DNA from: a virus
Lineage: Duplodnaviria; Caudoviricetes
DNA: 41,644 nt
Strand: one strand, 5' to 3'
IMG/VR virus record: IMGVR_UViG_3300050150_000071
Coordinates: 1-41,644 of that record
Shown piece by piece: positions 1 to 41,644 of the stretch. Within the stretch, counting starts at the first letter, position 1. The number at the start of each line of letters is the position of its first letter. The translations under genes were made by a program, and so were the position numbers. Below the pieces are notes generated by a model. It worked only from the letters and a program-made list of their open reading frames with translations. It was not told the origin of the DNA and searched no databases.

Positions 1-296
1 CCTACGCGCTGATCCTGCTCGACGCCAAGCCTGACACCGACCTGAACTGGCCCGATGCCAAGGCCTGGGCCGAAGCCCAAGGCGGCCAGCTCCCCAACCG
101 CGTTGAATCCCTGCTGCTGTTCAGCAACCTGCCGGGCGAGTTCGCACGCACCCGGCACTGGACCGGCACACCGCACTCCAGCGGCTGCGCCTGGTGTCAG
201 TACTTCAGCCACGGCTTCCAGTACGGCACCAGCACCAGTGCTGAGTTGTGTGCCAGAGCCGTCCGCAGATTGCCCATTGATCCTTCAATCCTTTGA
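1..296 (+). CDS. DGR target protein 1 (DUF1566/CLec-like, 103 aa); 3' part of a gene starting at 41629 across the circular junction
   Basis: Frame 3 reads YALILLDAKPDTDLNWPDAKAWAEAQGGQLPNRVESLLLFSNL...HWTGTPHSSGCAWCQYFSHGFQYGTSTSAELCARAVRRLPIDPSIL*. It is homologous to 8168..8650 and contains VR1. It is absent from the ORF track because its start wraps. Confidence 0.9.
   Translation, partial: YALILLDAKPDTDLNWPDAKAWAEAQGGQLPNRVESLLLFSNLPGEFARTRHWTGTPHSSGCAWCQYFSHGFQYGTSTSAELCARAVRRLPIDPSIL
168..270 (+). repeat. DGR variable repeat VR1
   Basis: 103 bp aligning without gaps to TR 9208..9310, with 12 mismatches, all at TR adenines. Confidence 0.97.
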
Positions 297-307
297 GGGG
301 TGGGGCC

Positions 308-616
308 ATGCAGGCATTCATCAATCAAATCGAAGGGCGTTACCGCATCGATACCTGCGGTGATGCTGCGCCGGGCCTTATCCCCGCGCCGATGGAAGCC
401 GCTGGCCACCTGGCTGAGCGCCAGGCCGAGCGCGAGCAGGCTTTTGCCCAGAGCGCGGCCGCCATCGCTGCGGCCCGTGCTCAAGCCGCAGCCGCAGCAA
501 CACCCCCCAGCTACTCCAGCAAGCGCCAGCTGATCACCGATGGGCTGTGCGCCCTGGTGGTGGTCGCGCTGCTGAGCTTTGTCTTGAGCTACGGCGAGCC
601 GCTTAGGGGATGGTGA
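308..616 (+). CDS. hypothetical protein with C-terminal transmembrane segment
   Basis: ORF in the early operon with hydrophobic GLCALVVVALLSFVLSY; its stop overlaps the next start. Confidence 0.6.
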   Translation: MQAFINQIEGRYRIDTCGDAAPGLIPAPMEAAGHLAERQAEREQAFAQSAAAIAAARAQAAAAATPPSYSSKRQLITDGLCALVVVALLSFVLSYGEPLRGW

Positions 617-948
617 TGCAAGTACGCAAAATCAACGCTGACCACCTGCAGCTGGTGCTGGTCACCATGCGCATGCGGCGCAACAACCCGAGCCTTGCGC
701 GCTTCTGCGCGCTCTCCAACGGCGCCACATGGCAGCGCTGCGAGTACCGCCAGCGCCCATCTGATGAGCCAGCCGCCAACCGCTGGGTGCATCAACCGCT
801 GATGGTCCCGATGCTGCCATCGGTTACGTCTCGCCTGGTCGAGCGCGTGCGCCTGCACCACGGCCTGCCCGAGGTCAAAGCCACCTGGGGCCAGGGCTAC
901 AAGGCCATGTTGGCTGAAGTCTCCCCGCAGCGGAGGGCCAAGCCATGA
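616..948 (+). CDS. hypothetical protein
   Basis: Translationally coupled at both ends (TGATG, ATGA). Confidence 0.6.
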   Translation: MQVRKINADHLQLVLVTMRMRRNNPSLARFCALSNGATWQRCEYRQRPSDEPAANRWVHQPLMVPMLPSVTSRLVERVRLHHGLPEVKATWGQGYKAMLAEVSPQRRAKP

Positions 949-1151
949 CGTTTGTATCCCTTCGCTTTGCCGCGCCCGCTGGCGCCCTGTGCTACCGCAT
1001 GGCCGAGGTGCTCGACACCCGCGCCGCCGCCAGCCAGCTGGTGGTGCGGGTGCTGACCACAGGGGCCGTGCGCTGCGTCTCTACCACCTCGGTGGCCTGC
1101 GCCGCCGATGACACCACCACCACCGAAGAGGCCCAACATGCAGCGCTCTAA
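945..1151 (+). CDS. hypothetical protein
   Basis: ATGA overlap with the upstream gene. Confidence 0.55.
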   Translation: MTFVSLRFAAPAGALCYRMAEVLDTRAAASQLVVRVLTTGAVRCVSTTSVACAADDTTTTEEAQHAAL

Positions 1152-1437
1152 CGTGATCGACGCCACCGCCCTGTTGCGCCGGGCCAAGCCCGCTGCCAAC
1201 GACCAGGCCACGCACACACCGGTTGGTCAGGCCCAGGCAGCACCCGAAGGCCCGCCTACCCCTGCAGCGGGCTCCGCCGCCGGGCAGTTCTGGCGCAACC
1301 TGTTGTGGTTGTATGAGCCGCTGTGGTTGCGTATGACCTACTGGCCCAACGTGGTGGGCGCCATGCGCCTCGTGAGCTTCTACACCCTGGTGGGCGGCGT
1401 GGTGGGCGCGCTGGCCACCTGCAGCCACGGGGCCTGA
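1138..1437 (+). CDS. hypothetical membrane protein
   Basis: GAGG before ATG 1138; hydrophobic C-terminus. Confidence 0.55.
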   Translation: MQRSNVIDATALLRRAKPAANDQATHTPVGQAQAAPEGPPTPAAGSAAGQFWRNLLWLYEPLWLRMTYWPNVVGAMRLVSFYTLVGGVVGALATCSHGA

Positions 1438-1440
1438 GCC

Positions 1441-1770
1441 ATGAGCAGCCCCATCTGCATCAAGGCCAGCGTGAAGGGCCAGGCCTATTACGTGAATGTG
1501 GGCGGCGCCTACTTCGTGCAGTTTCTGCTGGATCAGCCCAAGGGCCTGCCCATCCTGGTGGATTGGCCATTTGGCGAGGGCAGCGCGGCCAGCTCAGCCG
1601 CCCAGAACGCCGCCACCAGCCTGCGCCGCGACACGCCCATCACCGCCGAGGGCAACTGCCTGCGGGTTCACCGCTATCGCGGCCAGGACTGCCTGCAGCT
1701 GGTGGGCGCGATCAGCGTGACCCGCCCCACACCCCGATCGTTCATCGAAGCCGCAGCTGCCACTGCGTGA
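1441..1770 (+). CDS. hypothetical protein
   Basis: Tightly packed in the operon with phage-like codon usage. Confidence 0.6.
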   Translation: MSSPICIKASVKGQAYYVNVGGAYFVQFLLDQPKGLPILVDWPFGEGSAASSAAQNAATSLRRDTPITAEGNCLRVHRYRGQDCLQLVGAISVTRPTPRSFIEAAAATA

Positions 1771-1775
1771 ACACC

Positions 1776-2366
1776 ATGATCCACATGCAAATCGTTGGCC
1801 TGACCGGGAAAGCCGGGGCAGGCAAGGACACCGCCGCACAGCTGCTGTGCGAAGCGCTGCAGGCCCGGTGCCGCAAGACCCGCACCATGGCGTTCGCCGA
1901 CCCGATCAAGGCCGCGCTCCAAGCCATGGGGGTGCCGGGCAGCTACATGCACGAGCGGCATCGCAAGGAAATCGCCATCCCCAACTGGGGCACCAGCTAT
2001 CGCCACCTCGCCCAGACGCTGGGCACAGAGTGGGGCCGCGAGCACCACGGCCAGGACTTCTGGATCTGCCGCCTGGCAGACCGCGTGGTCGAGCTGGGCA
2101 CCATGGGCCGTTTGCCCGATGTGCTGGTGATCACAGATGTCCGCATGCAGAACGAGGCCGACTGGATCAAGGCCCGCCGCGGCCTGTTGGTCGAGGTGAC
2201 GCGACCCGACACGAGCGCGGTGCGCCAACACGTGAGCGAGGCTGGCGTGCAAGGCATCGATCAGGTCCTGGAGAACGATGGTGACCTGGTCAGCTTGCGC
2301 GCCCGCTGCGGCCAGCTGAGCAACCTGGTGTTGGCCAAGTTGTCGCTGAATGGGATCGAAGCATGA
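1776..2366 (+). CDS. deoxynucleoside monophosphate kinase (T4 gp1-like)
   Basis: IVGLTGKAGAGKDT P-loop plus FADPIK, QTLGTEWGR, ITDVRMQNE and HVSE motifs. Confidence 0.88.
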   Translation: MIHMQIVGLTGKAGAGKDTAAQLLCEALQARCRKTRTMAFADPIKAALQAMGVPGSYMHERHRKEIAIPNWGTSYRHLAQTLGTEWGREHHGQDFWICRLADRVVELGTMGRLPDVLVITDVRMQNEADWIKARRGLLVEVTRPDTSAVRQHVSEAGVQGIDQVLENDGDLVSLRARCGQLSNLVLAKLSLNGIEA

Positions 2367-2581
2367 GCTACATCACCATCTGGCCAGGCCAGCCCGGCGG
2401 CTACATGCCCACCGTGGCCGAGAAGCTGCTGGAAGAGCCCGGCGTGCAAAGCCGCGCCAAAGAAGCCCAGGGCTTTGAGGTGACGCACCGCAACTGCCCG
2501 CCCAAGCCGGTGAAGACCATGAAGCCGCGCATGGGCATCGTGCAGAAGCCCCAGGCCAAGGCCAAGCGCCACCCCGCATGA
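2363..2581 (+). CDS. hypothetical basic protein
   Basis: ATGA coupling to the upstream gene. Confidence 0.5.
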   Translation: MSYITIWPGQPGGYMPTVAEKLLEEPGVQSRAKEAQGFEVTHRNCPPKPVKTMKPRMGIVQKPQAKAKRHPA

Positions 2582-2588
2582 GGCAGCC

Positions 2589-3065
2589 ATGAGCAAGCGC
2601 CAACCATCGACCTACACCGCGCTGGACGAGCTTCTGGCCAGCCCCACCGACCCGCTGCCCGCCGCCAAGCGCGAGCACCAGATGGGCCGCATGTGGGCAG
2701 GCCTGCAGGCCATGGAATCCGCGCCTACCCCAAGCACCGACGCGTGGCGTGTGTGCTCTGACGCCGTCAACCTCATGGAGACCCTGATCTCCATGGGCGA
2801 GGCCGAAGACCACGGCGGCCTGGTGGCCGACTGCGTGGCCGCGCTGGCCCAGGCTGGCAGCCGCCATGTGGAGCAGGGCGCGCCCATCCGGCTGACCGGC
2901 AAAGGCATCCAGGACTTGCGCGCCGTGCTGGAGGACTACGCCCTGCTGATCAACCAACTGCCCGCCCGTGTGATGGTGCGCTGCCACCGGCTGACCGAGC
3001 GCCGCGTGCAGGCCATCTTGCGCGGCCAGGCCCAGGCGCATGACGTGCGCATCGTGGCCGTTTGA
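2589..3065 (+). CDS. conserved phage hypothetical protein
   Basis: GAGG RBS, 158 aa, strong GC3 codon bias. Confidence 0.7.
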   Translation: MSKRQPSTYTALDELLASPTDPLPAAKREHQMGRMWAGLQAMESAPTPSTDAWRVCSDAVNLMETLISMGEAEDHGGLVADCVAALAQAGSRHVEQGAPIRLTGKGIQDLRAVLEDYALLINQLPARVMVRCHRLTERRVQAILRGQAQAHDVRIVAV

Positions 3066-3107
3066 GCCAACCACCAGTTTTTTCAACCACTCCACACAGG
3101 AGACCAC

Positions 3108-3470
3108 ATGGCGATTCGCCCCATCACCGACACGCTGCGGATGATCGACAACGGAGTACTTGTCGACCTCGCCAGCGAGAAGCTCAACCAGCTGATCAAG
3201 CGCGTGGAAGACACGCACAAGGCCGGCAGGCTGACCATCACCCTGGACATCAAACCGGCCCGCGCCGGGGCCATGAACATCATCCCCACCGTGGTGGCCA
3301 AGATGCCCGAGGCCAAGGCTGACCCGACCCTGCTGTGGATCACGCCCGACTTCAACCTGACGGCCGAGAACCCCAACCAGCAGAAGCTGGACTTGCGCCA
3401 GGTGGAGCCCGCCGTGGCCGAGCTGCGCGAGGCCGTCGAGCCCAGCCAGCCGCTGCGCAGCGCCTCCTGA
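3108..3470 (+). CDS. YfdP-like phage protein
   Basis: AGGAG RBS; KAGRLTITLDIKP...LTAENPNQQKL pattern; sits directly before YfdQ as is usual. Confidence 0.7.
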   Translation: MAIRPITDTLRMIDNGVLVDLASEKLNQLIKRVEDTHKAGRLTITLDIKPARAGAMNIIPTVVAKMPEAKADPTLLWITPDFNLTAENPNQQKLDLRQVEPAVAELREAVEPSQPLRSAS

Positions 3471-3511
3471 TCACCCCTTATCCACCACCAGCGCACCGCG
3501 CACAAGCAACC

Positions 3512-4390
3512 ATGAGCAGCAATGACCTCCTGCTGGGCGACAAGCCTGGCATCAACATCGCCGAGACCCTGTCCCGCATCTTGCCCGACGCCAAGATCGT
3601 CAGCACCACCACCACCGATGTGCCCAGCCTGCACATCAGCCACGTGGCCGTGCCCAAGGGCTTCGACCTGCGCGAGCTGAAGCTCGACCTGGAACAGTAC
3701 CTGGACAACCCGCGCGCCACCGTGGCCACCGCCGAGCTGCAGGACTGCGACAGCTTCCTGAGCTACGTGAAGCGCCACGGCACCGACGGCACCGTGGTCT
3801 GGTGCGACTTCGACCCCGCCACCTACCGCCTGAGCTTCCGCGCCGTGTTCGACGAGCACGAGAAGGGCACCGCCGGCTGGCGCCGCCACCAGGCCACCTT
3901 CACGCCGCGCGCCAGCAACGAGTGGCAGATCTGGACGGGCCGCAACGGCAAGGCCACGCCCCAGGTGGAGTTCGCCGAGTTTCTGGAGCGTCAGGAGCTG
4001 GACATCGCGGCGCGCGAGGGCCGCCCCAGCAGCGCCGAAATGATGCAGATGGCCACCAACTTCGAGAGCAGCGGCGAGAAGCGCCTGCGCAGCTCCAGCC
4101 GCCTGCAGGACGGCAGCGTGCGCCTGGAATACATCGAGGGTGAAGACGAGAAGACCATCCAGCACATGAAGCTGTTTGAACGGTTCGTGATCGGCATCCC
4201 CGTGTTCTGGGCGGGCCCGGGCTATGTCATCGAAGCCCGCCTGAAGTACCGCACCCAGCAAGGCAAGGTCAGCTTTTGGTACGAACTGATCCGCCCCGAC
4301 CGCTCGCACGAAGCCGCGGCGAAGGAGCTGATCCAGAAGGTGCGCGAAGGCATCAACAACCTGCCCCTGCTGACCGGCGCCTGCCGCTGA
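3512..4390 (+). CDS. YfdQ/DUF2303 family protein
   Basis: SFLSYVKRH, AGWRRHQATF, QVEFAEFLE, IGIPVF...ARLKYR motifs. Confidence 0.85.
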   Translation: MSSNDLLLGDKPGINIAETLSRILPDAKIVSTTTTDVPSLHISHVAVPKGFDLRELKLDLEQYLDNPRATVATAELQDCDSFLSYVKRHGTDGTVVWCDFDPATYRLSFRAVFDEHEKGTAGWRRHQATFTPRASNEWQIWTGRNGKATPQVEFAEFLERQELDIAAREGRPSSAEMMQMATNFESSGEKRLRSSSRLQDGSVRLEYIEGEDEKTIQHMKLFERFVIGIPVFWAGPGYVIEARLKYRTQQGKVSFWYELIRPDRSHEAAAKELIQKVREGINNLPLLTGACR

Positions 4391-4417
4391 TCCACCGCCA
4401 CCACAAAGACCGCAGCC

Positions 4418-4720
4418 ATGGCCTCCAAAGCCCCCATCAACGAGCCATCCATCTACATGGACATCGAGCAGGTGCTGCACGCCGTGCAGCTGGGCCTGTC
4501 GACCTGGTGGGGGCTGATCAACGCCGGAGACGCCCCGCGCCCCCGGCAGGCCTCCAAAGGCAGCAGCCGCTGGCTGCGGCGCGAGATCACCGAGTGGTGC
4601 GAATCCCGGCCTGTGGCCGATCTTCCGCCACCGCCCAACGCAGGCAAGGGCGCCACCGGCCGCGCCCGGGCCGCCCGAGCCGAAGCCGCCAACACCACCG
4701 CCCAACAGGAGGCCGCTTGA
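4418..4720 (+). CDS. AlpA-family DNA-binding protein / probable excisionase
   Basis: LSTWWGLINAGDAPRPRQ...SRWLRREITEW AlpA pattern. Confidence 0.75.
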   Translation: MASKAPINEPSIYMDIEQVLHAVQLGLSTWWGLINAGDAPRPRQASKGSSRWLRREITEWCESRPVADLPPPPNAGKGATGRARAARAEAANTTAQQEAA

Positions 4721-5028
4721 CCCGCTACGCATACCCCTTCGGCGCCTTCTGCGTCGAGCAGATCCCCAACCAGCCCCAGGTGGCGCACTGCCACAGCTTT
4801 TTCGTGAAGGCCAGCAAGCGTGGCAAAGGCATGGGCAAGCTGCTCAAGCGCACCCAGTGCGAGGTGCTGGTGAGAGAGGGCTTCAACTTCGCCACCTGCA
4901 CCACGGCCGGCGACAACACCCGCATGCACCGCGTGCTGGAGGCCTGCGGCTGGAAGCGCCTGGCTGAGTTTTCGAACGAGGCCACGGCTGGCGCGACGAT
5001 CCTGTGGGGCTGGGAGGTGAGGGCGTGA
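4717..5028 (+). CDS. GNAT family acetyltransferase
   Basis: TTG start after AGGAGG; FFVKASKRGKGMGKLL acetyl-CoA motif A and N..M..VLEACGW motif B. Confidence 0.75.
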   Translation: MTRYAYPFGAFCVEQIPNQPQVAHCHSFFVKASKRGKGMGKLLKRTQCEVLVREGFNFATCTTAGDNTRMHRVLEACGWKRLAEFSNEATAGATILWGWEVRA

Positions 5029-6710
5029 TCACCAACCAATTCATTCTGCCCATCGCCCACGAGCTGGCGGTGGATCTGTTCGCCGGCGGTGGCGGCGCCA
5101 GCACCGGCATTGAGCAAGCCATCGGCCGGCACGTTGACATCGCCGTCAACCACGACCCTGAGGCCGTGAGCCTGCACCAGGCCAACCACCCACAGACGCG
5201 GCACTTCGTGAGCGATGTGTTTGAGGTCGACCCCATCACCGTCACTGGCGGCCAGCCCGTGGGCCTGCTCTGGGCCAGCCCTGACTGCACCTTCCACAGC
5301 AAGGCGCGAGGCGGCAAGCCCTACCGCGACCGCAACAAGGCTCGCCGCCGCCGTGGCCTGGCCTGGGTGGTGTGCCGCTGGGCGCGCGAGGTGCAGCCCC
5401 GCGTGATCTGCTTGGAAAACGTCGAAGAGTTCCAGCACTGGGGCCCGCTCAATGAAGACGGCCAGCCCTGCCCGCAGCGCAAGGGTGACACCTTTCGCCG
5501 CTGGGTGGCCCAGCTGCGCAACCTGGGCTATGCCGTGGAGTGGCGCGAACTGCGCGCCTGCGACTTCGGCGCCCCGACCATCCGCAAGCGCCTGTTCCTG
5601 GTGGCCCGGCGCGATGGCCAGCCCATCGTGTGGCCTGCAGCCACCCATGGCGCCCCCGACAGCCTGCCCGTGAAGCAGCGCAAGCTGCAACCCTGGCGCA
5701 CTGCCGCCGATTGCATCGACTGGAGCATCCCGGCGCCCAGCATTTTCGAGCGGTCGCGCCCACTGGCCGAGGCCACCATGCGCCGCATCGCCAAGGGCAT
5801 CCAGCGTTATGTGATCGATGCGGCTGAGCCGTTCATCGTCGAGTTCGCCAACCGATCGCGCGAGGGCCTGGACCCGATGGGCAAGCCCCTGCGCACGATC
5901 ACCGCCACTCCAGAAGGCGGAACCTTTGCGCTGTGTTCGCCCACCCTGGTGCAGACCGGATACGGCGAGCGCCCAGGTCAAGCTCCGCGTGTTCCCGGCC
6001 TGGAAAAGCCCCTGGGCACCGCCGTGGGCGGCCAGAAGCATGCACTGGTCACGGCCATGCTGGCCAAGCACTACGGCGGCGTGGTGGGCCAAGCGATCGA
6101 CAAGCCCACAGGCACCGTGACCACGGTCGACCACCACAGCCTGGTCACGGCCAACCTGGTGCACATGGGCCATGGCGAAGGCAAGGACGGCAAAGCCCGC
6201 TTCAGCCACGGCATCCGCGATGTGGCCCAGCCCATCAACACCATCACCGCCAGCGGTGTGTCGGCGGGCCTGGTCACCAGCAACCTGGTCAAGCTGCGCG
6301 GCACCAGCTCCGCATCGGGCACAGATGAGCCTGTGCACACCGTGAGCGCCCAGGGCCTGCACCACGCCGAGGTGCGCGCCTTCTTGATCAAGTACTACGG
6401 CAGCGACCAGGACCCACAGATGCTGGATCCGCTGCACACCATCACCACCAAGGACCGCTTTGGCCTGGTCATGGTCAAGGGCGAGCCCTACGCCATCGTG
6501 GACATCGGCCTGCGGATGCTGGCGCCACGCGAGCTGTACCGGGCCCAGGGCTTCCCCGACACCTACATCATCGACCGTGGCGCCGATGGCCACCCGCTGA
6601 CCAAGACCGCCCAGGTGCGCATGTGCGGCAACAGCGTTTGCCCGCCGCTGTCGCGGGCCCTGGTGGCAGCCAACTACGACGAGCGCCAGGCCATGGAGCG
6701 TGCAGCATGA
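5025..6710 (+). CDS. DNA (cytosine-5) methyltransferase, orphan
   Basis: DLFAGGGG (I), SPDC (IV), ENV (VI), RKRLF (VIII), RELYRAQGF (IX) and GNSV (X) motifs. Confidence 0.95.
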   Translation: MITNQFILPIAHELAVDLFAGGGGASTGIEQAIGRHVDIAVNHDPEAVSLHQANHPQTRHFVSDVFEVDPITVTGGQPVGLLWASPDCTFHSKARGGKPYRDRNKARRRRGLAWVVCRWAREVQPRVICLENVEEFQHWGPLNEDGQPCPQRKGDTFRRWVAQLRNLGYAVEWRELRACDFGAPTIRKRLFLVARRDGQPIVWPAATHGAPDSLPVKQRKLQPWRTAADCIDWSIPAPSIFERSRPLAEATMRRIAKGIQRYVIDAAEPFIVEFANRSREGLDPMGKPLRTITATPEGGTFALCSPTLVQTGYGERPGQAPRVPGLEKPLGTAVGGQKHALVTAMLAKHYGGVVGQAIDKPTGTVTTVDHHSLVTANLVHMGHGEGKDGKARFSHGIRDVAQPINTITASGVSAGLVTSNLVKLRGTSSASGTDEPVHTVSAQGLHHAEVRAFLIKYYGSDQDPQMLDPLHTITTKDRFGLVMVKGEPYAIVDIGLRMLAPRELYRAQGFPDTYIIDRGADGHPLTKTAQVRMCGNSVCPPLSRALVAANYDERQAMERAA

Positions 6711-6982
6711 GCAGCGCCGGAACCCTCGCCCGCGAGCGCTTTGAATCTCGCATAGCCACCATCGCCGTGGGCGCCACGTTGGCGCGCCGGAAACGCCCGT
6801 GGACGGTCACCAAGCAAACCCACCGCGCCACCACCGTCGACCTGACCTTGCGCCATGGCCGCCACACGATCACCGTGCCGGTACCCGTGTGCCACACCGG
6901 CCCGGTGCTGTGGCAGGTGAGGCTGCATGCCATCACCGCCGCACCCATGCAGCGCGAGCTGCTGCCAACGGCGCCCACGTGA
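6707..6982 (+). CDS. hypothetical protein
   Basis: GGAG RBS and ATGA overlap with the MTase stop. Confidence 0.5.
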   Translation: MSSAGTLARERFESRIATIAVGATLARRKRPWTVTKQTHRATTVDLTLRHGRHTITVPVPVCHTGPVLWQVRLHAITAAPMQRELLPTAPT

Positions 6983-7197
6983 CCCGATTCCTGCGCTGCC
7001 CAGCCACCGAAGCCCACGCCCGCCACATGGCCCACCTGCAAGCCCTGACCACCCGCGATGAGCGCGCGGCCTACATCGAGCGAGTGCGCCAGGACGAGGG
7101 CCCATTTCTGGCCAAGTGGCTGCTTGACGACTTCTCCACCTGGTGGGCCAAGCGCCCGAAGGATGCCCCATGCCAAAACTCAGCACCCCGCCCCTGA
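6979..7197 (+). CDS. hypothetical protein
   Basis: GTGA overlap; reads (M)TRFLRCPATEAHARH... Confidence 0.5.
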   Translation: MTRFLRCPATEAHARHMAHLQALTTRDERAAYIERVRQDEGPFLAKWLLDDFSTWWAKRPKDAPCQNSAPRP

Positions 7198-7652
7198 ACC
7201 CGCTGAAGCACAAGCCAGCAGAGCCCACCTTTGGCCTGTCAGCAACCGAGATCGCGCTGATCCGCTCCATGTGTGAAGGCCGCACCATCGAGGGCGCGTC
7301 AGCGCACATCGGCATCAGCTTGGCCATGGGCCAGCAACACCTGCGCTACATGAAGCACAAGATGAAGTGCTTCCACCTCACCTGCATGGCGCTGTTGGCC
7401 GAGCGCGCAGGCCTGCTCAATGGCGTGCTGGGCAGCAGCACCAACGAGGCGCTGCGTTGGCAGCCAACCGGCATGCCCGATGCCGATGAAAACGTGCTGC
7501 TCACCATGATCACCGCCGATGGCCCCGAAGTGTGGCCAGGCTACTGGAGCGGCGCGCAATGGCTGGCCTTGGATGGCATGCCCATCCGATGGACCGTGGT
7601 GTCCTGGGCCAAGTGGCCCGAAGGCCACACCCCCAAGCCCAAAGCCGCCTGA
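7170..7652 (+). CDS. LuxR-like HTH fused to DUF551-like C-terminal domain
   Basis: LSATEIALIRSMCEGRTIEGASAHIGISL LuxR-type HTH; WQPTGMPD...VVSWAKWPE DUF551-like pattern. Confidence 0.6.
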   Translation: MPKLSTPPLNPLKHKPAEPTFGLSATEIALIRSMCEGRTIEGASAHIGISLAMGQQHLRYMKHKMKCFHLTCMALLAERAGLLNGVLGSSTNEALRWQPTGMPDADENVLLTMITADGPEVWPGYWSGAQWLALDGMPIRWTVVSWAKWPEGHTPKPKAA

Positions 7653-7710
7653 CCGTTTCCCAGCGGGACGCGGCCACCCGCAGCACTGGCCGCATATCAA
7701 AAGCAGACCC

Positions 7711-8018
7711 ATGAAACTCAAGATCATCCTGATGACGTCGATCATCACCACCTTGGCCGCATGCGGCAAGCCCGATGTGTCGTTCTCGACCCTGGAAGAC
7801 GCACGCGGCCCGCATGCCCTCAAGGCGACGGCTGGGCCACCATGGACTTCGTGAGCCCCGACCATGCAACTGTGGTCAAGGCCAAGTGCAGCACCGTCAG
7901 CGCAAGCCTGGGCTGCCTGGAAGACGTCGACTTCAAGACCAAGCCCTTCGCATCGGATGACGGCTCCTGCCAGCCGGCCACCAAGGTGCCGTTCCCGCTC
8001 CCGAAGATCGCCAAATGA
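7711..8018 (+). pseudogene. frameshifted phage lipoprotein
   Basis: Signal peptide/lipobox MKLKIILMTSIITTLAAC-GK is in one frame and the Cys-rich body CPQGDGWA...PFPLPKIAK is in another; frame break near 7805-7815. Confidence 0.6.
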
Positions 8019-8113
8019 GTCTCCTTTGGCTGATCACGGCAATTTGCTTTGCCTCCTGCACTTACGCAGGGTACCGCCTGGGCCGCTACGTCGAGCGGCG
8101 CAGCAAGAAGTGA
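8015..8113 (+). CDS. small membrane protein (32 aa)
   Basis: ATGA-coupled ORF MSLLWLITAICFASCTYAGYRLGRYVERRSKK*. Confidence 0.45.
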   Translation: MSLLWLITAICFASCTYAGYRLGRYVERRSKK

Positions 8114-8167
8114 CCACCCGGTAAGCCGCCTCCGTCATTGGCTGCAGCCCATCACCTCAAACCCATT

Positions 8168-8650
8168 ATGAGCACCTCAGAAATCACCCTCCCAATCAAC
8201 GTCGAAGCCCTGACGCTGGACGCGGCCAAATCCATGCACAGCAGCCTGGCCGAGATCATCGCCAAGCTCGAAGCGGATCTGCCGATCACCTTGACCCTGC
8301 CCGCAGCCACCATCGAGCTGGCCAAGGGCGAGCGCTTCGCAGGCCTGGTGCTGAGCGAAGACGGCAAACCCAGCCACCACCTGGTGCTGTTGCCCGGCCA
8401 AGCCACTGACGTGGACTGGGACGACGCCAAGACCTGGGCCGCCAGCATCGGCGGCGAACTGCCCACCCGCCAAGAGCAGGCACTGCTGTTCGCCAACCTC
8501 AAGGGCAGCTTCGAGACCCGCGCCTACTGGTCCGGCACACCGCCCTCCAGCGGCCACGCCTGGTGTCAGTACTTCAGCAGCGGCGGCCAGGACAACTACA
8601 GCACCAGTGCTGAGTTGTGTGCCAGAGCCGTCCGCAGATTGCCCATTTGA
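8168..8650 (+). CDS. DGR target protein 2 (DUF1566/CLec-like, with N-terminal extension)
   Basis: WDDAKTWAASIGGELPTRQEQALLF...YWSGT...AW...ARAVRR CLec-type motifs; contains VR2 at its 3' end. Confidence 0.92.
   Translation: MSTSEITLPINVEALTLDAAKSMHSSLAEIIAKLEADLPITLTLPAATIELAKGERFAGLVLSEDGKPSHHLVLLPGQATDVDWDDAKTWAASIGGELPTRQEQALLFANLKGSFETRAYWSGTPPSSGHAWCQYFSSGGQDNYSTSAELCARAVRRLPI
8537..8639 (+). repeat. DGR variable repeat VR2
   Basis: 103 bp aligning to TR with 10 mismatches at TR adenines plus one T>C at 8555. Confidence 0.97.
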
Positions 8651-8669
8651 TCCTTTGATCCTTTGACCC

Positions 8670-9035
8670 ATGGCCATCCACACTGACCTGCCCATCTACC
8701 GCACCGGCGTGCAACTGATGTCGCTCGCCGTTGACGCACAGATGCACATGCCGAGGGGCATCAAGCGCAGCATGGGCGACAAGATTGCCGACCACTGCGT
8801 CGAGATGCTCAACCTCATGGCCCTGGCCAACGCCACCAAGGCAATAGAGCGTGCCGCCTACATCCGCCAGCTGCTTGCCCGCCAACGTGCGGTGCAGGTG
8901 CTGCTGCGGGTGTGCTTTGACCGCCGCGACATTTCCCTCGGCTTATGGTCGAAGGCCACGCAGCTGCTGGACAGCATCGGCAAGCAGGCCAACGGGTGGA
9001 TCAAAAAGACCACGAACACGGGGCCTGCAGCATGA
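8670..9035 (+). CDS. avd: DGR accessory variability determinant (four-helix bundle)
   Basis: 121 aa, basic, LPIYR...MPRGIKRSMGDKI...IGKQANGWIK; lies between target and TR/RT. Confidence 0.9.
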   Translation: MAIHTDLPIYRTGVQLMSLAVDAQMHMPRGIKRSMGDKIADHCVEMLNLMALANATKAIERAAYIRQLLARQRAVQVLLRVCFDRRDISLGLWSKATQLLDSIGKQANGWIKKTTNTGPAA

Positions 9036-10405
9036 CAGTCACGGCTTTCATGCCCGCGCCTATTTTGAATCTGGTCGCGCCGCTGCCTCACGAGGGCACC
9101 GCCATGTACACCACAGGTACCGCTGGCTTCGCCCAGGCCCGGCCTGGTGCAGTTTCCCAGGTGATCGGCACCAGCCTTCGCCCGGGCGATGTTGATAGCG
9201 CGCACCGACACCGCACTCCAGCGGCTACGCCTGGTATCAGAACTTCAACAACGGCAACCAGAACAACAACAACACCAGTGCTGAGTTGTGTGCCAGAGCC
9301 GTCCGCAGATCCAACCCTGTTCGAACAACTGGTGGCCGCCTATATCGACTGCCGCCGCACCAAGCGCAACAGCGCCAGCGCCCTGGCCTTTGAGGCCAAC
9401 CTGGAGCGCAACCTGTGCGACCTGCACGATCAGCTGGCCAGCGGTGCCTACCGCCCTGGCCGCTCGATCTGCTTTGTCATCACCCGCCCCAAGCCACGCG
9501 AGGTGTGGGCCGCTGAGTTCCGCGACCGCATCGTCCACCACCTGCTGTACCGCAAGATCTCGCCCCGCTTCTATGCCCGCTTCACGGCCGACAGCTGCGC
9601 CTGCATCCCGGGCCGCGGCACCCTGTACGCCGCCAAGCGCCTGGAGCACCAGGTGCGCAGCGCCACACAGAACTGGAGCCAGCCCGCCCACTACCTGAAG
9701 TGCGACCTGGCCAACTTCTTTGTGAGCATCCGCAAGACCGTGGTACTGCAGCTGCTGGCCAGGCACATCACCGAGCCCTGGTGGCTGGACCTGACCGAGC
9801 GAATCCTGATGCACGACCCGCGCCACGATGTAGAGGTGCGCGGCCGGCACGAGCTGCTGGCCCGTGTTCCGCCCCACAAGAGCCTGTTCAACGCCCCCGA
9901 TGACCAAGGCCTGCCCATCGGCAACCTGTCTTCGCAGTTCTTCGCCAACGTGCTGCTGGATGTGCTGGACCAGCACGCCAAACACCAGCTGCGCGCGCCC
10001 CACTATGTGCGCTACGTCGATGACTTCGTGCTGGTGCACCAGTCGCCCCAATGGCTGAACCGGGCCCTGGCCAACATCACCGCCATGCTGCCCGCCCGCC
10101 TGGGCCTGCAACTGAACCCCAGCAAGACCATCCTGCAGCGTGTGGACAACGGCATCGACTTCGTGGGCCACGTCATCAAGCCATGGCGCCGCACCACCAG
10201 GCCGCGCACCCTGCGCACCGCGCTGCGCCGCCTGGCCGACATGCCCGCTGAAGACGTCTTCGCCGCCGGCAACAGCTACCTGGGCCTGGTCCGCCAAGCC
10301 TCTCACAGCCACATTGAGCAAGTGCAGATTGCCCAGGCCTTGCTGGCCCGTGGTCACTGCGTCAACGCACCCTTCACCAAAGCCTTTCAGAAAGCCCGCA
10401 CATGA
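9032..10405 (+). CDS. DGR reverse transcriptase (start uncertain: 9032 or a GTG near 9278-9290)
   Basis: KPREVWAAEFRDRIVHH, LKCDLANFF, GLPIGNLSSQFFAN (DGR-type SQ), YVRYVDDFV and GIDFVG motifs. Confidence 0.96.
   Translation: MTVTAFMPAPILNLVAPLPHEGTAMYTTGTAGFAQARPGAVSQVIGTSLRPGDVDSAHRHRTPAATPGIRTSTTATRTTTTPVLSCVPEPSADPTLFEQLVAAYIDCRRTKRNSASALAFEANLERNLCDLHDQLASGAYRPGRSICFVITRPKPREVWAAEFRDRIVHHLLYRKISPRFYARFTADSCACIPGRGTLYAAKRLEHQVRSATQNWSQPAHYLKCDLANFFVSIRKTVVLQLLARHITEPWWLDLTERILMHDPRHDVEVRGRHELLARVPPHKSLFNAPDDQGLPIGNLSSQFFANVLLDVLDQHAKHQLRAPHYVRYVDDFVLVHQSPQWLNRALANITAMLPARLGLQLNPSKTILQRVDNGIDFVGHVIKPWRRTTRPRTLRTALRRLADMPAEDVFAAGNSYLGLVRQASHSHIEQVQIAQALLARGHCVNAPFTKAFQKART
9208..9310 (+). 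repeat. DGR template repeat (TR)
   Basis: AAC-rich (8 AAC codons in the target frame) copy of VR1/VR2, lying between avd and the RT core. Confidence 0.97.
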
Positions 10406-11232
10406 GCAAACCCCTTGTCATCTATCACGCCAACTGCGCCGATGGCTTCAGCGCCGCCTGGTGCTTTTGGCACAAGTACGGCCAGGCCTGCGACTTTCAC
10501 CCCGGGGTGTACGGCCAGGAGCCGCCCGATGTCACTGGCCGCTGCGTGTACCTGGTCGACTTCAGCTACAAGCGTGACACCGTGCTGAAGATGCTGGAGA
10601 CCGCCGCGCACGTGGTGCTGATCGACCACCACAAGACGGCCATCGATGACCTGGCCAGCGTGACCGGCGACAAGTTCAGCACGCTGACTGATCTGAACCG
10701 CAGCGGCGCCACACTGGCCTGGGACTTCCTCTTTCCTGGCCAGCCGCGCCCGCTGCTGCTGGGCCACGTCGAAGACCGCGACCTGTGGCGCTTCAAGTTG
10801 CCCGGCACCAGAGAGATTCAGGCCTTCGTGTTCTCGCACCGCTACACCTTCGAGCAATGGGACCAGCTCATGGCCGCCGACCAGGTGCAACTGCTGCAAA
10901 TGACCGCCGCCGGCGCCGCCATCGAGCGCAAGCACCACAAGGACGTGGCCGAGCTGGTGGGCGTGTGCAAGCGCCGCATGGTCATCGGCGGTCATGACGT
11001 GCCAGTGGCCAGCCTGCCCTACACCCTGACCAGCGATGCCGGCGCGCTGATGGCCCAGGGTGAGCCCTTCGCCGCCTGCTACTGGGACACGACAGAGCAC
11101 CGCAACTTCAGCCTGCGCGCCACGGATGAAGGCCTTGATGTGGCCGACATCGCGGCGCAGTACGGCGGCGGAGGCCATGCCAAGGCCTCGGGCTTCCGGG
11201 TGACCCGGGACCATGAACTTGCCAAGTGCTGA
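10402..11232 (+). CDS. DHH/DHHA1 family phosphoesterase
   Basis: YHANCADG, VDFS, IDHH, DRDLW and GGGGHAKASGF motifs. Confidence 0.9.
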   Translation: MSKPLVIYHANCADGFSAAWCFWHKYGQACDFHPGVYGQEPPDVTGRCVYLVDFSYKRDTVLKMLETAAHVVLIDHHKTAIDDLASVTGDKFSTLTDLNRSGATLAWDFLFPGQPRPLLLGHVEDRDLWRFKLPGTREIQAFVFSHRYTFEQWDQLMAADQVQLLQMTAAGAAIERKHHKDVAELVGVCKRRMVIGGHDVPVASLPYTLTSDAGALMAQGEPFAACYWDTTEHRNFSLRATDEGLDVADIAAQYGGGGHAKASGFRVTRDHELAKC

Positions 11233-11257
11233 GGTATCCATGACACACGAAGCCGAT

Positions 11258-11281
11258 CATTTTCCTGACGTCAGGAAAATG
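11258..11281. repeat. perfect 24-bp palindrome
   Basis: CATTTTCCTGAC|GTCAGGAAAATG. Confidence 0.9.
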
Positions 11282-11330
11282 GTGGGCGCTTTGAAACCGA
11301 GCCGCGCAGAGCGTGGCGGAAAAAGGAGAG

Positions 11331-11636
11331 ATGGAAATGGTCAATCTGCAAAAGCACCTGAACCTGCTGGGCATGCGCGTCGAGGATCGAGTTACCGGCT
11401 TTAAAGGCGTAGTGGCCACAGTTGGTTTTGACTTGTATGGCTGCATCCAAGCCATTGTCAATCCAGGCGCTGACAATGAAGGCAAGCTGCGCGACAGCCA
11501 ATGGTTCGATGTCAACCGCTTGCTCGTGGTGAGCGATGAGCCCGTCATGCCGCGCCCGGAATTTGAGTGGACACCGCAGGTGATCGCAGAAGCAGGCAAG
11601 GGGCCTGGCGAGCGACCCGCGTTCAACAAGGCCTAA
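11331..11636 (+). CDS. conserved phage hypothetical protein
   Basis: AGGAG RBS; LGMRVEDRVTGFKGVV...YGC...WFDVNRL pattern; its stop TAA lies inside GCCTAAC. Confidence 0.75.
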   Translation: MEMVNLQKHLNLLGMRVEDRVTGFKGVVATVGFDLYGCIQAIVNPGADNEGKLRDSQWFDVNRLLVVSDEPVMPRPEFEWTPQVIAEAGKGPGERPAFNKA

Positions 11637-11697
11637 CCCAAAAGTTAACCGGCGGGCGTGCGAAGCATGCACGTCCGCGTTGAACGAAGAGTTAGGC
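11631..11697 (-). other. attC recombination site 1 (67 bp)
   Basis: Minus strand: GCCTAAC-TCTTC-GTTCAAC...GGTTAAC-TTTTGG-GTTAGGC, imperfect hairpin with an extra C in L''. Confidence 0.85.
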
Positions 11698-11806
11698 CTG
11701 GTGGCAGATGCCCAGGGCGCAGCGCGCCACACGAAGCCGGGGCCACAGGCCCGGGCGCTTTGACAACCGAGCAGGGCCGCAGGCCTTGCGGATAGGAGCG
11801 ATACCA

Positions 11807-12211
11807 ATGATCAAACCCGATAAATTCGGCATCTTGCTGGCAAAGCCACCGGGCGTAGAAAAAGGTAAATGGTTTAGCGGGCTGCTTGCCTACATGCTCA
11901 CAGGTCCATGGTGGTGGCCATATGAAATGCAACCCAAGGGTTCCCGAAACTCTATGGTTGCAGCCAAGGGCAATGATCTGTACACGGATCTGATGGAAAT
12001 GCAGGAAGCTGGCTTGGTGGTTTTAGCGCAAACCGAAGGCGATCGGTCGTTGTTCATTGCAACCGAAAAGTCCATGGAAGCAATGCAGCTTGACAAAACA
12101 GAGCGGCTGCGCGCGATTAAGACAGCACGGCTCACGAAAGGCGGCAGATTGGTGTATCCGAAATCACTCAGGTCGTACAGCAAAGACCCATGGCCACCAC
12201 ACGAGGCCTAA
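11807..12211 (+). CDS. hypothetical cassette protein
   Basis: AGGAG RBS; more AT-rich than the flanks; stop TAA inside GCCTAAC. Confidence 0.7.
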   Translation: MIKPDKFGILLAKPPGVEKGKWFSGLLAYMLTGPWWWPYEMQPKGSRNSMVAAKGNDLYTDLMEMQEAGLVVLAQTEGDRSLFIATEKSMEAMQLDKTERLRAIKTARLTKGGRLVYPKSLRSYSKDPWPPHEA

Positions 12212-12289
12212 CCCTTGAATTAAGCGGCCCGCGTTTTGCGGCGCCAGATGCGCGGACTTGCAAGGGTCCGCTTGAATGATGAGTTAGGC
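12206..12289 (-). other. attC recombination site 2 (84 bp)
   Basis: Minus strand: GCCTAAC-TCATC-ATTCAAGC-GG-A-CCC...GGG-CC-GCTTAAT-TCAAGG-GTTAGGC; both canonical extrahelical positions are present. Confidence 0.9.
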
Positions 12290-12316
12290 CTGTGGCCACA
12301 CCGTTGAGAGGAACCC

Positions 12317-12802
12317 ATGGAACTGCACCTGAAGCCCTGCCCGCACTGCGGCAGTGAAGCGAAGTTCAACACCATCACCGATGACCCGGAGGGCTCCAAC
12401 TACCAAGGCAACTACATCGCGTGCGAGGCCTGCAGCGCCACCACGCAACTGATGTTTTCGACTGGCGAGGACTGCCGCCCGATTTTGGCTGAGCTTTGGA
12501 ATGCCCGGCATGGGCCCATGAACAAGGCGCCTGACAGCATGCTGAAGTTCAGCGGCACCCCCACCGAGATTGGCGGGCAGATCTGGGAACGCATGTGCCT
12601 GCCCGCCGTGGGCAAGGTGAGCCGCGACCTGACGCCCATTGCCACGGCCCAGATCTATGGCGGATTCACCATGGCCGCATGGGGCGCGATGGTGGCCGAC
12701 TTCGGGCACGTGCAGGCGGTCGATTTCGCGCGGCAGATGCTGGCCCGCTTTGAGAAAGAGGCACCCACGCTGACCGAGGACGGCACGACTGGCGCGCATT
12801 GA
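12317..12802 (+). CDS. Lar-family (restriction alleviation) zinc-binding domain protein
   Basis: LKPCPHCGSEA...IACEACSA...LWNAR signature with an extra C-terminal domain. Confidence 0.75.
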   Translation: MELHLKPCPHCGSEAKFNTITDDPEGSNYQGNYIACEACSATTQLMFSTGEDCRPILAELWNARHGPMNKAPDSMLKFSGTPTEIGGQIWERMCLPAVGKVSRDLTPIATAQIYGGFTMAAWGAMVADFGHVQAVDFARQMLARFEKEAPTLTEDGTTGAH

Positions 12803-12804
12803 GG

Positions 12805-12871
12805 GCCTAACCCCTGAGTTCAGCGCGCGGCAGGCCAACGGCCTGACGTCCGCTGCAACGACGAGTTAGGC
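12805..12871 (-). other. attC recombination site 3 (67 bp)
   Basis: Minus strand: GCCTAAC-TCGTC-GTTGCAGC-GGACG...GCTGAAC-TCAGGG-GTTAGGC. Confidence 0.88.
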
Positions 12872-12922
12872 CTGCCAGCCACACACCCAGGGCGCAGCGA
12901 GAACACAGCCGACCGAGGACCC

Positions 12923-13564
12923 ATGACGAAAAGCAAAGGCATCAAACGGCCTGATTGGAAGTGGACTGCCGAGCAGGATCAACTACTCATGGCGACTTAT
13001 GAAAGCACTCGAAAGTCAGAACTCGCAAAAGCCATCGGCTGCACAGAAGGCCAGCTCATGAATCGCGGGAAAAAGCTGGGGCTGTCAACGCCGCCAGGCG
13101 TGTTCCTGGTGGGCTCCAAGAAGGGGGCAGAGACCCTTGTAAAGCTGAAAGAACGCATGCGCAAGGCAGCAGATGAAGGCCGGATCAAACCCCCAATGCG
13201 ACACACCATAGACGCCGGCCTTGCTGCAGCACAAAAGCCAGAAGCGCGCGCGAGACGAGCCGCCAAAGCTGCGGACACGATGCGAGGAATTCCCCAGCGT
13301 ATGGACGGGCTGTCAGCAGCCGCAGAGCACAACGCCCGAGCAAAGACTTACACGGTACTGGACCCTCATGGCACCGCCTTCACATTCAAAAATCTCAATC
13401 ACTTTGTGCGCGAGAACCCACACCTTTTCCTCCCTGAGGACACCGTGTGGACCGGGCCAGAAAACAATCCATGGTGCAGAGCACAGCGCGGCCTAGGGAG
13501 CCTTTTCAAGACGCGACCGCGCTTCACATGGAAGGGATGGTCCGCAGTAAACAAGAGGGCCTAA
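12923..13564 (+). CDS. hypothetical DNA-binding protein (cassette gene)
   Basis: WTAEQDQLL...ELAKAIG...RGKKLGL HTH-like N-terminus; basic; stop TAA inside GCCTAAC. Confidence 0.65.
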   Translation: MTKSKGIKRPDWKWTAEQDQLLMATYESTRKSELAKAIGCTEGQLMNRGKKLGLSTPPGVFLVGSKKGAETLVKLKERMRKAADEGRIKPPMRHTIDAGLAAAQKPEARARRAAKAADTMRGIPQRMDGLSAAAEHNARAKTYTVLDPHGTAFTFKNLNHFVRENPHLFLPEDTVWTGPENNPWCRAQRGLGSLFKTRPRFTWKGWSAVNKRA

Positions 13565-13626
13565 CCCGAGATAGGCGTCGTGGACGACGCACTATCCGGA
13601 CAAAAGCGTCAAATCTGTCGCATAAC
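13559..13626 (-). other. attI-like site heading the cassette array
   Basis: Minus strand: GTTATGC...GCCTATC-TCGG-GTTAGGC, i.e. a core plus degenerate inverted core and an upstream direct repeat, with no attC outer arm. Confidence 0.55.
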
Positions 13627-13643
13627 CTGGGATTCCCGGCCTT

Positions 13644-14960
13644 TTACGACAGCCCGCCCACCGCAGGCTTTTCCTTTTCTGCCTCCGTCAGATCCTCCAG
13701 CTTCTGGCTCAGCTTGGTGAGCCAGGTCAGCCGCTCAGCATCGTAGGCATGCAGGTTGTAGACCCCCTCAATACCCGGCTGCACGTGCCCCAGCAGCGCC
13801 TCACCCACATCAGGCGGGCACCCCAGCGCCGTCACCAGCGTTCGGCAAGATCGGCGCAGATCATGCGGCGCCCAATGTGTCACCGGCAGGCGATGGCGGA
13901 TGTACTCTGGCCTGGTCTCGCAGTAGGGCATGCGCATCCACACCGCCACACCAATGGATTTCTGCTCGACGTGCCCCAGCTCGGTGTGCGAGTGGAACAG
14001 GTGGCCATCAGGGCCAGGAGCCTGCAGCCGCCGGCGCACCACCTCAGCGGCACGGCCAACCAGCGGCACACGCAAGTCCGTCGCCCCCTCGACATGGGCG
14101 TTCTTTGTTTTGGCCTTGGGGATCTGCCACCAAAGCCCAGCAGCGCCCTCATCCCTGATTTCCGTGGCCTGCATGGCCACGATCTCAGATCCACGGCACA
14201 TGGTCCACAGGTACAGCGTCAGCTGATCTTCGTTGTTGCGCGGGAAATTGGGAAGCCAGGCCACCAGCTGCCCCAGCTCAGCAGCCGACAACGCACGCTT
14301 GAGCGGAGAAGCCTTGCCCTGAATGGTCTTGCCCTTGGTGCGCAGCTTGCCGCGCAGGATCTGGCGCCACCAGTTGGGCGTGTCTTCGGGAACCTTGCCC
14401 GAGTCGATACCATAGTCCCAGGCCGCGCCAAGTTCGGCACGCAACTTCCTGGCCTGGACAGGGATGCCAGCATGCGCCTCGATCGCGGCATAGGCCACGG
14501 CCCGCGTGACGCGCCTGGGGCTCAACGCAGCCAGATCGCCCAGCATGGTGTCAAACATCCGCCCCACCTCGGTCCGGCCCTTGGCTTTGCGCCTGGTTTT
14601 CAGGCTGCCCACATAGTCGGCGCAGAGGTGGCGCACCAGGTAGGCCGCATCCTTCGCTTCGGCCTTGGCCCTCTCTTGGGCGACCAGTTCAGCATGCCGG
14701 CCGGCGCGCTTCTCAGCGGCCGGGTCCTGACCACGGTCGCGCATGCTGCGTAGCTTTTCCCACTCCACCCATGCGGCCTGATACCCCAGCGCTGGCCAGC
14801 GGCCAATTCTGATCTGGCGCATCCGCCCATCGACCGGCGACCGGTACCGGTAGATCCAGGCCTTGGCCGACTGCGAGGCCTCCAGCCTCAGGCCGGGCGC
14901 CTCTTCGATGGTAAGGTGCTCCCCCGGCGCGAGCAGCTTGGCTGTGCGTGCATCAAACAT
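13644..14960 (-). CDS. int: phage tyrosine integrase (P4-like, N-terminal arm-binding domain)
   Basis: PGLRL...WIYRY...IGRWPAL arm-binding domain; catalytic R (CRGSE), K, HDLRR, LGH and Y. Confidence 0.95.
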   Translation of the reverse strand: MFDARTAKLLAPGEHLTIEEAPGLRLEASQSAKAWIYRYRSPVDGRMRQIRIGRWPALGYQAAWVEWEKLRSMRDRGQDPAAEKRAGRHAELVAQERAKAEAKDAAYLVRHLCADYVGSLKTRRKAKGRTEVGRMFDTMLGDLAALSPRRVTRAVAYAAIEAHAGIPVQARKLRAELGAAWDYGIDSGKVPEDTPNWWRQILRGKLRTKGKTIQGKASPLKRALSAAELGQLVAWLPNFPRNNEDQLTLYLWTMCRGSEIVAMQATEIRDEGAAGLWWQIPKAKTKNAHVEGATDLRVPLVGRAAEVVRRRLQAPGPDGHLFHSHTELGHVEQKSIGVAVWMRMPYCETRPEYIRHRLPVTHWAPHDLRRSCRTLVTALGCPPDVGEALLGHVQPGIEGVYNLHAYDAERLTWLTKLSQKLEDLTEAEKEKPAVGGLS

Positions 14961-14962
14961 CT

Positions 14963-15263
14963 TGCGTAGCTTTTGGGGTTTCTGGAACCCACGCCGGCTG
15001 CCCTGCGTAGGTTTTTGTTTTGGTCTTCCAGAATCCTACGCCAAAAACGCAAAAGCAGATGCACGCAAGCAAATGCATATGCACAAGGCGCGAAACATTG
15101 ATTCAGGTGCAAGTGATTGATGCAGAAGGAAAAAACAGGCTCGCCCGTTGAAGATCAACAGCTTGCGAACGGGTCGATTTTGAGTCATACACCGATGATG
15201 CAACGGTGCGTTTCCCTGGCACGCGCAGCGCCAAAAGTGGAAACCTACGCAGAAACTCACGCA
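14963..15263. other. probable attP region
   Basis: Non-coding gap between int and lysis genes. Five CTACGC-type arm-like repeats (14963, 15004, 15035, 15241, 15253) and two IHF-like ATCAA-N4-TTG sites (15110-15121 on minus, 15154-15165). Confidence 0.6.
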
Positions 15264-15282
15264 AAAAAGGCCCGTAAGGCCT
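15263..15282 (-). terminator. intrinsic terminator of late operon
   Basis: Minus strand AGGCCT-TAC-GGGCCT-TTTTT just after the spanin gene. Confidence 0.55.
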
Positions 15283-15312
15283 GAACCCCACGGGCCAACA
15301 CCCCGAAAACAG

Positions 15313-15867
15313 TCAGTTTGTAGCCTGCCAGGCCGCTCGAAGCAGCAACCGGCACAGGGTCAAGGTTTCGCCGGTGTCCCGGGCTGAGACGGCGAACTGG
15401 GCGAGCTCAAGCCGAGCCTGCCCATCGAGGATGACAAGATCGCCTCCAGCCACACCGGGTAGTCCGGCACTGGCGTTTCCATCACCTCCGCCGGCGGCGC
15501 CGGCACCCGCACCAGCGGCTGCACCACCTGGATGACAGGCGATGGGGCGGGCGTACTGCTGCAGCCGGCCAGCCAGGCCAGCGATGCGGCCAGCATCAGC
15601 CGCGCGAGATGTCGTGAGTGCATCAATGGTCTCCTGAAACTGCCCCTTGAGCGTGGCCTCTTTGGCCTCCGCGCGGCCGCGGGCTGCGGCCATGTCCTTG
15701 GTGGCCTGCAGCTGGGCGCCAGTCAACTCCAGCCGGGCCTGCGCAGCCTGCGCCACTGCCCGCGCTTCGCTCAGCTCAGCCAGCTGCCCATGCACCGTGG
15801 CCACCGCGAGCACCAGCGCCCACAGCCAGCCCGGCACCAGGTCAAACAATGCGAGCACCTTAGCCAT
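15313..15867 (-). CDS. inner-membrane spanin (Rz-like)
   Basis: N-terminal TM and Ala-rich coiled coil; follows the endolysin; has an embedded lipoprotein gene. Confidence 0.8.
   Translation of the reverse strand: MAKVLALFDLVPGWLWALVLAVATVHGQLAELSEARAVAQAAQARLELTGAQLQATKDMAAARGRAEAKEATLKGQFQETIDALTTSRAADAGRIAGLAGRLQQYARPIACHPGGAAAGAGAGAAGGGDGNASAGLPGVAGGDLVILDGQARLELAQFAVSARDTGETLTLCRLLLRAAWQATN
15360..15623 (-). CDS. outer-membrane spanin (Rz1-like), embedded
   Basis: Lipobox LAGC, Pro-rich, nested in an alternate frame of Rz. Confidence 0.8.
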   Translation of the reverse strand: MHSRHLARLMLAASLAWLAGCSSTPAPSPVIQVVQPLVRVPAPPAEVMETPVPDYPVWLEAILSSSMGRLGLSSPSSPSQPGTPAKP

Positions 15868-16354
15868 GGGCCACCTCCCCGCGACACACAGCCCGCTCCA
15901 GCGCCCGCCGCTTCGTCAACCCGGGCAGCGCCACCATCACCCCGCCCACGCTGGCCTTGTCCCAGCGCGGCAGCTGGTCACAGGCCTCCAAGGCCCGGCT
16001 AGCGCGCAACAGGCGGGCCGCTGTGCTTTTGTCCGGCCGGCACACGATGGCGGGGCCCAAGTTGAAGACCGCATCGCTCCAGGCGGCCAGCTGGTGCGGC
16101 GGAAGGCCAGGCGCGCAGCGCTCCACAGCCTCCACGGCCGCCGTCATGTCCCGATCCAGCCGGGCGCGGCACTCGGCCATGCTGTAAACCCGCGATGGGT
16201 CCACATTGCCCGTGCTGCCCCAGCACACCGTCAGGATGCCGGGCGGGTCGCGGTAGGCCACCTGGCGCAGGCCCTCGGCCGGCATGGCCAAGGCCGAAGC
16301 CAGCGCCACAGCGATCACCACGCGGGGTGATTTGGGCTTCGGTGCGTCAGCCAT
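15860..16354 (-). CDS. endolysin, GH24 lysozyme (probable SAR type)
   Basis: EGLRQVAYRDPPGILT (E-8-D-5-T triad), FNLG and GLTKRRALE motifs; Ala-rich N-terminal hydrophobic stretch. Confidence 0.92.
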   Translation of the reverse strand: MADAPKPKSPRVVIAVALASALAMPAEGLRQVAYRDPPGILTVCWGSTGNVDPSRVYSMAECRARLDRDMTAAVEAVERCAPGLPPHQLAAWSDAVFNLGPAIVCRPDKSTAARLLRASRALEACDQLPRWDKASVGGVMVALPGLTKRRALERAVCRGEVAHG

Positions 16355-16661
16355 GATCAGCACCCCCTGCAGCGCGCTGGAAATGGCAAGGCACCCCATC
16401 ACGCCAATACCTGGCCGTCAGGCCCTGCACCATGAACATGGCGGCCTCCAGGGCCAACTGTGCTACCCCAGGCGCCCGCGCGGGCAAGCAAGGCGCGACC
16501 CATCCGAATGGCGCCACACCCACCGCCAGCACCGTGCCGGCCAAAACCATGAAGGCTATACGCACAGGCATGTGCGTGTTGTGATCCGTGCGCACCAGGC
16601 GGCAAAAGCATGTCCAGAAAATGGCGCCGCACAAAACGAAGTTGAGATAGACGTTAATCAC
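16347..16661 (-). CDS. membrane protein, holin/antiholin candidate
   Basis: About 3 TM segments; lies in the lysis cassette. Confidence 0.6.
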   Translation of the reverse strand: MINVYLNFVLCGAIFWTCFCRLVRTDHNTHMPVRIAFMVLAGTVLAVGVAPFGWVAPCLPARAPGVAQLALEAAMFMVQGLTARYWRDGVPCHFQRAAGGADHG

Positions 16662-17014
16662 TGCTCACCCCCAACAAACTGCAGAAAGCGTTTAACCACC
16701 GCGCTTTTGATATCCCCCCAGCGGTCACCAACCAAGGCCAGGAAAAACGTACCCGTGGGCGTAGCCACATGGGCGGGCACACCCACCTTGGATTCAAGCA
16801 GCCAGGCTGCAGCGCCCGCCAGCACCATGGCCGTGAGCACCACCCGAAACACCAGCTTCACACCATCCCACCGGGTCTCGGTTTGCGCCGCTGCCAGCGG
16901 GTACAGCGAGCCCACCATGGCGGCAATCAAAATACCCGCGTACTGATCCACGAAGGGTGTCAGAAACGCCACAAACACGGCTGCCGGTGCCGCACGGCCT
17001 GAAACATCCATCAC
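16658..17014 (-). CDS. holin candidate
   Basis: About 3 TM segments, dual Met start, first gene of the lysis cassette. Confidence 0.65.
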   Translation of the reverse strand: MMDVSGRAAPAAVFVAFLTPFVDQYAGILIAAMVGSLYPLAAAQTETRWDGVKLVFRVVLTAMVLAGAAAWLLESKVGVPAHVATPTGTFFLALVGDRWGDIKSAVVKRFLQFVGGEQ

Positions 17015-17904
17015 ACCACCCCTTCGACTGTCAACTGAAGTATGTTTTGCTCGGATTCATTGCATTTCATGGTCCAGTTTTGGCCATATCCAATGATCCA
17101 TGTCGAAGGCCTGGAATCAACACCGATCCACATCAGCGGCAAGGCTCTGTTGCTTTCAAGCAGGGCAATTGCCGCCTCTGCAGCGGCATCATTGCCAAAT
17201 TGCGATGATATATTCATGCGAGACGAAAAGCCGCGCTTGGTTATGGAAACATTGCCGTATTCGTCAACCGTCTTTTTTGAATAGTCATTGATTGAAACAT
17301 CCCATCCCTTTCGGGTAGCGCCCATGTCGTGCAACTTTCCAATAATTATTTCCTTGAAGCACCCCATGGTTCCACCCCCCGGCCATCTTGTTATCCTTAA
17401 TGCCGGCTGTGACGCACCAGGAAATGAGACCGCAAGCAGGCTGCTAACATCAGAAAATGTATTCTCACTATCCAAATCCACCTGCATGCTGCTAAGAGCT
17501 GTATAGGCGCCAAACATGTCAACAGCTACATATTCTATGTTAAGAGATACGCCAACGAAAGTTGCTCCCAAGAATATTAACGAATCAAAACCCTTTGACA
17601 AAAGTATCAACTCAGTCCCTGTAAAGTCTGTTGACTTTGTTGACATGGACAAGTCGAACGGGGCGTATCTTTCCGTAATACTGTACTTTGCCCAGTTCGC
17701 TGTATCCAGATTTGGCGTTACTGTGCTGGCGCCCGATGACGTGATTTTTTTGTAGGCATAAGCGCCGCCATAAATAACAATGGTCCCGACCGTGTAAGCC
17801 GTGCTTGTGCTGAATGTCGGATAGGTTGTGTAATCACCCGGTATTTTTGAAGCCGGGTATGTGCTTTTATTGATGGTAATGGCTGACGGAACGATAACCT
17901 TCAT
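17011..17904 (-). CDS. tail tip/distal tail protein with CBM5/12-like motif
   Basis: Directly after the tape measure gene; FSTSTAYTVGTIVIYGGAYAY aromatic motif; DYSKKTVDEYGNVSITKRGFS; markedly AT-rich. Confidence 0.65.
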   Translation of the reverse strand: MKVIVPSAITINKSTYPASKIPGDYTTYPTFSTSTAYTVGTIVIYGGAYAYKKITSSGASTVTPNLDTANWAKYSITERYAPFDLSMSTKSTDFTGTELILLSKGFDSLIFLGATFVGVSLNIEYVAVDMFGAYTALSSMQVDLDSENTFSDVSSLLAVSFPGASQPALRITRWPGGGTMGCFKEIIIGKLHDMGATRKGWDVSINDYSKKTVDEYGNVSITKRGFSSRMNISSQFGNDAAAEAAIALLESNRALPLMWIGVDSRPSTWIIGYGQNWTMKCNESEQNILQLTVEGVV

Positions 17905-20900
17905 GGCAACACCTTCACGTTAATGGATTCGCCAGGGTTGGAAATAGATTCCAGTGTGTCGCTGGCTTTCTTGAATATGGAAACCAGCTCATTCACTGAA
18001 TTGGTTTGAGCGCTGAGCGCGGTCAACATCTGGGCCTTGAGCTGATCCACCGCCGAAGTCGTCTTGTCAGCCGACACCGCCAGTTCGCTCTTGGCGCCCG
18101 AGCCACCCGCATACAGCCCCGTGCTGCCCACCAGCGCCAGCGTGTCCTTCAGGCTCGAAAGCGTGTTCGCCTGTACCGCCTGGAACCCAGCCAGCGAGGT
18201 GGACGAATCCTCCGCAGCGCGCAGCAAGCTCTGGCTCAGCGACGGCAACAGCTTCATCGAGTCCACATCACCGGCCCGGGCCGAAGCCGTGCTGATCGCG
18301 AACTGCGCCGCGATCGTGGCGTAACTCCCGCCCGTCACCGACAACCCCTCGATGCGCTTGATCTCATCCGCGATGCCACCCGTGGCCGCTGAGATCGAAT
18401 CCATCAGATCAGCGAACCCCTGCGACAAGCCCAACACCCCGCCCAGCAGGCGCTGGCCAGCCTCGGTCCCGGTGTCGATGCCTTTGACCAGCTTGCTGAA
18501 GCCGGCGGCGGATGAGGGCATCGTCAGGCCCAGCTTGGCGAACTCAGCCGCCATCAGCCCCGACTTCACCCGCAGCTGCTCGCCATCGGTCAAGAAGCCC
18601 TCACGGAAGGCTGCCAGGCCGTCCGTGAGCGACTGCAGGCTGCCCGCGCCGTCCAGCATCGCAAAGCCCACCGCCTGGCCACTCAGCCCCAGCAGGCGCA
18701 GCGATGAACGCACATCGGTCAGCGCCGTGTAGGTCTGCGCGATCTCGCTGGCCGAGCCGCTCAAGGTCTGGATGATCTGGCTCATGCCATTGCTGGCCTT
18801 CTCGACCACCAACAGAGATTCCTTCACCTGCTCAGAGCCCACATCGGCCTGCTTGTTCGCCAGCTGCGCCAACTCCACCGCCGTGACGCCCAGGTGCCGC
18901 AGCGCCGATTGGGCCTGCTCGGTCCCGCTGGAGACGCGCACCACAGTCTGCAGGTAGCCTTCGCCCACCCGCTGAAAATCATCCAGCCCGCCCAGCGCCG
19001 CGCTGGCCAACCGATCACCCATGGCCGAGAACACCGCCGACAGCCGCTCCTGCTGCTGTTCACCCGTCAGGCCCTGCAAATCGATGCGGCCGATGTCCAC
19101 CACGAAGCTGGCCACCTTCTCGCTCACTGACCTCAGATCAGCGCCCAGCGGCCCAGATGCCGCCTTGATGGCATCGGCGTAAGAGCCGACGATCTTCGTC
19201 ACCTGCGATTCAAACGATGCATCGGCCTCGGTGAGCTGGGTGCTGCGGCTGGTCGATGTGGTGATGCCCAGCGTTTTCTTCTTTTTTTCGATGTCGGCGT
19301 AGTAAGACGCATCGAAACCTTTGGACAGGATGCTGGTCACCGACTGCCCATCGGCAGAAATGCCCTGGCCCTTCACCGAAGTCTTGGTGCCGAACAACCC
19401 ACCCACCAGCGAATCGATGGCACCACCCAGCCCCAAGAGCTCGGAAATGCCAGCCGTCAGGCCAAACGCCACGCCCCGGGCCACGCCGCCCACCGCACCG
19501 CCCACGTCATTGCGCCGGAAGCCCACATTGATGCCCGAGGTGGCCGCATTCAGCGCGCCCGATTGCACCAGGCCCGCCGCCATCGCCTGGATGCCGCCCT
19601 CGATGTTCGTCAGGCTCAGCGCCATCTGTGCGGCATAGCGCGCCGTCTGCGTGTCCACCTGGCGCAGCGATTCCAGCGACTTGCTCACCGATTCGCTGGC
19701 CTTGCCGTTGTCGCCCAGCACCGTGCCCGTGCCGCTGTTCGTCTTCGCAAAGGATCCACCACTGCCACCACCACCGAACAACGACACCCCCAGCCCCGCC
19801 AGGGCCGCAGATGTGGCCGCCAGCGCCGCCAAATTGAACGGGAAGGGCAGCCCAGCCATGGACGACACAGCGGCCTCCACAGCCGATGCCGCCGTGCGCA
19901 CGCCCGATTGCGCCAGCGACAGGATGGTGAAGCCCGATTCGCTGGCCGCCTTGGTGCCGTCGCCCGCCACCTTGGCGCCCACCTCAGCCTGGATCAGGCC
20001 CGACTTGATCAGCGCCGCCTGCGTGGCCGCGCCCAGCTCAAAGGCCCGGAAGCCACGCTCAGCCGTCTCCATCAGCTTGAAGCCGGCGGTGTGCTCACCG
20101 AAAAAGCCCTTGGCAGACCCGGTCAGCGCCGCATAGCTGTTGAGTTGCTGAGCGAACCAGCGGGCATCCACCGCGGCGAGCTTCTCCGAGTTTGTGCCCG
20201 CAGCCTTGCGCGCCTCGTTGTACTTCTCCTGCTCATCCACCAGCTTGCTGAAGCCCTGAACGAAAGCGCCCAGGCTCTGGCTGGCCTTGTCGAAGCCGGC
20301 TGACAGGTCGGTGCCAATGTCGCGGCTCAGGTAGCTGTCGACCACGCTGGTGCCGGCCTTCTCGCGCACACCTTGCTTGGCCGTGGCCAGCTTCTTCTCG
20401 ATGTCGTCCAACTGGGCCTGCAGCTGGTCGGCCATGCCGGCCTGGCCATCGGCCCGCATCATCGCGATCTGGTTGACCAGCGTGGTGCGCAGGCGGGCGG
20501 CATTGCGCTCCAGCTGCACCACCGCGACCTCGGCTTCAGCCTGGGCCCGGGCCAGCGGGCTGGTGATCTGCTGCGCCATCGCGGTGGCCGTCTGATCGGC
20601 CAGCTGGGTGGCGAACTGATCCGCCTGGGCCCAGCTCTGGGCCCAATCCTTCGCATGCTGCTGAGATTCGGCCAGGGCCCGCGCTTCTTCCTTGGCGCGC
20701 TGCACCAAGGGCAGGCCCTTCAGATCAGCCTGAGCCGAGGCGCGCTGGCCGCCCAGATCCACCAGGCGGGCCTGCTGCGTCAGCTTGCCCGCCTCATCCT
20801 GCGGGGTACGCTTCTTCTCGGCTGAGATCTCCGCATCGATCATGGCGATGCGCTCGCCAATGCGCTTTGCTTCGATCTTGGAGCGCGCTTCTTCGTAGTC

Positions 20901-22313
20901 GCGCACGCTGACCAAGCCCATGGCGCGGTTGATCTCCAGGCGGCGCTCCTGGTCTTGCGCGATCGACAGGCGCAGCGTGCTGGCAGAGCGGGCATTGGCC
21001 AGGCCCAGGGCCACATCGGCCGCCTCACGGGCCATTGCATCGCGGTCGACGTTGGCGCGGCGGATCTGCGCCAGGTCGCGCTCTTGCTGGTCTGGGCTGA
21101 TGGGCGTGCCAGCAGCGGCCTGCTCATCCACCACCTGCTGGTAGTCACGCAGAGCGCGCGTCAGCTTGGTTTGGGCATCGTACTGATCTCGGATATTGGC
21201 CAGGTACTTCTGACCCATGATCACGCGTTCGTCAAACACCTGACGGGCAGCACGGGTCGTTGCACTGGCGTCATCGCGCAGCTTTTGCTCTCGCAAGTGC
21301 TGCAAATTGGCCTGAGCCTCATCCACACCGTAAAGGTCCACACCCTTGAAAAGGGAATGGTCGGCCATGCCCTTTTTCGATGCCAGCACGGCTTTGGCCT
21401 GTGCAATTTGCTTGTCGATGCTCTGCTCACGATCAAAGCCGAGCATTGCATCCCACGCCGACTTGGCGCCATCCTTGACAGCATTCCAACCTCTCTCAAG
21501 GGCGCCCAAATTGGCCAGCAAAGCCGCCCCACGCTCCGCCATCATCTGCGAATATGCATCCTGCGCAATCCGGGTCGCCTCGGTGGTCTTCCCCTCCAGC
21601 TCAAGCGCCACCACATGGGCATATGTCGATGCCGTCAGAAAGTGATATTTCTCATTGAGCTTGACCAGCCCCTCCGCCGGACCCTTGGCAAGAGAGGCCA
21701 TCTCCTGCACCAACTCGCCCGTGGCCTGGCCAGTCGCCTTCGAGAACGACACGATCCCCTTTGCGCCAGATTCCATCACCGACTTCGCGACTTGCCCCGT
21801 CGCCACCATCTCGGTCAGAACCTCCGCCGCTTTGCCCTGGGTGCCGATGGTCTTGGAGACACCACTGGCCATCTCCGCCAATTGGCTTGACGTCACACCT
21901 GCGATGCCGCCCGTCTTGATCAGCTCGGCCCGGTACTTTTCCGACTCCATGCGGCCCAGCACCATGGCCGTGCCCACCGCCGTCAGGCCAACGCCCACCG
22001 CAACAGCCGGGTTGGCCAGGCCGGCCAGGTACTTGGTGAGCCCACCAATGGCCGGGCCCACCCCACCAAACTGGTCTTTGATCTGCCCGCCCTGCTGCAG
22101 CAAGATCGTCAGCGGGCTGGCGCCGCCCTGCAGCTGCGTCACCACGTCCGTCATCTGCGCTGGCAGGCTGCGCATGGCTGCAGCCGTCTGCGCCGCGCTC
22201 ACCTGGCCGGCCTGGCCGATCCGGGCCACCGCATCCGCCGCCACCCGGGCGTTGGCGGGCACATTACCCGGGTCCAGAGAAACGCGGTAGCGGATGTCGG
22301 TGGTGCTCATCAA
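17901..22313 (-). CDS. tail tape measure protein (lambda family)
   Basis: LPAQMTDVVTQLQGGASPLTILLQQGGQIKDQFGG N-terminal signature; 1470 aa, Ala-rich and helical. Confidence 0.95.
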   Translation of the reverse strand: MMSTTDIRYRVSLDPGNVPANARVAADAVARIGQAGQVSAAQTAAAMRSLPAQMTDVVTQLQGGASPLTILLQQGGQIKDQFGGVGPAIGGLTKYLAGLANPAVAVGVGLTAVGTAMVLGRMESEKYRAELIKTGGIAGVTSSQLAEMASGVSKTIGTQGKAAEVLTEMVATGQVAKSVMESGAKGIVSFSKATGQATGELVQEMASLAKGPAEGLVKLNEKYHFLTASTYAHVVALELEGKTTEATRIAQDAYSQMMAERGAALLANLGALERGWNAVKDGAKSAWDAMLGFDREQSIDKQIAQAKAVLASKKGMADHSLFKGVDLYGVDEAQANLQHLREQKLRDDASATTRAARQVFDERVIMGQKYLANIRDQYDAQTKLTRALRDYQQVVDEQAAAGTPISPDQQERDLAQIRRANVDRDAMAREAADVALGLANARSASTLRLSIAQDQERRLEINRAMGLVSVRDYEEARSKIEAKRIGERIAMIDAEISAEKKRTPQDEAGKLTQQARLVDLGGQRASAQADLKGLPLVQRAKEEARALAESQQHAKDWAQSWAQADQFATQLADQTATAMAQQITSPLARAQAEAEVAVVQLERNAARLRTTLVNQIAMMRADGQAGMADQLQAQLDDIEKKLATAKQGVREKAGTSVVDSYLSRDIGTDLSAGFDKASQSLGAFVQGFSKLVDEQEKYNEARKAAGTNSEKLAAVDARWFAQQLNSYAALTGSAKGFFGEHTAGFKLMETAERGFRAFELGAATQAALIKSGLIQAEVGAKVAGDGTKAASESGFTILSLAQSGVRTAASAVEAAVSSMAGLPFPFNLAALAATSAALAGLGVSLFGGGGSGGSFAKTNSGTGTVLGDNGKASESVSKSLESLRQVDTQTARYAAQMALSLTNIEGGIQAMAAGLVQSGALNAATSGINVGFRRNDVGGAVGGVARGVAFGLTAGISELLGLGGAIDSLVGGLFGTKTSVKGQGISADGQSVTSILSKGFDASYYADIEKKKKTLGITTSTSRSTQLTEADASFESQVTKIVGSYADAIKAASGPLGADLRSVSEKVASFVVDIGRIDLQGLTGEQQQERLSAVFSAMGDRLASAALGGLDDFQRVGEGYLQTVVRVSSGTEQAQSALRHLGVTAVELAQLANKQADVGSEQVKESLLVVEKASNGMSQIIQTLSGSASEIAQTYTALTDVRSSLRLLGLSGQAVGFAMLDGAGSLQSLTDGLAAFREGFLTDGEQLRVKSGLMAAEFAKLGLTMPSSAAGFSKLVKGIDTGTEAGQRLLGGVLGLSQGFADLMDSISAATGGIADEIKRIEGLSVTGGSYATIAAQFAISTASARAGDVDSMKLLPSLSQSLLRAAEDSSTSLAGFQAVQANTLSSLKDTLALVGSTGLYAGGSGAKSELAVSADKTTSAVDQLKAQMLTALSAQTNSVNELVSIFKKASDTLESISNPGESINVKVLP

Positions 22314-22649
22314 TCAGTCCTTCTTGGCGGCTTCGGCAAACATCACCAGCGCCTCGTCTTCCAGGATGCCCAGCACACCGAAGGCGCGCTTGAGCCGCTT
22401 GCGGCCTATGCCCAGCTGATCGGCCACGATCTGGATCACTGCGTAATCCAGGCCCACAAAGCCGGCCATGCTGGTGCGCCACTGGGTGCGCATCGCGGTG
22501 AACAACATCACCGCGTCTTCGTCATCCGGCCAGTACTGCACTTCAGCCGGGGTTGAGGGCGCTTCGCCCTCGGGCAGCGCCAGCCCGAAGGCCTTGGCTG
22601 CAGCGTGCGTTTCGTCGCGTGGCGGGCGGCCCATCACCGCCCGGGCCAC
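22314..22649 (-). CDS. tail assembly chaperone T part (DUF1799-like), frameshift product
   Basis: LFTAMRTQWRTSMAGFVGLDY motif; reached by a -1 shift from the upstream gene. Confidence 0.8.
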   Translation of the reverse strand: MARAVMGRPPRDETHAAAKAFGLALPEGEAPSTPAEVQYWPDDEDAVMLFTAMRTQWRTSMAGFVGLDYAVIQIVADQLGIGRKRLKRAFGVLGILEDEALVMFAEAAKKD

Positions 22650-22654
22650 GCGCC

Positions 22655-22993
22655 TCAGTTTTTTACGCGCGACTCCGTCAGGTTCTTTAGGTAAGCGCGG
22701 TAGATCTCCTGGCCGGCCGTGGGGCGCGCCTCCAGGAAGGTGGCGAAGTTCTCGGGCGTGAACTCGGCATCCACACCGGGCCAGCCCGCCACGATGTCGG
22801 CCAGGTATTCCGGGTCCTTGATCGCGTTGCCGGCGGCTTCACGCTCCACCGGCAGCTTCACGAAGGCATCCAGATCCTTGCGGCCCTTGTGCTTGAACAC
22901 AAAGGCCACGTTCACCGGCTCGGCCTGGCCGGGCTCGCTCAAGGCCACATCGGCCTCGAACGTGGGGTTGGGGTTGAGGCTGAGCTTGCTCAT
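22655..22993 (-). CDS. tail assembly chaperone G
   Basis: LNPNPTFEADV...FVFKHKGRK...IVAGW...RVKN; lies between tail tube and tape measure. Confidence 0.85.
   Translation of the reverse strand: MSKLSLNPNPTFEADVALSEPGQAEPVNVAFVFKHKGRKDLDAFVKLPVEREAAGNAIKDPEYLADIVAGWPGVDAEFTPENFATFLEARPTAGQEIYRAYLKNLTESRVKN
22658..22664 (-). other. -1 programmed frameshift slippery site
   Basis: A AAA AAC immediately before the G-gene stop; the -1 frame reads KLRRVARAVMG into the T ORF. Confidence 0.8.
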
Positions 22994-23958
22994 CACAGGC
23001 ACACGATCCGGAAGTCATCGTTGGCGGCCGAGGGCCGCAGCGTCATGCCGATGTTGCTCAGCATCACCTTGCCGTTGATCTGGTCATCCACAGCCGTGAG
23101 CACACCCACCGGCGCGTACACCAGCACCTTGCTGCCAGCTGTGGTGCCATGCACGAAGCCGAAGGCCCGCGTGGTGCCAGCGGCCATGTCGGCCACCAGG
23201 GCCACATGGGCCGTGGAGCCCAGGTCGGCCACGATCTTGGCGCTCGGGTTGCGGCCGTAGATGCCGATGGATTCCTGGCCCACCAAGGCCAGATCCTGCA
23301 CATCGCAAGCGAAGTCCAGGCCAACCTCTTCGAAGCTGTACAAGGTGCCGCCCGACAGGGCGCCGGTCGCATAGGTCACAGCGCCCACGCTCACCTTGGT
23401 GGTTGCGGCCGTGCCAATGGCCTGGCCACGCTTCCAGGCCGACAACGTGGGCACAGGCGGCGCCTGCACGTTCACGCTGGTCACCAGCGCCTGGAAGGTG
23501 AAATCCAGGCTGGGCACAGCGCCCACCTTGGCGTTCAGCTTGGCGGTGCCCGCGGCAAAGTTGTACTGCTCCAGGCGGCCGTTGATGTAGGCCCAGATCG
23601 TCAGCGTCTTCATGTTCAGGCTGACCGGGGTGTATTCCACCCGGCTGCCCGCCGTGATCGTCTCGGCCATGCCGCAGGCCTGCAGCAGGTCGCCCCACTC
23701 GGGCGCGGTGCCAGCCGTGCCAGAAGCTGACATTTCCACGCTGAACGAGATCTGGCCACGGCGGCTGTACGGCAGCTTGTCAGGCGCAGCGAACGTGCCC
23801 GTCATCACATCGCGCTCGGCGAAGTTCTGAACGGTCTTCACGCTCAGGTTGCTGACGCGAATGGCCACCGCATCGGCGGTATTCGTGGGGGTGGCATCGG
23901 TGCCGGAGGTGGTCTCCAACTTGGCAAGGATGACGGTGTTGTCAATGGAACCGGGCAT
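22993..23958 (-). CDS. major tail tube protein
   Basis: ILAKLETTSGTDATP...GTAGTAPEWGDLLQACG...YTPVS pattern and synteny. Confidence 0.8.
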   Translation of the reverse strand: MPGSIDNTVILAKLETTSGTDATPTNTADAVAIRVSNLSVKTVQNFAERDVMTGTFAAPDKLPYSRRGQISFSVEMSASGTAGTAPEWGDLLQACGMAETITAGSRVEYTPVSLNMKTLTIWAYINGRLEQYNFAAGTAKLNAKVGAVPSLDFTFQALVTSVNVQAPPVPTLSAWKRGQAIGTAATTKVSVGAVTYATGALSGGTLYSFEEVGLDFACDVQDLALVGQESIGIYGRNPSAKIVADLGSTAHVALVADMAAGTTRAFGFVHGTTAGSKVLVYAPVGVLTAVDDQINGKVMLSNIGMTLRPSAANDDFRIVCL

Positions 23959-23961
23959 GGA

Positions 23962-24216
23962 TCACTCCTGAGGGGTTTCGGTACCCGACGCATCGGCATC
24001 GGGCGCGGCATCGGGCACAGCAGGGATGGCGCCATCCACCACCAGCGCAACGTCCGGCAGCTCGGGCTCATCACCCCAGCGCAGGCCGGCCGCGCGGGCC
24101 GTCTGGGCATCGGCAGGGGTCAGGCCGCCATCGGCATCGCGGATCCACGAACCACCAGCGGTGGGCGTGATGTCCGAGCCATCGTCGGCGGGCGGAATGC
24201 GGGTGGGCTTGCTCAT
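23962..24216 (-). CDS. hypothetical virion-module protein
   Basis: GGAG RBS, coupled to the upstream gene; GGSWIRDADGGL. Confidence 0.6.
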   Translation of the reverse strand: MSKPTRIPPADDGSDITPTAGGSWIRDADGGLTPADAQTARAAGLRWGDEPELPDVALVVDGAIPAVPDAAPDADASGTETPQE

Positions 24217-24680
24217 GAAAGCGTCTCCAGGGTCAGAGATGCAGCGCGGTGCTGCACGTTGTAGATGGCGATCACCACACCGATGCGCTCATCTGCATCG
24301 TCCTGGGCCCACTGCAGAGAGGGCGCCAAGGTGATCGAAAAACCCGCTGCATCCAGGGCAGCGGCATTGGCCGCGATGCGGCTGTGCGCCTCTTGCAGCA
24401 CCTGTCCGGCAACGGTGTCGGTGTCGGTGTCGGTACCGGCGCCGCCGTTGCCACGGGCACGGCCCAGGCACTCCAACACCAGTTGCGTGTCGTAATCCAC
24501 CGGCGCGCCATAGCCCGCCAGCGGCTGGGGAACAGACCGCCCCAGGCGCACGTTCACGGCCTGAGGCGTATCCGCGCTCACAGCCCGCGTCCGAAAGCGC
24601 CCCACCTGGCCACCAGCCACAGCCGGCGCGCCCGTCAGGTGCGCTTCGATCAGGTCCACCAGATGGGCATGGGCCAACAT
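24213..24680 (-). CDS. tail terminator-like protein
   Basis: Size (155 aa) and position before the tail tube gene. Confidence 0.6.
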   Translation of the reverse strand: MLAHAHLVDLIEAHLTGAPAVAGGQVGRFRTRAVSADTPQAVNVRLGRSVPQPLAGYGAPVDYDTQLVLECLGRARGNGGAGTDTDTDTVAGQVLQEAHSRIAANAAALDAAGFSITLAPSLQWAQDDADERIGVVIAIYNVQHRAASLTLETLS

Positions 24681-25008
24681 CAGCCTTGCTCCACCTCGAA
24701 GCTGACCATCATCGTGCGGCGGTCCAGCTGGGGCTCTGTGGCCACCGTCCAGGCTTCGGCGCCAATCGTGATCGGCGCGCCCTCGACTGTGGCAGCGGGC
24801 AGGTCAGCGGCCAACGCCACCACCACAGCCCGGCCGGACTGGGCCAACACACCGCCCACCATCAGGTTCGTGGGCGGTCAGTGAACTGCACGGCGAAGCT
24901 CACCCCACCCACCACGGCCTGCGCATTGGCCATGCGGCGCATGAGCGCCTCGCCCATGCGGGCGCCAGCCTGCGCAAAGCCATCGGTGGGGAGGGTGATC
25001 ACGCCCAT
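24680..25008 (-). pseudogene. head-tail joining (gpFII-like) gene split by an apparent 1-nt frameshift
   Basis: ORF 25008..24862 (48 aa) plus ORF 24862..24680 (60 aa); one extra C at CGCCC^ACG would fuse them into 109 aa. Confidence 0.55.
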
Positions 25009-25016
25009 GGTGCAGA

Positions 25017-25349
25017 TCAGCGGATCACGCCGTCCACGTAGATGCGGCCGGTGGTTTCGCCGTTGGCCTTGGCCACCGTGAACGCACCGATCAGCGTGTT
25101 GGCGCCAGCCGTGGCCGTCACACGCTTGTTGGTGTTGTCCCAGTAGGCCTTGGCGCCCTGGGTGGCGGTGTCGGTGCTCAAGGCGGTCAGATCGAAGACG
25201 CCCTCGGTCTTGGCCTCCACGCTGGCGCCATTGGCCGCGTCAGACGCGGCCACACCGAACAACGAGCCCACCAGCAAGCCGCCACCAGAGGCGACGGCAT
25301 AGGGCGCGATCAGGGTGACGGTTTCACCCTCGTTGACAAAATTCTTCAT
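25017..25349 (-). CDS. DUF2190 capsid cement/decoration protein
   Basis: MKNFVNEGETV...GSLFGVA...EGVFDL...YWD pattern; follows the capsid gene. Confidence 0.85.
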   Translation of the reverse strand: MKNFVNEGETVTLIAPYAVASGGGLLVGSLFGVAASDAANGASVEAKTEGVFDLTALSTDTATQGAKAYWDNTNKRVTATAGANTLIGAFTVAKANGETTGRIYVDGVIR

Positions 25350-25420
25350 ACAACCTCTGTAGGTGGTTGGTGGTTGCTGTTCAGCCTGGCCGCATCACCG
25401 ATGAAGCCAGGCCATCACGA

Positions 25421-27478
25421 TCAGGAGCCGTTCGAGCGGCACAGGCCACGGTGGTCGATCACCTTGGTGGCGAAGTCCTCGCGGCACTTGAAGCTCAGGC
25501 CGTCGACCTCGAAGCCCACTTCGCTTTCGATGACCGGGCCTTCTGCGCCGTCCAGGTAGCAGTACTCGACCGTGTCCACCTGGCTGCTGTTGGCGGCCAG
25601 ATACCACTGGGCAGCGCTGGAGCCATCCAGCACCGGCTCCACGATCGGCTCCAGCGCGGTGCGGCCACCGGTGCGGAACTCGTTCACCTCGCTCTTGGTG
25701 GCGGGCGTGTACTGCGAGCTGGTCAGCTGGTAAGCCGTCTGTTCCAGATCGGTCGGCACGATCAGGTAGGCCGGCGCCAGGTTCAGCTCTTCAGACTGCA
25801 TGCCCTTCTGCTTGCGCATCGCCTTGCGGCCATCGCTCAGCGCCGTGAACTGCAGGGCCGAGCCAGCGCCCGTGAGCAGGTTGCCGTGGCCGGCGTTGAA
25901 CAGCGCGATGCCATCGGCCAGGGGCGCGTTGGCCGTCAGCTGGGCGTAGACCATGCGGTTTTCAAGGCGGGCCGAAGCGCCGCCGAAGCCCGTCACCATG
26001 CGGTCGAAGGCGCGCAGGTCATCGTTGATCACAGCCTGGCGCGACAGCGACACAATGCGGCCGTAGGTCAGCAGCTGATAGGTCTCGGCGCCGTCTTTCA
26101 GGGTGCCGTACTTGAACTCGCCGTGCTCGTTGGTCTGCAGCAGATCGGGCATGGCCGACATCTGCACCACGCTGATGCTCTTGAAGTCCGGCGCGTTCGG
26201 CGCGCGGCGGGCCCAGCGGGTGTAAGTGCCGGGGTTCTCTTCGTAGCCCATGCGCAGGCGCTTGTTGGCCACGTTGGACATGAGCGACGAGAAGTCGCTC
26301 ACCGTGTTCAAGCCACCGCTGCGGAAGGTCAGCATGCGCGTGGCCAGCGTCATCTTGTCCATGCCGCGCGTGTTCACACCGGCGGCGGCCAGCATGTCGC
26401 GGCCCACCTCCAACAGCGACATGCCACGATACTGGCGGCCGTTGTCGGTCAGCTGGGCGCGCGCATCCACGCGGGCCAGCATCGCCTCGCCGATGCCCGC
26501 CATGCGGGTTTCCAGCTCATCGCGCACGGTCTCCACGCGCACGTTGGTGTGGCCACCGGCAGCGGCATCGCGGCGGGCCAGCTCATCCAGCACGGTGCTG
26601 CGGGCATCGTCCAGGCTGCGGCCCGAGCGGATCAGGCCAGAGGCCAGGCTCGGCAGGTTGTGGCGGGTGCACAGGTCGATGATGTCAGCGGCGGCATTGA
26701 CCTGGTCAGCGCCGCGCTGGGCTTCGCCGGCACCGGCATTGCCGGCGCCCACGATGGTGGTGGTGATGGGCGTTGCGGGTGCGCCGCCCGAGGTGGTGTC
26801 AGCCTGGTGAGGCATGGAAGTCTCCAAACGGGAGTTGATGGGCGCACTCGCCCGGACGAATTCGCAAGGCAGGCCGTTTTGATGGCTGCCATTGCGAGCA
26901 CTGGAATCAGCGGCCTGTTGCTGGCCGCGCGTTTGCGCGCCCGGATCAGCGGGCACGGTGACAAAAGAGATTTCCTGCGGGGTCCAGCGCACAGCGCGGT
27001 ACAGCGGCAGGTTCACGCCATCGGTGCGGTCCTGAGCGCGCACGATCTCGTAGCGCTCGACCGAGTAGCCAAAGCTGATGCTGCGGATGATCCCGGCCTT
27101 GATGTCGGCCACGATGCCAGCCAGCTCTTCGCGCTGACTCAAGCGCAGCAGGGCGCGGCCTTCGCCGCCATCGATCCAGCCGCGTGTGGCCACGCCCAGA
27201 ATGGACGCCACACCGCCATAGACCTTGTGGCCATCGAGCACCTGAACCACACCAGCTTCGAAGCGGGTCATGTCCACCGCATCGGTGCTGACCACGAGCT
27301 CTTCTTCGTAGAGGGTGTCGTTCCAGTAGTCAAAAGCCCGGCGGCGCGAGCCGGTGGTCCAGATCACCTCGACGGTGTTGTCCGTCTCGTTGTACGTGGA
27401 CGGGACCAGGGTGGCCGCACGAACCTGCGGAGGCAGGTCGTGGGTTGTGACATCGGTTGGGGTTTCGGTGCTCGGCAT
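25421..27478 (-). CDS. prohead protease-major capsid protein fusion
   Basis: N-terminal LDGH...SISFGY...PQEISFVTVPAD protease, a linker, then the capsid domain (PDFK, EHGEFKYG, YGRIVSLSRQAVINDD). Confidence 0.92.
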   Translation of the reverse strand: MPSTETPTDVTTHDLPPQVRAATLVPSTYNETDNTVEVIWTTGSRRRAFDYWNDTLYEEELVVSTDAVDMTRFEAGVVQVLDGHKVYGGVASILGVATRGWIDGGEGRALLRLSQREELAGIVADIKAGIIRSISFGYSVERYEIVRAQDRTDGVNLPLYRAVRWTPQEISFVTVPADPGAQTRGQQQAADSSARNGSHQNGLPCEFVRASAPINSRLETSMPHQADTTSGGAPATPITTTIVGAGNAGAGEAQRGADQVNAAADIIDLCTRHNLPSLASGLIRSGRSLDDARSTVLDELARRDAAAGGHTNVRVETVRDELETRMAGIGEAMLARVDARAQLTDNGRQYRGMSLLEVGRDMLAAAGVNTRGMDKMTLATRMLTFRSGGLNTVSDFSSLMSNVANKRLRMGYEENPGTYTRWARRAPNAPDFKSISVVQMSAMPDLLQTNEHGEFKYGTLKDGAETYQLLTYGRIVSLSRQAVINDDLRAFDRMVTGFGGASARLENRMVYAQLTANAPLADGIALFNAGHGNLLTGAGSALQFTALSDGRKAMRKQKGMQSEELNLAPAYLIVPTDLEQTAYQLTSSQYTPATKSEVNEFRTGGRTALEPIVEPVLDGSSAAQWYLAANSSQVDTVEYCYLDGAEGPVIESEVGFEVDGLSFKCREDFATKVIDHRGLCRSNGS

Positions 27479-27502
27479 GAGCAGACACTGTGCCGAGCGG
27501 GT

Positions 27503-27533
27503 TGTCTCACGTCACCGGAATGAGTGAGACAGA
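27503..27533 (-). promoter_or_regulatory. late promoter/activator site, copy 1
   Basis: TGTCTCAC-N13-GTGAGACA inverted repeat, 30/31 identical to 31516..31546, 25 bp upstream of the capsid ATG. Confidence 0.75.
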
Positions 27534-27556
27534 ATTGAGTGCGTGCGCAGGGAATG

Positions 27557-27577
27557 AAAAACCCCGCCGAAGCGGGG
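27557..27577 (-). terminator. intrinsic terminator
   Basis: CCCCGC-TTCG-GCGGGG-TTTTT on the minus strand. Confidence 0.85.
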
Positions 27578-27686
27578 CACTGGGTATCGCCCGCTCTGTC
27601 TCCAGGCGGGCTGTGGGGTGGGCTGCTTAGATCACGCTCAGCGCGTGGGCAGCAGGGCCAGGATGAGGGTGTCAATCGCTTCATTT

Positions 27687-29771
27687 TCAGAGCCCCACAA
27701 AATTTGGAGACCACATGCGACGAGCTGCCTCGGCGGGCGTCATCATTCCCCGCGCGAGCACAAGCCCGGATGTGACAGATCCCACACCCGGCACCACCAC
27801 AGAGTCGTCAAACAAAAGTGAGGGGCAATCAAAGTTGTCGACGCCATCGACCAGCGCCCCGGTCGGATCTGATCCTGTGTACGCCAGGCGGCGGAAGCCA
27901 CCAACCCTGTTTTGTAGATCCGAGAATTTGTAGACAGGCGACAGTACAGCGATCACGCCATTTCGGCCCGACAGCTGGGATCGAGTGCTTGACTCGACCC
28001 AATTGCCCCAGACGCGACTTCCCAATGTCAAGCCGCCGACTGCTCCGAAGCCATTGCCAGCAAATCGACTGTTGAGAACCTGGTTCCGCAGCCCCCGGTT
28101 CAGCGACACGCCCATGCCTGCGTTGTTGATCAACTCGCAGTTCATGACGATCGAATCGCTCGTGAAATCATCGAACGCGATGCCGTGCGCTTCATGGGTC
28201 GATGTCGTCTGGGCCCAGACCATGTCACGCACGAAGCAACGGTCGTACAACATCCCCTTGGTGGCATAGGTGCACATGTCCACGCCATTGGTGGTCTGCG
28301 CAGTCGTGGGCAACGCCGCGCCGCCGTTCACATAGACGCGCTGGGTCGTAACGTCAAACCCGAACTCGCCAACCGCTGGTGCCGTTTGCGCGTTGGTCGT
28401 TCTCCGCATGTTCCAAATAGATCCAATTCGCATGTGCAGGATCTCGATGTCGGGCACAGATTTGTTGTAGATGCTGGCCACGCTGACATCAAACCAATAG
28501 GTGGTTCCGCTCGCAAGCGTGAAGGTCGGGAAAACGTCCCGCAAGGTACCCATGGAGAAGGACGACATCCCGAGGCCGTCAGCTCTCCATCCGCCACCGA
28601 GAGTCTTGCAGCCGCGCAAGCGCACACCGTGCAACACGCCGTTGATCCATTTGCCCGCGCATCCAGAGGTATGAAAGCCGCCGACCGCACCGTTGATCGC
28701 ATCGACGTTGATGATGTCGATGTCATAGGCTGTGTTGTACGCGGTTGTCCGCGAGCCACTTTGCCCGTTGGCCATCACCCGCACAGGGGCGCGAAGCGTT
28801 GACGCAATGTTCGGATAAGTACCGCTGATGGTGCTGGTGACCCCTGTGATTGTGCTGTTTTGCACAACGACCGAGTAGATATCCTGCTCGCGTGAGCCGT
28901 TGGTGATCACGACGCCAGATTTGTCGCCTCCACTAAGGCTCGCGTCCACATCGATGTCGGCGAATGAGCAGTTCTCGCTTTCGATGAGGACCGTATATGG
29001 CCCCGCCACCGATGACTGGCTGGACTGGACGACCGGGCGCGGCAAAGATGGGTCGCCGTAAGCGCCCATGTGGCGATTGTTGCCCCCAAGGCGGATGGCA
29101 TCTCCGGTGTCGTGGACTAGGCGGGTGGCGCGCTTCAGACAGATCATGTCGGCCAACTGGTAGTTTGTCACTGCCCCGGTCCACGCACCTCCAGCCGCGC
29201 TGTGCTTGAGGGTCTTTTTGGGATTGGCTGGCGTGCCGTCCCCCGCATCGTTCCCATTGATAGGGTCAACACAGATGATCCGGTTCACGTCGCCTACGGT
29301 GGTGTGCGTGTACAGGCTTCGGTCATTTTCGTAGACCTGAATGGGGCCCCCAGTGCCTCCCGTGTCATACCAGGAATAGGTAAACGTCGCATCATCCGCC
29401 CCCCTCACCGCAACAAGGGAGGCGGGGTCCGACGTCAACCCCCTGAACACCGGCGCCAACTTCGTGCGCACCACCGCCGTGCCCGCAGCCTTCGGCGCCA
29501 TGCACACCCCCACACAGCTGCCCACACCCGACACACTGGTGATCCGCTTTTTAGCAGCATCCCAGAACAACTCGGTGCCCGGCAGGTAGCTCTGGGTGGA
29601 TTCAGCCACCAGGTCAAACACACCCACCGTGGACAGGTCCACCGCTTCGCCCAGCTTGGCCTCCTTGGCGCTCACGCCAAACACCGAGCCAACCTGTACC
29701 GCTTCGCCATTGGCCAGGTCATACGGGGCCTCCATGGTGACGACTTCACCATCCATCACATAGTTCTTCAT
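27687..29771 (-). CDS. DUF2190 cement domain fused to right-handed beta-helix domain (capsid spike candidate)
   Basis: The first ~105 aa are paralogous to 25017..25349. Then VDPINGNDAGDGTPANPKKTL and beta-helix-like repeats (HGIAFDDFTSDSIVMNCELINNAGMGV). ATGA-coupled to portal. Confidence 0.8.
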   Translation of the reverse strand: MKNYVMDGEVVTMEAPYDLANGEAVQVGSVFGVSAKEAKLGEAVDLSTVGVFDLVAESTQSYLPGTELFWDAAKKRITSVSGVGSCVGVCMAPKAAGTAVVRTKLAPVFRGLTSDPASLVAVRGADDATFTYSWYDTGGTGGPIQVYENDRSLYTHTTVGDVNRIICVDPINGNDAGDGTPANPKKTLKHSAAGGAWTGAVTNYQLADMICLKRATRLVHDTGDAIRLGGNNRHMGAYGDPSLPRPVVQSSQSSVAGPYTVLIESENCSFADIDVDASLSGGDKSGVVITNGSREQDIYSVVVQNSTITGVTSTISGTYPNIASTLRAPVRVMANGQSGSRTTAYNTAYDIDIINVDAINGAVGGFHTSGCAGKWINGVLHGVRLRGCKTLGGGWRADGLGMSSFSMGTLRDVFPTFTLASGTTYWFDVSVASIYNKSVPDIEILHMRIGSIWNMRRTTNAQTAPAVGEFGFDVTTQRVYVNGGAALPTTAQTTNGVDMCTYATKGMLYDRCFVRDMVWAQTTSTHEAHGIAFDDFTSDSIVMNCELINNAGMGVSLNRGLRNQVLNSRFAGNGFGAVGGLTLGSRVWGNWVESSTRSQLSGRNGVIAVLSPVYKFSDLQNRVGGFRRLAYTGSDPTGALVDGVDNFDCPSLLFDDSVVVPGVGSVTSGLVLARGMMTPAEAARRMWSPNFVGL

Positions 29772-31279
29772 GATTGCTGTCCTTGATCGGCCGCCTTGCC
29801 GGCCGGGTTGTTTGTCGGTTTGCCCTTCAGCAGCATCACCAGGGCGTCCCAAACGCCCGCTTTCTGAAGCCGTTTGATGTCCGTCTCCAGCTCGCCGAAA
29901 ACCTTCTCGGGGTCATCACCCCGGCGGCGAATCTTTTCGCTGAAGCTGCACAGCCCACCCGCGATCTCATGCAGATCAGCCTGCACGTCATCCAGCGGGT
30001 TCACGTAGTCCCACTTGGGCGTGCTGTGGTCCACCGTGTAGCTCAGCTCGCCACGGATCAAGCCGCCCAGCTGGGCGTACTCGGCGAACACATCACAGAT
30101 GCGCTGGCACAGCATCGGCACCACCACATGCCACTGCAGCTGCTCCACCTCGCGGCGGAAGTCCAGCATGCGGATACGGGCGCTGCTGTAGTTCACTTTG
30201 GTCATGTCGCCCGTGGCCTGCTCGTAAGTGAAGCCAGCGCCAGCGCACACCAAGCCGATGTTGTAGCGGCAGTAGTCCACAAAGCCCGGCGCGGCTTTGG
30301 GCTCCACCACCGTGAAGTTCATGCCCGGCGGGGCCTGGAAGATGCCACCACCGGCCAGCTCGCCCAGCTGGCCCACCTTGGCCATGTCCTGGCCTTCGAA
30401 CCCATTGGCCAGCCCACCCACATCGCCACTGGCGATCACGCCCATGCGCGTCTCCAAATTCTTGCGGGCGATCTCGGCGTCTTCCAGCGTCTGCAGGTCG
30501 CGCACCCGGTTGATCACCGGCGACAGGCGCGGGAAGCCGCGCTGCTGCCCTGGGCGTTGAGGTGCGTACAGGTGGATGATCTGCTCGGCCGGCACCCGCT
30601 TGCTGGTCATGCCACGGGCCCGCAGCAGGGCGATCTCGCCCGGGTGCTGGTCCCACAGCCAATAGGCCACGCACTTGCCCAGCACGTCATATTCCTTGCC
30701 GCCGATCACACGGTTGCCGTTGTCGGCGCTCACCCGGATGTTGTCCAGCCAGTCCACTTCCAGCAGCTGCAGCTGCACGGGCACCGGCAGGCCGTCTTCC
30801 TTGCGGCGGGCCCGGATGCGCACCAGCACCTCACCATCGGCGTCCATGGTCCGCACAGCGGCGGCCTGCAGACCGTAGATGTCCAGGCGGCCATCGGCAT
30901 CGGCCTTGGGGCCCCAGGTCTTCCACAGGGCCGCCAGCTTGTCACCCTGGGCCCCGGTCCACTTCGGCTGAATGCCCGTGCCCACGATGTGCGCCACGCG
31001 GGCGTTCATGCCCGCCGCGATGTACTCCACGTTCTGGATCAGGTGCCGCGACTTGGCGCGCAGCATCGTGGCATCGGCCTGGTGGTCGGTGTTGGCGCTG
31101 GCGCCGCTGCGGCGCGGCTTCCACGGGTCGGCGGGCGAGGCGGCGGCATAGGCCCGGCTCAGCAGCTGGCGGTGGAAGTGGCGCTGCAGCCCGCGCTGGG
31201 GAGAGATGCGGCCGATCAGCCGGTCCAACAGCGTGGGCGCCACATAGTCGCGTACAGGATCACGTGCTCCCATGGTCAC
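29768..31279 (-). CDS. portal protein (lambda family)
   Basis: LRAKSRHL...VGTGI, LQLLEVDWL, RPGQQRGFP, GDMTKVNYSSAR motifs. Confidence 0.95.
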   Translation of the reverse strand: MTMGARDPVRDYVAPTLLDRLIGRISPQRGLQRHFHRQLLSRAYAAASPADPWKPRRSGASANTDHQADATMLRAKSRHLIQNVEYIAAGMNARVAHIVGTGIQPKWTGAQGDKLAALWKTWGPKADADGRLDIYGLQAAAVRTMDADGEVLVRIRARRKEDGLPVPVQLQLLEVDWLDNIRVSADNGNRVIGGKEYDVLGKCVAYWLWDQHPGEIALLRARGMTSKRVPAEQIIHLYAPQRPGQQRGFPRLSPVINRVRDLQTLEDAEIARKNLETRMGVIASGDVGGLANGFEGQDMAKVGQLGELAGGGIFQAPPGMNFTVVEPKAAPGFVDYCRYNIGLVCAGAGFTYEQATGDMTKVNYSSARIRMLDFRREVEQLQWHVVVPMLCQRICDVFAEYAQLGGLIRGELSYTVDHSTPKWDYVNPLDDVQADLHEIAGGLCSFSEKIRRRGDDPEKVFGELETDIKRLQKAGVWDALVMLLKGKPTNNPAGKAADQGQQS

Positions 31280-31491
31280 TCCCGGCGCGTCACGAAGGTG
31301 GGGTAGTACGCCATCTGCTTGGATGACGCGGGGCGGGCTTGCCCAGCCACCACCGTGGCCACGTGCGCGCGGGCCTTCAGCAGGCTGTCGGTGTCGCGGT
31401 AGCGCACCTTTTGGCCGTCGATCTCCACCTCCAGTTCAGAGGTGGCGATGGCGGCGTCCAGGCGGTCAAGGTCGGATTGAGTCAGGGCCAT
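31276..31491 (-). CDS. head completion protein (gpW-like)
   Basis: TQSDLDRLDAAIATSELEVEIDGQKVRYR; lies before portal. Confidence 0.85.
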   Translation of the reverse strand: MALTQSDLDRLDAAIATSELEVEIDGQKVRYRDTDSLLKARAHVATVVAGQARPASSKQMAYYPTFVTRRE

Positions 31492-31515
31492 AGGCCCCGA
31501 AAATATCGGGCGGCG

Positions 31516-31546
31516 TGTCTCACGTCACCGGAATGGGTGAGACAGA
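31516..31546 (-). promoter_or_regulatory. late promoter/activator site, copy 2
   Basis: Same 31-bp element, 25 bp upstream of the gpW ATG. Confidence 0.75.
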
Positions 31547-31547
31547 T

Positions 31548-31898
31548 TCAGCGCCCGCCCGCCGTCTTGATCGCCCGGTACACCGTGGCCCGGCTGATCT
31601 GCAGCCGCCGCGCCACCTCGGTGGCATTGCGCCCGTTGAACAGCTGCAGCACCTTCTGCGCCGTCTCCCGGCTCAAGTCGCTGCGCACATCGCGGCTGGC
31701 CCCGCTGCGGATGTAGGTCTCCACCCCGCCGAACTCATCGCGCACCGCGCGCTTGGCCTCATCCAGGTCTTTCACCTGCTGCCCGAACTCGGGCGCCATC
31801 TCCAGCAGGTAGTCGAAGATCCGGTCCACCAGGTCGGGCTCGGCGGCGATGGCGGCGGTCAGCCTGGGCGTGGGGTCTTGCTTGCTCATGGTCATCAT
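31548..31898 (-). CDS. Mor-like transcription activator
   Basis: EFGGVETYI...FNGRNATEVARRLQISRATVYRAIK, a Mor/C-type HTH. Confidence 0.8.
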   Translation of the reverse strand: MMTMSKQDPTPRLTAAIAAEPDLVDRIFDYLLEMAPEFGQQVKDLDEAKRAVRDEFGGVETYIRSGASRDVRSDLSRETAQKVLQLFNGRNATEVARRLQISRATVYRAIKTAGGR

Positions 31899-34138
31899 CT
31901 CCAGCGGCGCGGCACGTAAGAGCGCGCGGCCTGCGTTGGCTGCTGCGGCTGCTGTGGTTCTGGTGTGGCAGGGGAGGGGGCCTGGGCCTGGGCCGCCTCA
32001 TTGGCATCGGCGGCGGGCGCGGGCGCCGCCAGGCTTTTCACCGGCCCGGTGGCTACGGGCGCGGCCTGGGGCGCCTCTGTCGGCGCTTCGTCCAGCAAGG
32101 GTGCGGCCTGGGCCTGGTCGACAGCCGCGGGCTCATCCTGGTCAACGGTGTCCATCACCGGCGCGGGCCCCATCACATTGGCCAGCACGGCCAGGGCCTC
32201 AGCCGGCGCGCTGAACAGATCGCGCGGCGGCTGCACAGCTGCCTCAAGGCGGTCCCAGTCCTTCGGCTTGTACTGCTCAAGCCGGTCCATGAAGGCTGCA
32301 TGCAGGGCGTAGTTGCGCGTGTCCAGCACTTCGTTGCGCGGCCGGCGCTTGATCCACTTGAACACCTCGCCCGATGGCGACCGCACCGGCACCCGCTGCT
32401 CAGCGGTCAGCTGCTCATACCACTCACGCGGCAGCTGGTGCGAGAAGTGCACATATCCGGGGCCAGGCACTTCGATCTGCAGCTGGCCGTGCAGCAAGTC
32501 CTTGGCGGTGTCGGTACCGATCACCCATATCTTGATTCCATTCGGCCAGCGCTGGCCGTTCCACTTGACCTCCTGGCTGCTGGCCGTGCCCTTGATCGGC
32601 TTGCCTTCTTCAGACGCGCCCTTGATCACGTGCACGCGCAGCTGGCCCACCATCTTGCGCGCCCAGTTGTACACCGCATGCGTGTGGTGGCCCGAGTCGA
32701 TGCTGATCGACTGGATGCCCATAGTGCCGCCGTGCCAGGCCTGTTTGAAGCGGCGCTGCAGGTAGGTGCGCACCGCCTCCCAATCCTCATCGCGGGCTGG
32801 GTTGCCTTCGATGATGCAGTGATCGATGGGCCACGACTCGAGTCCGCGCCCCCAGGCCCACACGCCGATTTCCCAGCGGTTGCCCTGCAGGTCGATGCCC
32901 GCCGTCAAGTGCAGCCCACCGATCGGCACCACGCCCAGCGGGAAGCCCTCGGCCCGGGCCTGCAGCGCATGGTCCTCCGTTCGCTCACCCACCACCTCCC
33001 AGGTCTCGCCCTTCGTTTCATTGGTCCAGCCCTGCAGCGGCCCCGAGTCGCCAGTGCGGAAGGCCCGCTGAGCTTTGATCCGCTCCTCCACGATGTCGGC
33101 CCAGGTGCGCTGAGGGCTGTAGGCCGCCCAGACCTGGAAGGCCACATGCTTCGGTGGCCTGATCGGGTTGCCGCCGGCATCGCGCCACACCTGGTCAGCT
33201 CCGTAGCGGATGCCCGTCTTGATGCATACCCATGCGCCCACCCAGTTGGCCAGGTAGTCGGCCTGGCGGATCTCACACGCGCAGTGCGGGCACACATGTC
33301 GCACCGTCTCAGGCCGCCCGGCGTCCCACTTGAAGCCATAGGACACATCCTTGCCGCCCCAACTCAGCGGGTGCTCATCACCGCAGTGCGGGCAGCGGAT
33401 GTTGTAGCGTAGGTCGGCCAGAGCATCCAGGCGCGAGCGCTCCACATGGCACAGCCCCTTCACCCGGGGCGTGCTGCCCCCGATGAACTTGGGGTGGGGC
33501 GCGCCCTCAAGCCGGCCCCTGGCCAGCGTGCCCGGGTCAGACGACTTCTCCACCTGCTGGTCGAAGCCAGACCACTCATCCAGGATGGCCACGGCCACCG
33601 TGATCCGGCGATAGCTGCGCGCTGCCTTGCCGCCCAGGAAGTGGGCCACGCTGTCGCGGTAGGTCTTCAGCTTGATCGTGTCTTCGGCACCCTTGCCGGC
33701 CTTCTTGGCCTTGGCAATGGCCGGAATGGCCGCGAATGCGGGTTCGATCTCGCTCTTGACGAAGCTGTCGCGGTCATCGTCCGTGGGCTGCCACACGGCC
33801 TGCTTGCGGCGGCGGTGCGCGATGTTGTAGGCCATGAAGCCCACCACGGTCTTCGTGTAGCCCACCCGCTTCGACTTCTGCACATCCACGTGCTCGATGT
33901 CGTCGTTGCTGAAGGCATCCATCCAGCCCACCTGGAAGGGCCACACCTCCCAGGCGCCTTTCTGGTGGCTGCTCTCACCGGTCAGCTCGAAGTTGTCGGT
34001 GGCCCAATCGCTGTAGCGCTGGGGCGGGTCTGCGCGCAAGCTGTCCAGGCCCTGGCGCACCGCGGCCTTCACGGCCGCCCGCGTCAGCGGGTGCACCGCC
34101 GTGGCGTTGCCGGTTGCGCGCAGGGCCACAGCCGTCAT
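31895..34138 (-). CDS. terminase large subunit (lambda gpA family)
   Basis: KSKRVGYTK Walker A, AILDE, GSTP, CPHC zinc motifs, TAGIDLQ and RNEVLD. Confidence 0.95.
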   Translation of the reverse strand: MTAVALRATGNATAVHPLTRAAVKAAVRQGLDSLRADPPQRYSDWATDNFELTGESSHQKGAWEVWPFQVGWMDAFSNDDIEHVDVQKSKRVGYTKTVVGFMAYNIAHRRRKQAVWQPTDDDRDSFVKSEIEPAFAAIPAIAKAKKAGKGAEDTIKLKTYRDSVAHFLGGKAARSYRRITVAVAILDEWSGFDQQVEKSSDPGTLARGRLEGAPHPKFIGGSTPRVKGLCHVERSRLDALADLRYNIRCPHCGDEHPLSWGGKDVSYGFKWDAGRPETVRHVCPHCACEIRQADYLANWVGAWVCIKTGIRYGADQVWRDAGGNPIRPPKHVAFQVWAAYSPQRTWADIVEERIKAQRAFRTGDSGPLQGWTNETKGETWEVVGERTEDHALQARAEGFPLGVVPIGGLHLTAGIDLQGNRWEIGVWAWGRGLESWPIDHCIIEGNPARDEDWEAVRTYLQRRFKQAWHGGTMGIQSISIDSGHHTHAVYNWARKMVGQLRVHVIKGASEEGKPIKGTASSQEVKWNGQRWPNGIKIWVIGTDTAKDLLHGQLQIEVPGPGYVHFSHQLPREWYEQLTAEQRVPVRSPSGEVFKWIKRRPRNEVLDTRNYALHAAFMDRLEQYKPKDWDRLEAAVQPPRDLFSAPAEALAVLANVMGPAPVMDTVDQDEPAAVDQAQAAPLLDEAPTEAPQAAPVATGPVKSLAAPAPAADANEAAQAQAPSPATPEPQQPQQPTQAARSYVPRRWR

Positions 34139-34719
34139 GCAGGCACGCCCCCTTCGTCTTCGGCCTGGATGGCCGCGTCCAGCTGCTCCAGCGGATCCAG
34201 CAACTCGCCGTCATCACCGGCATCGGGCATCTGATCGAGCGCGCGATCGACGAACTCGGCCGTGCTGCGCACCCACTCGTTGCGCGCGCTGGCCAGCATC
34301 TTCAGCACCACGGCCTGGGCCTGCTCGGGCAGATCGGGGCAGGCCTTCGCCAACATGCCTTCCAGCGCATCGAAGCGATCGACCACCGCCGCGCTGGCCG
34401 CGCCCAGCACATCGGCGAGCAGACCGATGGGCGCGTGCACACCGGCGTCCACCGCGTTCTTGCGGTCTTGCGCGATGCGCTGCGAGCGGGCGAGGGCAGC
34501 GCGCTCTTGCACCAGGTCCAGGCCACCACCAGCCGAGGCGCGGCCAGCGGCCATGTCGCGAAGGCGCTCACAGTACGAGACCAGCCAGCCGGCGGCGGTG
34601 TCGCCATGGGCTAGCACGCCCTCGGCCTTGAGCTGGCTCACGCGAGCCTCGCTCACGCCAATGATGGACGCGAACTCAGCCTGCGAAATGGCCTGATCCA
34701 GCAGGGGCAGCAGCTTCAC
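34135..34719 (-). CDS. terminase small subunit (Nu1-like)
   Basis: SQAEFASIIGVSEARVSQL wHTH followed by LDLVQERAAL coiled coil; precedes TerL. Confidence 0.85.
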   Translation of the reverse strand: MKLLPLLDQAISQAEFASIIGVSEARVSQLKAEGVLAHGDTAAGWLVSYCERLRDMAAGRASAGGGLDLVQERAALARSQRIAQDRKNAVDAGVHAPIGLLADVLGAASAAVVDRFDALEGMLAKACPDLPEQAQAVVLKMLASARNEWVRSTAEFVDRALDQMPDAGDDGELLDPLEQLDAAIQAEDEGGVPA

Positions 34720-34754
34720 TTAACCCCCTTAGGAGACCCTTGCAACAGCCTGAG

Positions 34755-34799
34755 AACGGGGTCCGAATCACCCTCGTGGGCACCTCTTGGGAAGGACCC
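34755..34799 (-). other. putative cos region
   Basis: Minus strand GGGTCCTTCC matches lambda cosQ (GGGTCCT) and lies just upstream of TerS; the exact cosN cannot be fixed. Confidence 0.6.
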
Positions 34800-34927
34800 G
34801 CCAAATTTCAGGGTTTTGTTTTTATAGCGATAAGGATCACCAAACTGGTGCGCCGCCGAACACATATCCGCATTGGCAGTCGATTCACCTTGGTGGTGCA
34901 TCGCGAGCACGACCCCACTGGCTTCGG

Positions 34928-35809
34928 TCATGCGGCACCCCCGTTGCCCCGAGCCTGCAGGCGGGCGCGCTGCTCTTGAATGGCCTGCTCGACGTTGGCC
35001 ACCAGGCGCCGCTCGACCACCTCACCCACCACGCGGTTGAACTCGAAGCGCACGGCATAGCTAACCGACTTGACGAACAGGAACACCGGCCGCAGCTTGC
35101 CCGTGCGGCCCAGGCCCAGCTTGGCGCCGAAGTCTCGCGCCTCAGCGAGGTAGATGCCCGGGGCCAGGCGCCCCTTGCGCTGCACCACGGCCACATACTG
35201 ACCACCAGCGCGACCAAGGGCGCGGCGGCGCTTGGCCTGGGCGCCTTTGCGTTTGTCATGTGGGCCAACGGTGCGGTTGTTGTAACCCGACAGCAGTTCG
35301 GTGCCCACCTGGGCCACGATCTGCTGAATCTGGCCACGGCTAACGTTGCCGAATGCATCGAGGCGGGCAGCCGAATTGCTGCCCGTAGCCGGCACTGCGC
35401 GCCAGCCCTTGGGCATGGCTCCAGCAGCCTGCAGCGCCAATTCAAAGCGCTTGGTGTTGCGGCCCCCACCTTCGACTTGAGGTGTCAGGTATGCACTGGC
35501 CGGCGTGTTCCCTTGTCCTGCAGAGCTGTAGCGCTGAACAGAACCACGGATGTCTGTGATCGCCTCGATATCAAACCCGACTTCAGCAACCAATTGCTCA
35601 GCTGTTGCCATGGTGTGTCGGAGCTGCCCTTGCGTGTAGGGCGTGGGCTTGTCGATGACGCGCATCAGCTCAGCCTTGGCGGCTGTCTTGCCTTCGACGG
35701 CAGTTCGGGTCAAGCCCGTGGCCAGCGTGGCATTGATGTGCCGCTCGCTGAAGCCTTCCATGTCGGCCCTGAACAGGGCTTCGCCCCGGCCTTCGAACTT
35801 GAGGATCAT
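34928..35809 (-). CDS. gpZ-like neck/tail completion protein
   Basis: ATGLTRTA...IDKPTPYT...YLTPQVEGGGR..KRFE...LDAFGN pattern; basic. Confidence 0.6.
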   Translation of the reverse strand: MILKFEGRGEALFRADMEGFSERHINATLATGLTRTAVEGKTAAKAELMRVIDKPTPYTQGQLRHTMATAEQLVAEVGFDIEAITDIRGSVQRYSSAGQGNTPASAYLTPQVEGGGRNTKRFELALQAAGAMPKGWRAVPATGSNSAARLDAFGNVSRGQIQQIVAQVGTELLSGYNNRTVGPHDKRKGAQAKRRRALGRAGGQYVAVVQRKGRLAPGIYLAEARDFGAKLGLGRTGKLRPVFLFVKSVSYAVRFEFNRVVGEVVERRLVANVEQAIQEQRARLQARGNGGAA

Positions 35810-35829
35810 GCTGCTGCCCCTTGAAAGCT

Positions 35830-36133
35830 GTCCCACCTCGACGCGCCGCAAAGGTGGGACGGATAGGTGGGACGGAAAAAACCGTTTAGAGACAATGACT
35901 TGTCCCACGTCCCACCTGTTTTGATGAAATTGAGGGTTGTGCACACGTAGGCGCACACATGCGCCTGCACGCCCCCGCGCCCCTGCACACACACGCATGC
36001 CCGCACCCACACACGAAAAAGGTGGGACGGTGGGACGGATCGAGAAAATCCGTTTGAAATCATGGACTTAATCCGTCCCACCTCTGTTTTAACAAGGTGG
36101 GACGAGGTGGGACGGCTGAACAAGGTGGGACGG
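35830..36133. repeat. iteron cluster, probable replication origin
   Basis: 11 copies of GTGGGAC (7 direct, 4 inverted), mostly AGGTGGGACGG, directly downstream of the primase-helicase. Confidence 0.75.
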
Positions 36134-36134
36134 C

Positions 36135-38495
36135 TCAAAATGCTGTCTCCTCATCCATCGAGGAATGGACTGGACCACCAGCCTCATCCGCCGAACCATC
36201 CTCTGGAGGGGCAGGGCGCCAGTAGCGCCACAGCCGATGCCCGCTGGTGTCGCGCCTGCGCACCCACCCCAGCTTGTGCATCACGATGCCGATGCGCGTG
36301 GCCATGCTGCGGCCCGCATCGATCTTGTCTGGGTGAACCATGCAGGCCTTCAGCAGCAGCTCGCTGACCGTGAAGGACTTCGACATGCGTTGATCGAGCT
36401 GATCCACCCACAAGGCCACCAGCTCAAGCCAGGGGTCTTGAATCTCACGCTCGTTCTGCACCGGCTCAATGTGCAGCTTCGATTCCTCCCGGGTGGGCCA
36501 GTAGCGGGCGCCAGGCTGGGCCAGCAAGTGCTTGGCTTCAGCAAACAGCTGATCGCGGATGCGCGCCAGGATGTCCAGCCGCAACTCACCCACGGCCACC
36601 GGCCAAAAGCGCCGGGCCCCGGTGCTGTCCTTGAGGTACTGATCCTGGTTCGTGGTGCCGCCCAGCACACAGCTGCGCGGGCGGGTCACATGGCGCCGGG
36701 TGTAGGGCTCACGCACGCGGTCGGCCCGGCTGGTCACGTAGCTCTTGACCGCCGTGACCTCACTGCGGTTGAACGAGTCCATCTCGGCGATCTCGTACAA
36801 CCAGATGCCGGCCAGGGCCAACATCGCATCCTTGTCGCCGATCTTCGGGGGCGTGTCGGCAAACCAGGCATCGCTGGCAAGGATGCGCAGCGCCGTGCTC
36901 TTGCCCTCGCCCTGCCGGCCCTCCAGGCAGATCATGGAGTCCATCTGGCTGCCCGGGTTCAGCACCCGATTGACCATGCCCATAACGAACCAGGTGCCCA
37001 CCATGGAGTGATAGGTTGATTCTTCGGCGCCCAGGCATTCATGCAGCCAGTGCTTGAGCCGGTCTTCGCCGTCCCACGTCAACGGCTCCAGGTACTTGCG
37101 CACCGGGTGGAACTTGGCGCGCCATGCCGCCATGCCCACGCCCGCGATGATCGTGTTCTCGCTGCGGATGGTCAGGCCCTCATTGAGCATGAGCCACAGC
37201 CCCAGCTCCAGATCGTCGTTGGTGCTCCACTCGCCACCGGGTGAGCTCCACGGTGGTGTCCTGAGCTTGACGATCTGGTAGGCGAACTCATCAAACGCCA
37301 CCAAGCCCTTCAGATCGGGGTGATGGCTCAGCAAGTGGAAGACGTTCTCACGGCAGTCCTTCAGGCCACCGCCATCGGTTCGGCCCAGCACCTTGCGCCA
37401 GCGGTCATCGTCATCATCGGCACCCCCCGAGCCCTTGGCGGAGCCCGGCGCAGGGGTAGATTCGACTTCAGCCGCAGGCTTCTTCCCCCCACGCCCGGCT
37501 TGCGCTGGCCCAGGCCTTGTCGCGGCCTTGATGGCCTTCGTCATCTGGACGCCCAGCTGGGCAGCCAACCAGACCAAGGCTTCGTGCTCGCTCAGGCCAC
37601 GCCACTCCACCACCAGGTCGATGGCACTGCGGCGGCCTTCCTTGGCGTCACCCATGTCATGCACGCCGAAATCGCGGATGCCATCGCGGGTGATGGACAG
37701 GTCTTCTTCCAGGCCTGAGCGGCCGGGCAGATCCGCCTGGCGCACCCGAAAGCCCTGATCCACGCGGCGCGCCGTGGGAAACAGCGCCGGCACCCAGGCA
37801 TCCAGCAGCGCCAAGGCCATGGCGTTGACGCGCTGGAAATCATTGGGCCCCTGGGGTTGATCTGACGGCGAAGGCGCCACGCTGCGCGGCTGGGCGCCAG
37901 ACTTCACGCGGGCAGCGGCCTTGGAGCGCTCAATCAGCGCCTTCAGGCGGTCCAGCGTGTCGGCTGGCAGCGGCTGGCATTGGTCTGGGGCGCCTGTCCA
38001 CACCCTGCCGGTGCACGTGAAGAACTGCCGCCCGCAGAACACCTCCACGCCGATGCGGTTGTCCTTGAAGGAAGCCGTCTCGCCCAAGGCGATGATGTGC
38101 ACACCCTTGCCCGAGGGCGACAGCTCGGTGTAGCTGCCTGATGCCGCGATGATGTCGGCGCAACGCTGGGTGACCTCGCCCGTGTCCGGGTCGATGGCGC
38201 CATCGATGTCGATGCCCACCAGGCCATCACCAGGCAGGAAGGCAAAGCCCACGCCATCCCAGCGGCCCGAGGCCAGCGCGGCCAGGGCGTCATCGAAGCT
38301 GGCCAATGCAGCCCGATCGGCCTCATCACCCTGCTTGCCCTGGCGCTTGCGGCCATTGACGTAATAGGGCACCTTGCGCGGCTTCTTGTCGCCCGCGTAT
38401 TCCTCGAAGCGCCACAGCAGCCACTGCCCCAGCGCCTTCATGGCCTGGGGCATGGCGCCCAGCTGCTCGACCAAGGTCACGATGTTGTCGCGCAC
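36135..38495 (-). CDS. primase-polymerase/VapE-type helicase fusion
   Basis: N-terminal QWLLWR...KVPY...GIDID...ELSPSGKGVH prim-pol; C-terminal FHPVR, GRQGEGKST, EIAEMD and GTTN...DSTGARRFWP. Confidence 0.92.
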   Translation of the reverse strand: MRDNIVTLVEQLGAMPQAMKALGQWLLWRFEEYAGDKKPRKVPYYVNGRKRQGKQGDEADRAALASFDDALAALASGRWDGVGFAFLPGDGLVGIDIDGAIDPDTGEVTQRCADIIAASGSYTELSPSGKGVHIIALGETASFKDNRIGVEVFCGRQFFTCTGRVWTGAPDQCQPLPADTLDRLKALIERSKAAARVKSGAQPRSVAPSPSDQPQGPNDFQRVNAMALALLDAWVPALFPTARRVDQGFRVRQADLPGRSGLEEDLSITRDGIRDFGVHDMGDAKEGRRSAIDLVVEWRGLSEHEALVWLAAQLGVQMTKAIKAATRPGPAQAGRGGKKPAAEVESTPAPGSAKGSGGADDDDDRWRKVLGRTDGGGLKDCRENVFHLLSHHPDLKGLVAFDEFAYQIVKLRTPPWSSPGGEWSTNDDLELGLWLMLNEGLTIRSENTIIAGVGMAAWRAKFHPVRKYLEPLTWDGEDRLKHWLHECLGAEESTYHSMVGTWFVMGMVNRVLNPGSQMDSMICLEGRQGEGKSTALRILASDAWFADTPPKIGDKDAMLALAGIWLYEIAEMDSFNRSEVTAVKSYVTSRADRVREPYTRRHVTRPRSCVLGGTTNQDQYLKDSTGARRFWPVAVGELRLDILARIRDQLFAEAKHLLAQPGARYWPTREESKLHIEPVQNEREIQDPWLELVALWVDQLDQRMSKSFTVSELLLKACMVHPDKIDAGRSMATRIGIVMHKLGWVRRRDTSGHRLWRYWRPAPPEDGSADEAGGPVHSSMDEETAF

Positions 38496-38583
38496 TCAGC
38501 AGACCTCAGCAACGAAATGGCGGGGGCTCAGGTCGTGGCAGGATTCGCTTTCCACAACGTCACCATTCACGACAGGAGCCCCC

Positions 38584-38889
38584 ATGGAATTACCCGAAAT
38601 TCTTGGCATTGCTTGGTACGAACTGGAGGACTTCGCCGAGATCAAGGCCCTGATGAAAGACGGCCACCTTCTGCCGGCGACCTACTCCCTCTGGCGGCTC
38701 CAGGCCGAAGCAGCCGAACGCAAGTTCTGCAGGCAGGGCCACAAGGTGACCCGCGCGCACATCAGGCCCGCTGAGTTCGTCGAGTGGTGCCGGGCCCGGG
38801 GCCTGGATGTCGATGCCAAGGGCCGCACGGCATTTGCCTCCTTCATCGCGAAAGAAGCCAATACCGACGACACAGGCACACGCCACTGA
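38584..38889 (+). CDS. hypothetical protein (counter-oriented moron)
   Basis: CAGGAG RBS; GIAWYELED...FVEWCRARGLDVDAKGR. Confidence 0.75.
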   Translation: MELPEILGIAWYELEDFAEIKALMKDGHLLPATYSLWRLQAEAAERKFCRQGHKVTRAHIRPAEFVEWCRARGLDVDAKGRTAFASFIAKEANTDDTGTRH

Positions 38890-38929
38890 GTCGACAAACA
38901 AACCATCACCAGTCAAGAAGGAAGACCTC

Positions 38930-39442
38930 ATGGAACCAACCAGTTCTTCATCGTTGCTGGACCGTGCCTACCAACTGGCGCTGCTCCAGATGGGGCAGCG
39001 GGCCTATCCGGGCAACATCGAACGCCATCACATGCAGGATCTGCAAGAAAGCACCGACAAGCAGCGGCACCAGTTCAACTTGGTTTACCTGATCGAGCAC
39101 GGCCTGATGGCGGGCCAGGTCACCGTCAACCCGAACAACTCGGTGACGATCAAGTGCCCGCGCCTGACCAAAGACGGCGTTGACTTTCTGCAAGCCGATG
39201 GCGGCCTGAGCGCGATCCTGGGAGTCACCACGATCAGGCTTCATCGCAGCGACCTTGAGCGGCTGATTGAAGAACGGATCCAGCTTCAGCCAGATCTAAG
39301 CCCTGCCGATAAGACTCGATTCGTTGATCAGCTTCGATCGCTGCCTGCCGACGCCACCAAACAGGTGACAGTCGAACTACTGACTCGGGGACTGGACCAG
39401 CTGCCGAACGTACTTCAGTACATTCGAACATTTCTGGGTTAG
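38930..39442 (+). CDS. wHTH-like hypothetical protein (counter-oriented moron)
   Basis: NLVYLIEHGL...LTKDGVDFLQADGGLSAILGV. Confidence 0.75.
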   Translation: MEPTSSSSLLDRAYQLALLQMGQRAYPGNIERHHMQDLQESTDKQRHQFNLVYLIEHGLMAGQVTVNPNNSVTIKCPRLTKDGVDFLQADGGLSAILGVTTIRLHRSDLERLIEERIQLQPDLSPADKTRFVDQLRSLPADATKQVTVELLTRGLDQLPNVLQYIRTFLG

Positions 39443-39598
39443 CCGCCACAGGCTCGAACTTGAGCCAACCCTTGCGGCAGCCGATGGGCACCCAAAAGAC
39501 GGGCGGCGCATCCACAGCGCCCTCAATGACCAAAGCGTTGGGATGAAACACCACCGCATCGGCCATCAAGGCTGCCTGGCTCCATGCAGCCATGCCGC

Positions 39599-40012
39599 TC
39601 ATGCCGCCCCCCCCACCACCCGCATGTCCACCGCCCGAAGCCGCTGCAGGCGCTCCAGGGTGGACATGGCGCTGGCCAGCGTGGCGCTGGCGGTTTCGAT
39701 GACGGAGGTGACGCGGTCGACCTCTTCGGCGCGGGTGATGGGGTGGGCATCGAAGCCCACCTCACCGGCCAGCCACACGAAGGGGGCATAGCAGCCCACA
39801 TCCTTGGCGCGGGCCAGGATGAACATCACCTGGGTAATGTCCAGCTTTTCGGCGCGGCCAGGGTTGAGGCAGTCCAACAGCAAGCGACTGGCCTGGTCGA
39901 TGGTCTTGTCGGGCCACAGCATGGGGCCGACCTTCTTGGAGCCACCCAGGGCGGACACTGCGGCCTTGAGGGCATCTTCAGGGCCCTCATAGAAGGGCAT
40001 GTCGACTTGCAT
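39599..40012 (-). CDS. CII-like phage regulatory protein
   Basis: ALKAAVSALGGSKKVG...LLDCLNPGRAEKL; position after cro. Confidence 0.65.
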   Translation of the reverse strand: MQVDMPFYEGPEDALKAAVSALGGSKKVGPMLWPDKTIDQASRLLLDCLNPGRAEKLDITQVMFILARAKDVGCYAPFVWLAGEVGFDAHPITRAEEVDRVTSVIETASATLASAMSTLERLQRLRAVDMRVVGGAA

Positions 40013-40139
40013 ACGATCCTTTCCGAAAAGAGATCAGCTGATTCGGAAGCACTCGGAAAGACTTCCGAAGGCAAAAAAAAGAGACTGGCGACATGAACAA
40101 GCACACAGTCCTTGCTAGCGCCAATCTGCTAAAGATGGC

Positions 40140-40352
40140 TTACATTTGGGGAGGGGTTGAAGCAACTACGCTGTTGAACACGTCAGGGCGCTTCAACTCC
40201 AGAAATTGCTTCCAAGCCTTGGGGATCCCGCCAGATCGCCACTGGCTTACCGCCTGTGGGGTAATGCCAGCGCAGAGCGCCGCTGTTTTCGAAGTGCCGC
40301 CAAGGGCATCGATCAGCCGGTTGTCTTGGTCGAGTCGGTCAGAGGTAGACAT
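40140..40352 (-). CDS. cro: Cro-like repressor
   Basis: IDALGGTSKTAALCAGITPQAVSQWRSGGIP HTH; divergent from cI. Confidence 0.85.
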   Translation of the reverse strand: MSTSDRLDQDNRLIDALGGTSKTAALCAGITPQAVSQWRSGGIPKAWKQFLELKRPDVFNSVVASTPPQM

Positions 40353-40356
40353 GCCA

Positions 40357-40408
40357 AAATTAAAGCACGCTTTCGATTCAATCGCAAGCAAAACGCAAGC
40401 AAGCTTGC
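40357..40408 (-). promoter_or_regulatory. PR/OR region
   Basis: Minus strand TTGCGA-N17-TTTAAT; operators AAGC-NN-GCTT at 40363-40372 and 40397-40406. Confidence 0.75.
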
Positions 40409-40434
40409 ATGCTCCTCTTCAAGAATCGGAGGTG

Positions 40435-41184
40435 ATGAACCTTCAAACGAGACTCAACCAGGTTGCAATGCACTTGATCGAGGCCAAGTTGTGCTCCACT
40501 AGGACCTGGAAACGCAAGATGGCCGATGCTGCTGGCTGCAGCTATCAAAACATCCGGCAGGCCGCCATCGGTGATCAAGTCACCATGGATGAGGTCTATC
40601 TCCGCAGGATCGCGGGCTGGGCTGGCGTGAGTGAACGCTTCATGGTCCTTGGAGTTGGGCCAATGCTCCCCCGTGAGCCCTCTTCATCCACCATGCAAAA
40701 TGAAGCGCTCCCCACTTTGGGGGAAAGCGCTCATCTTGTCGCCGAAGCAAGCAAGCTCTACTTGCAAGGCCCCTTGCGGATTGAGTCACCCCAAGTTACA
40801 AAGCAACGACGCGCCCCGCTAATTGAATGGGCGCGCTTGGGAGATGAGTTGCCCGTCGACAACATTGATGTAGATGCACAAGTTCATCTACCTGTCTCGG
40901 AAGGAGTGTCCAGGTTCGCCAAGTGGGCCACCTCGCCGAATAGCTACCCACGCTTTGGGATCAGGAGCGGCTATCGGCTGCTGTTTGACCGAATAACCAA
41001 GTCAGAGTGTATTGATGGAGACATCTACCTCTTTGAGACCGTGAGCGGGTCCCTTTTCCTTGGTGAATACCGGCGACTCACTGCCGGCCACTTCGAAGCT
41101 GTGCCCGATGCCGGCCCACCGATGGACAGCCAACGCCATGGGATCAAGCTCGTTGCAGAGCTGATCGGCATCTACAAAAAATGA
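40435..41184 (+). CDS. cI: CI-like repressor with degenerate S24 domain
   Basis: KMADAAGCSYQNIRQ HTH...IAGWAGVSERFMVLGVGPM; C-terminal PLIEW S24-like domain; divergent from cro. Confidence 0.8.
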   Translation: MNLQTRLNQVAMHLIEAKLCSTRTWKRKMADAAGCSYQNIRQAAIGDQVTMDEVYLRRIAGWAGVSERFMVLGVGPMLPREPSSSTMQNEALPTLGESAHLVAEASKLYLQGPLRIESPQVTKQRRAPLIEWARLGDELPVDNIDVDAQVHLPVSEGVSRFAKWATSPNSYPRFGIRSGYRLLFDRITKSECIDGDIYLFETVSGSLFLGEYRRLTAGHFEAVPDAGPPMDSQRHGIKLVAELIGIYKK

Positions 41185-41203
41185 CTTACTCCAGGAGGCT
41201 CGC

Positions 41204-41539
41204 ATGCCATTTGTACTTTTTGTTTCATGGATCTCGTTAGCGATCTTCGTCGGCATTTATGCCAAGAGGACACACCGCTCAAACGGCATGTGGATCGTAT
41301 TGGCGCTGATTTTTAGCCCCCTCATGACGTGGCTACTGTTGCTGGCACTTGGGCCAGCAGAGCCATCAACAACCACCCATCAGCAATGCGGCGCCTGCAT
41401 GGAGTGGATGCCTGCCGCCGCCACTAAGTGCAAGCACTGCGGCAGCGTTATGCCATCTGCGCCCATTGAGCCAAGCTCCATGGCCGTCCCCCTGAATCAA
41501 GCCGCCCAAGGAACCTCACTGGACGAATTCCAAGGGTAG
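41204..41539 (+). CDS. membrane protein with zinc ribbon (rex/immunity position)
   Basis: GGAGG RBS; two TM segments, then CGAC...CKHC. Confidence 0.75.
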   Translation: MPFVLFVSWISLAIFVGIYAKRTHRSNGMWIVLALIFSPLMTWLLLLALGPAEPSTTTHQQCGACMEWMPAAATKCKHCGSVMPSAPIEPSSMAVPLNQAAQGTSLDEFQG

Positions 41540-41545
41540 AGCTGT

Positions 41546-41602
41546 CAAAACGCAAGCAAGCTTTAATTTGCTTGCGCTTCAATTGAAAGCATGCTTTAAT
41601 TT
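41546..41602 (+). promoter_or_regulatory. PL/OL region
   Basis: TTGCGC-N17-TTTAAT (41572-41600). 41546-41563 is identical to 40389-40406, and 41585-41602 matches the reverse complement of 40357-40374 at 17/18. Confidence 0.8.
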
Positions 41603-41628
41603 CTCCTGTGCCAACACAGGAGCGATTG

Positions 41629-41644
41629 ATGCACGCAACCACCC
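41629..41644 (+). CDS. 5' end of DGR target protein 1 (continues at base 1)
   Basis: CAGGAG RBS; ATG CAC GCA ACC ACC C + CC TAC gives MHATTPYALILL... Confidence 0.85.

Follow-up and report, generated by a model that had tools for sequence, protein, structure and literature searches.

CALINs have been defined as groups of at least two neighbouring attC sites with no intI gene nearby (Cury et al. 2016, PMC4889954). In phages, 17 such clusters have been reported, and five of six sites were recombined with attI1 by IntI1 (Qi et al. 2023, PMC9892861). In the usual view, integrons are devices of bacteria, and their cassettes must face away from attI for expression; defence genes have been described in integron cassettes (bioRxiv 10.1101/2024.07.02.601686). 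The array analyzed here lies in a phage record, is accompanied by no intI gene and carries all its genes in the reverse polarity.

attC sites, cassettes and leader of the phage array

The whole stretch of DNA analyzed here (the window) is a viral record of 41,644 bases, which is classed as linear and 90% complete and which PHROGs annotation assigns to a temperate tailed phage. Early-type genes occupy the plus strand up to position 13564, and integrase, lysis, tail and head genes follow on the minus strand (PHROGs). The attC array forms the distal end of the plus-strand gene run and is convergent with the integrase gene (13644..14960, minus strand). According to its domain matches, this integrase combines an Arm-binding domain with a tyrosine recombinase domain and is not an IntI; its end is located 80 nt from the terminal site of the array, a predicted attI. 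When the whole record (linear, 90% complete) was searched for IntI with TIGR02249, no match was obtained, and this is in line with the absence of an encoded IntI claimed in the preliminary description. A blastn comparison of the array with cultured phages yielded no match. For attC1 plus leader we only obtained a chance-level match, and for attC2 only chance-level plasmid matches. Elsewhere, the window carries a diversity-generating retroelement (avd, RT-15 RNA at 9019-9210, reverse transcriptase; 8670-10405). Its template repeat probably lies near 9197-9318, and two probable variable repeats (157-278 and 8526-8647) are located inside early-region genes. A 40-nt direct repeat (90%) at 27494-27533 and 31507-31546 is located just upstream of two minus-strand head genes and is possibly a late promoter or operator.

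On the minus strand, three elements read GCCTAAC, 5 nt, an 8-nt L'' box with an extra base, a stem, a 7-nt L' box, 6 nt and GTTAGGC. These are attC1 (11631..11697, 67 bp), attC2 (12206..12289, 84 bp) and attC3 (12805..12871, 67 bp), each with its top strand on minus. Read on the plus strand, the order is R', 6 nt, L', loop, L'' with the extra base, 5 nt and R'', and this strand is the bottom strand of attC as defined by Nivina et al. (2016, PMC5027507). The elements agree with the attC definition in the accessible part of that paper (R'' RYYYAAC, R' GTTRRRY, L boxes, spacers of 5 and 6 nt, 57-141 bp). In the minus-strand register, the L boxes pair at 6, 7 and 7 of 7 positions, but in the opposite register at 3, 4 and 4. 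The extrahelical bases that mark the bottom strand of attC, the L'' base and a conserved T six pairs from it, are present, with a 6-nt stretch ahead of the L'' extra base, matching the published pattern (PMC5027507). As deviations we observed one extra bulge in attC1 and, in attC3, a C instead of the usual G plus one mismatch.

A home-made attC scanner detected three sites in the window, and 20 shuffled sequences gave three in total (0-1 each). We also built a covariance model from 46 aligned bacterial sites with a hand-set structure. For attC1, attC2 and attC3, the minus-strand scores were 46.4, 57.4 and 49.6 bits (plus-strand scores 12.8, 19.2 and 13.2 bits), and the best match elsewhere in the window reached 17.8 bits. 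The training sites were taken from 67 sites that did not match the search pattern. Since the pattern by which the training loci had first been located was itself derived from the sites of the window, and since only part of the training genomes were checked for IntI (present in four of five), this model is weaker than that of IntegronFinder. Pairing, shuffles and model bear out the three attC-architecture elements of 67-84 bp that the preliminary description had placed on the minus strand, including the three minus-strand model hits it predicted (46-57 bits, with our model instead of IntegronFinder's). Its claim that their centres are unrelated holds for the loops, but the stems share a GTCCGC-like word. 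The feature is real and integron-like but lacks an integrase of its own; with three sites inside 1.3 kb and no intI nearby, it qualifies as a CALIN, not as a complete integron. A complete integron has an intI gene, an attI at one end of the array and a Pc driving cassettes away from attI. Here, intI is missing, the genes face the predicted attI, and a scan of 11000-13900 for sigma-70-like promoters, which is a weak test, found none.

The cassette limits proposed earlier proved correct. Cassette 1 (11637..12211, plus strand) consists of the attC1 hairpin, a leader and a gene for a 134-aa protein with no assigned function (11807-12211). Cassette 2 (12212..12810, plus strand) comprises the attC2 hairpin and a 161-aa gene (12317-12802), the product of which carries an N-terminal Lar restriction-alleviation domain (PF14354 at 39.6 bits, above cut-off; TIGR03655 below cut-off; phrog_599). 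Cassette 3 (12811..13564, plus strand) contains the attC3 hairpin, a short leader and the gene for a putative DNA-binding protein of 213 aa (12923-13564). This protein matched phrog_323 weakly, its NUMOD-like leads stayed below 0.9, and its 22 matches, itself included, had no assigned function. Since cassette 3 adjoins attI, it is predicted to be the newest. The flanking gene to the left (11337..11636, plus strand; phrog_37639, function unassigned) stops within the R' box of attC1. It is preceded by a partial cassette-type leader (11281-11333) and no attC, and may thus represent either a flank that stays in place or the eroded remains of a cassette; a protein resembling its product was also seen by eye ahead of an attC in loci L049 and L090. 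As had been described, each of the four genes, all on the plus strand, has a purine-rich RBS-like word, and three of the four cores supply a TAA stop; the Lar gene ends with TGA at 12802. A near twin of the window was the only record to match the cassette 1 protein; it also matched the cassette 2 protein, the C-terminal half of which had a further match in L252. In metagenome_contigs, we found neither the cassette 3 protein nor the end of cassette 2. When 161 phage-array proteins were compared with 157 bacterial loci by tblastn, no match was found, a sample too small for the claim of a separate pool.

About 100 nt separate attC from the start codon and form a structured leader. In cassette 1 (11698..11809, plus strand) it folds into two hairpins and ends in the RBS. 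It is common to many phage cassettes (copies in L048, L050, L051, L057, L257, L280, L285, L021, L022 and L282), and a short form is found at 12872-12922. In an alignment of 13 sequences, 96% of the cells were paired and seven of the 14 pairs had changed on both sides. The covariation score was reached by none of 500 shuffles, a contrast inflated by the kinship of the sequences. Rfam holds no family for the leader or for the attC sites. We speculate that the leader is a processing or antitermination signal. On this line, the hairpins themselves might be kept as RNA signals of the early transcript (processing, termination, antitermination), with their attC likeness a leftover. The bottom strand is indeed the mRNA strand and folds stably, and the adjoining leader covaries. 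We consider this reading very improbable, since an RNA role leaves attI and the crossover-precise junctions described below unexplained; moreover, the hairpins have no U-tail, and terminator-like matches are at chance level (3 vs. 3.8). An RNA role of the leader may exist alongside recombination of the sites by a host IntI.

Gene polarity in phage and bacterial arrays

In a canonical cassette, the gene lies on the top strand and attC follows it. In the window, the three cassette genes lie on the bottom strand behind the hairpin. As the top strands of attC are minus and all genes are plus, the polarity is inverted, just as had been claimed. We surveyed gene polarity with one search pattern, which gave 32 viral loci and at least 127 genome loci. 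Of the viral loci, seven were left out because they were duplicates or the twin of the window; of the genome loci, 13 were left out on these grounds and 47 for lack of flanks. A further six viral and seven genome loci had no scanner-passing site. By majority polarity, 17 viral contigs were inverted, one was canonical and one undecided, and the corresponding numbers for bacterial genomes were 2, 48 and 6. Thus, inversion was found in 17 of 18 decidable viral contigs vs. 2 of 50 genomes (Fisher p 7e-13, alike at two stricter gene lengths), the calls being made by a home-made gene caller on contigs that are not fully independent. Counted per site, 62 of 66 viral but 35 of 158 bacterial sites were inverted. 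We also inspected 80 loci that had been picked by a DHH gene irrespective of attC. Twelve of them had sites; the bottom strand was on the DHH strand in nine and on the opposite strand in one, and two were palindromic.

Three of the 17 published phage CALINs were rechecked (L332, NC_029094; L331, MW202573; L330, NC_019930). PH101 was inverted at four of four sites and ctTUS972 likewise at four of four. TJE1 showed canonical polarity, which counts against the host-IntI explanation favoured below. PH101_attC1, one of the sites recombined by IntI1 (PMC9892861), is inverted relative to its own genes. A literature search, with most subscription journals outside its coverage, found no paper on systematic inversion in phages.

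Some phage arrays are long, with up to about nine attC sites (L057 3800-12400, L059, L069, L090, L009). Here, ORFs run through attC and hairpin sequence is read as protein ends. In L090, the DHH phosphoesterase gene itself is located between attC sites. One phage array, that of L001, includes in antisense direction a cassette of canonical polarity (2080-2563), the ORF of which is hydrophobic and AT-richer, and this fits occasional traffic from host integrons.

If the phage had captured a host integron segment once and carried it since as inert cargo, host-like attI and attC and the one canonical cassette in L001 would be expected. The cargo is of phage type (Lar), however, its polarity is opposite to that of host arrays, and content differs between near-identical phages. 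For these reasons we regard single capture as the least likely of the explanations weighed here.

Predicted attI and exchange of content among relatives

The fourth core reads GCCTAA-N6-ATAGGC on the plus strand (13559..13576, oriented on minus), with two inverted boxes round a 6-bp centre, and this motif has a single match in the window. On strong sequence and comparative grounds we predict a host-type attI simple site. A predicted accessory repeat, GCATAACCTGG on the plus strand (13620..13630, oriented on minus), is located 61 nt from the core; the same repeat follows the core in the phage loci L282 and L286 and is present in the attI region of the host integron L303. By eye, nine of the 13 listed lone cores at gene ends beside phage attC arrays were of this form, and a pattern search found further ones beside phage arrays. 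For host integrons, we surveyed 34 intI loci, 28 of which had enough upstream DNA. The 6-bp form occurred upstream of 8 of the 28 usable intI genes, 147-340 nt away (600 nt examined), and the 7-bp form beside two; L300 is attI1-like with a 7-bp centre. The motif was found in none of the 34 intI gene bodies. Its absence from 20 of the 28 host integrons speaks against the site being an attI used by host IntI. The preliminary description had counted this site among four cores, three of which supply a TAA stop. Instead of a stray core, the site is better described as a predicted attI. Two other assignments were dropped: a broken attC with a small hairpin (9 bits in the model, and the sequence fits the attI motif) and the phage attP (similar sites end arrays beside unrelated integrases). 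With a host-type attI in the array and attC normally oriented to it, only the genes would be reversed.

When the content of related phages was compared, as had been proposed earlier, changes were found at the AA|C crossover (G|TT on the other strand) in the sets with a common attI, in the L021 duplicate and in L048; the window's own cassettes show single ends only. Up to the attC3 crossover, L048 is identical to the window for all of 8409 nt, and the identity extends 4 nt past it. Beyond this point it has a different attC, different genes and a different attI, and cassette 3 is replaced; L036, which derives from the sample of L048, agrees with the window instead. As the difference extends through the other attI, more than a single cassette has changed, an outcome that homologous recombination could produce. 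L048, L280 and L285 have one attI in common but three different first cassettes (identity of 93-98% in the 60 nt on the right side and of 30-32% on the left side outside the core). L282 and L286 also combine a common attI with different first cassettes (95% right, 27% left). In these sets, identity begins at the 7-9 nt core. L021 carries one 318-bp cassette in two copies, one of them beside attI, and both ends are at AA|C. Duplication at attI is the expected trace of excision and reinsertion. L021 and L022 share a cassette, which is followed by different neighbours.

More detailed comparison of the two L021 copies (1404-1721 and 4022-4339, both on the reverse complement) showed identical 274-nt bodies and 43-nt attC interiors that are exact reverse complements of each other (42.9 bits each, on opposite strands). 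In L016 (2499-2558), one attC is flipped compared with the remainder of its array. A flip of the attC interior between the perfectly complementary R boxes converts the polarity and is a possible origin of reversed cassettes; two contigs provide the evidence for the flipped attC, which might also have arisen by misassembly.

In eight leaf-litter runs, contigs, which may derive from other phages, join other DNA at 11629-11630, 12205, 12213 and 12811-12812. They do so at attC or leader ends as well (11698, 11706, 11798-11802, 12287 and 12297), and among the listed junctions such joins are as many as the crossover joins, a point against IntI as the sole agent. No cassette-skipping or circle-closing joints were seen in the eight DNA runs covered, out of 24, which is uninformative because contigs drop rare forms; the same eight runs contained one unrelated skip, inside int. 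In run X6, cassette 2 in a contig joined at 12811 is followed by a simple site resembling attI and then by a cassette leader that lacks the hairpin, possibly an attI-attC hybrid junction.

Part of this pattern would also be expected if the integron-derived sites were by now only dispersed repeats, between which early genes are exchanged through homology by the recombination proteins of the phage, with IntI irrelevant. Modules of attC plus leader (about 160 nt, 80-89% alike among phages) stand ahead of different genes, and near-identical copies of attC1 precede three different genes (L021 and L022 included), an arrangement that IntI excision alone does not explain. Junctions at leader ends and the inclusion of attI in the L048 swap point in the same direction. 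We nevertheless consider this explanation unlikely. Loops of neighbouring sites are unrelated, yet extra bases, spacers and strand are kept. Each array uses one strand, the only discordant site being that of L016 among 51 loci and that of L021 among 16. Finally, the predicted attI is conserved together with its accessory repeats, and the L021 duplicate has both ends at AA|C.

Probable source of the recombinase and comparison with known systems

The preliminary description had suggested looking for intI in the host. In the likely host family (that of G004, the Paracidovorax genome of L185), 126 of the 301 genomes searched encode an IntI above cut-off. Among 31 array-bearing viral records, eight of them at least 90% complete, none did. 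Relatives of the phage integrase were found in 11 of the 301 genomes (at most 59% identity); only five of the 11 have IntI, which counts against the host-IntI reading. Another tyrosine recombinase might act on the sites, either host XerC/D or this adjacent integrase, whose end is 80 nt away from the terminal site. The centre of this site has 6 bp (7 bp at the attI1-like locus L300) and is dif-like. Folded single strands can be recombined by XerC/D (PMC5027507). However, none of 31 loci with more distant relatives of the integrase (21 elements, some loci incomplete) had a scanner-passing array, and the arrays of L011 and L090 end beside apparent serine recombinases, as judged from N-terminal sequence. 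Moreover, the 6-bp attI type is commoner beside true intI genes of the family (8 vs. 2). Taken together, these data make a recombinase other than IntI quite improbable.

The proposal that the phage uses a host IntI in trans is supported by the sites passing the attC model, by content that shifts at the crossover and by the frequency of IntI in the likely host family. We consider it likely, on this sequence evidence, that cassettes are added by host IntI where the early operon ends, distal to its promoter. Prophage induction shares the SOS trigger. IntI is under SOS control (PMC8946536), and its expression, probably SOS-driven during prophage induction, would lead to recombination of the folded plus strand, i.e. 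the bottom strand of attC. Recombination of attC with attC would excise a unit of hairpin, leader and gene, and recombination of attC with attI would insert it at 13564|13565. With attI placed where the early operon ends and not behind a Pc, the early transcript would read only genes antisense to the attC top strand. Selection would therefore keep a mirror-image pool of cassettes, and the newest cassette would be the last of the operon. By a second, probably homologous route, genes may be swapped behind common attC-plus-leader modules.

The reading with all its parts jointly, that of a mirror-image integron, is possible, and we put it forward tentatively. It would combine an attI of host type distal in the early operon, a reversed cassette pool confined to phages and a hijacked host IntI. 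Reversal would act as a firewall. Cassettes of the host, many of them anti-phage genes, would end up antisense in the phage and not be expressed, and a host Pc would leave phage cassettes silent. New reversed cassettes might arise via a flipped attC interior, as perhaps caught in L021, and genes would also be loaded behind the common module of attC and structured leader. A widespread class of phages with reversed polarity, an attI and traces of continuing turnover would mean that phages shuffle early genes, e.g. anti-restriction factors, by means of host IntI, and thus have a site-specific route to mosaicism. The data also bear on cassette genesis, as near-identical attC stand ahead of different genes with a conserved leader between them and one cassette occurs with attC in both orientations.

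The earlier claim of an undescribed system was too strong, since phage attC clusters recombined by IntI1 have been published (PMC9892861). What had not been described before is that the inversion is systematic, that there is a predicted attI and that the cargo consists of phage genes. Like the window, the phage CALINs of Qi et al. (2023, PMC9892861) have at least two attC sites in a phage and no intI. In its accessible parts, that paper makes no remark on inversion of genes relative to attC and describes the arrays of TJE1 and PH101 as typical. Class 1 and Shewanella prophage cases are the only ones for which it reports attI, whereas the window has a predicted attI, and it views the arrays as spreading bacterial cassettes, with no turnover among related phages shown in those parts.

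Genes that face attI, as in the window, also result from top-strand recombination (Nivina et al. 2016, PMC5027507). In the case described in the accessible part of that work, the whole cassette including attC is reversed, whereas in the window attC is normal to attI and the gene alone is reversed. In 'reverse' integrons, the integrase gene points at the array, as does the phage int in the window; there, however, a true IntI gene is inverted and here the cassette genes (PMC4889954, accessible part). The sedentary chromosomal integrons of Burkholderiales (L258-L261, L300-L329) share with the window the attC anatomy and a similar sequence family, the 6-bp attI motif, an accessory repeat and the predicted entry of cassettes at attI. 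In contrast to these integrons, the window has no intI and no Pc found at attI (11000-13900 scan), its genes are antisense to the top strand with the hairpin ahead of the gene, and its cargo is that of the phage early region.
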